A stretch of DNA of 34,979 nt from Acidobacteriota bacterium (GTDB lineage Bacteria; Acidobacteriota; Vicinamibacteria; Vicinamibacterales; 2-12-FULL-66-21), in NCBI GenBank assembly GCA_020200195.1, contig JAIVJE010000292.1:9567-44545 (forward strand). Reading direction: 5' to 3'. The position numbers and the translations under genes were made by a program. Positions within the stretch are counted from its first letter, which is position 1, and each line of letters begins with the position of its first letter. Under the pieces are notes generated by a model. The model worked only from the letters and a program-made list of their open reading frames with translations. It was not told where the DNA came from and made no database searches. Below, piece after piece: positions 1 to 34,979 of this stretch.

Positions 1-173
1 GAGACCAACAGCCCCCGCTGTACGAGCCGCTGGAGGACCTTCGCCATCAACTCGATGGGAATGTTGTACTCCTCCGCGATCTCACGGGCGCTCGCGGAGG
101 CTGCGTCGGGGCGCACCGCGAGGTGCTTCATGGCGATGAGCGCGTAATCGGCCTTCTTAGATAGTCGAAGCAT
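1..173 (-). CDS. Rrf2-family (IscR/SufR-like) transcriptional regulator, 5' part; runs off the window
   Basis: Manual translation from ATG 173: MLRLSKKADYALIAMKHLAVRPDAASASAREIAEEYNIPIELMAKVLQRLVQRGLLV, a typical Rrf2 winged-helix N-terminus. Not in the ORF track. Follows sufT. Confidence 0.9.
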   Translation of the reverse strand, partial: MLRLSKKADYALIAMKHLAVRPDAASASAREIAEEYNIPIELMAKVLQRLVQRGLLV

Positions 174-195
174 GGGGGCATCCTGTTTCCAGAGA

Positions 196-222
196 CGTGC
201 AACGTTCAGCGTGCAACGTTCA
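196..222. repeat. Direct repeat CGTGCAACGTTCA x2 (14-bp period)
   Basis: Copies at 196-208 and 210-222 in the sufT-Rrf2 spacer. Confidence 0.8.
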
Positions 223-615
223 CCACATTCCCAGCTGGAGCTTCGCGGCGTCGGACATCCTGTCCTTCGTCCAGGCCGGCTCCCAGACGACATCGACCTT
301 GGCGTCCGAGACGCCGGGGACCGCCTTCACTTTCGTCGCGACTTCCACCGGCAGCGACTGTGCGGCAGGACACCCGGGCGCGGTGAGCGTCATGCGGATG
401 CCGGCGACGCCCGCGCTGTCCACGATGACGTCGTACACGAGCCCGAGCTCCCAGATGTTGACCGGAATCTCCGGGTCGAACACGGTGGAAATTGCAGCAA
501 TGATCTTCGATTTCAGTGCTGCGGTGTTCGTGGCATCCGGGACGAGCGCCGCGGTTTCCGTCCCGGACGCCGGTGGCTCTGGCGTTTCCGTGGGTGCCAT
601 CGGCAGCGGTTTCAT
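220..615 (-). CDS. sufT: SufT / DUF59 Fe-S assembly protein
   Basis: DPEIPVNIWELGLVY, TLTAPGCP and WEPAW motifs; position in the suf operon. Confidence 0.92.
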   Translation of the reverse strand: MKPLPMAPTETPEPPASGTETAALVPDATNTAALKSKIIAAISTVFDPEIPVNIWELGLVYDVIVDSAGVAGIRMTLTAPGCPAAQSLPVEVATKVKAVPGVSDAKVDVVWEPAWTKDRMSDAAKLQLGMW

Positions 616-1055
616 TCAGTGCTCGCCTTCTCGTTTCGCTCCAGCGCGGCCTTCAGCGTGTGCCACGCGAGGCTCGCGCACTTCACCCGTACGGGAAACT
701 CACGCACGCCGGCAAATACGGACAGTTTGCCGAGATCCTCCACCGCGCGATCCGGAGGCGTCGTCACCATCTGGTGGAACCGGGCGAACAGCGACTGCGC
801 CGCGCCGACGGTCTGCCCCTTCACCGCGTCGGTCATCAGCGACGCCGAGGCCTTCGAGATAGCGCAGCCCGATCCTTGAAACGCCACGTCGGCGATTACG
901 TCGCCATCGATGGCCAGGAACAGGTTCAGGCGATCGCCGCACAAGGGGTTGAAACCTTCCGCGTGATGGCTCGCCTGCTCCAGCACGCGGAAGTTCCGCG
1001 GGCGCCGGTTGTGATCCAGGATGACCTCCTGGTACAGGTCGCTGAGGTCGCCCAT
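612..1055 (-). CDS. sufU: SufU (NifU-like) sulfur-transfer/scaffold protein
   Basis: LYQEVILDH, NPLCGD, GCAIS and RVKCA motifs; overlaps the sufS stop. Confidence 0.95.
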   Translation of the reverse strand: MGDLSDLYQEVILDHNRRPRNFRVLEQASHHAEGFNPLCGDRLNLFLAIDGDVIADVAFQGSGCAISKASASLMTDAVKGQTVGAAQSLFARFHQMVTTPPDRAVEDLGKLSVFAGVREFPVRVKCASLAWHTLKAALERNEKASTE

Positions 1056-2293
1056 CAGGCGAACACCTCGCGCACCCGCCCGAGTGCGCGCACCAGTGCG
1101 TCCACATCATCGCGCGTGTTGTACATCGCGAGCGATGCGCGCGCGGTGGCCGGCACGCCGAACCGGTCCATGACCGGCTGGGCGCAGTGATGGCCCGTCC
1201 GTATCGCCACACCCTCCCGATCCACGATGGTGCCGATGTCGTGCGGATGCACGCCGTCCATGACGAACGAGAGGATGCTTGCCTTGTGCGCCGCTGTGCC
1301 GATCATCCGGATGCCCGGGATCGCGGTCAGCGCTTCGGTGCCGTACGCCAGCAGGTCCTGCTCGTGCCGCGCCGCGTTCTCGAGCCCGACCGAGGTGATG
1401 TAATCGAGCGCCGCGCCGAGTCCGATCGCACCAGCGATGTCCGGTGTGCCCGCCTCGAACTTATAGGGCAACACGTTCCAGGTCGACTTCTCGAACGTGA
1501 CGGACGCGATCATATCGCCGCCGCCGAGGAACGGCGGGAGGTCCGTCAGCACCGAGGCCTTCCCGTAAAGCACGCCGATGCCGGTCGGCCCGTACAGCTT
1601 GTGGCCGGTGGCGGCGTAGAAATCACAGTCGAGCGCCTGCACGTCGACAGGCATATGATATGCGGCTTGCGAACCGTCGAGTAGCACTGGAATCCCGTGT
1701 GCGTGCGCGATCCGGACGATCTCCGCAGCCGGGGTAATCGTGCCCAGCGCGTTCGACATGTGGGTGATCGCGACGAGCTTGGTGCGCGGTCCGAGCAGCG
1801 CTTCGAACGCGTCGAGCATCAGCTCGCCGCGGTCATCAATCGGCGCCACACGCAACCGGGCGCCCTGCCGCTCGCAGAGCAGCTGCCACGGCACGATGTT
1901 CGAGTGGTGTTCCATCGCGGAGATCACTACCTCATCGTCTTTTTGAACATGCTGCCGGCCGTACGCATGCGCCACGAGGTTGATGCTCTCGGTGGCGTTA
2001 CGGGTGAATACGATTTCGCGGGTCTCGCGCGCGTTGAAGAATACGCGGACTTTCACGCGGGCGCCCTCGTACGCTTCCGTCGCCACCTCGCTCAGCTCGT
2101 GCACCCCGCGGTGGACGTTGGCGTTGATTTCCGTGTAGTACCGGGTGATGGAGTCGATGACGACCTGGGGTTTCTGCGTGGTCGCCGCGTTATCAAGATA
2201 GACCAGCGGGCGGCCGCGCGCCTGGCGACGCAGCAACGGGAAGTCAGCGCGGACCTGCGCGACGTCGAATCCCGCCGCTACGACGGAGGTCAT
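1055..2293 (-). CDS. sufS: Cysteine desulfurase SufS
   Basis: YLDNAATTQKP, GHKLYGPTG (PLP lysine), RTGHHCA (group II catalytic Cys). Confidence 0.97.
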   Translation of the reverse strand: MTSVVAAGFDVAQVRADFPLLRRQARGRPLVYLDNAATTQKPQVVIDSITRYYTEINANVHRGVHELSEVATEAYEGARVKVRVFFNARETREIVFTRNATESINLVAHAYGRQHVQKDDEVVISAMEHHSNIVPWQLLCERQGARLRVAPIDDRGELMLDAFEALLGPRTKLVAITHMSNALGTITPAAEIVRIAHAHGIPVLLDGSQAAYHMPVDVQALDCDFYAATGHKLYGPTGIGVLYGKASVLTDLPPFLGGGDMIASVTFEKSTWNVLPYKFEAGTPDIAGAIGLGAALDYITSVGLENAARHEQDLLAYGTEALTAIPGIRMIGTAAHKASILSFVMDGVHPHDIGTIVDREGVAIRTGHHCAQPVMDRFGVPATARASLAMYNTRDDVDALVRALGRVREVFA

Positions 2294-3575
2294 GCGGCGT
2301 CCGCCTCGGCGAGATCCTTGGCGAGCTGGGCGTAGAGCTCCGCTTCGAGCGCGATGCGAAGCGGTTCGACCTTGACGCGATCCAGGATGTCACCGGCAAA
2401 GGCGTGAATCAGCATGTCCCGCGCTTCGGCGAACGTCAGGCCGCGGGCTTGCAGATAGAAGAGTGCGTCGTCGTCCAGCTGACCGATCGCCGCCCCATGC
2501 GTGCACTTCACATCGTCCGCAAAGATCTCGAGCTGGGGCTTGGTGTTGATCGATGCGGAATCGGACAACAGCAGAGCACGGTTCGTCTGTTTGGCGTCGG
2601 TCTTCTGAGCGTCCTGCCGCACGATGATTTTGCCGTTGAAGACCGCCTTGGCGCGGCCGCCCAGGATGCCCTTGTAGATTTCGTGACTCGGACAATGCGC
2701 CTTCGCATGGTCGATGGTCGTGTGGTTATCGACCAGGCGCTCGCCGTCGGCCAGGTACAGGCCGTTCAGCGTGCACTCAGCGCCCTCGCCGTCGAGGACG
2801 GCGAAGACGTCGTTGCGAACGATGCGGCCGCCCAGCGCGAACGAATGCGACGAGAAGTTGCTGCTGCGCGCCGCGTGGACGTGCATGCTGGCGACATGGA
2901 ACGCGTCAAGGCTCTCCTGCTGGACTTTGTAGTGATCCAGCACGGATTGGCGAAGTACGCATCTCCGTGAGCGCCGACGTACGTCTCCACGATCCTCGAC
3001 TGGCTGCGGTCGCCGGCGACAATCAACGCGCGCGGATGCGACATCGTCCCGGCGCCCGACGAGACGAACAGCAGTTGCAGAGGCTGTTCGACAACGACAC
3101 CTTCGGGAATGTACACGTATGCGCCATCCTGCGAGAGCGCCGTGTTCAGCGCCGTGAAGCCTCTGGCACCGAACTCGGCAAGCTGCCCCATGTACCGCGA
3201 GACGACGTCCGCATGCTCGGTCACCGCCGTGGAGAGCGACCCGACGCGGATGCCAGCCGGTAGACCCGCGACGCGCGACAGCTCCGAGATCACTTGACCA
3301 TTGAGAATGACAAGGCGGTGGGGGGCATCGCCATAGAGGAAAGCGTCGAGGTCATCAGCGCGCACGGCGGAGCCATCGGCGATCGTGAACTCGGCTGCGG
3401 CGATAGGCGACACGTTCGTGAACCGCCACTCCTCGTCACGGACGGTTGGGAAGCCAACAGCCGCGAACTTCGCCGCCGCGCGCTCACGCAGGTCCTGCAG
3501 CCACCGCGGTCCCCCCTGGGGCCGCTGTTCGAGCGCCGCCTGCCACGTCTGTCTCTTCTCCACAACTGGCGTCAT
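2290..3575 (-). pseudogene. sufD: SufD, split by a frameshift/short deletion near 2945 (possibly a sequence artefact)
   Basis: The N-half (EEWRFT...GDAYFAN) and C-half (VLDHYKVQQES...KPQLEIFADDVKCTHGA) are in different frames; the junction reads GCC AAT CC GTG CTG GAT. Confidence 0.88.
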
Positions 3576-3587
3576 GTACCTCTCCGC

Positions 3588-4349
3588 CTACGCGCTCACC
3601 GGTTCGGCGCCGGTCTCAATCCAGCTGTAGCCCTTCTTCTCGAGCTCCAGCGCCAGCTCTTTGCCGCCGGATTTCACGATGCGGCCGCCGCTGAGCACGT
3701 GCACGTAGTCGGGCACGATGTAGTCGAGCAACCGCTGGTAGTGGGTGACGACGATAATCGCCCGATCGGGGGCGCGCATCGCGTTGACGCCGCGCGCGAC
3801 GAGCTTGAGCGCGTCGATGTCCAGCCCTGAATCCGTCTCGTCGAGCACCGCCAGCCTGGGTTCGAGCAGCGCCATCTGAAAGATCTCGTTGCGCTTTTTC
3901 TCGCCCCCTGAGAACCCTTCGTTGACCGCCCGGGTCAGCATGCTCTTGTCGATGTCCAGCAGCTCCGACCGCTGCTGGATCAACTGCATGAACTCCATCG
4001 CGTCGAGCTCCGGCTGTCCGCGGTGCTTCCGCATGGCGTTGACGGCCGCCTTGAGGAAGTAGGCGTTGTTGACGCCGGCGATTTCGACGGGATACTGGAA
4101 GGCCATGAACACGCCCTCGCGCGCGCGCTCGTCAGGATCCAGCTCCAGAAGGTCGCGTCCTTCATAGAGGACCGTGCCGCCCGTCACTTCGTAGTGAGGA
4201 TGGCCCGCCAGTGCGCGGGCGAGGGTGCTCTTGCCCGATCCGTTCGGACCCATGATGGCGTGGACTTCGCCCGCGTCGACGTGAAGGTCGACGCCTTTCA
4301 GGATCTCCTTTCCTTCCGCCCGAACCTGCAGATTCTTGATCTCAAGCAT
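3588..4349 (-). CDS. sufC: Fe-S assembly ABC ATPase SufC
   Basis: GPNGSGKST, FSGGEKKRNE and LDETDSGLDIDAL motifs. Confidence 0.97.
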   Translation of the reverse strand: MLEIKNLQVRAEGKEILKGVDLHVDAGEVHAIMGPNGSGKSTLARALAGHPHYEVTGGTVLYEGRDLLELDPDERAREGVFMAFQYPVEIAGVNNAYFLKAAVNAMRKHRGQPELDAMEFMQLIQQRSELLDIDKSMLTRAVNEGFSGGEKKRNEIFQMALLEPRLAVLDETDSGLDIDALKLVARGVNAMRAPDRAIIVVTHYQRLLDYIVPDYVHVLSGGRIVKSGGKELALELEKKGYSWIETGAEPVSA

Positions 4350-4381
4350 TGCGTGCGATTCCTCCGGCTGCCTTCAGCCGC

Positions 4382-5827
<1,446 letters not shown>

Positions 5828-5832
5828 TGGAA

Positions 5833-5867
5833 GCTTCCAGCTGGCAGCTACCGGCTCCCAGCAGCCA
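5833..5867. repeat. Degenerate heptamer tandem repeat (GCTnCCA-like) x5
   Basis: GCTTCCA GCTGGCA GCTACCG GCTCCCA GCAGCCA, immediately upstream of the sufB start. Confidence 0.7.
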
Positions 5868-5902
5868 GGTGACGTCTGGACGCTGAAACCGGAAGCGGGG
5901 CA

Positions 5903-6229
5903 CTACACGCTGAACGACGTACCGCACCCGCACGAGCTCTTCGCGTTCGGGTTGTTGAAGATGAAACCCTTGCTCACCAGGCTCATGTCGTAGTCGAGCG
6001 TCGTGCCCTGAAGGAACCGGTAGCTCTTCGGGTCGACGAACACTCTGGACCCCTCGGGTCCCTCGAATACCTGGTCCCCCTCGCGCGGGCCGGGCTCCCA
6101 CGCGAAGGTATAACTCAACCCCGAACAGCCCCCGGCCTTGATGCCGATGCGCAAACCCCCGTCAATCAGCCCATTTTTCATGGTCATCTTGCGGATGAGC
6201 TTGTCGGCGTTGTCGCTGATTTGGAGCAC
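5903..6229 (-). CDS. A-type Fe-S carrier (HesB/IscA/SufA family)
   Basis: GGCSGLSY and NPNAKSSCGCGTSF motifs; GTG start; heads the suf operon. Confidence 0.95.
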   Translation of the reverse strand: MLQISDNADKLIRKMTMKNGLIDGGLRIGIKAGGCSGLSYTFAWEPGPREGDQVFEGPEGSRVFVDPKSYRFLQGTTLDYDMSLVSKGFIFNNPNAKSSCGCGTSFSV

Positions 6230-6251
6230 GGTCCCCTCGCCCTGGCGAAAC

Positions 6252-6270
6252 TACGACCAGAACAGTCCTA
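6252..6270. promoter_or_regulatory. Putative Rrf2/IscR-type operator
   Basis: Imperfect palindrome TACGAC-N7-GTCCTA about 22 bp upstream of the first suf gene. Confidence 0.55.
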
Positions 6271-6272
6271 TA

Positions 6273-7395
6273 TTAGTATTTCGGCTGGGTAGGATCAACC
6301 TGCTCGATCCACGCGAGGACACCGCCGGTCAGGTTCCGCGCGTGGGTGACCCCCCGCTCGTGCAGGAACGCCACGGCGCGTGCGCTGCGTCCGCCAGACT
6401 TGCAATAGACGACGACCTCAGCTTGTGGATTCAGATCGGCCCACCGGTAAGGCAGCTCTGCCATCGGAATGGAGAGCGATCCAGGAATGCTGCAGATCCG
6501 GATTTCGTGCGGCTCGCGCACATCGACGAGGACCGGTGGAGTTCCGGCACCGATGCGGGTACTGAGCTCGGTCACCGTCATGTCTCGCCCGGGAGCGGGA
6601 GCACAGTAGTTTTCGATCTCGCGCAGCTCCCGGATCGTTCGGTGCAGCCCGCACGCCGGACAGTCGGGATCCCTTCGCAGCCTGATCTCGCGGAAACGCA
6701 TGCGCAGCGCGTCATAGATCAGGAGCCGTCCGATAAGCGGTTCGCCGATGCCGAGAATGACCTTGATCGTTTCAGTGGCCTGAATCGTCCCGATGACGCC
6801 CGGCAGCACTCCCAGCACTCCACCCTCTGCGCAGCTCGGCACGATCCCCGGCGGCGGCGGCTCCGGATGCAAGCATCGATAACAAGGGCCGTCGGCTGAT
6901 GCGAATACCGACGCCTGCCCTTCGAAGCGGAAGATGCTGCCGTAGACATTCGGTCGTCCCGCCACCACGCATGCGTCGTTGACGAGATAGCGCGTTGGGA
7001 AATTGTCCGTACCATCCACGATGATGTCGTACGCGGAGACCAGCTCTATCCCATTCGCGGCCTGAAACGCGCGGTCATGGAGCTCGAGGTGGACCTCAGG
7101 GTTGATGGACTTCAACCTCGACCGCGCCGATTCAAGCTTCGGGCGGCCGACGTCGTCGGTCCCATGAAGGATTTGCCGGTGTAGATTGCTCAGGTCGACG
7201 GCGTCGAAGTCTACAATCCCGAGTGTGCCGACGCCGGCAGCGGCAAGATAGAGCGCGGCCGGCGAGCCGAGACCTCCGGCACCGATGCACAAGACGCGCC
7301 GCCTTGAGCCGCTGCTGGCCGTTCTCTCCCACTTCGGGGAGCGCCAGATGCCGGCTATACCGAACCAGTTCGTCCGGCGAAAACTCGTCAGCCAT
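6273..7395 (-). pseudogene. moeB: MoeB/MoeZ-type ThiF adenylyltransferase with C-terminal rhodanese; frameshift near 7297
   Basis: RYSRHLALPEVGENGQQRLKAAR is in one frame and VLCIGAGGLGSP...SNLHRQ...CYRC...CPAC...YCKSGGRS in another. Adding 2 bp (CG) in the CG run restores KAARVLCIGAGG. ATG 7395 follows GAGGA. Confidence 0.88.
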
Positions 7396-7456
7396 ACCGT
7401 CCTCATCATTGTCCGCTGTTTCAATCACCGGAGGTTTCGCCTAAACTTCGTCTATC

Positions 7457-8956
7457 GTGGATCTCAGCTCGTTGTCCCCGGTTCTGGCCGGCTTGGCCCT
7501 GGGTCTCGGGGTGGGCACGGTCATGTGGGTCGTCGCGTTGCGGCGACGGTCCGCGGAGCTTCGCGGGGAGCTTGCCGCCCGGGAGGAGGCGTTGGCGCGG
7601 CTGCACCAGGATCTCGCCTCGGCCCGTGAGGCGGGGGCCCGGCTGGGCGCTGAACTCGCAGCTCATCGCCAGTCGTCCGCCGAGAAACTTGCGGTGCTGC
7701 AAGGGGCGGAGGCCAGACTACGCGAGGCGTTCTCGGCGCTGTCGTCCGACGCGCTGAAACAGAACAACGAGTCATTCCTGCAGCTTGCGCGCGCTTCTCT
7801 CGGCGAGTTTCAGAAGACCGCGTCGATGGACCTCGACGGCCGGCACAAAGCAATCGAAACCCTCGTGCTCCCGCTCCGGGACTCGCTGACGAAGGTTGAC
7901 ACGAAGCTGCAGGAAGTCGAGCGCGGCCGTGCAACGTCGCAGGCCCAGCTCTCCGAACAGCTCCGATCGCTGACGCAATCCCAGCAGGTGCTGCAGTCCG
8001 AGACGAGCCGACTGTCGCGCGCGCTGCGCTCGCCCAACGTCCGCGGGCAATGGGGTGAACTGCAGTTGCGCCGTGTCCTCGAAACCGCCGGTATGGTGGA
8101 GGGCAGCCACTACGAGATCAAGGAGTCGGCGCGGGTCGACGAGAGCCGGCTGACGCCGGACGTCCTTGTCAGGCTTCCAGGGGGAAAAAACGTCGTCGTG
8201 GACGCGAAAGTGCCGCTGACCGCATACCTCGACGCCGGCGATCTCGATGACGACGCGCTGCGCGAGGTGAAGCTTCGGGACCATGCCAGGCAGGTCAGGG
8301 ATCACGTCGTCAGGCTCGGCAACAAAACGTACTGGGCCCACTTCCAGCCCGCGCCCGATATCGTCGTGATGTTCGTGCCCGGTGAGGCGCTGCTGCACGC
8401 CGCGATGCAGCACGACACCGCGCTGCTGGAGTTCAGCATGGCACGGGGCGTGATGCTTGCGAGTCCGCTGACGCTGGTCGCGCTGCTACGCGCAATTGCC
8501 TACGGCTGGCAGCAGGAGACGATCGCGAAGAATGCGCAGGAGATCAGCGAGCTGGGCCGCAACTTGTACGACCGGATCGCGAAACTCGCCGAACACTTCG
8601 AAAGCGTCGGCAAGAGCCTGGCGAAGGCGGTGCAGTCGTACAACAGCGCCGTCGGAACGCTCGAGAGCCGCGTGCTCGTAACGGCGCGGCGCCTGAAGGA
8701 CAAAGGCGTGACGGCAACGGAGGAGTTCCCGGAGCTCGAGACGATTGATCAGACGCCGCGGGCGCTCGGGGCCGCCGAATTGACCGGCCTGTTCGAGGAC
8801 GTGCCTGGTGACGGGACCGTGCTGAAGGAATGGTCTTTCAGATCGAATCTCACGCCGCTGACCGACGTCGCACCCGAGCCGACCGCGAGATCGAGTAACT
8901 CGCCGACGCGCGGCAGGTCATCCACTCGCACCTCGACGCTGTTTCGCGCGACATAG
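7457..8956 (+). CDS. rmuC: DNA recombination protein RmuC; the true end is probably near 8833
   Basis: N-terminal TM helix and coiled coil; RGQWGE, PD...VVVDAKVP and MFVPGE motifs. The last ~40 aa are antisense read-through into the SIMPL gene. Confidence 0.92.
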   Translation: MDLSSLSPVLAGLALGLGVGTVMWVVALRRRSAELRGELAAREEALARLHQDLASAREAGARLGAELAAHRQSSAEKLAVLQGAEARLREAFSALSSDALKQNNESFLQLARASLGEFQKTASMDLDGRHKAIETLVLPLRDSLTKVDTKLQEVERGRATSQAQLSEQLRSLTQSQQVLQSETSRLSRALRSPNVRGQWGELQLRRVLETAGMVEGSHYEIKESARVDESRLTPDVLVRLPGGKNVVVDAKVPLTAYLDAGDLDDDALREVKLRDHARQVRDHVVRLGNKTYWAHFQPAPDIVVMFVPGEALLHAAMQHDTALLEFSMARGVMLASPLTLVALLRAIAYGWQQETIAKNAQEISELGRNLYDRIAKLAEHFESVGKSLAKAVQSYNSAVGTLESRVLVTARRLKDKGVTATEEFPELETIDQTPRALGAAELTGLFEDVPGDGTVLKEWSFRSNLTPLTDVAPEPTARSSNSPTRGRSSTRTSTLFRAT

Positions 8957-9282
8957 CCGCGCAGCGTCTGACGGCCGTTTACGTAGTCGTACTCCGGTTG
9001 CAGATCGTACGAGGACGTTTTGAGCGCGTCGGGCGGTATCCCGGCGCCCTTCAGATTCTGCATGACGGCCGCCATTGCGTCCGCGTTGAGCCGCTGCGCT
9101 TCACGCGGGCTGCGGGCCCGCGACTCCGCTGTGATCGACACCCACGCACGGTCCGGCGCGCGTTTGACGATGGCTTGGCCGGCGGTCACGATGACGGGCC
9201 CTTCAGGGGTTACCGGGGCCTGCGCCCAGGCGGACGCCACAGCGAACGACCAGATCACGACCGCAGCGACGGTACGGTACAC
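8833..9282 (-). pseudogene. SIMPL (DUF541) periplasmic protein, C-terminally truncated
   Basis: AGGAGG then GTG 9282; signal peptide ending AWA-Q; APDRA, YDLQPEYDY, GYVARNSVEV and GATSVSGVRFDLKD motifs, then family similarity stops abruptly. Confidence 0.85.
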
Positions 9283-9302
9283 GCGACCTCCTACATACAC
9301 TT

Positions 9303-9358
9303 CACGGGTGGTTCCGCACGAATGGTTCTGCACGAGTGGTTCCGCACGAGTGGTTCCG
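9303..9358. repeat. 14-bp tandem repeat CACGAGTGGTTCCG x4
   Basis: CACGGGTGGTTCCG CACGAATGGTTCTG CACGAGTGGTTCCG CACGAGTGGTTCCG, with no spacers. Confidence 0.92.
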
Positions 9359-9374
9359 TATTCATGCTCACTAC

Positions 9375-10193
9375 TTAGACGTTGGCGAAACCGCCGTGGA
9401 CGTCACACGCGACGCGGAAACCTATGCCGTATGAATAGGTGTCGGGAGGCACCTTGTGTCGGTGGCTGCACGACAGCATCCGGACATCGGCGACCAGCCA
9501 GCTGCCGCCGCGCAGCACGCGCAGGTGACCCTTCGGCGGGCCGGTGGGGTTGCGGTCAGGCCCGGTGTGGTAATACGACGGATCGTACCAGTCCTGCACC
9601 CACTCCCACACATTGCCGATCACGTCGAACAACCCGTACGCGTTGGGGGGATAAGTTCGACACGTCGAAGTGCCGTGCGCGGCTTTCATCGACGGGTCAG
9701 TCAGGAAGTTCGCCAGATCACGTTCGAGCCGGTCGCCCCAGGGGTACCATTTGCGCTCGAGGCCGCCGCGCGCAGCCTTCTCCCACTCGGCTTCGGTCGG
9801 CAGCCGCAGGGTCCGGCCTGACGCCGTCGAGAGCCACGCGCAATACGCCACCGCATCGTCCCAGCGCACCAGCGTCACCGGGTGATCGAGGCGATCCGCC
9901 GGCGGCGCGGAGTCCGACCAGACGTACGGCTGGCCGGTCGCGCGGAACGCGCGCTCGCGCTCGCGGCCTCCGGCGGTGACGACTACCGGCAGTTCATAGA
10001 TCGCGGGCACGCGGTGTCCCGTCTCGTGAACGAAGCGCGCATACTCGGCCTGCGTTACCGGTTGCACCGCGATCAGAAACTCGTCGACATGAACCGAGCG
10101 CGACGGCCGTTCATCCGCCTCGGCCTCGTCGCATCCCATCGGAAATTCTCCCGCGGGAATGAGCGCCAGTTCAGGCAGGATGTCGGCAGCCAT
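9375..10193 (-). CDS. Formylglycine-generating enzyme (SUMF1/FGE-sulfatase) domain protein
   Basis: IPAGEFPMG, RLPTEAEWEKAARGG, NAYGLFDVIGNVWEW, RGGSW and GFR motifs; start moved to ATG 10193 to avoid overlapping the divergent gene. Confidence 0.92.
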   Translation of the reverse strand: MAADILPELALIPAGEFPMGCDEAEADERPSRSVHVDEFLIAVQPVTQAEYARFVHETGHRVPAIYELPVVVTAGGRERERAFRATGQPYVWSDSAPPADRLDHPVTLVRWDDAVAYCAWLSTASGRTLRLPTEAEWEKAARGGLERKWYPWGDRLERDLANFLTDPSMKAAHGTSTCRTYPPNAYGLFDVIGNVWEWVQDWYDPSYYHTGPDRNPTGPPKGHLRVLRGGSWLVADVRMLSCSHRHKVPPDTYSYGIGFRVACDVHGGFANV

Positions 10194-10244
10194 CAAAGCG
10201 GCAGACAGGATAACGCAACTTCTTTTCATGTACACTTTTCGGCC

Positions 10245-11405
10245 ATGAAGCTCGAGACGTTCGCAATGGAACGGCTGCAGTCGACCTGGGAAAACCGGGT
10301 CGCCTGGAACCTGGCGGAAAGCGGCGTTCATCCATTCCGTCTGGAGGAGCTGGCCGACAGCGCCGAGTCGCGCGCGGCCGTGCTCGCGCAGGAGCTCGGC
10401 TACACGCAGACCAACGGCACGCAGGAGTTGCGTGCAGCGGTGGCCCTCATGTATCCCGGCACAACATCAGACCACGTCGAGATCACCAACGGCGGATCGG
10501 AAGCGAACTGCATCGTGCTCTGGCATCTGATCGAGCCGGAGGACGAAGTCGTCATGATGGCGCCGAATTACATGCAGGTGCGCGGCATCTCGCGTGCGCT
10601 GGGCGCGAGAGTCCAACCCTGGCCGCTCGTCGCTGACGAGGCTGCGCGCCGCTGGCGGCCGGATCTCGACCTCCTTCCGTCGCTCGTCACGGCCCGGACA
10701 AAGGCGATCCTGATTTGCAATCCCAACAACCCAACGGGCGCGCGGCTCACTGAATCGGAACTGACCGAGATCTGCCGCGTCGCGTCGCAGGCCGGTGCAT
10801 GGATCGTGTCCGACGAGATCTATCGCGGCGCGGAGCTTGACGGCATCGAAACCCCCACTGCGTGGGGCCGGTACGAGCGGGTGCTCATCACGAGCGGCCT
10901 GTCGAAAGCCTACGCGCTGCCCGGACTGCGTGTCGGCTGGGTTGTGGGGCCGCCGGGCGTCGTCGAGGCTTTGTGGGGCGTGCACGACTACACGACCATC
11001 GCGCCGGGGGCACTCAGCGATCGCCTCGCGCGTATTGCGCTCGCGCCCGCGCGTCGCGCGCAGATCCTCGCGCGAACACAGGGCATCGTGCGCTCGAATT
11101 ATCCAATCGTCAGACGGTGGGTCGAGAAGCGTGCGCCTCTTTTGTCCGTGATCGCGCCCGAAGCCGGGGCCATCGCGTTCGTGAGGTACCAGTACCCCCT
11201 CAACTCGACGAAGCTCATCGAGCGCCTGCGCGAGCAGCAGAGCGTGCTGGTCGTTCCAGGCGATCACTTCGAGATGGACGGCTATCTGCGCATCGGGTTC
11301 GGGGGCGAACCGTCGCACGTGAGCGGCGCGCTCGATCGTGTTGGCGAGATGCTGGACACACTCGCACCCGGCGCGGCGGCACGAATCGCGGCGGATGCGC
11401 GTTGA
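10245..11405 (+). CDS. PLP-dependent aminotransferase class I/II
   Basis: NPNNPTG, SDEIY and SGLSKAYALPGLRVGW motifs; likely start MKLETF at 10245. Confidence 0.93.
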   Translation: MKLETFAMERLQSTWENRVAWNLAESGVHPFRLEELADSAESRAAVLAQELGYTQTNGTQELRAAVALMYPGTTSDHVEITNGGSEANCIVLWHLIEPEDEVVMMAPNYMQVRGISRALGARVQPWPLVADEAARRWRPDLDLLPSLVTARTKAILICNPNNPTGARLTESELTEICRVASQAGAWIVSDEIYRGAELDGIETPTAWGRYERVLITSGLSKAYALPGLRVGWVVGPPGVVEALWGVHDYTTIAPGALSDRLARIALAPARRAQILARTQGIVRSNYPIVRRWVEKRAPLLSVIAPEAGAIAFVRYQYPLNSTKLIERLREQQSVLVVPGDHFEMDGYLRIGFGGEPSHVSGALDRVGEMLDTLAPGAAARIAADAR

Positions 11406-12483
11406 TCTCGCGCTCATAGGGTTCGGTAATGTCGGGCGGCGGTTCGCCCGGCTCCTCAATGAGCTCCGCCCGCGTGTACTCACTGACTGCGATCTCGAAA
11501 CCCGGGTCGTGGCGATCGCAACCCGGACGCACGGTGCCGCATTTGACGTCGGCGGCATTGATGTGGGCGACGCACTCGTCCGAGTCGAAGGCGGACGGAG
11601 ACTCGCGAGCAGACTGGAGACAGCCGGACAACCGATCGCCGCGTGCGACGTCATCCGAAGGATGCGGCAGAGCGATGCCGCCCTTCGCGTCATGATCGAG
11701 ACGACCACTCTCGACGTCGGGGCCGGACGGCCGGCGATCGACCATGTGACGACCGCCCTGGACTCCGGCTGCCACGTCGTTACGGCCAACAAGGGACCAG
11801 CGGCGTTTGCCTATCGAGCCTTGCGGGATCGCGCGCGGACCGCCGGTCTGTCTTTTCTGTTCGAGGGCGCCGTGATGGACGGCGTCCCGATCTTCAACTT
11901 CGTACGCGAAACGCTCCCAGCGGTGAACATTCTCGGTTTCCGGGGGGTGGTGAACAGCACGACCAACCACATCCTGACTGCGCTGGAGGACGGCGACGAG
12001 TTCGGGCAGGCGCTCGCGCGGATGCAGGCGGATGGCATCGCTGAAGCCGACGCCTCTCTCGACGTGGACGGATGGGATGCTGCCGCGAAGGCCGCGGCGC
12101 TGGCCAACGTGCTCATGGACGCAGGGATCACGCCGCACGCGGTGGACCGGGCGGGGGTCGGCCCGGAGAGTGCAGAACGGGCGCGCGCAGCCAAAGCACG
12201 GAACGAGCGATTGCGGCTCGTCGCCCAGGCCGAGCGGGACACGTCAGGATCCGTCAGCGCCAGCGTTCAGCTCGTCGAGCTACCGGCGCGGGACCTGCTG
12301 GCGTCGCTGCGCGGCACCGCCAACGCGCTCGTGTTCCGGACGGATGTCCTTGGAGAAATCGCGGTGTGTCAGTTGGAAGGCACGCTGACGCAGACCGCGT
12401 ATGCGTTGCTGAGCGATCTGATCACGGTTCGCCGGCGGCATCCACAAGCGCCCGACGCAGCGCCGGTTCGTCGAAACCCTTGA
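11395..12483 (+). CDS. hom: Homoserine dehydrogenase (no ACT domain)
   Basis: GFGNVG, VVTANKGP, FEGAVMDGVP, NSTTN and DVDGWDAAAK motifs; overlaps the upstream stop. Confidence 0.88.
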   Translation: MRVDLALIGFGNVGRRFARLLNELRPRVLTDCDLETRVVAIATRTHGAAFDVGGIDVGDALVRVEGGRRLASRLETAGQPIAACDVIRRMRQSDAALRVMIETTTLDVGAGRPAIDHVTTALDSGCHVVTANKGPAAFAYRALRDRARTAGLSFLFEGAVMDGVPIFNFVRETLPAVNILGFRGVVNSTTNHILTALEDGDEFGQALARMQADGIAEADASLDVDGWDAAAKAAALANVLMDAGITPHAVDRAGVGPESAERARAAKARNERLRLVAQAERDTSGSVSASVQLVELPARDLLASLRGTANALVFRTDVLGEIAVCQLEGTLTQTAYALLSDLITVRRRHPQAPDAAPVRRNP

Positions 12484-12670
12484 TCGCGCGGCCGCCGATG
12501 ACGGTGACTGGTATCGTGCGGAAGCCTAGCGCCAGCAGATCGGTGTACGCCGCATGATCTTCCTCGACGTTGCGTGCCGTGAAGGGATGTCCGTCGCGTG
12601 AAAGTAACTCTTTCACCAGCTCGCAGGCTCGTCAATTCGAGCCGGAAAAGACCACGATCCCGGTAGCCAT
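12422..12670 (-). CDS. Glutaredoxin/NrdH-like redoxin with in-frame UGA (UxxC); probable selenoprotein, 82 aa
   Basis: ATG 12670 gives MATGIVVFSGSN-[TGA 12634-12632]-RACELVKELLSRDGHPFTARNV...GFRTIPVTVIGGRAIKGFD. The UGA sits at the first Cys position of the CxxC motif; cis-Pro (TIP) and GFD motifs are intact. Confidence 0.85.
12598..12616 (-). promoter_or_regulatory. Putative bacterial SECIS hairpin
   Basis: Perfect 7-bp stem GUGAAAG-AGUUA-CUUUCAC starting 15 nt after the UGA, with G in the second loop position. Confidence 0.7.
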
Positions 12671-12681
12671 CCGCTGATTGT

Positions 12682-13893
12682 ATGTCCGCACCGGATTCCG
12701 ATACGACTGCTCCGCTGTCAGGCCTGACGGTCATCGATCTGACGCGCGTGCTGTCGGGTCCCTACTGCACCATGTTGCTGGCAGATATGGGCGCCCGTGT
12801 CATCAAGGTCGAGCAGGCCGGTCGCGGCGATGACACGCGTGCCTGGGGTCCCCCGTTTCAGGGTTTCGAAACGGCGTATTTCCTGAGCATCAACCGCAAC
12901 AAAGAAAGCATCACCCTCGATTTGAAACGCCCGGAAGGCCGCCGGATCCTCGACGGCTTGCTCGATCGCGCCGACGTGTTGGTCGAGAACTTCCGCCCCG
13001 CGACGATGGAGCGACTCGAGTTGGGATACGAAACAGTCCACGCAAGATGGCCGGGCGTCATCTACTGCTCCATCTCCGGATTCGGGCAGACCGGCCCGCG
13101 GCGCGACGAACCTGGATATGACGCCGTCGTCCAGGCAGAGGGCGGATTGATGAGCATCACGGGTGATCCCGACGGGCCGCCGTTCAGGCTCGGCGTGGCA
13201 ATCTCCGACATCGTCGCCGGGATGTTTGCGGCACAGGGCATCCTCCTGGCGGTACTCGCGCGGGGAAAGACAGGCTTGGGACAACGTGTGGACATCGGGA
13301 TGCTCGATTCGACGGTGGCCCTGCTGACGTACCAGGCTGCGATTCATTTCGCTACCGGCATTCCGCCGGTCCGTCTGGGGAACAGGCATCCGACCATCGT
13401 TCCATACGAGACGTTTCAGGCCGCGGACGGCGACATGGTCCTGGCGGTCGGAAACGACGAACAATGGCGCCGGTTCTGTGACGCGGCAGGTCTGGAGGAA
13501 ATTGCGGAGGACCAACGGTTCTCCAACAATGCCGGCAGGGTCGCCCAATACGACCTGCTCCGATCTCTGCTGGCGCCGCGGCTGCGGCAGCGAACGCGCG
13601 CGGAGTGGCGCGCCAGGTTCAACGCCGCCGGCGTACCTTGCGGTGCGGTCCGCGACATCGCGGAGGTGCTCGCGGATCCGCAAGTGCGGGCACGATCCAT
13701 GATCGAGGCGGTCGAGCACGCCGCGCTCGGATCCATTCAGGTATTGGGCCTGCCAGTGAAGTTGTCCGACACCCCAGGACGAGTACGCAGCGCCCCACCG
13801 ACCCTCGGCCAGCACACCGACGAGATTCTGCGGAGGGATCTCGGCCTGTCCGAAAGGGACATCGCCGCGCTGCGCACGTCGGGAATCGTGTAA
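12682..13893 (+). CDS. CaiB/BaiF (family III) CoA transferase
   Basis: DLTRVLSGPYCTMLLADMGARVIKVE, NRNKESITLDLK, ENFRP and PTLGQHT motifs. Confidence 0.95.
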   Translation: MSAPDSDTTAPLSGLTVIDLTRVLSGPYCTMLLADMGARVIKVEQAGRGDDTRAWGPPFQGFETAYFLSINRNKESITLDLKRPEGRRILDGLLDRADVLVENFRPATMERLELGYETVHARWPGVIYCSISGFGQTGPRRDEPGYDAVVQAEGGLMSITGDPDGPPFRLGVAISDIVAGMFAAQGILLAVLARGKTGLGQRVDIGMLDSTVALLTYQAAIHFATGIPPVRLGNRHPTIVPYETFQAADGDMVLAVGNDEQWRRFCDAAGLEEIAEDQRFSNNAGRVAQYDLLRSLLAPRLRQRTRAEWRARFNAAGVPCGAVRDIAEVLADPQVRARSMIEAVEHAALGSIQVLGLPVKLSDTPGRVRSAPPTLGQHTDEILRRDLGLSERDIAALRTSGIV

Positions 13894-13909
13894 AGAGGGA
13901 AGGTTCAGG

Positions 13910-14338
13910 TCAGCGTTCGACGAACGGCGCGATCTCCTCGAGCAGAAACGACAGGACGTCTTCGTCGGTGAGATCGGCCACGGCCGCCCCCTTCAGGACG
14001 GGACGTTCCGAGGAGACGCCACCCCGGCCGCGTGCCCGGCTGATGCGGCCGAACACCGCCGGCGGGTTGGACTCCGTGTCGAGCGCGAGCTCGATGAAAT
14101 CGTCGTTCGAGCGTTGCGATGCGAGGCGGACCGAGTTCGCAGGAGTGAACACCTTGAACTGGTGGCCTTCGGCGACCAGCGCTGACGCGACGGTATGAAA
14201 CAGCGGCACCGCACGCTGCTCGAGGAAGACCTCGTAATCACGAGCGGCGGCGTCGTTCCTGGTACGGCGCGCCTCCGCCTGGCGACGTGCCGCCTCGATG
14301 GCGGCGCGAAGCCGCCGGCGAACTTCCGGAATATCCAT
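13910..14338 (-). CDS. Hypothetical protein
   Basis: 142-aa ORF starting just after the PilT-like stop; fills the gap; helical N-terminus. Confidence 0.75.
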   Translation of the reverse strand: MDIPEVRRRLRAAIEAARRQAEARRTRNDAAARDYEVFLEQRAVPLFHTVASALVAEGHQFKVFTPANSVRLASQRSNDDFIELALDTESNPPAVFGRISRARGRGGVSSERPVLKGAAVADLTDEDVLSFLLEEIAPFVER

Positions 14339-14343
14339 CGCGA

Positions 14344-16470
14344 CTACGCAAGCCTCTCGGCGAACGACGTATCGACGCCTTCCCGCTTGAGCGCCGCCAG
14401 CAACCCGTCACGATCGAGCGCCTTCCGGTAGGCTTCGCTCGCGTGGATCGTGCCCTCGCGCACGAGCGAGGCGAGTGAATCGTTCAACGGCATCATGCCG
14501 TGCCTGCGCCCGCTGTCGAGGGCGACGGGCAACTGGAAGGTCTTGCCTTCCATGATCAGCCCCGCGACGGCCGCCGTGTTCAGCAGTACCTCGCGCGCCG
14601 CGATCCGGCCGCCTCTGACCTTCCGCAGCAGGACCTGCGCGACGACGCCGCGCAGCGCGCCTGCGAGCGTTGTCTGCGACTGTGACCGACGGTCGGGCGG
14701 AAGCATCTCGAGGATCCGCTCCACTGCCGCGACCGTGGAGACGGCTGGAACCGATCCGAACACGAGCCGGCCGGACTCCGCGGCTGCGAGAGCGACCGAC
14801 GTGATCTCCGGCGTGCGCAGGTCCTCGATCACCAGCACGTCCGGGTCCTCGCGGAGTGCAGACCGGATGGCGGCGGCAGCCGCCTCGCTCGCCCCCCTGA
14901 CCTCGCGCTGGCTGACGAACGAACGCCGGCTCTCGTGCACGAAATCCACCTGCGACTCGATCGTGATCACGTGATCGCTGCGCGTGCGGTTGATCAAATC
15001 GACGAACGCGCTGAGCAAGGTGGACTTGCCGCTCGCGCGAGCGCCGGCAACGAGCACCAGGCCGTCCGGCTGCGCGGCGAGCGCCTGAACCTCGGCGGAC
15101 AACCCGAGCTGGTCCGCCGAGATCGCACGCGGCGGGACCATCCGGAAGATCACGCCCGGCCCACGATGATCGCGGAACGTCACGCAACGGACACGCCCAA
15201 CGTCGGGCACGTCGCACATCCACTCGACCGAATCGCTCTGCGCAGGATCGCGCCCCGGCGGCGGTGAGAGATCCATCAGCAGGCGCTCGACGTCCGGCGC
15301 CGTCATGACCGGCTCGGATTCGAGCGGGCTGATCTCGCCGTCAACGCGAATCATCGGCTTCGAGTGCGCTACGACGTACACCGTGGATGCCCCGCGCGCG
15401 GCGGCCACCCGCAGCGTCCGCTCCAGGGGAGCCAGCACCGCCGGTGACGCCTGCGACGGCGGCTCGGCACGAATGGGCGACCGCGAGATCGGGACGACGA
15501 TGCCGGATCGCGGTTCTTCGGCGGTCATTGGCTCGACGGTCGGATGGGTCTCGACCGCCTGCACCGCTGGCTGCTCGGCCTGCGCCACGGGGACCAGTTC
15601 TGACGCCTCGGCCTGAAGGGGCGGTCCGTACTCGTGTTCGACCGGCTCTTCGACCGACTGCATCACTGGAAGAGCGTCGGATGACGGCGAAGTCGTGTCC
15701 TCCGTCTGGAGCGCGATCGGTGCCCAGGATTCCTCTGCGTAAACCGTCTGTACGTCGGGCTCACCGGTCAGCGGCAGCTCCTCGGCGACGACGGAGGTTT
15801 GGGTCGACGGTTCCTCCATCTCCCTAACTGATTCAATGGCACCGCCGGTCTCCTGGAACGAGGTCAGGACGGTGGCGGCGGTTGCCTCGAGCAACGCGTT
15901 GACCTCCTCCTCGGTCGGTGCACTCTGCGCATCTTCGTCCACGATCTCGAATGGTTGGTCCTCTTGCGGGCGCAGTTGAACGAGGGCGACCAGCGCGGCC
16001 TCCGACTCCCCGGAGATGGCGTCACCAGCGGGCATGGCCGCTGGCGCGCTGGCCGGCGGTTCGGCGATGGATGGGATCTCGTCTGAGGCGATGGATGGGA
16101 TCTCCTCGGACTGGACCGGCCGCGCGCGGGGTTTGCGACGCACCTCCAGCCACACGTCGTCTCCGCCGCGGGCCGCCAGGACGGTGAAGCGATCGATCGC
16201 GTCATCGGCCGCGGGGACGTGGTACTCGATGGCGCCAAGCGTGTCCAGCTCCTGACGGATTTCGACCGGCAGAATCTGCGTCAGCATCCCGAGCACGGCA
16301 TCGCAGGTGAGGACCTTCGACGACAGCTCGACCTGCCCCCACGCAAGGGGTCCGCGATAGTTCGCCACCGACGTCGTCGTCACGACGTAAGGTTTTTCGC
16401 CTACGTGCATGACGAGCGTGTCGCCTTCGAGGCGGGCGATGGCGTCGAGCAGAGAATCAAGCAGATTCAC
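14344..16470 (-). CDS. PilT/PilU-like secretion ATPase homolog with an extra N-terminal domain, acidic linker and degenerate motifs
   Basis: GARASGKST, HVITIE, QREV, ALREDPDV, AAESG and GRIAAREVL motifs. GTG 16470 follows GGGGAAG; the ORF track starts at 16536. Confidence 0.85.
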   Translation of the reverse strand: MNLLDSLLDAIARLEGDTLVMHVGEKPYVVTTTSVANYRGPLAWGQVELSSKVLTCDAVLGMLTQILPVEIRQELDTLGAIEYHVPAADDAIDRFTVLAARGGDDVWLEVRRKPRARPVQSEEIPSIASDEIPSIAEPPASAPAAMPAGDAISGESEAALVALVQLRPQEDQPFEIVDEDAQSAPTEEEVNALLEATAATVLTSFQETGGAIESVREMEEPSTQTSVVAEELPLTGEPDVQTVYAEESWAPIALQTEDTTSPSSDALPVMQSVEEPVEHEYGPPLQAEASELVPVAQAEQPAVQAVETHPTVEPMTAEEPRSGIVVPISRSPIRAEPPSQASPAVLAPLERTLRVAAARGASTVYVVAHSKPMIRVDGEISPLESEPVMTAPDVERLLMDLSPPPGRDPAQSDSVEWMCDVPDVGRVRCVTFRDHRGPGVIFRMVPPRAISADQLGLSAEVQALAAQPDGLVLVAGARASGKSTLLSAFVDLINRTRSDHVITIESQVDFVHESRRSFVSQREVRGASEAAAAAIRSALREDPDVLVIEDLRTPEITSVALAAAESGRLVFGSVPAVSTVAAVERILEMLPPDRRSQSQTTLAGALRGVVAQVLLRKVRGGRIAAREVLLNTAAVAGLIMEGKTFQLPVALDSGRRHGMMPLNDSLASLVREGTIHASEAYRKALDRDGLLAALKREGVDTSFAERLA

Positions 16471-16575
16471 GGACTTCCCCGAACAGTTGTCGGCCCCGCG
16501 GGCCGTTGTCATTAGGTGCGGCTGCGAGCGGTGCACGTACGCGCAGATGTGTAAACCTGCGGCGCCGGCTCAGCC

Positions 16576-17361
16576 CTACGATCGTAACAGAGTCGCGCGA
16601 TCGGAGTCGGATTGAAGTGCTGCGTTCGGGCGCTTTCGTGCGTCGTGGATCGCCATCAACCCGCCCAAAACGGGCAGGTATTCACAGGACGCGAATCCCT
16701 GACGGCGGGCCAGCTCACAGACGGCTGCGGCGCCCGGGTAGCGCCGGATGGATTCCGGGATGTAGCGATAGGTGTCCGGATCCCGATGAAGCACCAACCC
16801 CACCGCGGAGCCGACTATCGTGAGATAGGTGAGGTAGAGCGTCCGAAGTGCAGCGTTGGCCGGTCGATTGAAGTCCAGGGATAACAGCCGGCCGCCGGGT
16901 CTGAGGACCCGATGAATTTCCGCGATCGCCGTGGCGAGGTGAGGAACGTTGCGCAACCCATAACCGGTCGTGACCAGATCGAACCGCTCGGAGGGAAACG
17001 GCAACACCATCATGTCGCCAGCGACGAAAGCAGTACGCGGGTGCCGGGCTGCCGCAGGCTTGGCCCGCGCGATCTGCAGCATGCGGGGAGTGATGTCGAG
17101 GCCAATCGTCCGGGCACCCTCGCCAGCGACAGCGAACGTAATGTCACCGGTGCCGCACGCGAGATCCAGGGCGGTGGTGCCGGCTGATGCCTGCGCGAGC
17201 GCCACCAGCCTGCGTTTCCACCGTCGATCCTGGCCGTACGAGAGGAGAACGGTGATCAGGTCGTACCGGTCGGCGATCGTGGAGAACAGCTGGCGGACGT
17301 AGACGCGCTTGCCCTCGGGTGATGCCAGCGATGCGCGCAGGCCCGGGCGCGCAGGCGTCAT
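16576..17361 (-). CDS. UbiE/MenG-family SAM-dependent methyltransferase
   Basis: FSTIADRYD, DRRWKR, LDLACGTGD, GYGLRNV, RVLRPGG and YRYIPESI motifs; ATGA overlap with the cupredoxin stop. Confidence 0.9.
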   Translation of the reverse strand: MTPARPGLRASLASPEGKRVYVRQLFSTIADRYDLITVLLSYGQDRRWKRRLVALAQASAGTTALDLACGTGDITFAVAGEGARTIGLDITPRMLQIARAKPAAARHPRTAFVAGDMMVLPFPSERFDLVTTGYGLRNVPHLATAIAEIHRVLRPGGRLLSLDFNRPANAALRTLYLTYLTIVGSAVGLVLHRDPDTYRYIPESIRRYPGAAAVCELARRQGFASCEYLPVLGGLMAIHDARKRPNAALQSDSDRATLLRS

Positions 17362-17738
17362 TCGATCTCGATGGTCCCCCGCATCATGGCCGCGTGCGGA
17401 GAGCACGTATAAGGCTGAGAGCCCGGACCCGGCACGCGAAAGGTCACCGATGTTTCGCCAGCGCCCTCGAGGAGCTCAGTCCGGACCTTCCACCCTGGGA
17501 CAACGAAGTCGTGCGACATTCCTCGATCCGCATTCCGGAACACGAGCCTGACGCGCTCGCCCGCCTTGAATCGCAGCGTCGGATTCGGCGCGTCCTGACC
17601 CTCGACGTAAAACGTCATCTCACGAGCCACCACACGCAGCTCACGCATCTCGTCGCGCGAAGACGCGATTCTCGGCAACATGCCCGCCGTCACTGCCGCG
17701 GCTCCGACGATGATCACGACCCTTGTATATCGACGCAT
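17358..17738 (-). CDS. Exported cupredoxin (type-1 copper) protein
   Basis: N-terminal hydrophobic leader; SHDF and YTCSPHAAMMRG give a His/Cys/His/Met ligand set; real start at ATG 17738 within the longer track ORF. Confidence 0.85.
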   Translation of the reverse strand: MRRYTRVVIIVGAAAVTAGMLPRIASSRDEMRELRVVAREMTFYVEGQDAPNPTLRFKAGERVRLVFRNADRGMSHDFVVPGWKVRTELLEGAGETSVTFRVPGPGSQPYTCSPHAAMMRGTIEIE

Positions 17739-17740
17739 TT

Positions 17741-17781
17741 TCCCTTGTCCCTTGTCCCTTGTCCTTTTCCCTTGTCCCTTT
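17741..17781. repeat. Heptamer tandem repeat TCCCTTG, about 6 units
   Basis: Fills the ZIP-cupredoxin spacer. Confidence 0.9.
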
Positions 17782-17788
17782 TCGTGTC

Positions 17789-19012
17789 TCATCCCACCAG
17801 CATGCCGGTGGCGTACATCACCACGAACCCCGCAAACAGGCCGATCATGACCGGCGCCGACGCGAAACGCTCGGACACAGGGCGAGCACCCGCCATCTGA
17901 CGCGCGATTTGCACGACGACTTGCGCGATGGCCCCGGCGCCGAGTGCCAGGAACAGCACGGCGGCGACCGGCGAGTACACAAGTCCGCCGAGCCATGCAC
18001 CAGCGATGGTAGGCACACCGCCGATGAGCCCGAGCTGGAGCAGGCTGCCGACGGACGGCTTTTCCTTCGCGATCGGGGCGATGATTGCGAGCCCCTCGGT
18101 GGTGTTGTGCAGCGTGAAGCCGATAATCAGCAACGTTCCGAGTGCGGCCTCGCCGAGCGCGAAGGCGGCGCCGATCGCCAGTCCTTCGCCGAAGTTGTGC
18201 AGTCCGATCCCGACGGCGATGAGCAGTGCCAGTACCCACCCAGGAGAACCGCCGATCTTCGCGCGAGCGCGTCGCGCCCGCAGCCACGCGCCGAGCGACT
18301 CCAATGCGAGATAGGCACCCGCCGCGCCGGCAACGAACAAGGCTGCTCCCTGATAAGAACCAGGTAACCCCGCCGCCGCTTCGAGCCCCTCGTGCACTGC
18401 ATCGACCAGCAGGAACACGAGCAGCCCTACCGTCAGCGCCAGCAGGACGTCGAGCCCCGTGCGGCCCAATCGTGCAACCAGCGGCAGCCACAGAAGCCCA
18501 AGCGCGACCGGAATCACGCCCACGTAGATGCCAATCAGCGTGAACACCGCGAGATGCCGGGCATCCGGCGCCGGGGTCCGTACCGCTACGGCAATCTCGT
18601 GTTCGAACGTCGTGCCTGTGGAGGTGATTAGCTTGACGAGGTGCGCCTCTCCGGCCACCCACGGATACGGAATCGAGATGGTCGTCTTTCCGAGGTGATT
18701 GAGCATCGAGCCCCGGTCCGCGGTGAACGCCCAGTACGCGTCGTCCACGATCACTTGCGCAATCGTCACGGGGTCCGGCCCGTCATTCAGTACCGACAGC
18801 GTGATTCCGTCCTCCCGCAGTACGGCGCGGTCGATGGACAAACGCTCCACCGGCGGCGCATCATCGCCACGAAGCCTTTCGGCAGGTCCCGTGCGGATGA
18901 TGAGGGCCACGAGCCCCGCAAGCAGGACGAGCGGCAGCAGCGCGGCCAGCCACAAGTGTGCGCCGGACCGGCGCGCCGGAGCGGCGTCAGAGGTCACGGC
19001 TTCAGGTGTCAC
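17789..19012 (-). CDS. ZIP-family metal transporter with N-terminal extracytoplasmic domain
   Basis: GLHNFGEGLAIG and TLHNTTEGLAI metal-site helices; an N-terminal TM followed by a beta-rich soluble domain. Confidence 0.9.
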   Translation of the reverse strand: MTPEAVTSDAAPARRSGAHLWLAALLPLVLLAGLVALIIRTGPAERLRGDDAPPVERLSIDRAVLREDGITLSVLNDGPDPVTIAQVIVDDAYWAFTADRGSMLNHLGKTTISIPYPWVAGEAHLVKLITSTGTTFEHEIAVAVRTPAPDARHLAVFTLIGIYVGVIPVALGLLWLPLVARLGRTGLDVLLALTVGLLVFLLVDAVHEGLEAAAGLPGSYQGAALFVAGAAGAYLALESLGAWLRARRARAKIGGSPGWVLALLIAVGIGLHNFGEGLAIGAAFALGEAALGTLLIIGFTLHNTTEGLAIIAPIAKEKPSVGSLLQLGLIGGVPTIAGAWLGGLVYSPVAAVLFLALGAGAIAQVVVQIARQMAGARPVSERFASAPVMIGLFAGFVVMYATGMLVG

Positions 19013-20054
19013 GGCGTGGCCCCACTGCTTCGAACAGGCCCATCCACCCGAGCTCGGCGAACTCGCTCTGATGTGCATGGAACATGAATTTCCCTGGATA
19101 CCGGAAGCGCGTCTCGATGATTGCGCGCTCTCCCTGGCACAGCATGATCGTGTCGGTTCGTTCGGACGACGTCATGGACGTGCCCGTCCGGAACACGTCG
19201 AAGAACATGCCGTGCAGATGCAGGCTGTTCACCAGATCGAACTCCGTGAGGTTGACGACGTACATCCGGACAAGCTTGCCGATCTCGACACGCACCGGCT
19301 CGTACATGAAGTGGTGCGCCACGGTATTCACAGCGTAGACCTCGTTGTCGGCGTCGAAGTTCGTGTCGAACCCGTTCATGACCATGACGAGCTCGTCGGC
19401 GGCCGGCCGTGCGTTCTTTGGATCGACAATGAAGGCGCCATACAGCCCCTTGTGGATGTGGCGCTTGAGCGGCACAGCGTGGCAGTGGTACAGGTGCAAC
19501 CCGAACGGATCGGCATCGAACTCGTACAGGAACTGGCCGCCCGGCATCACCTGGTGCTCGGGCAGAGAGCCGTCCATTTCGGGGGTGTGCCAGCCGTGAA
19601 AGTGAATCGTATGGGGGTGTGAGCCGGCGTTCACGAACGTCACACGGATCCGATCGCCTTCAGTGGCTCGAATGGTCGGACCTGGGACCTGGCCGTTGAA
19701 CGTCCAGGCCGGAAAGAACACACCCGGGGCGATCTCGATGTCGCGGTCCACTGCAATGAGCTGGTACTCGCGCAGAAGCGTGCCGTCAGGCCGTGGCGTT
19801 TCTTTGTAGTATCGAGCCCGCTCCTGCGGCGGAAGGTCGGAAAAGTTCCATGCGCGCAGAAACGTGGACGGGTTGAAGCTCTCCAGCGAGACACGGCCGA
19901 CTGGACCCATCGCATGCGCGGCGTGGGTCATTGTTCCGCTGCCAGGCCCGTCCGGCGGCGTCTGCTGGCCACCGAGCTTCCGCGTACCGAGCAGCGTCGC
20001 CCCGAGCATCGAGCCGAGCCCCGCGATCCACGTCCGCCGATTCAGCGCCAGCAT
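19002..20054 (-). CDS. Tat-exported two-domain multicopper oxidase
   Basis: LNRRTWI Tat-like leader; HPHTIHFHG, YHCHAVPLKRHIHKGL, SLHLHG and MFHAH motifs. Confidence 0.92.
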   Translation of the reverse strand: MLALNRRTWIAGLGSMLGATLLGTRKLGGQQTPPDGPGSGTMTHAAHAMGPVGRVSLESFNPSTFLRAWNFSDLPPQERARYYKETPRPDGTLLREYQLIAVDRDIEIAPGVFFPAWTFNGQVPGPTIRATEGDRIRVTFVNAGSHPHTIHFHGWHTPEMDGSLPEHQVMPGGQFLYEFDADPFGLHLYHCHAVPLKRHIHKGLYGAFIVDPKNARPAADELVMVMNGFDTNFDADNEVYAVNTVAHHFMYEPVRVEIGKLVRMYVVNLTEFDLVNSLHLHGMFFDVFRTGTSMTSSERTDTIMLCQGERAIIETRFRYPGKFMFHAHQSEFAELGWMGLFEAVGPRRDT

Positions 20055-20077
20055 TGTTTTCGAAGCCCTCAATCGTT

Positions 20078-20097
20078 TATTTTGACTTCTCAAAATA
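20078..20097. promoter_or_regulatory. Putative DtxR/MntR operator
   Basis: Perfect AT-rich inverted repeat TATTTTGA-CTTC-TCAAAATA between the divergent MCO and DtxR starts. Confidence 0.75.
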
Positions 20098-20122
20098 TAT
20101 AATTGTATCCTTCCAAAGTCAA

Positions 20123-21586
20123 ATGCCGCCATCCCAGACGGTCGAGAACTACCTGAAGGCCATTCTGCTGGCGCAGACCGGCCTCCCCGCCCGGGACGGG
20201 CTGGTCCCGATGGGGCAGCTCGCCTCGGCGCTGGGGGTCGTACCCGGGACCGCCACGACCATGGTCAAAGCGCTCGCCGAATCCGGCCTCGTCCGGTACG
20301 AGCCGTACGCCGGCGTCCGCCTGACGCGCGCCGGCGAAAAACTTGCCGCCCTCGTTCTGCGACGGCACCGGCTGATTGAGCTTTTCCTGGTGAAGGTGAT
20401 GGGCATGAACTGGAGCGACGTCCACGACGAAGCAGAACAGCTGGAGCACGCTGTGTCTGACCGCCTGATCGACAGGATCGACGAGATGCTCGGCCGCCCG
20501 GACGTGGACCCGCACGGCGATCCCATCCCAGGTCCTGAAGGGACCGTCAACCGGCTCGATTACGACACGCTGATGACATGCCCGCTGCGGGCGCAGGTGA
20601 CGGTCAGACGCGTGAGCGATCAGGACAGCGATTTCCTGCGCTTCGTCGAACGTCACGGCCTGAAGCCCGGGGAGGAAGTGCGGGTGGAAGAGCGGGACCC
20701 GGCGGCGGACAGTGTGCGGCTGCGGAGCCGTGACGATCGGGAGTTCACGATCGGCGCGCGCGCAGCCTCGAAAGTGCTCGTCGAAACCGTGCGCGTGCTG
20801 CTGCTGTGCGGGCTACTTGGGGGCGCGGCTTCCGCCCAGACCTCCCCTCAGCCGGCCGCCGCCGAGCCGTTCCGGATCGCGGACAATTCGTTCCTCCTCG
20901 AGGAAGCCTTCAATCAGCCGCCGGGAGTGTTCCAGAACATTTTTGGTGCGATTCGAAACAACGGGACGTGGGCGGCGTCGTTCACCCAGGAGTGGCCCGT
21001 GCTGTCCCAGACTCACCAGCTGTCCTACACGCTCGGATGGACGGACCCGGGATCCTCGGGGGGCTTTGGAGACACTCTCATCAACTACCGCTATCAGGCG
21101 CTCATGGAGGGTCCCGGGCAGCCGGCGTTCTCGCCCCGAGTCAGTGTCGTGCTGCCGACGGGCGACAGGTCCAAAGGGCGGGGCGCGGGTTCGCCGGGAC
21201 TTCAGTTCAACCTGCCGTTCAGCAAGCAGGCTGGCGACGTGTACTGGCACTGGAATGCTGGACTCACCTGGCTGCCGCGCGCCGAGCGATCTGACGACGA
21301 CACCGAGCGGCTCGTCTCACCCTTCATATCCGCAAGCGGCATCATCCGTATCCGTCCGATGTTTCACCTGATGCTTGAAAGCGTGATGTTGTCGGAGAAC
21401 TCGGTGGCCGATCTAGGCACCTCGCGCGACACACTGTTCACGCTGTCGCCGGGCTTCCGCGGCGGGCGGAATCTCGGAGATCACCAGTTGATCGTCGGGC
21501 TGGCGGCGCCGATTACCTGGGGCGGCGGGGACACCGACACCGCGGCGTTCGTCTACCTGTCCTACGAGCTGCCGTTCAAGCGGTAG
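20123..21586 (+). CDS. DtxR/MntR metal-dependent regulator (HTH, dimerisation, FeoA) in frame with a signal peptide and a beta-barrel-like protein
   Basis: ENYLKAI, RRHRLIELFL, EAEQLEH and DPHGDPIP motifs; FeoA ends at KVLVE. Then VRVLLLCGLLGGAASA-Q and an amphipathic beta-strand region ending YLSYELPFKR. Confidence 0.85.
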   Translation: MPPSQTVENYLKAILLAQTGLPARDGLVPMGQLASALGVVPGTATTMVKALAESGLVRYEPYAGVRLTRAGEKLAALVLRRHRLIELFLVKVMGMNWSDVHDEAEQLEHAVSDRLIDRIDEMLGRPDVDPHGDPIPGPEGTVNRLDYDTLMTCPLRAQVTVRRVSDQDSDFLRFVERHGLKPGEEVRVEERDPAADSVRLRSRDDREFTIGARAASKVLVETVRVLLLCGLLGGAASAQTSPQPAAAEPFRIADNSFLLEEAFNQPPGVFQNIFGAIRNNGTWAASFTQEWPVLSQTHQLSYTLGWTDPGSSGGFGDTLINYRYQALMEGPGQPAFSPRVSVVLPTGDRSKGRGAGSPGLQFNLPFSKQAGDVYWHWNAGLTWLPRAERSDDDTERLVSPFISASGIIRIRPMFHLMLESVMLSENSVADLGTSRDTLFTLSPGFRGGRNLGDHQLIVGLAAPITWGGGDTDTAAFVYLSYELPFKR

Positions 21587-21612
21587 GACGGGGTGGGTCG
21601 CGGCGGCCCGTC

Positions 21613-22026
21613 TCAGACTTGCCGGGACTCGCTGTACGACGCCACCGACGACGGGGTCTCCCACACGCGCACCGCGACGATATCGACATTGAGCTCGCGG
21701 CCCTTGTCGAAAATCAGCTTGGCTATACGCTCGACGGTTGGATTGCTCTCGAGCAGATACATGGGCTCGCCAAGCCGACGCAGCGGGGCGACGAGGGGAT
21801 CATCGTGCCTGAGAATCATCTTGTGATCCAGCTCGCGGTCGATCCAGCCCTTCACGATCCGTTTGATGTCGCTGAAATCGGCGACCATGTTGCGATTGTC
21901 CAGCCGATCGGTCCGGACATCCACCTCCACCACCGCGTTGTGGCCGTGGGGATGCTTGCAGATGCCGTCGTAGTCGAGCAGACGGTGACCGTAGCAGAAC
22001 TCGATCCGCTTGGTGACTAGATACAT
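21613..22026 (-). CDS. queD: 6-carboxytetrahydropterin synthase (QueD/PTPS family)
   Basis: GHRL, CKHPHGHN, DFSDIK, LDHK, PTVERIA and VWET motifs. Confidence 0.9.
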   Translation of the reverse strand: MYLVTKRIEFCYGHRLLDYDGICKHPHGHNAVVEVDVRTDRLDNRNMVADFSDIKRIVKGWIDRELDHKMILRHDDPLVAPLRRLGEPMYLLESNPTVERIAKLIFDKGRELNVDIVAVRVWETPSSVASYSESRQV

Positions 22027-22086
22027 GGAAACGTTCCGCGACGATCGAGACGAGCGTCATAACCCGCGAAGGCCCGTGATCGAGCG

Positions 22087-22812
22087 ATGGTAGCGTTACG
22101 CTTGGAGGAGGGTCAAGGCGCGGCGGTGCTGTTCTCGGCCGGCCTCGACAGCGCCGTGCTTCTGGCGCAGGCGGCGAGACAGGGTCGCGCGCAACCGGTG
22201 TACGTGCGCGTGGGACTGGCCTGGGAAGATGAAGAGCTTGCGCTGGCCGAGCGGCTGCTGCGCTTGCCTCCCTTCCTCGACTCCACGATGGTGTTGCCGA
22301 TGGTAGTGCTCGCCATAGACATGCGGGACGTGTACCCCGCGATGCACTGGGCAATGCGCGGTGACCCACCCGGCTTCGACACGCCCGATGAGGATGTCTA
22401 TCTCGAAGGACGCAACGTCATCCTGCTCTCGAAGGCCGGGGTGTTCGCAGCCCGCGCTAAGCTGACGCGAATCCTGATCGGGACGCTCGCCGGCAACCCG
22501 TTTCCAGACGCCCGGCCACAGTTCTTCCACGCCATGGGGAACGCGCTCACACTGGGTCTGGGTGCGCCGATCACGATCGAGGCGCCCCTCTCGACAATGG
22601 GGAAGAGCGACGTGATTCGCGTGGGCCGATCGCTTGGCGTGCCGTTGGAGCTGACAATGTCCTGCATGCGGCCAAGCGGCGGCGCGCATTGCGGGCGGTG
22701 CAGCAAGTGTCGGGAACGACGCGATGGGTTCAGGGGCGCGGGAGTGCCGGACCTCACGGTGTATGAGGCGGACCGGGAAACGGGCAGCGGTTCTAGTTCG
22801 ATTTCAGCCTGA
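22087..22812 (+). CDS. QueC-like PP-loop protein (7-cyano-7-deazaguanine synthase family)
   Basis: FSAGLDS PP-loop, GRN, FPD and TMSC...HCGRCSKCRER Zn site; alternative TTG start at 22102. Confidence 0.85.
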   Translation: MVALRLEEGQGAAVLFSAGLDSAVLLAQAARQGRAQPVYVRVGLAWEDEELALAERLLRLPPFLDSTMVLPMVVLAIDMRDVYPAMHWAMRGDPPGFDTPDEDVYLEGRNVILLSKAGVFAARAKLTRILIGTLAGNPFPDARPQFFHAMGNALTLGLGAPITIEAPLSTMGKSDVIRVGRSLGVPLELTMSCMRPSGGAHCGRCSKCRERRDGFRGAGVPDLTVYEADRETGSGSSSISA

Positions 22813-23683
22813 TGGATCCGTCGCCGGTACGGACGCGCAGCAGGCGGCCGCCGGCGCCAAGCCGGCCGCGCACCGTACGGCGATTGGCCTGAACACCCTC
22901 GGTCGACGCGAGCGTCAGCTCATTGGTGATCGTTCCGTCTCCGGTGTGGGCATCGATCTCCGCGGAAAAATCGGGCGGCCAGTACAGAGCGACGCCGCCG
23001 TCGCCGGTCGAGATGTCCCAGTCTTCCGCCATCGCTCCGCCGGGCTCCGCCCGGAACACAATGGAGCCGTCGCCCGTGTGCATCTTCAACCCGCTGAGCC
23101 TTCCGGAGACGTGGACGCTGCCGTCGCCGGTATCCACAGCCAGCCGACCTTCGGCCCCCTCGACGTTGATGGAACCGTCACCAGTGTTAAATTCGAGACT
23201 GCCGGAGACGTCTGACGCCCGGATGCTGCCGTCGCCTGTTCGAACCTCGAGCCTCCCTTCCACGCGTTCGATCCGGATCGAACCGTCGCCGCTGCGTGCG
23301 CGCACGTCCGCCCGCGTTGGTATCGTTACGATCAGCCTGGCGCTCGCCGACCGGCGGAAGCCGATTGAGCTGAACGTTTCGGCTCGCGGCTTCTTGACCT
23401 CCAGCTCGATCACGTTCCCGTCCTGACTGCTCTTGACCTCCAACGCGTCGATCGCTTCACGCGTCGGCCCGCGCTTTTCGATCTCGATCAGCACCTCGGC
23501 GCGGTCCCATGACTGCACTTCGATGGAACCATCGAAGGTCGTTACGCGCACGTCCGGAGTCCCTGAAACGTTGAAGCGTTTTTCGTCCCGGACTATCTGT
23601 CCCTGGGAATCGACGCTGACGACGCACGCGGTGGATAGTGCCGTCGCAAGCAGGACGGTACAGACCAAAAAGGTGGATCTCAT
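22793..23683 (-). CDS. DUF4097 (putative adhesin) beta-strand-repeat lipoprotein
   Basis: Lipobox STA-C; repeated TGDGSI units; start at ATG 23683. Confidence 0.88.
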   Translation of the reverse strand: MRSTFLVCTVLLATALSTACVVSVDSQGQIVRDEKRFNVSGTPDVRVTTFDGSIEVQSWDRAEVLIEIEKRGPTREAIDALEVKSSQDGNVIELEVKKPRAETFSSIGFRRSASARLIVTIPTRADVRARSGDGSIRIERVEGRLEVRTGDGSIRASDVSGSLEFNTGDGSINVEGAEGRLAVDTGDGSVHVSGRLSGLKMHTGDGSIVFRAEPGGAMAEDWDISTGDGGVALYWPPDFSAEIDAHTGDGTITNELTLASTEGVQANRRTVRGRLGAGGRLLRVRTGDGSIRLKSN

Positions 23684-23690
23684 ACCCGCA

Positions 23691-23718
23691 TAGACGGCCC
23701 GGGCCGTACCGCCGTTCC
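23691..23718 (-). promoter_or_regulatory. Putative ECF-sigma promoter for a leaderless DUF4097 transcript
   Basis: GGAAC-N17-CGTCTA ending 7 nt before the ATG. Confidence 0.6.
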
Positions 23719-23782
23719 CTCTTTTCCCTTTTCCCTTTTCCCTTTTCCCTTTTTCTATTCCTTGTCCTTTTTCCCTTTTCCC
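23715..23782. repeat. Heptamer tandem repeat TTCCCTT, degenerate, overlapping the nagA 3' end
   Basis: Pyrimidine run TTTTCCC repeated; encodes the GKGKKDKE tail of NagA. Confidence 0.88.
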
Positions 23783-24951
23783 GGCCACACCTGCCCGCCC
23801 GATACGTAGGTTTGAACTACGCTGAACTGACGGTCCAGAACGGTGAGATCGGCCCGGGCACCGCGCGTGATCGCCCCCAAACCCTCCAGATTCAGCGAAC
23901 GGGCCGGCGTCGTGGCGCACATTTGCGCTGCCTCGACAAGCGGGATCCCCATCGTCCCGGCGAGCCGGGCGAACACGCGGTCCATGGTCAGGACACTGCC
24001 CGCGAGCGTCCCGTCATCCAGCCTGGCGGCGTCGCCGACCGTGATCCGGCGTCCGCCTATCATCGCGCGGGCACCCTCCGGAAGGCCAGCGCCGGCCGTC
24101 CCATCCGTGATGGCCATCAGGCGCGAGGAGCGTTTCGCAGCCAACGCGATTCTGACCATCGCTGGATGCACGTGGACGCCATCGCAAATGATCTCTGCGG
24201 CCACATCGTCGTGCTCGAGCACCGCCGCCGCCAGGCCCGGTGCCCGTTGCCCAATCGGGGTCATGCGGTTGAAGAGGTGGGTCGCGTGCCGCGCGCCAGC
24301 CGCGATGCCGGCGATGCCCTGCTCGTACGTGGCGCCCGAATGACCGAGGGACACCCGGTGGCCGGCCGCGGCCAGCGAGCCGATCAGGTCGAGCGCCCCC
24401 TCCAGCTCCGGCGCGACAGTCACGATCCCGACGTCACCTCGCGCTCTGGCAATTTCCTGCAGGATCTCGTCGCCAGCGAACTCGCCGCCCGGCGAGGCGC
24501 CGCGTGGGAGTCGCAGACAGTCGAGAGGTTGGGCGCCTCTGAATTCCGGGTTGATGAAGTTGCTCTCGAGGTGGGCAGGTAAGACCCGCGCGCAGCCGGG
24601 CACTGGAGACGCGCGCGCCATTCTCACGGCCGTCAGCATCATCCGAAGCGCCGACGGGCTGCACGCGATCGATGTGGGACAGAACGAGGTAACCCCGAAC
24701 CGCGGCATGCGTTCGGCGATCACCCCGATCGCCTCGGGTCCATCCAGGGTATCCGAGCCCTCGAGGCCGTGGACGTGGACGTCGATGAATCCCGGCACTA
24801 CGACGCGGCCGGTCAGATCGACACGGACTGCGGAGTCGCCGCGGTGAGATCCGCTCACGATCTCGGCGATGCGATCGTCTTCCAGGGCGATCGTTCCGGG
24901 GCTCAGGATCTTGTCGGGCAGGACGACGTCGGCGCCTGAGAGCAGGATCAT
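23755..24951 (-). CDS. nagA: N-acetylglucosamine-6-phosphate deacetylase
   Basis: PGFIDVHVHG, HLE, TVAPE, SLGHS, THLFN, DGVHVHP, ITD and LAGS motifs. Confidence 0.95.
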   Translation of the reverse strand: MILLSGADVVLPDKILSPGTIALEDDRIAEIVSGSHRGDSAVRVDLTGRVVVPGFIDVHVHGLEGSDTLDGPEAIGVIAERMPRFGVTSFCPTSIACSPSALRMMLTAVRMARASPVPGCARVLPAHLESNFINPEFRGAQPLDCLRLPRGASPGGEFAGDEILQEIARARGDVGIVTVAPELEGALDLIGSLAAAGHRVSLGHSGATYEQGIAGIAAGARHATHLFNRMTPIGQRAPGLAAAVLEHDDVAAEIICDGVHVHPAMVRIALAAKRSSRLMAITDGTAGAGLPEGARAMIGGRRITVGDAARLDDGTLAGSVLTMDRVFARLAGTMGIPLVEAAQMCATTPARSLNLEGLGAITRGARADLTVLDRQFSVVQTYVSGGQVWPGKGKKDKE

Positions 24952-24979
24952 GCGCGTACGAGCGGCGCGCGACGCGTGG

Positions 24980-25390
24980 TCATTCGTCTATGTGCCAATG
25001 AACCTTGCGGTGTTCCAGCGGCAGCGCCGGCGCGCCGTCGCCGCGGAACAGTTCGCGATCGGCGCGCATCAGCAATTTCTGCAGCCAGCGCTCGTCCGGC
25101 GCCGACAACACGATCACGCCGGCGCCTTCCTCCGGTGGGAATCTGCGATTGTCAACGTAGTCACGATCGAGCGTGACGAGCGTTCGCGCGAGCTGCCGGG
25201 CGAGCCGATAGTGGTGAATGTCGGGCGCGCGCCGCAGGTCCTCGTGTTCGATCACGAAGAGCACATCCCAGTGCAGGCGCGTCCGCATGAACCCCACCAC
25301 GCCGCTGGGAATGTTCGCATCGGCGTAGATGCGCGGACGACCCGAGACGCGGGCGACGTACGGACCCAGTTCCGACGCGAGATTGCCCAT
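24980..25390 (-). CDS. PIN-like domain protein (DUF5615/Mut7-C-like)
   Basis: RIYADANIP and RTLVTLDRDY acidic motifs; ATG directly after the upstream TGA. Confidence 0.8.
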   Translation of the reverse strand: MGNLASELGPYVARVSGRPRIYADANIPSGVVGFMRTRLHWDVLFVIEHEDLRRAPDIHHYRLARQLARTLVTLDRDYVDNRRFPPEEGAGVIVLSAPDERWLQKLLMRADRELFRGDGAPALPLEHRKVHWHIDE

Positions 25391-26548
25391 TCAGCGGTGT
25401 CGCTCCAGGTCGGGCATGACGTCGAGAGGCTCGACTGGCGATGTGCGCGCCTCGGTCGCCTGCCGCAGCAGGTCGGCGACGAGCGCGTCGCGGCGGTGCA
25501 CGAGCTCGCGGCGAGGCCGGCGACTTCGCTCGGAACCGACGGCATACTCGCAGAACAGCGGAAATGCGATCGTGGAATCGCAGTAAGCGACAACCGTGTC
25601 CGGCAGCACTCCTGGGTTGACCTTGCCCCAGCTCACCGCCTCGGCCGGCGTGGCACCCGACAGGCCGCCCCACACGACCTGGTCTGTCGTGATCTGGATG
25701 AAGTAGTCGTTGCCGCCCTTGGGGATTCCGTAGACTTCCCACAACGTCGGCTGCCCCTGGAGGTAGAAGTTCTTCGGCGAGCCGCCGCCCAGGATCACGC
25801 ACCCATTCTGCTTCGCCGCCAGGATGATGGCGCACACCTCGTTGACGTCCTTGTTCGGATCGATCATGAACGTGCTGCCGTTCATCAACTCGTGGTACGC
25901 GATGTTCATGCCGATCGAGCTGTCGCCCGGCGACGACGTGTAGATGGGCACGCCAGCCTGCGCGGCGCGGGCGACGACGGAGTACTCCTCGCACCCGGGA
26001 TGGAGATCGAGCAAATCCTGACCGAGGCGGAAGTGGAACTCGGCGGTGGACATCGGGCCGGCCAGTTGCGCGCGCACGAGAAAGTCCCGGATGTACGTGT
26101 CGGTCTCGAGGAGCACCGTCGACGGAAACAACACGTCGTAGATGCGGATAATCCCATGCTCGTACAGGTCGACATCGTTCAGGAACGGCGAGCCGCGATG
26201 AAGTGTGAAATTCAGCGCGTAATGCAGGTCGTGGTACAGGTTCGCGCCCGTGCTGATCACGAAGTCGATCAGACCGCGCTCCATCAGCTCGATCACGCAG
26301 CCGCCGAGGCCGGCCGGTGTCAGCGCGCCCGCAATGGTCAGACCGATGGTCGTGTCGTTCTCCGCGGCAAGCATCTTGTCGGTGTAGATGTGGCACGCCT
26401 CCGACAGACGGCCGGCGTTGAACGCCTGGAACCCGCCGTCAATGAGGTGCCGCACATCGGCGCTGCCGCGCGGCCGGTAGTAGGTAATGGGCTTGCCGGT
26501 GAGGTAGTTCTTCTTGCCACCCGGGGCACCGGGCGCTCGGTGGGGCAC
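25391..26548 (-). CDS. Deoxyhypusine synthase-like protein (polyamine aminobutyl transferase family)
   Basis: ISTGANLYHD, GGGSPKNF and GGLSGATPAEAVSWGK (catalytic Lys); GGAGG then GTG 26548. Confidence 0.92.
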   Translation of the reverse strand: MPHRAPGAPGGKKNYLTGKPITYYRPRGSADVRHLIDGGFQAFNAGRLSEACHIYTDKMLAAENDTTIGLTIAGALTPAGLGGCVIELMERGLIDFVISTGANLYHDLHYALNFTLHRGSPFLNDVDLYEHGIIRIYDVLFPSTVLLETDTYIRDFLVRAQLAGPMSTAEFHFRLGQDLLDLHPGCEEYSVVARAAQAGVPIYTSSPGDSSIGMNIAYHELMNGSTFMIDPNKDVNEVCAIILAAKQNGCVILGGGSPKNFYLQGQPTLWEVYGIPKGGNDYFIQITTDQVVWGGLSGATPAEAVSWGKVNPGVLPDTVVAYCDSTIAFPLFCEYAVGSERSRRPRRELVHRRDALVADLLRQATEARTSPVEPLDVMPDLERHR

Positions 26549-26722
26549 TGAGCAACCTCCAATTCGCGGTCGTTCGATTAGCTTAGCATCACTGACCTGC
26601 AGGAACGCGGCGTATTGGCCGAAAACCCTTGACAGCGGGCGTATTCGGAGCCAACGTACCACGCTTTCGCGACGACAGCATGAGCATGTTTCCGGAGTGG
26701 CGACGTGGAACCAGGCACTGGC

Positions 26723-27130
26723 ATGGATACGATGTGGCTGGCCGCGCTGGCCGCCGGCGCGCTGGTGTTCATCGCCGTCCTGTTCTTCTGGTTCAAGGGG
26801 CGGAAGATGCCGGGGGCGCACGTATTTCGGGCCAGTCGGCTGAGTCGCGGCAACCTGCTGTTGCCGGCGCAAATGGGAGTCAGGCCGACGAGCGTCGTGC
26901 ACTACAAACCGGAAGTCGCAGGCGGGCGCGAACATTCCATGCACATCGCACACGTCGCCTCGGTGCTGATCGATCGCAATCTCTTCTTCTCGGACGTGCT
27001 GATCGAAAGCTCCGGCGGGACCAGCCCCGTGCGCTGCCACGGCCACCGCAAGGCTGACGCCGTCGAGATGAAGCGACTCATCGAGCAATATCAGTCGGAG
27101 TATTATCGCGGACAGCATCATGGGCAGTAA
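26723..27130 (+). CDS. Membrane-anchored hypothetical protein, possibly with a bacterial PH-like fold
   Basis: N-terminal TM, then a beta-rich segment (VASVLIDRNLFFSDVLIESSGG) and a C-terminal helix; overlaps the next start. Confidence 0.7.
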   Translation: MDTMWLAALAAGALVFIAVLFFWFKGRKMPGAHVFRASRLSRGNLLLPAQMGVRPTSVVHYKPEVAGGREHSMHIAHVASVLIDRNLFFSDVLIESSGGTSPVRCHGHRKADAVEMKRLIEQYQSEYYRGQHHGQ

Positions 27131-28469
27131 GGCCGACAACGTGCCCGCGGCAGGCCGGCGCCCCCCCGATCCGTCGGAGGTCGAAGCGCGGTTCCAGTCG
27201 CTCGTACAGTCGCCGCTGCGGGCAGCGCTGCTGCGGTTTTTCTGCGCGCGGCCGGACGAGTCGTTCGACGTCGAGGCACTGATGCAGACGTTCGGCCGCA
27301 TGCGGCTGGACGTCGAGAACTGCGTCCGGGAGCTCGTCGCGTTCGGTGTCGCGAAGCGCATGCCGAGCACGGGCGCGGCGCGCTACGCCGCGGCGGAACC
27401 GGAGATTGAGGGCGTCCATCACCTGCTCGACGAGTTCCTGGAACGCCGCGCCACCGTCAGCCATGAGGACCGCTCGCCGGCGGTTCAGCGTTTTCGCGAG
27501 ATGATCGGCCGCGACGAGAAAATGCTCGTCGTGTTCGAGTGGATCCGCACCGCGGCGAAGTCCGATATTTCGGTGCTGATTCTCGGCCCCACCGGCTCGG
27601 GCAAGGAAGTCGTCGCGCGGATGATCCACGAGTTGAGCCGCCGCGCCACGCACAAGTTCCAGGCGGTGAATTGCGCGGCGCTGCCCGACACGCTTTTCGA
27701 ATCGGAGATCTTCGGCTACGAGAAAGGTGCGTTCACCGGCGCGCACGACCGCAAGCCGGGGCGGCTCGAGCTGGCGAACAACGGGACCCTGTTCCTCGAC
27801 GAAATCGGCGACATGTCGCTCATCGCGCAGGCGAAGCTGTTGCGCGTGCTTGAGGAACGCCGCTTCGAACGCCTCGGCGGCAATACGTCAATCGACGTCA
27901 ACTTCCGGCTCATCTCCGCGACCAACCGCCCACTCGATCAGTTCGTCCGCGACTCGCGGTTCCGCGAAGATCTGTATTACCGGGTCAACGCCTTCGCCAT
28001 CCGGCTGCCTTCGCTGCGCGAGCGCGCGAGCGATATCCCGGTACTGGCGCAGCGCTTCCTGGCGCGCTACTGCGCCGCGAACGGCTTAGCGCTCGACGGC
28101 AAGTCGTTCGCCAAAGAAGCGACCGAGCTCCTGATGCAATACCACTGGCCCGGCAACATCCGCGAGCTCGAAAGCACGGTGTCGCGGGCGGCGCTCTCGT
28201 CACCCGGTCGCGTGATCCGCGCCGGAGACGTGGAGTTCCTGCACGCCAGCGAGGCGCCAGTGCACGCCGCCCACGACCGGCTGCCCTCGCTCGCCGACGC
28301 CGAACGTGCGCACATCGTCCGCGTGCTCGAGAGCGTCCATTGGAACAAGAAACAGGCCGCGGGCGTGCTCGAAATCAGCCGCGGGACGCTCTATCGCAAG
28401 ATTGTCGAGTACGGCTTGGAGTCCGAGGCAAAACCGTCGCGGAATAGAACACATCGCCCTGCGAACTGA
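27120..28469 (+). CDS. Sigma54-dependent activator (AAA+ and Fis-type HTH) with an N-terminal winged-helix-like domain
   Basis: [39 protein letters not shown] and C-terminal HTH ([11 protein letters not shown]); no receiver domain. Confidence 0.93.
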
Positions 28470-28506
28470 CTCGATTCCCCCCAAACACGCACCCACATAG
28501 GGTTAC

Positions 28507-28612
28507 CGGTGTGTTAAAACGGACCATAAACCCGGTTCATACTCTACGTGAACGTCCTTTGTTTTCAGCCGTTTACGGCAGCTTTTGCCGACGGTGGGCC
28601 AAAACGGGACAC
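28507..28612. promoter_or_regulatory. Paired putative enhancer (UAS) sites
   Basis: CGGTGTGTTAAAACGGACCAT (28507-28527) and CGGTGGGCCAAAACGGGACAC (28592-28612), 85 bp apart, upstream of the -24/-12 box. Confidence 0.5.
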
Positions 28613-28720
28613 CGTGGATGCTGGCCGCCTCCTGATCTGCCTCTTTACCCACCGAACAAAACATCCATAAGTCTCTGAGAAGATGGCGTTTAGCAACTGT
28701 CGTGTCGCCTGGTGGGCGCG

Positions 28721-28736
28721 CGGCAGATCACTTGCA
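28721..28736 (+). promoter_or_regulatory. Sigma54 -24/-12 promoter
   Basis: CGGCAGATCACTTGCA = GG-N10-GC, matching YGGCAC-N5-TTGCW, downstream of a sigma54 activator gene. Confidence 0.75.
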
Positions 28737-28797
28737 CTGGCGCACTCGTTAAATCTCTGATTATGCGGACACTTCCTCTCATGCCGGCGCGCATCTG

Positions 28798-28836
28798 ATG
28801 ACGAACGTCACCCGCAAGGCCGTCTGGGGATTCTGA
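28798..28836 (+). CDS. Candidate small peptide MTNVTRKAVWGF
   Basis: ATG 28798 to TGA 28836, with a TGATG overlap onto the downstream start. The frame is open back to 28753 (ISDYADTSSHAGAHL...). Confidence 0.4.
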   Translation: MTNVTRKAVWGF

Positions 28837-31328
28837 TGGTCGCCTTGCCGGCTCGCGCGCGGTTGTACGTCTACGCAGTCATTGCGCTGGGAGGGGTGTT
28901 GCTGTGTCGGTTTTTTCCTCTCGAATCGTTCAGAAAGCCTGGCCTATTCCTGGGGCTCCTGGCGCTTTCGTCGATCACCTCCGTCTTCAAGGTGAATCTG
29001 CCGCTCGCGCGCACCGGCGGATCGACGATGTCAGTCTCGTACGCCGTGGACTTCGCATCACTCCTGCTGCTCGGCCCGAACGAGACGATGCTCGTGGCCG
29101 CAGCCAGCGCGTACAGCCAGTGCACGTTCCGCATCAAGGAACGCAATCCGTTTCATCGCACGCTCTTCAGCATGGCGTGTCTGATCATCACGGTCCAGGC
29201 GGCAGGCACGGTCTATGCGGCGCTCGGCGGCCTTCCCGGACGCGTTGACTTCGGGACGCTGGCCACGCCGCTGGTTGGGGCCGCGACCACGTACTTCGTG
29301 ATCAACACGTTGACCATCGCGACCGCGATCGCCTTGTCCACGCGGCTCTCGATCGTCAAAATCTGGAACGAGAATTTCCTGTGGAGCGCCCCCAGCTATT
29401 TTGTCGGGGCGGGTGCGGCGGCGGTAGCCACGTGGATGGTTGTCGGCCTCTCGGGTCACTGGCTCGCGCTGGCGCCACTCGCGGCGGCGCCGCTGTATCT
29501 GACGTATCGCACCTACAAAGTCTATCTGGGCCGGATCGAGGACGAGCAGCGCCACGTCAGCGAGATGGCGGACCTGCATCTCGCCACGATCGAAGCACTC
29601 GCGCTGGCGATCGACGCGAAGGACCAGACCTCCCAGTCGCACATCCGCCGAGTGCAGCTCTATGCCGCCGAGGTCGCGCGGGCGATGGGGATGTCGGAGA
29701 ACGACATTCAGGGCGTCAAGACCGCGGCTCTGCTCCACGACATCGGGAAGCTTGCGGTGCCGGAACACATCCTGTCGAAGCCCGGACCGCTCACGCCCGA
29801 AGAGTTCCAGAAGATTCGCGCGCATCCGAAAGTCGGCGCCGACATCGTCAGCTCCGTCCCCTTCCCCTATCCGGTAGCTCCGCTGATTCTGAACCATCAC
29901 GAGCGGTGGGACGGCAAGGGCTATCCGGCGGGTCTGCGCGGGAACGACATCCCGCTCGGCGCACGCATTCTGGCCGTTGTCGACTATTTCGACGCGCTGA
30001 TGGCGGACCGCCCGTACCACAAAGCGATGGGATTCGACGCCGCCGTGGGGTTGCTGCAGCAGGAAGCGGGCAAGGGTCTCGATCCCAGCGTTGTGATGAA
30101 ATTCATCGACCTCCTCCCCGCGCTGCAGGCGGATGCGGTCAAGCTCGACCAGAGCATCCGCAAGCCTGCACCAGCTGAAAAGCTGCCCGCCGTCGGCGGG
30201 CCGGCGACCGGGCTCACGCCAGAGCCGAGCAAGAAGAATGTGTTCGACGACATCGCGCTGGCGCATCGGGAGATCTACGCGCTGTATGAAATCGCGCAGG
30301 CGATGGGCACCAGCCTTGGCGTCTCGGACACGATGGCACTGATCACGGCGAAGCTGAGCAACCTCGTTCCGTTCTCCTGCGCCGCGCTCTTCCTGTACGA
30401 CGAAGAAACCGAAATGCTCCGCTGCCGCTTCGCCACCGGCACCGACGCTGACATCGTCCAACAGGTGTCGGTGCAGAGCGGCGAAGGGTTGACGGGGTGG
30501 GTTGCGCGCAACCGCCGGCCGCTCGTGAACGCACGGCCCAGCGCGGACCTCGAGGCCGCCGGGCTGCCGTCGACGACGACGAGCCTGCAGTCGGCGCTGG
30601 TGTGCCCGTTGCTCTTCAACGAGCGGTTCATCGGAACGCTGTCGGTCTACCACGTGGACGCCGCGTTCTACCGCGACGACCACAGGCGTCTGCTCGATCG
30701 CGTGTCCGAGCAGGCGGCCGCCGTCATCAACAACTCGATGCTCTTCGAGCAGACGCAGGAGGATTCGCTGACGGACCCGTTGACGGGGCTCCCGAACACC
30801 CGGTTCCTGTTCATGCACCTCACCCGCGAGCTCGCGCGAGCCGAGCGCCTGAAGTCCGAGATTTCGCTGATGGTCATGGACCTCGATCATTTCAAGGAGA
30901 TCAACGACAGCCACGGTCACCACGTGGGCGATCGCGCGCTGTGCGAGGTCGCGCGCGTGCTCCGCGCTGCCATCCGGCCGTACGATATCTGCGTTCGCTA
31001 CGCCGGCGACGAGTTCATCGTGGTACTGTCCGGATGCGGCGCGGACGAAGCCGAGCAGAAGCGTCAGGAGTTGCAGAACAACATCGACGAGGTGTTCTTC
31101 GAGGCGCGGCCGGGCAAGCGCCTGGCACTGGGCATCAGCGTAGGTACCGCCGTGTTCCCGCAGGATGGTGAATCCTACGAGGCGCTGTTGGCCACGGCCG
31201 ACAGCCGGATGTATCAGGACAAGTCCGGTCGCAAACGCCGCGACAGCGCCCAGCAGATCCCGAGACCGTCCGCGTACCCCGAGCTGAGCGAATTCGACAT
31301 CCAGCGCGCCGTGGCGGGCATCCTTTAG
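28836..31328 (+). CDS. Multi-TM sensor with HD-GYP, GAF and GGDEF domains (c-di-GMP turnover)
   Basis: Hydrophobic N-terminal ~230 aa; LLHDIGK and HHERWDGKGYP; a GAF region; DPLTGLPN and RPYD...YAGDEF. Confidence 0.93.
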   Translation: MVALPARARLYVYAVIALGGVLLCRFFPLESFRKPGLFLGLLALSSITSVFKVNLPLARTGGSTMSVSYAVDFASLLLLGPNETMLVAAASAYSQCTFRIKERNPFHRTLFSMACLIITVQAAGTVYAALGGLPGRVDFGTLATPLVGAATTYFVINTLTIATAIALSTRLSIVKIWNENFLWSAPSYFVGAGAAAVATWMVVGLSGHWLALAPLAAAPLYLTYRTYKVYLGRIEDEQRHVSEMADLHLATIEALALAIDAKDQTSQSHIRRVQLYAAEVARAMGMSENDIQGVKTAALLHDIGKLAVPEHILSKPGPLTPEEFQKIRAHPKVGADIVSSVPFPYPVAPLILNHHERWDGKGYPAGLRGNDIPLGARILAVVDYFDALMADRPYHKAMGFDAAVGLLQQEAGKGLDPSVVMKFIDLLPALQADAVKLDQSIRKPAPAEKLPAVGGPATGLTPEPSKKNVFDDIALAHREIYALYEIAQAMGTSLGVSDTMALITAKLSNLVPFSCAALFLYDEETEMLRCRFATGTDADIVQQVSVQSGEGLTGWVARNRRPLVNARPSADLEAAGLPSTTTSLQSALVCPLLFNERFIGTLSVYHVDAAFYRDDHRRLLDRVSEQAAAVINNSMLFEQTQEDSLTDPLTGLPNTRFLFMHLTRELARAERLKSEISLMVMDLDHFKEINDSHGHHVGDRALCEVARVLRAAIRPYDICVRYAGDEFIVVLSGCGADEAEQKRQELQNNIDEVFFEARPGKRLALGISVGTAVFPQDGESYEALLATADSRMYQDKSGRKRRDSAQQIPRPSAYPELSEFDIQRAVAGIL

Positions 31329-31364
31329 GCCCACAGCAAAGCCCAAAGTCCCAAGCCCGAGTAA

Positions 31365-31591
31365 GATCCCCGCGAGCGTCGGTTCCTCTTTGTCGCCGGC
31401 GGCACCGGGATCGCGCCGCTCCGTTCGATGATCCGCCATGCCCTTCTCACCGGACCCCGACGCGGCTCAACGCACTCATCGATCATCCCGACACGCTCTG
31501 TTTTATCTGCGGGCCTGCATTGATGGTGGCGGAGGTGCCCGCGATGCTGCGGGAACTTGGAGTCGATCGCCGGCGGATCAACGTGGAACAA
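31365..31591 (+). pseudogene. Remnant of an FNR-like FAD/NAD(P)-binding oxidoreductase
   Basis: DPRERRFLFVAGGTGIAPLRSMIRHAL in one frame, then TLCFICGPALMVAEVPAMLRELGVDRRRINVEQ in another; no start codon or FAD-binding domain. Confidence 0.8.
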
Positions 31592-31605
31592 CGGTCAGGC
31601 GGGGC

Positions 31606-31634
31606 GCGGGCCACAGGCTCGTCCCGTGGCCCGC
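31606..31634. terminator. GC-rich hairpin between convergent genes
   Basis: GCGGGCCAC-N11-GTGGCCCGC, a 9-bp stem with no U-tract. Confidence 0.4.
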
Positions 31635-31650
31635 CACCGGCAGGGTACCG

Positions 31651-31959
31651 CTACGGCTGGATCTGCAGCGTTGACTTGACGTCGGTCACGCCGCCGATCT
31701 TGCGCGCAAGAGCGATCGCCCTCGCTTCTTCCTCTTTGCTTTTCACGCGGCCCGACAGCGTCACGACCCCTTTGAAGGTATCGACGTCGATCCGAAGGCC
31801 GCCGACCTGTTCGTCGTTGAGCAGCGAGGTCTTCACACGCGTGGTGATCGTCGCATCGTCAATCGTCTCGCCGACGGACTTGCCGCACGCGGTCAGGAGC
31901 AGCGGCGTCATGAGCGCCACCAGCAGGAGCATGAGCGTGGTGTAGTTGAACTTCTTCAT
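31651..31959 (-). CDS. BON-domain (OsmY-like) lipoprotein
   Basis: Lipobox LTA-C; DDATITTRVK, GVVTLSG and GVTDV motifs; GGAGG RBS. Confidence 0.93.
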   Translation of the reverse strand: MKKFNYTTLMLLLVALMTPLLLTACGKSVGETIDDATITTRVKTSLLNDEQVGGLRIDVDTFKGVVTLSGRVKSKEEEARAIALARKIGGVTDVKSTLQIQP

Positions 31960-32028
31960 CGATACCGCCTCCAGAGCCGAATCCTGCGGACAATCGCGGA
32001 TTACCGTCGCCCTCAGAACGTTTATCGG

Positions 32029-32044
32029 TGCAAGCTACATGCCG
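32029..32044 (-). promoter_or_regulatory. Sigma54 -24/-12 promoter for the BON gene, overlapping the fabI stop
   Basis: Minus strand CGGCATGTAGCTTGCA = GG-N10-GC, about 70 bp upstream of the BON ATG. Confidence 0.6.
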
Positions 32045-32808
32045 GTGGCGTGGTACCCGGCGTCCACCATCAGAACCTCGGCGGTGACTGCGCGCCCTCC
32101 GGGACCAATGAGAAACATTGCCGCGTCAGCGACCTCGGCCGTTTCAACCGTACGCCGCAGCGGCGCTTTGTCACGGTAGTGCTGAAGGATCGTCGAGAAG
32201 CCCGCGATTCCCGACGCCGCAAGTGTCTTGATCGGACCGGCGGAAATCGCGTTGACGCGGATGCCCTTCGGGCCGAGGTCCGCCGCGAGATATCGGACAC
32301 ACGCTTCGAGCGCCGCTTTGGCGACACCCATCACGCCGTAGTTCTGGAAGACGCGCTCGCTTCCAAGATACGTCAGCGTCAGAATGCTTCCGCCGCCCCT
32401 GCGTTCCATCAGCGGCAGTGCGCCGCGCGACAGCGCCACAAGCGAATACGAGCTGATATCGAGCGAGAGACGGAAGCCTTCGCGGCTCGTCTGCACGAAT
32501 GGCCCGGACAGCTCATCGCGCGGAGCGAACGCTGCACCGTGGACGAGAAAATCGAGCCCTCCGAATTCCTGTTCGATCGCGCGGTAAACCGCCGCGATCT
32601 GCGCGTCATCGGTGACGTCACACGGCATGACGAGGGCGTCGGTCAGGCCCGCGGCCAGCTCCCGCACGTTCTCTTCGAGACGCTCGCCCTGGTAGGTGAG
32701 CGCGAGCCGCGCGCCCTGCGATGCCGCGGCTTGCGCGATTGCCCACGCGATCGAACGCTTGTTCGCGACACCGACGATGAGGCCGGTCTTTCCGGTGAGT
32801 TCAGGCAT
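32035..32808 (-). CDS. fabI: Enoyl-ACP reductase
   Basis: GVANKRSIAWAIA, ISSYSL, YGVMGVAKAALE and AISAGPIKTLAA motifs. Confidence 0.96.
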   Translation of the reverse strand: MPELTGKTGLIVGVANKRSIAWAIAQAAASQGARLALTYQGERLEENVRELAAGLTDALVMPCDVTDDAQIAAVYRAIEQEFGGLDFLVHGAAFAPRDELSGPFVQTSREGFRLSLDISSYSLVALSRGALPLMERRGGGSILTLTYLGSERVFQNYGVMGVAKAALEACVRYLAADLGPKGIRVNAISAGPIKTLAASGIAGFSTILQHYRDKAPLRRTVETAEVADAAMFLIGPGGRAVTAEVLMVDAGYHATGM

Positions 32809-32904
32809 GTCGAATGATCTTCAGTTAACGCCTAATCACGAGCCGACGGCTATCACCACGGCCACGAAGTCCGTGTTGAAAACGTGGGCTCGGCCAGTAA
32901 CACC

Positions 32905-33906
32905 TCAGCGCGTTTTCGGTGGGAGCAATCGCTTCGGAAACTTTGCGACCACACTGTAGTTCGGATCGACGACGTTCGCGACGCGCGTGTGCCCGCCCTG
33001 AGACACGACCTGGTACGCGTCTATCCGGTCAAATCCATATTCGTCGACGAGCCATTCGATTAACTCGACCTGCGCAATGCGAAACGCGTCCACGAGCGGA
33101 CGCACGCTCCCGACGACCATGATGTCGTCGGCATCCTCCATGCGGGGCCATCGAATCCGCCGCCCTTTGATGAGGTCGAACTGGAACGTGACGTCCATGG
33201 TCGTTTCGAGACCGGAGCCGCAAATCTCGCCGTCCCCCTGCAGCGCATGTCCGTCGCCGAAATAAAACAGCGCCCCGTCATGGAAGATGGGCAGATAAAC
33301 GACGGTGCCTTCTCGCGCGTCAGACGCATCCATGTTGCCGCCGAAGTTTCCTGGCCAGAGACCGCCGAACTCCTCTTCACCCGCGGGGGCGACGGCGAGG
33401 CGGCCGAGCATCGGCTCGAGCGGCATCTCGATCCGCTTCGCCGCGGATTTCGGCAAGTCGAGGATGCCCACACTGCGCGCGCGATCGAGCTTCCAGATGA
33501 ATCGGCGTGCAGGCAGCGGGTCGTTGAGCATCCGGGTCCGCGAATCGCCAGTGACCGCACTTATGCCCCCCGGATTGACCGCCGAGACTGCCGTGTCGCG
33601 ATTCGGGCGCAGCCGGACGATGCGGACCACCAGCGTGTCGCTGGAGGTCGCCCCGTCGATGTAGAAAGGTCCGACTTCGCCGGGCCACGCCCCGCCGTCG
33701 CGTTCGTAGTAATCACCGGGCTTCGAGAACGTGCGCGTCTCGACAACCGCTCCGGGTGCGACGCGGAGCACGGGCTCGCGAACCGCGAACGTCGGCACAC
33801 CTGCGGTAGGCTCGAATCGGATCGGGGCCGCCGGATTGGGCGGCTGCTGGGCAAGGACGCTGGCGATGGCAGCGGCGAGACAGGCGGCGATCGGGACGGC
33901 CGCCAC
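32905..33906 (-). CDS. Acetamidase/formamidase-family protein; start uncertain
   Basis: GPFYIDGA, FGGNMD and GDGHALQGDGEICGSGLE motifs; hydrophobic leader lacking a basic n-region. Confidence 0.88.
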   Translation of the reverse strand: MAAVPIAACLAAAIASVLAQQPPNPAAPIRFEPTAGVPTFAVREPVLRVAPGAVVETRTFSKPGDYYERDGGAWPGEVGPFYIDGATSSDTLVVRIVRLRPNRDTAVSAVNPGGISAVTGDSRTRMLNDPLPARRFIWKLDRARSVGILDLPKSAAKRIEMPLEPMLGRLAVAPAGEEEFGGLWPGNFGGNMDASDAREGTVVYLPIFHDGALFYFGDGHALQGDGEICGSGLETTMDVTFQFDLIKGRRIRWPRMEDADDIMVVGSVRPLVDAFRIAQVELIEWLVDEYGFDRIDAYQVVSQGGHTRVANVVDPNYSVVAKFPKRLLPPKTR

Positions 33907-34495
33907 GGGGCTTTGTCCGAGGATCGCCGCCTCGGAAGTGCCCGCCCCCGCTGCGTGCGGCCGCCTGCCGGACGGTGAATTCGGGCAGCGGCCGCGCGTC
34001 CTTCTGCCCCTCGATACGAGGCAACTGCGCGCGAATCAACTGCCGATGTACCGGACCTTCTTCCACCTCCGGCGGTCCGGATGCCTCTACGTTGTCGCCG
34101 TCGTGATCATCATCATGCATGTCGTCGCTCGGAGTCGGTGCGCCTGGGCCATCCTCCACCGCGTCTGCGGCTTCGATCTCGATAACGTCTGAAGCGGCAA
34201 TCTCGGTGTCGTCAATGTTGGTGGGAGCGAGAGCGGAGGGCGCTGCAAGGACCGGCACGTTCTCCGCGTCCGGCATGCCCGCCAGAACTTCTTTGTATAA
34301 GCCCGCGGGAGATTCTTTCCTGCGCCGGCGAGGCACTTTCGCACCTTTGTACGCGTGCTCGGCGTCGCACGTCGTACACCGCGTCTGTTTGACGTTTTCT
34401 TCGATCATCGCGACGACGGCGTGATTGGTCACGCGTCGCTCACGCGGACAGTAGTCGTCCAATATGTCACCGAGACGCAGCGGGCGCTGCTCCAT
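33713..34495 (-). CDS. Hypothetical protein with an N-terminal Zn-ribbon-like domain and low-complexity tail; 3' end uncertain
   Basis: GDILDDYCPRE...TNH...RCTTCDAEH; acidic middle; Gly/Arg-rich tail overlapping the next gene by ~190 bp. Confidence 0.75.
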   Translation of the reverse strand: MEQRPLRLGDILDDYCPRERRVTNHAVVAMIEENVKQTRCTTCDAEHAYKGAKVPRRRRKESPAGLYKEVLAGMPDAENVPVLAAPSALAPTNIDDTEIAASDVIEIEAADAVEDGPGAPTPSDDMHDDDHDGDNVEASGPPEVEEGPVHRQLIRAQLPRIEGQKDARPLPEFTVRQAAARSGGGHFRGGDPRTKPRGGRPDRRLSRRCHRQRPCPAAAQSGGPDPIRAYRRCADVRGSRARAPRRTRSGCRDAHVLEAR

Positions 34496-34610
34496 TCACT
34501 TCCCCCGAAATATCCGTGTAAATTGGCTGGAAAAAGGCCGCCAGTGCAGGTGACTTGAGTCTAGCAGAGCACTCCTGCCGGCGCAACAATAACCCCGCAC
34601 GAAACCCCGC

Positions 34611-34979
34611 TCAAGGCTGCCGCAGCCCGGACCGCCCGCGTGCACGGTCGATCCATTCCAGCGCCGCTTCGAGCGGGCGATCGCGTCCCGCCAGCAGGTC
34701 GTCACGGCGCAGCGGCACGATCTCATCGGGTATGACGCCGCGGCCTTCGAGCCGCGTGCCGTCAGCGGTCACGAAGTCGCCGTACGCGTGAATCAGCACG
34801 TCGCCGTTTGGCAAGCGATCGAACAATGCGGGTAGCGCCTGCCCCATGGACGTCTGCCCGAAGACACGGGCGCGCCCGATCGACTGCATCCCTCCAGCAA
34901 AGCACTCGGACGCGCTGCCGGTGAGTGCATCGACCAGAATCGCTACAGGACCGGCGAAGACGCCGACGCGCTCGCCGCG
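34611..34979 (-). CDS. S41-family peptidase, C-terminal part
   Basis: Frame open to the window edge: GPVAILVDALTGSASECFAGGMQSIGRARVFGQTSMG...LEGRGVIPD. Confidence 0.88.
   Translation of the reverse strand, partial: RGERVGVFAGPVAILVDALTGSASECFAGGMQSIGRARVFGQTSMGQALPALFDRLPNGDVLIHAYGDFVTADGTRLEGRGVIPDEIVPLRRDDLLAGRDRPLEAALEWIDRARGRSGLRQP

Follow-up and report, generated by a model that had tools for sequence, protein, structure and literature searches.

Glutaredoxins in which selenocysteine (Sec) replaces the first Cys of the CxxC site are already known in prokaryotes. PMC13188914 and PMC9312934 list 'Glutaredoxin (Grx), PF00462, UxxC' among the experimentally verified prokaryotic selenoproteins. 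The closest system to the one described here is cGrx1 of Clostridium oremlandii OhILAs (PDB 7c10, 7c12 and 7c13). PMC7642778 states that native cGrx1 is a selenoprotein, that a Cys took the place of its catalytic Sec at residue 13 in the crystallised protein, and that Cys16 is the resolving residue.

The DNA analysed here, called the window, is a whole stretch of 34,979 nt from Acidobacteriota bacterium GCA_020200195.1 (contig JAIVJE010000292.1), numbered from its first letter. Judging by sequence comparison, positions 12670..12422 of the reverse strand very probably encode an 82-residue thiol-disulfide oxidoreductase of the glutaredoxin/NrdH fold, with Sec (U13) as the attacking residue and Cys16 as the resolving one. 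The window gene is thus, in all likelihood, a new, Vicinamibacterales-type member of an already known selenoprotein family. A first inspection of the letters alone, hereafter the sequence-only reading, had announced a 'hidden selenoprotein'; the word is apt for a gene that gene callers cut short, less so for Sec-glutaredoxins, which are established as a family.

The resemblance to cGrx1 extends over most of the protein. The best PDB match is 7c10 (E 4.7e-23), colinear over 75 residues, and the window UGA aligns with its Cys13, so that both proteins carry Sec/Cys at residue 13 and the resolving Cys at residue 16. A V-K-E-F-L-S stretch follows the active site of cGrx1, as the corresponding V-K-E-L-L-S does here. 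A close TGA-containing relative of cGrx1, from Natronincola (L064), displays the same hairpin sequence as the window-type hairpin described below, and its protein is 37% identical to ours (28/75, no gaps), with U aligned to U. On the other hand, the active site reads U-P-H-C in cGrx1 and U-R-A-C in the window protein, the Bacillota clade reaches only about 37% identity to the latter, and a quick tree puts it in a separate Acidobacteriota/Vicinamibacterales clade. This tree was built from 147 rows (120 scan loci and 27 relatives), of which 124 passed a 70-100-aa filter that excluded many long forms from Chloroflexota as well as loci that were truncated, leaving 116 distinct sequences; its support being weak (10/113 branches starred), nothing is drawn from it beyond the position of the window within the Acidobacteriota clade. 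The proposed partner of cGrx1 is a Sec-containing MsrA. A similar partner is unsupported here, the MsrA match in the window genome having no in-frame stop.

Other small redoxins stand further away. NrdH-redoxins (PDB 1h75, 1r7h and 4fiw) share the small glutaredoxin fold and a similar length, with PDB matches at E 1e-10 to 1e-12, whereas the NrdH-redoxin model TIGR02194 scores 43.6 bits, under its cut-off of 85.75. NrdH proteins are recognised by the signature motifs CVQC and WSGFRP. The window protein has URAC and KGFDEP instead and contains Sec, and its gene lies outside any nrd operon, between hom-like and CoA-transferase genes. The YruB family (TIGR02196) provides the best NCBIfam match, over residues 5-75, with 46.6 bits where the cut-off requires 88.55; it is defined on CxxC proteins. 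As for the UXX-star selenoproteins (NF041212, NF041114, NF041211 and NF047338), they also combine a glutaredoxin-like fold with Sec; their models score 16-32 bits (32.2 for NF041212, whose cut-off is 66), under cut-offs of 66-100, and, going by the family name, their Sec lies two residues before the C-terminal stop, as opposed to residue 13 of 82 in the window protein.

Reading frame and active site

Translated with TGA read as U, the frame runs from an ATG at 12670 through 82 codons to a TGA stop at 12424-12422 (12422..12670, reverse strand), an architecture shared with 27 aligned homologues. The product contains SGSN-U-R-A-C, its Sec codon (UGA, codon 13, 12632..12634) occurring where CxxC has its first Cys and being followed by the TGC codon of Cys16 at 12623..12625. 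The fold is assigned from Pfam and PDB sequence matches: Pfam Glutaredoxin (PF00462) covers residues 5-63 at E 5.6e-11 and 42.9 bits, over the curated cut-off of 22.9. In contrast to this full frame, the sole table-11 ORF in the same frame is a 64-aa GTG ORF (12616..12422), a truncation artefact that has neither strand beta-1 nor the CxxC site. The sequence-only reading had proposed both that this short ORF is devoid of an active site and that reading across TGA 12634-12632 from ATG 12670 restores 82 aa with N-U-R-A-C; translation and the ORF list bear out the two statements. Its further expectation that standard annotation would truncate the gene agrees with the databases, where each of the 94 homologues found, one NCBI-named record included, is entered with 60-78 aa and spans no more than 77% of the query.

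Comparison with related genomes suggests that the TGA is an integral part of the gene. We found 32 homologue matches in 61 related genomes, 28 of them with exactly one in-frame TGA. In the DNA alignment of 27 TGA-bearing homologues, which come from 26 of the 61 genomes, the triplet occupies the same codon in every sequence (T37, G38 and A39 are invariant). In a further homologue (L042, genome G024), CGA stands where the Sec codon would be and the C-terminus is disrupted. Conservation at the protein level is found on both sides of the UGA, from residues -8 to -1 and from +1 to +60, while upstream codons vary synonymously with residues kept (ATC/ATT, GTC/GTG, TAC/TAT, GGC/GGA/GGT). C16 is invariant in 26/26 proteins, its codon being TGC in 24 of 27 genes and TGT in three. 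In CxxC homologues such as P0098 (CRAC), the UGA column is aligned with Cys. Thus, to the question whether relatives would show TGA or Cys at codon 13, the 27 aligned genes answer with TGA and a conserved hairpin with compensatory changes; a situation where all relatives have Cys and no hairpin, which would have spoken against Sec, is not what they display.

Sequencing data come from four metagenome runs, taken in small shares, with no RNA run listed; they yield contigs that belong to relatives and are 88-99% alike. The Sec codon is touched or spanned by three records (X2, 12515-12900; X4, 12263-12646; X3, 12591-12634), and the rows listed show no difference at 12632-12634 at a depth below 5, which is no more than compatible with the TGA reading.

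The hairpin downstream of the UGA

The putative SECIS hairpin (12598..12616, reverse strand) begins 15 nt past the UGA and consists of a 5' arm GTGAAAG (12616-12610), a loop AGTTA (12609-12605) and a 3' arm CTTTCAC (12604-12598). The perfect 7-bp stem with its loop 22 nt past the UGA, as pointed out by the sequence-only reading, is therefore found at these positions, and it encodes V19-K-E-L-L-S24 of helix alpha-1. The reading had also noticed AT-rich codons unusual for this DNA, and codon counts agree: in four long window ORFs (window GC 0.648), TTA is used for 0/188 Leu, CTT for 12/188 Leu, TCA for 11/114 Ser and AAA for 6/22 Lys.

The bSECIS model as described in PMC13188914 sets a loop of 3-9 nt, a stem of 4-16 bp, a G in loop positions 1-2, a spacing of 16-37 nt and an energy of at most -7.5 kcal/mol. 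The window hairpin lies within every limit, with a loop of 5 nt, a stem of 7 bp, a spacing of 22 nt and -7.6 kcal/mol. It also resembles the bacterial SECIS consensus (the bSECISearch model, with the E. coli fdh SECIS as prototype) in lying inside the ORF directly downstream of the UGA and in combining this same spacing with a 7-8-bp upper stem and a small apical loop in which U follows G; it departs from it by a very short and AU-rich stem within a genome of 65% GC. Compared with most relatives, whose stem is 8 bp long and whose loop reads GUU, it is a weaker variant: a TTT to TTA change leaves 7 bp and the loop AGUUA, barely inside the energy criterion. This TTA variant occurs in one of at least 120 loci of the pattern scan discussed below.

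Considered on the window sequence alone, the hairpin exceeds chance only modestly. The isolated 23-nt hairpin reaches z = -3.63, an energy attained by 0/200 shuffles, whereas folding 66 nt around the site gives nothing remarkable (z = +0.60), and perfect hairpins of at least 7 bp in bSECIS geometry follow 13 of the 918 TGA triplets on both strands of the window. Searched against Rfam, it matched no family, the lone match being a chance miRNA (E 6.2).

It is the comparative evidence that is decisive for this predicted element. Without any hint, RNAalifold recovers an 8-bp helix at the hairpin, with 98.6% of alignment cells paired and a covariation score matched by 0/500 shuffles, although the covariation consists of three cells only, among mutually related sequences. 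These compensatory changes concern two pairs (U-A to C-G in L046, A-U to C-G in L037 and A-U to G-C in L043). Synonymous variation is seen outside the hairpin, whereas inside, where the nucleotides hardly vary at all, synonymous sites are frozen: hairpin codons are GTG 26/26, GAG 25/25, TTT 22/25, CTT 27/27 and TCA 26/27, to be compared with TTT 8/70, CTT 13/154 and TCA 7/101 elsewhere in the same genes. The single free synonymous site (AAA in 15, AAG in 12) keeps its pairing as A-U or G-U.

We extended the comparison to several phyla by scanning species genomes with the pattern TG[A/C/T]-N6-TGY-N6-hairpin. Among the at least 120 loci listed, whose GC spans 0.31 to 0.75, 119 carry TGA and one TGT; as the pattern selects for the hairpin, these numbers measure its association with TGA and not the share of Sec-glutaredoxins without hairpin. 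Conversely, among the best 150 HMMER representatives, CxxC-xx-VKEFLS is present in 1 of 124 CxxC forms. On these counts the hairpin goes with predicted Sec, not with Cys. A broader reading, which we consider tentative and rather doubtful, is that the 19-nt GUGAA(A/G)GAGUU(U/C)CUUUCAC would be one near-invariant SECIS in the Sec-glutaredoxins of at least seven phylum-level labels, from 31 to 75% GC. VKEFLS would then be largely a by-product of RNA constraint, since Sec forms are frozen there and only that one Cys form has it, and UxxC together with the hairpin (about 37 nt) would form a compact and portable module for Sec insertion that highly divergent SelB proteins recognise. If so, this unit could act as a minimal in-frame selenocysteine tag. 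In the literature searched, we found neither the hairpin motif and its invariance nor VKEFLS.

Decoding capacity and competing readings

The sequence-only reading supposed that this organism decodes Sec and proposed to look for selA, selB, selC and selD. Much of the machinery is present in the window's own assembly. It contains selA (544 bits), a tRNA-Sec with anticodon tca and selD (349 bits), and the latter itself has one in-frame TGA (SCAGUASK), behind which lies a separate 8-bp hairpin whose loop starts with G. For selB, three queries (the SelB of a relative, the family model and the Pfam of the SelB winged helix) found no gene in this assembly, which is 81.6% complete in 584 contigs. At 96 bits, the best score of the assembly with the selB model is well under the secondary matches of about 150-190 bits obtained in nearly all relatives, which suggests that further translation-GTPase genes are missing from the assembly as well. 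Among relatives, selB is over cut-off in 49/61 and selA in 55/61; four genomes (G041, G042, G058 and G060) are without both, and none of these has a grx homologue.

This raises the question whether the gene is a relic here, belonging to a true selenoprotein family in a genome that has lost selB and no longer decodes it productively. The failure of three different queries to find selB would fit such a loss, as would the rare weakening TTA change in the local hairpin, and the CGA-bearing, disrupted homologue of G024 indicates that decay of grx genes does occur. However, the genome keeps intact selA and tRNA-Sec together with a selD whose own translation requires Sec, the ORF is preserved on either side of the TGA, most relatives possess selB, and an assembly of this completeness may simply have missed the gene; we therefore regard a relic as very unlikely. 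A true stop at codon 13, leaving as product the 64-aa protein initiated at GTG 12616 and turning the upstream frame and the hairpin into a leader or regulatory element, has in its favour that table-11 gene calling returns precisely this ORF, as it did for all the database homologues, and that the GTG lies within the hairpin, through which initiation might in principle be modulated. Yet the product would be deprived of strand beta-1 and of the entire redox site of its fold, in-frame coding evolution is seen in the 12 codons that precede the TGA and in the xxC that follows, and Cys homologues place Cys at the TGA column. Moreover, although the scan admitted TGC and TGT as well as TGA at its first codon, the hairpin still came with TGA in 119 of at least 120 loci, and we hold this explanation to be highly improbable.

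Finally, the UGA could be read through without Sec, by near-cognate Trp or Cys insertion or under a reassigned code, all the more as downstream structures can stimulate non-Sec read-through in some systems. But TGA terminates the window gene itself and 22 of 28 homologous ORFs, so that code reassignment is excluded. In addition, the codon corresponds to the catalytic Cys/Sec residue in a family of which one member is a proven selenoprotein, the Sec-specific tRNA and synthesis genes of the genome are complete, and we give such read-through almost no credence. Insertion of Sec at codon 13 is thus the reading that we retain.

Gene context, proposed reaction and biological meaning

The gene is tightly enclosed by its neighbours. 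A convergent homoserine-dehydrogenase-like gene (11338..12483, forward strand; Pfam Homoserine_dh, 1.1e-40) overlaps the 3' end of grx with its own 3' end by 62 nt, and a divergent CoA-transferase family III gene (12682..13893, forward strand; Pfam CoA_transf_3, 1.8e-140) has its start codon 11 nt from that of grx. Homologues of each adjoin grx in 24/27 other loci. The TACAAT box of the sequence-only reading, a -10-like hexamer, is indeed located at 12682-12677 of the reverse strand, 6 nt before the ATG; a consensus promoter/terminator scan gave 0 sites and thus no sigma-70-type promoter. No SD-like motif was seen in the window, and TANNNT occurs 6-7 nt before the start in 10/28 loci. It is possible that TACAAT is a putative promoter of a leaderless mRNA. 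Since the hexamer overlaps the ATG of the divergent CoA-transferase gene (12682-12684, forward strand), its conservation is not creditable to a promoter alone.

According to the established bacterial mechanism, the ribosome would meet the UGA at codon 13, where the hairpin would recruit SelB-GTP-Sec-tRNA(Sec), resulting in Sec insertion without termination. Because V-K-E-(F/L)-L-S of helix alpha-1 is encoded in the 19 nt of the hairpin, this stretch is constrained both as RNA and as protein. If catalysis proceeds as in the homologous cGrx1, the selenolate would attack a substrate disulfide or sulfenate, Cys16 would resolve the mixed intermediate to give a selenenylsulfide, and an external reductant would regenerate the protein. 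PMC7642778 describes cGrx1 as recycled by glutathione. For the window protein, thioredoxin reductase or a non-glutathione thiol may be a more likely reductant than glutathione, because gshB (TIGR01380) was found in 0/31 related genomes; this weak argument concerns the gshB route to glutathione. If it is right, the protein would resemble NrdH-redoxins in its glutathione-independent, thioredoxin-reductase-dependent recycling.

The family and its decoding mechanism being already established, the advance is incremental. An Acidobacteriota (Vicinamibacterales-type) soil clade of glutaredoxins sits in public protein sets as stubs without active site and is therefore missed by functional and selenoproteome surveys. 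The TGA-N6-TGY-N6-hairpin signature, given its nearly exclusive association with TGA among the loci listed, offers a simple and specific route to rescue such genes. The locus illustrates cleanly how a single stretch can be held under RNA and protein constraint together, and it brings a predicted redox selenoprotein to a soil lineage that is abundant, mostly uncultured and widely equipped with selA and selB.

A glutaredoxin frame read through TGA

On the minus strand of the window, the candidate gene grx opens with an ATG at 12670, passes an in-frame TGA at codon 13 (12634-12632) and a TGC at codon 16 (12625-12623), and closes at a terminal TGA (12424-12422). When the first TGA is read as selenocysteine (Sec), translation gives 82 residues, MATGIVVFSGSN-U-RAC-ELVKELLS..., of which residues 5-63 match the Pfam Glutaredoxin model (E 5.6e-11, 42.9 bits for a cut-off of 22.9). 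The frame, the U-R-A-C product and the glutaredoxin match proposed by the sequence-only reading are thus all present. Assignments to NrdH, YruB or UXX-star were rejected, all these models scoring below their cut-offs. For this frame, the table 11 ORF list holds only a 64-aa GTG ORF (12616..12422, minus strand). The truncation that had been predicted for standard annotation does occur: all 94 homologues returned by a word-indexed protein search, one of them the NCBI record 'glutaredoxin family protein [Vicinamibacterales bacterium]', are 60-78 aa long with at most 77% query coverage, and are calls starting after the TGA.

Six-frame searching of G000, the window's own genome, and of 60 relatives from its family or order (61 genomes in total) yielded grx matches in 29 genomes. 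Exactly one in-frame TGA is present in 28 of the 32 listed matches. We extracted 27 of these (the 28th has no locus), and in all 27 the TGA, rather than a Cys codon, occupies the same aligned column ahead of x-x-C. Three of the four stop-free matches are weak ones to Cys-containing domains within large proteins. The fourth, locus L042 (G024:C57, about 1408-1680, minus strand), has Arg (CGA) where Sec would stand, and its C-terminus diverges past ...VPVTVVG, probably through a frameshift; it retains an intact hairpin, its host genome G024 has selA and selB, and its protein database entry is the 91-aa P0118. L042 is probably a decayed copy, recent by appearance.

Of the 28 loci extracted, with the TGA (27) or without it (L042), 27 have a start codon 10-13 codons 5′ of this position, and only L040 has no start candidate in the interval. 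Codons preceding the TGA vary synonymously with residues I, V, Y, S and G kept, and Cys16 is invariant among aligned homologues, which argues that the region upstream of the TGA evolves like translated sequence, unlike a leader. Two relatives also carry a second, more distant Sec-containing paralogue (L046, G015:C601, and G044:C10:3752-3970; about 37-39% identity, ...STM-U-QSC...), which clusters with a Syntrophobacteraceae sequence in a quick tree.

The hairpin downstream of the UGA

The hairpin arms were found where they had been proposed, at 12616-12610 (5′) and 12604-12598 (3′) on the minus strand, enclosing an AGUUA loop 22 nt from the UGA. This geometry agrees with every constraint of the bSECIS model of bacterial SECIS elements, as given in the Fig. 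2 legend of PMC13188914. The hairpin codons are AT-rich in a window of 64.8% GC, and the claim that they are atypical of the genome holds in the four long window ORFs, where TTA accounts for 0/188 Leu, CTT for 12/188 Leu and TCA for 11/114 Ser codons. Taken alone, the hairpin is only modestly noteworthy. A perfect stem of at least 7 bp in SECIS-like geometry follows 13 of the 918 TGA triplets of the window; the 66-nt fold around the site has z = +0.60, and the isolated 23-nt hairpin (-7.6 kcal/mol) has z = -3.63, matched by 0/200 shuffles. The case therefore rests on cross-genome comparison.

From the 27-sequence DNA alignment, RNAalifold recovered unaided an 8-bp helix with a GUU loop. Pair counting over the 27 sequences found 98.6% of cells paired in the hairpin, against 37-73% in slid controls. 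Compensatory changes affect two pairs (U-A to C-G in L046, A-U to C-G in L037, A-U to G-C in L043), and the covariation score was reached by 0/500 shuffles. Synonymous sites are frozen in the hairpin (GTG 26/26, GAG 25/25, TTT 22/25, CTT 27/27, TCA 26/27), the same genes using TTT 8/70, CTT 13/154 and TCA 7/101 times outside it; the sole freely varying site (AAA 15, AAG 12) switches A-U to G-U. In the window copy, a change of TTT to TTA has opened the closing pair, giving the 7-bp stem and the five-base loop, with an energy of -7.6 kcal/mol versus -8.7 to -10.6 in four relatives. The hairpin is thus conserved in homologues, a point the sequence-only reading had left to be checked, and on this comparative evidence it would act as a SECIS. 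We conclude that grx is very probably a real selenoprotein gene, correctly caught from the sequence.

Gene neighbourhood and Sec machinery

Both neighbours are co-directional plus-strand genes to which grx is antisense: a homoserine-dehydrogenase-like (hom-like) gene (11338..12483), whose 3′ end it overlaps by 62 nt, and a CoA-transferase III gene (12682..13893). Each has a homologue next to grx in 24 of the 27 other loci. L035 (G049) and L043 (G038) have grx and the hom-like gene on one strand, where the others have them on opposite strands; this indicates in-place inversion of grx, a gene of roughly 250 bp. Since only 11 nt separate the grx start codon from that of the CoA-transferase gene (12670-12684), the promoter of each must lie inside the coding sequence of the other. 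The reported TACAAT hexamer (12682-12677, minus strand) is indeed present 6 nt ahead of the grx ATG, TANNNT occurs 6-7 nt before the start in 10 of 28 loci, and the window copy has no SD-like motif for either gene; together these suggest a leaderless grx mRNA. As TACAAT overlaps the CoA-transferase ATG and a promoter scan found nothing, we keep this as a suggestion.

The assembly G000 comprises 4.0 Mb in 584 contigs and is 81.6% complete. The machinery expected of a Sec-decoding organism was recovered in part: selA (544 bits), selD (349 bits; L006, G000:C55:21843-22769, minus strand) and a tRNA-Sec with anticodon tca were found, but selB was not, in this 81.6%-complete assembly, with TIGR00475, PF09107 or a relative's SelB. 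Of the 61 genomes, 49 score above the cut-off for selB and 55 above that for selA; G041, G042, G058 and G060 have neither, and no grx homologue. We read the absence of selB from G000 as a probable assembly gap. The best G000 match to the selB/EF-Tu-type GTPase model scores 96 bits and nearly all relatives also have one of ~150-190 bits, so a tuf-like gene may be missing as well, illustrating the incompleteness of the assembly. The selD gene, with one in-frame TGA, reads ...SCAGUASK..., has a stem of 8 bp and a G-first GCU triloop 16 nt further on, and is a selenoprotein gene in its own right.

Relation to known glutaredoxins and distribution across phyla

Among solved structures, the family profile matches 7c10 best (E 4.7e-23, colinear). 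This is glutaredoxin-1 of Clostridium oremlandii (cGrx1), described as a native selenoprotein in which Cys13 was substituted for the catalytic Sec to obtain crystals, with resolving Cys16 and selenoprotein MsrA as its proposed substrate for reduction (PMC7642778). By homology to cGrx1, Sec13 of grx would be the nucleophile and Cys16 would resolve to the selenenylsulfide. Unlike this proposed substrate, the MsrA copy of G000 has no in-frame stop. A TIGR01380 search for canonical glutathione synthetase recovered none in 31 relatives, of which 25 are at least 90% complete; recycling by a thioredoxin-reductase-type or other non-glutathione route is therefore favoured, with low confidence.

'Glutaredoxin (Grx), PF00462, UxxC' figures among experimentally verified prokaryotic selenoproteins and is confined to a small set of species (PMC13188914, PMC9312934). 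In a 2006 survey, Grx is recorded as a selenoprotein in Geobacter, Alkaliphilus and Moorella, and Acidobacteria have only 3 selenoprotein families (PMC1794560). In the literature searched, no link between selenocysteine and the glutaredoxins of Vicinamibacterales or Acidobacteriota came up, nor any description of the VKEFLS hairpin. With a TGA-bearing Natronincola homologue of cGrx1 the window protein shares 37% identity (28/75), and it falls into a separate Acidobacteriota/Vicinamibacterales clade in a quick tree of weak support. It is a clade-level newcomer to a known family with a known mechanism.

A scan of the GTDB set (one genome per species) for TG[A/C/T]-N6-TGY-N6-GTGAARGAGTTHCTTTCAC, which preselects the hairpin and is silent on the share of Sec-glutaredoxins using another one, gave at least 120 loci. 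Among the 120 listed, whose GC ranges from 0.31 to 0.75, the first codon is TGA in 119 and TGT in one. By record title they belong to Acidobacteriota (49), Chloroflexota (33), Bacillota (25), 'delta'/Thermodesulfobacteriota/Myxococcota (4), Planctomycetota (2), Armatimonadota (1) and NPL-UPA2 (1), two are unlabelled, and Promethearchaeota, Bifidobacteriaceae and Betaproteobacteria have one each, with mis-binning possible. The sole Cys form listed, T-C-P-H-C in a Pelotomaculum MAG (L055, 5843-5879, plus strand), keeps the complete hairpin sequence, suggesting that Sec was recently exchanged for Cys and that the SECIS is a fossil. L068 (2448-2484, minus strand), on a 5-kb contig labelled Promethearchaeota archaeon (Asgard), encodes a bacterial-type Sec-glutaredoxin (U-M-F-C) with an in-ORF hairpin and clusters with Chloroflexota sequences in a quick tree, reflecting either mis-binning or transfer. 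L104 (labelled Bifidobacteriaceae) and L126 (Betaproteobacteria), of Vicinamibacterales type (URPC, UQSC), are nested in the Acidobacteriota clade and their bins are probably mislabelled. A Bacillota subgroup (L083, L087, L120, L137, L144, L163, L166, L169; about 76-78 aa, ...FGS-x-x-U-x-x-C-x-P-VKEFLS...) has a YRD-containing insertion, carries the hairpin unchanged and is well supported as a clade (99% SH-aLRT).

Searching 1.84 billion representatives with the profile yielded 10,973 matches at E <= 0.001, the top ones including P0096, P0097 and P0101, tandem two-domain Cys-glutaredoxins (164-176 aa) and secreted or lipoprotein-like fusions (270-400 aa). The best 150 of the 10,973 comprise 124 CxxC forms, 7 starting at VKEFLS and 19 others, eight of which were inspected and proved to be truncated after the TGA or of the CGA form. 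CxxC-xx-VKEFLS occurs in only one of these 124 Cys forms; the remaining ones differ at this stretch, such as VKQYLS in the CRAC protein P0098, so that VKEFLS appears to be frozen only where UGA needs recoding. The most interesting loose end is this putative SECIS, dual-coding and invariant across phyla.

Follow-up and report, generated by a model that had tools for sequence, protein, structure and literature searches.

The 12-codon open reading frame (ORF) that directly precedes a membrane c-di-GMP enzyme gene in an Acidobacteriota bacterium of the order Vicinamibacterales is, judging from its recurrence at orthologous loci, a real and anciently conserved micro-gene of soil Acidobacteria. It lies in the 34,979-nucleotide stretch of contig JAIVJE010000292.1 (assembly GCA_020200195.1) that was analyzed, hereafter the window, and stands in the following row of features:

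26723..27130, + strand: ~135-aa membrane protein, a conserved neighbor upstream of the activator gene (from synteny)
27120..28469, + strand: sigma-54-dependent activator (bEBP) with an AAA+ sigma-54 interaction domain and a Fis-type HTH (from Pfam)
28507..28526, + strand: putative enhancer-like site, copy 1, of the TGT-N11-cCA type (from the direct repeat)
28592..28611, + strand: putative enhancer-like site, copy 2, ~120 nt before the -24 element (from the direct repeat and an alignment)
28721..28736, + strand: -24/-12 (sigma-54) promoter CGGCAGATCACTTGCA (from sequence and conservation)
28798..28836, + strand: micro-ORF of 12 codons plus TGA, MTNVTRKAVWGF (from sequence reading, conserved in relatives)
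28836..31328, + strand: 830-aa MASE9/HD-GYP/GAF/GGDEF membrane protein (from Pfam and translation)

The tiny ORF, the TGATG overlap, the promoter box, and the multidomain gene had been pointed out in a sequence-only reading of this DNA, and all of them were found where that reading had placed them. The micro-ORF runs from ATG 28798 through the K-A-V-W-G codons (28816-28830), of which those for W-G lie 6-13 nt upstream of the main ATG, to TGA 28834-28836, which overlaps ATG 28836 of the 830-aa ORF; the latter is the first ATG, GTG, or TTG downstream of an in-frame stop. Neither an SD before the micro-ORF ATG nor a canonical ribosome-binding core before ATG 28836 was found in the window. ATG 28798 was taken as the start because in relatives the K is preceded by 4-8 codons that open with ATG or GTG, and a GGAGG-like site stands in front of most of these starts; a longer product with a non-ATG or miscalled start at 28753, which had also been considered, receives no support from these relatives and is disfavored. 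There is no need to assume a frameshift fusion of the micro-ORF to the sensor or to the peptidase described below, the frames being separate and provided with starts and SDs of their own. The peptide carries no hydrophobic leader or signal sequence. The whole genome holds no second copy, and other micro-ORFs of either type (KAVWG or its paralog, see below) appear in it only as chance-looking out-of-frame matches. In a profile scan, which was limited to products of at least 20 aa, eight micro-ORF products (22-40 aa) matched no Pfam or NCBIfam family at E ≤ 10. No RNA run stood among the listed sequencing runs that contain it, and word shares were small only.

A 12-codon ORF on its own is meaningless; the argument for a gene comes from the comparison of 75 orthologous Vicinamibacterales loci. 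In 24/75 loci the core 15-mer recurs 5-19 nt upstream of the orthologous start with no more than 3 mismatches, and 300 control windows taken within the gene gave not one such match, which is more than chance would give; 29 of the 30 differences within the core in those 24 loci fall at third codon positions. By translation, an ORF of the K-A-V-W-G-x(1-3)-stop form occurs in 28/75 loci at -13 to +4 nt from the orthologous gene start (26 with K-[AV]-V-W-[GS], one with RAVWS, and one doubtful). The search for amino-acid conservation upstream of orthologs that the sequence-only reading had proposed thus gave conservation at the protein level with synonymous variation, and on this pattern of codon changes the micro-ORF is conserved as a protein. 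The N-terminal part is free in both length and sequence, and conservation does not extend beyond the residues close to the stop. The last 1-3 residues vary as well, as does the stop codon (19 TGA, 5 TAG, 1 TAA, and 3 longer tails in this group). Holders are spread over deep and shallow branches of the gene tree, the deepest clades included, and at least 9-12 gains or losses are needed compared with a mean of 21.4 after shuffling. In the clade formed by L093, L098, and L121, which lacks the peptidase, the core is kept with synonymous changes and the remaining peptide is fully diverged. Judging from these substitutions, the family is under clear purifying selection, this clade included. The ORF is absent from 47/75 loci, including all 18 nearest relatives of the 830-aa protein, and the sensor must therefore work without it. 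Of the 19 rows in its clade, the window alone has the ORF, degenerate remnants are present in the relatives L046 and L089, and the terminal branch leading to the window measures 0.13 changes per site, over which the start, frame, core, and stop overlap have stayed intact.

GGAG, GAGG, or AGGA precedes the start of most short-type micro-ORFs, and no SD was found upstream of those in peptidase-less loci; in three loci (L062, L076, L082) the micro-ORF ATG overlaps the peptidase stop (ATGA). A canonical SD core stands before the main ORF in 4/28 loci with the micro-ORF vs. 24/46 without it. Because the micro-ORF stop overlaps the sensor start or lies within 13 nt of it and the sensor mostly has no SD, ribosomes finishing the micro-ORF would start the sensor, and the two are most likely translationally coupled, with their products made together.

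The 830-aa protein matches MASE9 marginally in Pfam (26.4 bits vs. a cut-off of 24.3) and HD_5 (8.7e-46, 156 bits), GAF_2 (2.7e-17, 63.7 bits), and GGDEF (1.2e-41, 142.6 bits) strongly. The canonical signatures of the two catalytic domains are HD with HHExxDGxGYP, and GG[DE]EF. The HD and HHERWDGKGYP motifs are intact here, the GGDEF signature reads RYAGDEF, and RPYD (RxxD) stands five residues upstream; among 72 orthologs, the HD-GYP motif is found in 72/72 and RYAGDEF in 68/72. By these motifs the HD-GYP domain looks enzymatically intact, and the cyclase signature is AGDEF. In the census of Galperin and Chou (bioRxiv 10.1101/2021.11.05.467447), MASE9-HD-GYP-GAF-GGDEF is exactly the architecture of the 830-aa protein, and the available text of that census describes no upstream micro-ORF, peptidase partner, or ligand for it; the same text gives the MASE9 ligand as thought to bind within the membrane.

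The activator matches Sigma54_activat (2.3e-67), AAA_lid_14, and HTH_8, and its N-terminus (residues 1-127, ~125 aa) matches no Pfam family at E ≤ 10 and contains no receiver domain. It is 85.6% identical to the activator of one relative, L031, and the ~135-aa membrane protein is 61.7% identical to its counterpart there; that counterpart has a weak bPH_2 match (E 7.5e-4, below the cut-off), the window's own protein has none, and the order of the two genes is common to L031-L035, L038, and L039. Sigma-54 promoters have a TGGCAC-N5-TTGC-like box in which the doublets GG and GC stand 10 nt from each other. The sigma-54 promoter proposed at 28721-28736 is borne out by a box of the same type (nGGCAn-N5-TTGCA), which follows the activator gene at 68 of 70 loci where an activator was matched, and we infer a transcription start near 28746-28748. 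The same genome contains rpoN (Sigma54_DBD, 221 bits, contig C311). Activator sites are expected 80-150 nt upstream of such a box. The paired enhancer-like sites that had been claimed do form a direct repeat (28507-28522 and 28592-28607) with 85 nt spacing, but only copy 2 has a conserved counterpart across loci, a TGTnnCnAAACnGnACA-like element (TGT..C.aaAcgG.A...CA) that is at least 60-80% conserved over 68 aligned promoter regions; copy 1, the weaker of the two, meets no matching column block in the same alignment. Ten neighboring ORFs chosen from ~19.9-34.9 kb gave BON, SDR, amidase, QueC/QueD, and DtxR-type matches in Pfam, with one lacking a match, and none of the ten is a peptide-modifying enzyme, an exporter, or an Opp-type importer.

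An S8 peptidase gene lies between the activator and the micro-ORF position in 67/75 loci, and 35 of these 67 peptidases bear a tail with at least 3 VW-type repeats of the (D/E)NIVWG type, so that the previously suggested link to S8 peptidases with VWG repeats was recovered directly upstream. The N-terminus of the peptidase, as read by eye, is signal peptide-like. In the window the peptidase gene is missing and the micro-ORF is retained, as it is in the peptidase-less L093, L098, and L121. Judging from the shared motif, the micro-ORF is a reading frame for one unit of the tryptophan repeat in the tail of the neighboring secreted protease. AlphaFold2 gave the repeat tail of L156 (14-row alignment) as a run of 4-residue strands, one per repeat, at a mean pLDDT of 47.5. 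The weak, sub-threshold Pfam match of the tail to a grass antifreeze beta-roll (E 7.5e-4, 20 bits vs. a cut-off of 30) and Hexapep in the Atlas (16% of one cluster, score 0.88) are leads only.

The layout recurs in a paralogous module of 35% identity, where an ORF of 8-10 codons such as MTPIIVWS is located 0-57 nt upstream of the MASE9 gene. The pattern of this ORF is M-x(1-3)-[IL]-I-[VIA]-W-x(1-2); all starts are ATG, nearly all with an SD, and TAA, TAG, and TGA all serve as stops. This ORF is present in 21/21 loci that bear the peptidase (with W replaced by L in one) and in 0/8 that lack it. The peptidase repeats of this module are likewise hexapeptides (NTIVWG, NSLVWG, NAIAWT, and others). 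In 16/20 loci the rare codon ATA encodes the first Ile, CCGATAA is conserved after the stop, and many loci have a GC hairpin that ends shortly before the main ATG. Two loci, L103 and L106, have both motif types, KAVWG-like and paralog type, within one ORF of 35-40 aa.

We tentatively favor, with rather less than even confidence, a free micropeptide that imitates a single unit of the tail and has the module's proteins as its targets, and we place it slightly ahead of a leader peptide. The micro-ORF would be a genuine translated micro-gene of an ancestral sigma-54 operon made up of the activator, a secreted S8 peptidase with a [D/N]-x-[I/L]-V-W-G hexapeptide-type tail, the micro-ORF, and the enzyme built as MASE9/HD-GYP/GAF/GGDEF. 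The window lineage would have deleted the peptidase gene, leaving the micro-ORF, as the last surviving small part, and the sensor directly behind the promoter. The conserved product would be a free peptide that reproduces a single tail unit on its own (K-A-V-W-G here, and for the paralogous module I-I-V-W) and that mimics or competes with the peptidase tail on a module protein, most likely the adjacent MASE9 domain, and its binding would set c-di-GMP turnover. Protein-level conservation, the coding signals, and coupling to the sensor agree with this reading, as do the resemblance of the core to the tail unit of the peptidase in both modules, the co-occurrence of ORF and peptidase in the paralogous module (21/21 vs. 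0/8), the union of both motifs in L103 and L106, and the intramembrane ligand that the available text on MASE9 envisages (bioRxiv 10.1101/2021.11.05.467447). However, a cytoplasmic peptide of 8-12 aa with no signal peptide, exporter, or modifying enzyme would be an unusual and unstable effector, and the ORF is missing at those 47 loci. The raw association with the repeat tail (ORF in 19/35 loci whose peptidase has a tail vs. 4/32) was not significant in a phylogenetically independent comparison of 7 pairs, and no MASE9 residue follows the presence of the ORF, only variable loop positions of the sensor differing. The 40-aa product of L103, the only one to reach the 30-residue minimum of the tool, was co-folded with the MASE9 domain of the same locus (residues 1-245) on a 63-row alignment; the score of 0.00 is counted neither for nor against binding.

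The fixed 5' position, the tiny size, and the C-terminal conservation suit a cis-acting leader equally well, and the micro-ORF may instead be a leader peptide that controls translation of the sensor; this we regard as a real contender, its chances also below even. Its ribosome-binding site would load ribosomes that re-initiate on the SD-less sensor start, the C-terminal nascent chain would pause elongation or termination, perhaps through a small molecule or the tryptophan supply, and the peptide would resemble the peptidase repeat by origin, having arisen from its last unit, with no shared partner, all three being taken together in this estimate. The ORF, in both paralog groups, invariably stands directly 5' of a MASE9 gene, and it occurs nowhere else in the window's genome, where it follows none of the three other repeat-tail peptidases, and it is retained where the peptidase has been lost. 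The SD core is absent before the main ORF in 24/28 carriers vs. 22/46 non-carriers, and paralogs of 54% identity, which have no micro-ORF, show by eye GGAGG- or GAGG-like sites before the start in 3/4 sequences. A length of 8-12 codons with conservation nearest the stop, and the ATA codon, CCGATAA motif, and GC hairpin of the paralog group, are also in keeping with a leader. Unlike known termination-arrest peptides, however, the micro-ORF varies in its pre-stop residue and stop codon, and the leader RNA of the window (28746-28900) shows no special structure, folding no better than shuffles (z = -0.47). At peptidase-less loci, where the micro-ORF is not preceded by an SD, a gain in ribosome loading is not evident. 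A leader also leaves unexplained why a repeat unit of the neighbor was copied and why the paralog ORF is lost whenever the peptidase is absent.

The strict co-occurrence in the paralogous module and the identity of the motif with the tail unit would also be expected if the peptide served the repeat-tail S8 peptidases and not the sensor, as a pseudo-substrate or inhibitor before export, a folding primer or cap, or a released signal substrate, its place before the sensor being mere operon order. The window's genome still contains three repeat-tail S8 peptidases (C361, C110, and a C87 fragment) that could be served, but no micro-ORF follows any of them, the ORF is under purifying selection where the peptidase of its own operon has been deleted, and the peptidase has a signal peptide-like N-terminus and the micro-peptide none, which would put them in different compartments unless the peptide is exported; we consider this role improbable. 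It is very improbable that the window ORF is an undecayed, functionless relic of the peptidase deletion, useful only for TGGGG as a possible weak ribosome-binding site for the sensor: its solitary occurrence in its clade, the missing SD, the position of the W-G codons, and the remnants in L046 and L089 would fit, but the ORF is intact over its terminal branch, selection is purifying across the family, another peptidase-less clade included, and a ribosome-binding role would not fix K-A-V with third positions alone varying.

Several known systems resemble the module in part. Leader peptides such as TnaC of tryptophanase, SpeFL, and the antibiotic-sensing ones of Erm and Cat share a tiny ORF before the regulated gene, C-terminal conservation including tryptophan, and dependence of the downstream gene on upstream translation, but the window has no terminator or anti-terminator structure, its ORF abuts the main start, hairpins occur in the paralog group only, and the last residue and stop codon are not conserved. 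In no leader known to us is the peptide a copy of a neighboring protein's repeat unit. MgrB and SafA, which act with PhoQ, are likewise very small co-regulated products whose proposed target is the membrane part of a signaling enzyme, but they are transmembrane helices of 30-65 aa encoded elsewhere, whereas the micro-ORF product has 8-24 aa, is not transmembrane, and is coupled to the sensor. The pheromones of Firmicutes (RRNPP, ComS/XIP, SHP, Phr) share the short ORF, a variable N-terminus, a conserved C-terminus of 5-8 residues with tryptophan, and an adjacent receptor; Phr peptides are even matured by secreted subtilisin-type proteases, and the present module has a secreted S8 protease. The phylum and cell envelope differ, however, the neighbor is a membrane c-di-GMP enzyme and not a cytoplasmic TPR regulator, and the micro-ORF has no linked exporter, no Opp-type importer in the window, and no hydrophobic or Sec leader. 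LapD/LapG is another genetic pairing of a c-di-GMP protein of the inner membrane with a protease that is secreted or periplasmic, but there the protease (LapG) is of the cysteine type and the receptor (LapD) is a degenerate GGDEF-EAL protein that has a periplasmic domain, in contrast to a repeat-tailed serine peptidase of the S8 type, an intact-looking HD-GYP, and a MASE9 with short loops only. Neither the micro-gene nor the three-part module was found in the literature on MASE9, Vicinamibacter c-di-GMP, VWG motif strings, or small ORFs and leader peptides of diguanylate cyclases.

The sensor modules found most often in c-di-GMP enzymes include the MASE-type membrane domains, and to our knowledge almost none of these domains has a known signal. 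A 5-residue core conserved across an order of abundant soil bacteria is a concrete and synthesizable candidate signal for MASE9. Micro-genes of 8-12 codons escape gene callers, and conservation alone can find them; here it has yielded two families that are related, each linked to a protease whose repeat tail matches it. If the role is cis-regulatory, a leader peptide copying the repeat unit of its neighbor would be a new type. As a rather unlikely extension of the micropeptide reading, both the units of the polyvalent tail and the one-unit peptide (8-24 aa, 1:1 with the receptor) might address an intramembrane pocket of MASE9 in the roles of agonist and competitor, with cellular c-di-GMP set by the occupancy of V-W-G units or their liberation by proteolysis. 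Were such a peptide-to-c-di-GMP module true, it would provide the first ligand of MASE9 and a role for one of the smallest functional bacterial genes.

The layout described in the sequence-only reading, an activator gene followed by a spacer, a promoter box, a tiny ORF, and a sensor gene, is present in the sequence:

ending at 28469: sigma-54 activator gene, 449 aa (Pfam Sigma54_activat 2.3e-67, AAA_lid_14, HTH_8)
366 nt, activator gene to main ORF: spacer holding the direct repeat, the CGGCAGATCACTTGCA box, and the 12-codon ORF
28507-28522 and 28592-28607: direct repeat, spacing 85 nt
28721-28736: box CGGCAGATCACTTGCA, sigma-54 (-24/-12) type
28798-28836: 12-codon micro-ORF, MTNVTRKAVWGF
28836-31328: main ORF, encoding the 830-aa sensor

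The TGA of the micro-ORF and the ATG of the main ORF, which is the first ATG/GTG/TTG of its own frame, overlap by two bases. The sensor matches MASE9 (26.4 bits; cut-off, 24.3), HD_5/HD-GYP (8.7e-46), GAF (2.7e-17), and GGDEF (1.2e-41) in Pfam. Its HD and HHERWDGKGYP motifs are intact, as is the HD-GYP motif in 72/72 orthologs, while its cyclase signature, after an RPYD site, reads RYAGDEF (window 30900-30920); AGDEF replaces GGDEF in 68 of the 72 orthologs, with the RxxD site intact. The sensor could serve chiefly as a phosphodiesterase, its cyclase domain being regulatory or only weakly active. The activator has no receiver domain, and its N-terminal ~125 residues (window 27120-27500) match no family. 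It is preceded, in conserved synteny, by a small membrane protein gene (26723-27130), an ortholog of which shows a weak bacterial-PH-like match. A deoxyhypusine-synthase-like gene lies within a 659-aa ORF (25391-27370, minus strand), the Pfam match covering residues 316-608 only.

Eighty related loci were gathered from species-representative genomes of the order Vicinamibacterales, all metagenome-assembled; 74 of these and the window offer 150 nt or more of sequence ahead of the orthologous gene and make up the 75-locus set. An activator match lies upstream in 70 of the 75, and all but two of these 70 (68 loci) have an nGGCAn-N5-TTGCA box after the activator gene. When their promoter regions were aligned, a TGTnnCnAAACnGnACA-like block emerged ~110-130 nt upstream, with which the second repeat copy of the window (28592-28607) aligns, and whose spacing pattern we take to be reminiscent of TGT-N10-ACA activator sites. 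The proposed sigma-54 promoter therefore stands; rpoN is encoded in the window's genome (65% G+C). A perfect 9-nt inverted repeat (28633-28641, TGATCTGCC; 28722-28730, GGCAGATCA) brings the -24 element back in reverse complement 80 nt upstream; it may be due to chance or bear on promoter architecture.

An ORF ending [KRQ]-[AGV]-[VI]-W-[GS]-x(1-3)-stop was found in 28 of the 75 loci, its end lying -13 to +4 nt from the main start; 26 read K-[AV]-V-W-[GS], one reads RAVWS, and the last (locus L096) is probably only the C-terminus of the upstream gene. Because such a pattern in itself holds first and second codon positions fixed, the search was redone on nucleotides, using the 15-mer core irrespective of frame. 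With up to three mismatches, the core was found 5-19 nt before the start in 24 loci, whereas 300 control windows taken within the gene yielded no comparably good match. Of the 30 mismatches, 29 fall at third codon positions and one at a first position (Gly to Ser, L100), so that the predicted amino-acid conservation with synonymous variation is borne out, and the micro-ORF is, by this codon pattern, a conserved coding sequence, whose flanking codons are essentially without constraint. Short forms (10-14 residues, M-x-I-R-[RH]-K-A-V-W-G-x(x)) have a GGAGG-like site upstream, while long forms (~18-25 residues, their start codons inferred) end S-K-A-V-W-G-[CGS], and in three loci their ATG and the upstream gene's stop codon overlap (ATGA). 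Products of at least 20 aa match no Pfam or NCBIfam model, and no second copy was found in the assembled part of the window's genome (82% complete).

In an unrooted FastTree phylogeny of 72 orthologs, micro-ORF holders occupy the deepest clades and many shallow ones, and at least 9-12 gains or losses are needed versus 21.4 for shuffled labels. The simplest reading is an old gene with many losses, the direction of change not being fixed by an unrooted tree. Apparent decayed remnants just 5' of the sensor start in three loci lacking the micro-ORF, L046 (7-codon MTLGFFA), L047, and L089 (= L021; ...MEARGF ending the peptidase frame), fit repeated loss.

Of the loci with the micro-ORF, 4/28 have a canonical SD core ahead of the sensor gene, versus 24/46 of those without it, and the micro-ORF stop overlaps or almost abuts the sensor start. 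This proximity and the rarity of a sensor SD make translational coupling likely, irrespective of any further role of the ORF.

The suggestion that S8 peptidases with VWG repeats lie nearby proved correct. An S8 peptidase gene, with a signal-peptide-like N-terminus as judged by eye (Peptidase_S8, Pfam 2e-50, in L031), lies between activator and micro-ORF in 67/75 loci, and in 35 it carries a tail of three or more [ILVT]-[IV]-W-x units, the longest tails having ~14 copies of (C)(D/E)NIVWGT. No peptidase occupies this position in the window, L107, L114, or the clade L093/L098/L121, and four of these six loci keep the micro-ORF; in that clade only synonymous changes have touched the core, and no likeness is left in the remainder of the peptide. 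In the 18 nearest relatives of the window the outcome is reversed: the peptidase is there, lacking repeats, and the micro-ORF is not. In raw counts the micro-ORF seems to go with the repeat tail (19/35 loci versus 4/32); seven phylogenetically independent contrasts gave no significant signal, and we do not rely on the association. In one clade lacking the micro-ORF (L064, L073, L054, L065, L075, L077, L080), the peptidase runs past its final repeat into a conserved basic end (V-W-G-A-P-A-I-R-R-x-S-R-...), with a stop that overlaps the sensor start and a basic I-R-R stretch similar to the N-terminal part of short micro-ORFs.

Further S8 peptidases, their tails made of VVWG or NIVWG repeats, are encoded on three other contigs of the window's genome:

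C87, 8279-9328, plus strand
C110, 902-2815, minus strand
C361, 11212-13266, minus strand

The best of the three shares 49-57% identity with the operon type, and no micro-ORF lies behind any of them. The gene after the C87 and C361 peptidases encodes a product with ...VTLRELRLSDAP...FERFIEW, presumably typical of RimJ/RimL-type N-acetyltransferases, with a weaker likeness at C110 (...GVMLREFQQADAP...); here this kind of peptidase would have another partner.

MASE9/HD-GYP/GAF/GGDEF paralogs of only ~35% identity to the window's protein also have an S8 peptidase upstream (Pfam), with a tail of highly regular hexapeptide repeats (NTIVWG, NSLVWG, NAIAWT, DNIIWT, DTLVWA, and others). Among 29 usable loci of 30 sampled from 150 Vicinamibacterales genomes, an 8-10-codon ORF, M-x(1-3)-[IL]-I-[VIA]-W-x(1-2)-stop, is present in 21/21 whose upstream region holds the peptidase or its repeats and in 0/8 without a peptidase. 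Examples are MTPIIVWS (four loci), MRIIVWTD, and MKPIIVWG; L149 has L instead of W. All start with ATG, nearly all with GGAG/GAGG 5-10 nt upstream. MTPIIVWS is unchanged beside NTIVWG, DTIVWG, and SLVWG arrays; the ORF is constant where the neighbour's repeat unit differs, and it is therefore no drifting leftover of the array. In L103 and L106, of the deepest clade of the window's orthogroup, a 35-40-aa ORF joins a paralog-type start (M-x-x-R-V-T-I-I-W) to a window-type end (K/R-A-V-W-G/S). In a third group of paralogs (54% identity) the repeat peptidase again lies upstream but the micro-ORF is absent; by reading, GGAGG- or GAGG-like sites stand before the start in three of four sequences inspected. 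Third-position G+C of the paralogous MASE9 genes is 0.55-0.60 versus 0.8-0.9 in their neighbours (L136, L137, L138, L139); upstream of the L136 peptidase lies a divergent gene for a family-5 solute-binding (oligopeptide-type) protein, the position of which holds a 517-600-aa ORF in the other three.

Why the peptide is conserved admits several readings. We tentatively prefer a free peptide acting on the sensor. The micro-ORF product equals one unit of the neighbouring peptidase's repeat, and in the paralog module the ORF and the peptidase occur strictly together. A ligand site inside the membrane has been suggested for MASE9 (bioRxiv 10.1101/2021.11.05.467447). A peptide of 8-12 residues, basic then hydrophobic, synthesised next to the emerging sensor, could get to such a site. 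A comparison of sensor residues found none that tracks the presence of the micro-ORF.

Nearly as likely, the ORF encodes a cis-acting leader peptide: its position is invariant, its size tiny, and only the residues closest to the stop are conserved, and the rare ATA codon is used in 16/20 paralog loci. A conserved CCGATAA motif, mostly in frame (stop-(x)-A-D-N/K; L140-L169, e.g., L136:7427-7503), lies between ORF stop and main ATG, followed in many paralog loci by a GC-rich hairpin ending shortly before that ATG, which has no SD in the one locus inspected (L140); the region resembles a structured leader, or a re-initiation site bridged by a hairpin. However, the last residue and stop codon vary, and the leader of the window is unstructured. 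No computed result separates the free peptide from the leader. A free peptide directed at the peptidase rather than the sensor is unlikely, and a relic, in this particular window, very improbable.

No description of the micro-ORF, the repeat tail, or the peptidase-micropeptide-MASE9 module was found in the literature searched, most subscription journals lying outside it. The micro-ORF would resemble leader peptides or small-protein modulators of sensors in its working, yet it lacks the defining features of either family as far as these could be assessed, and for this reason we place it outside named families, among small upstream ORFs and micro-proteins.
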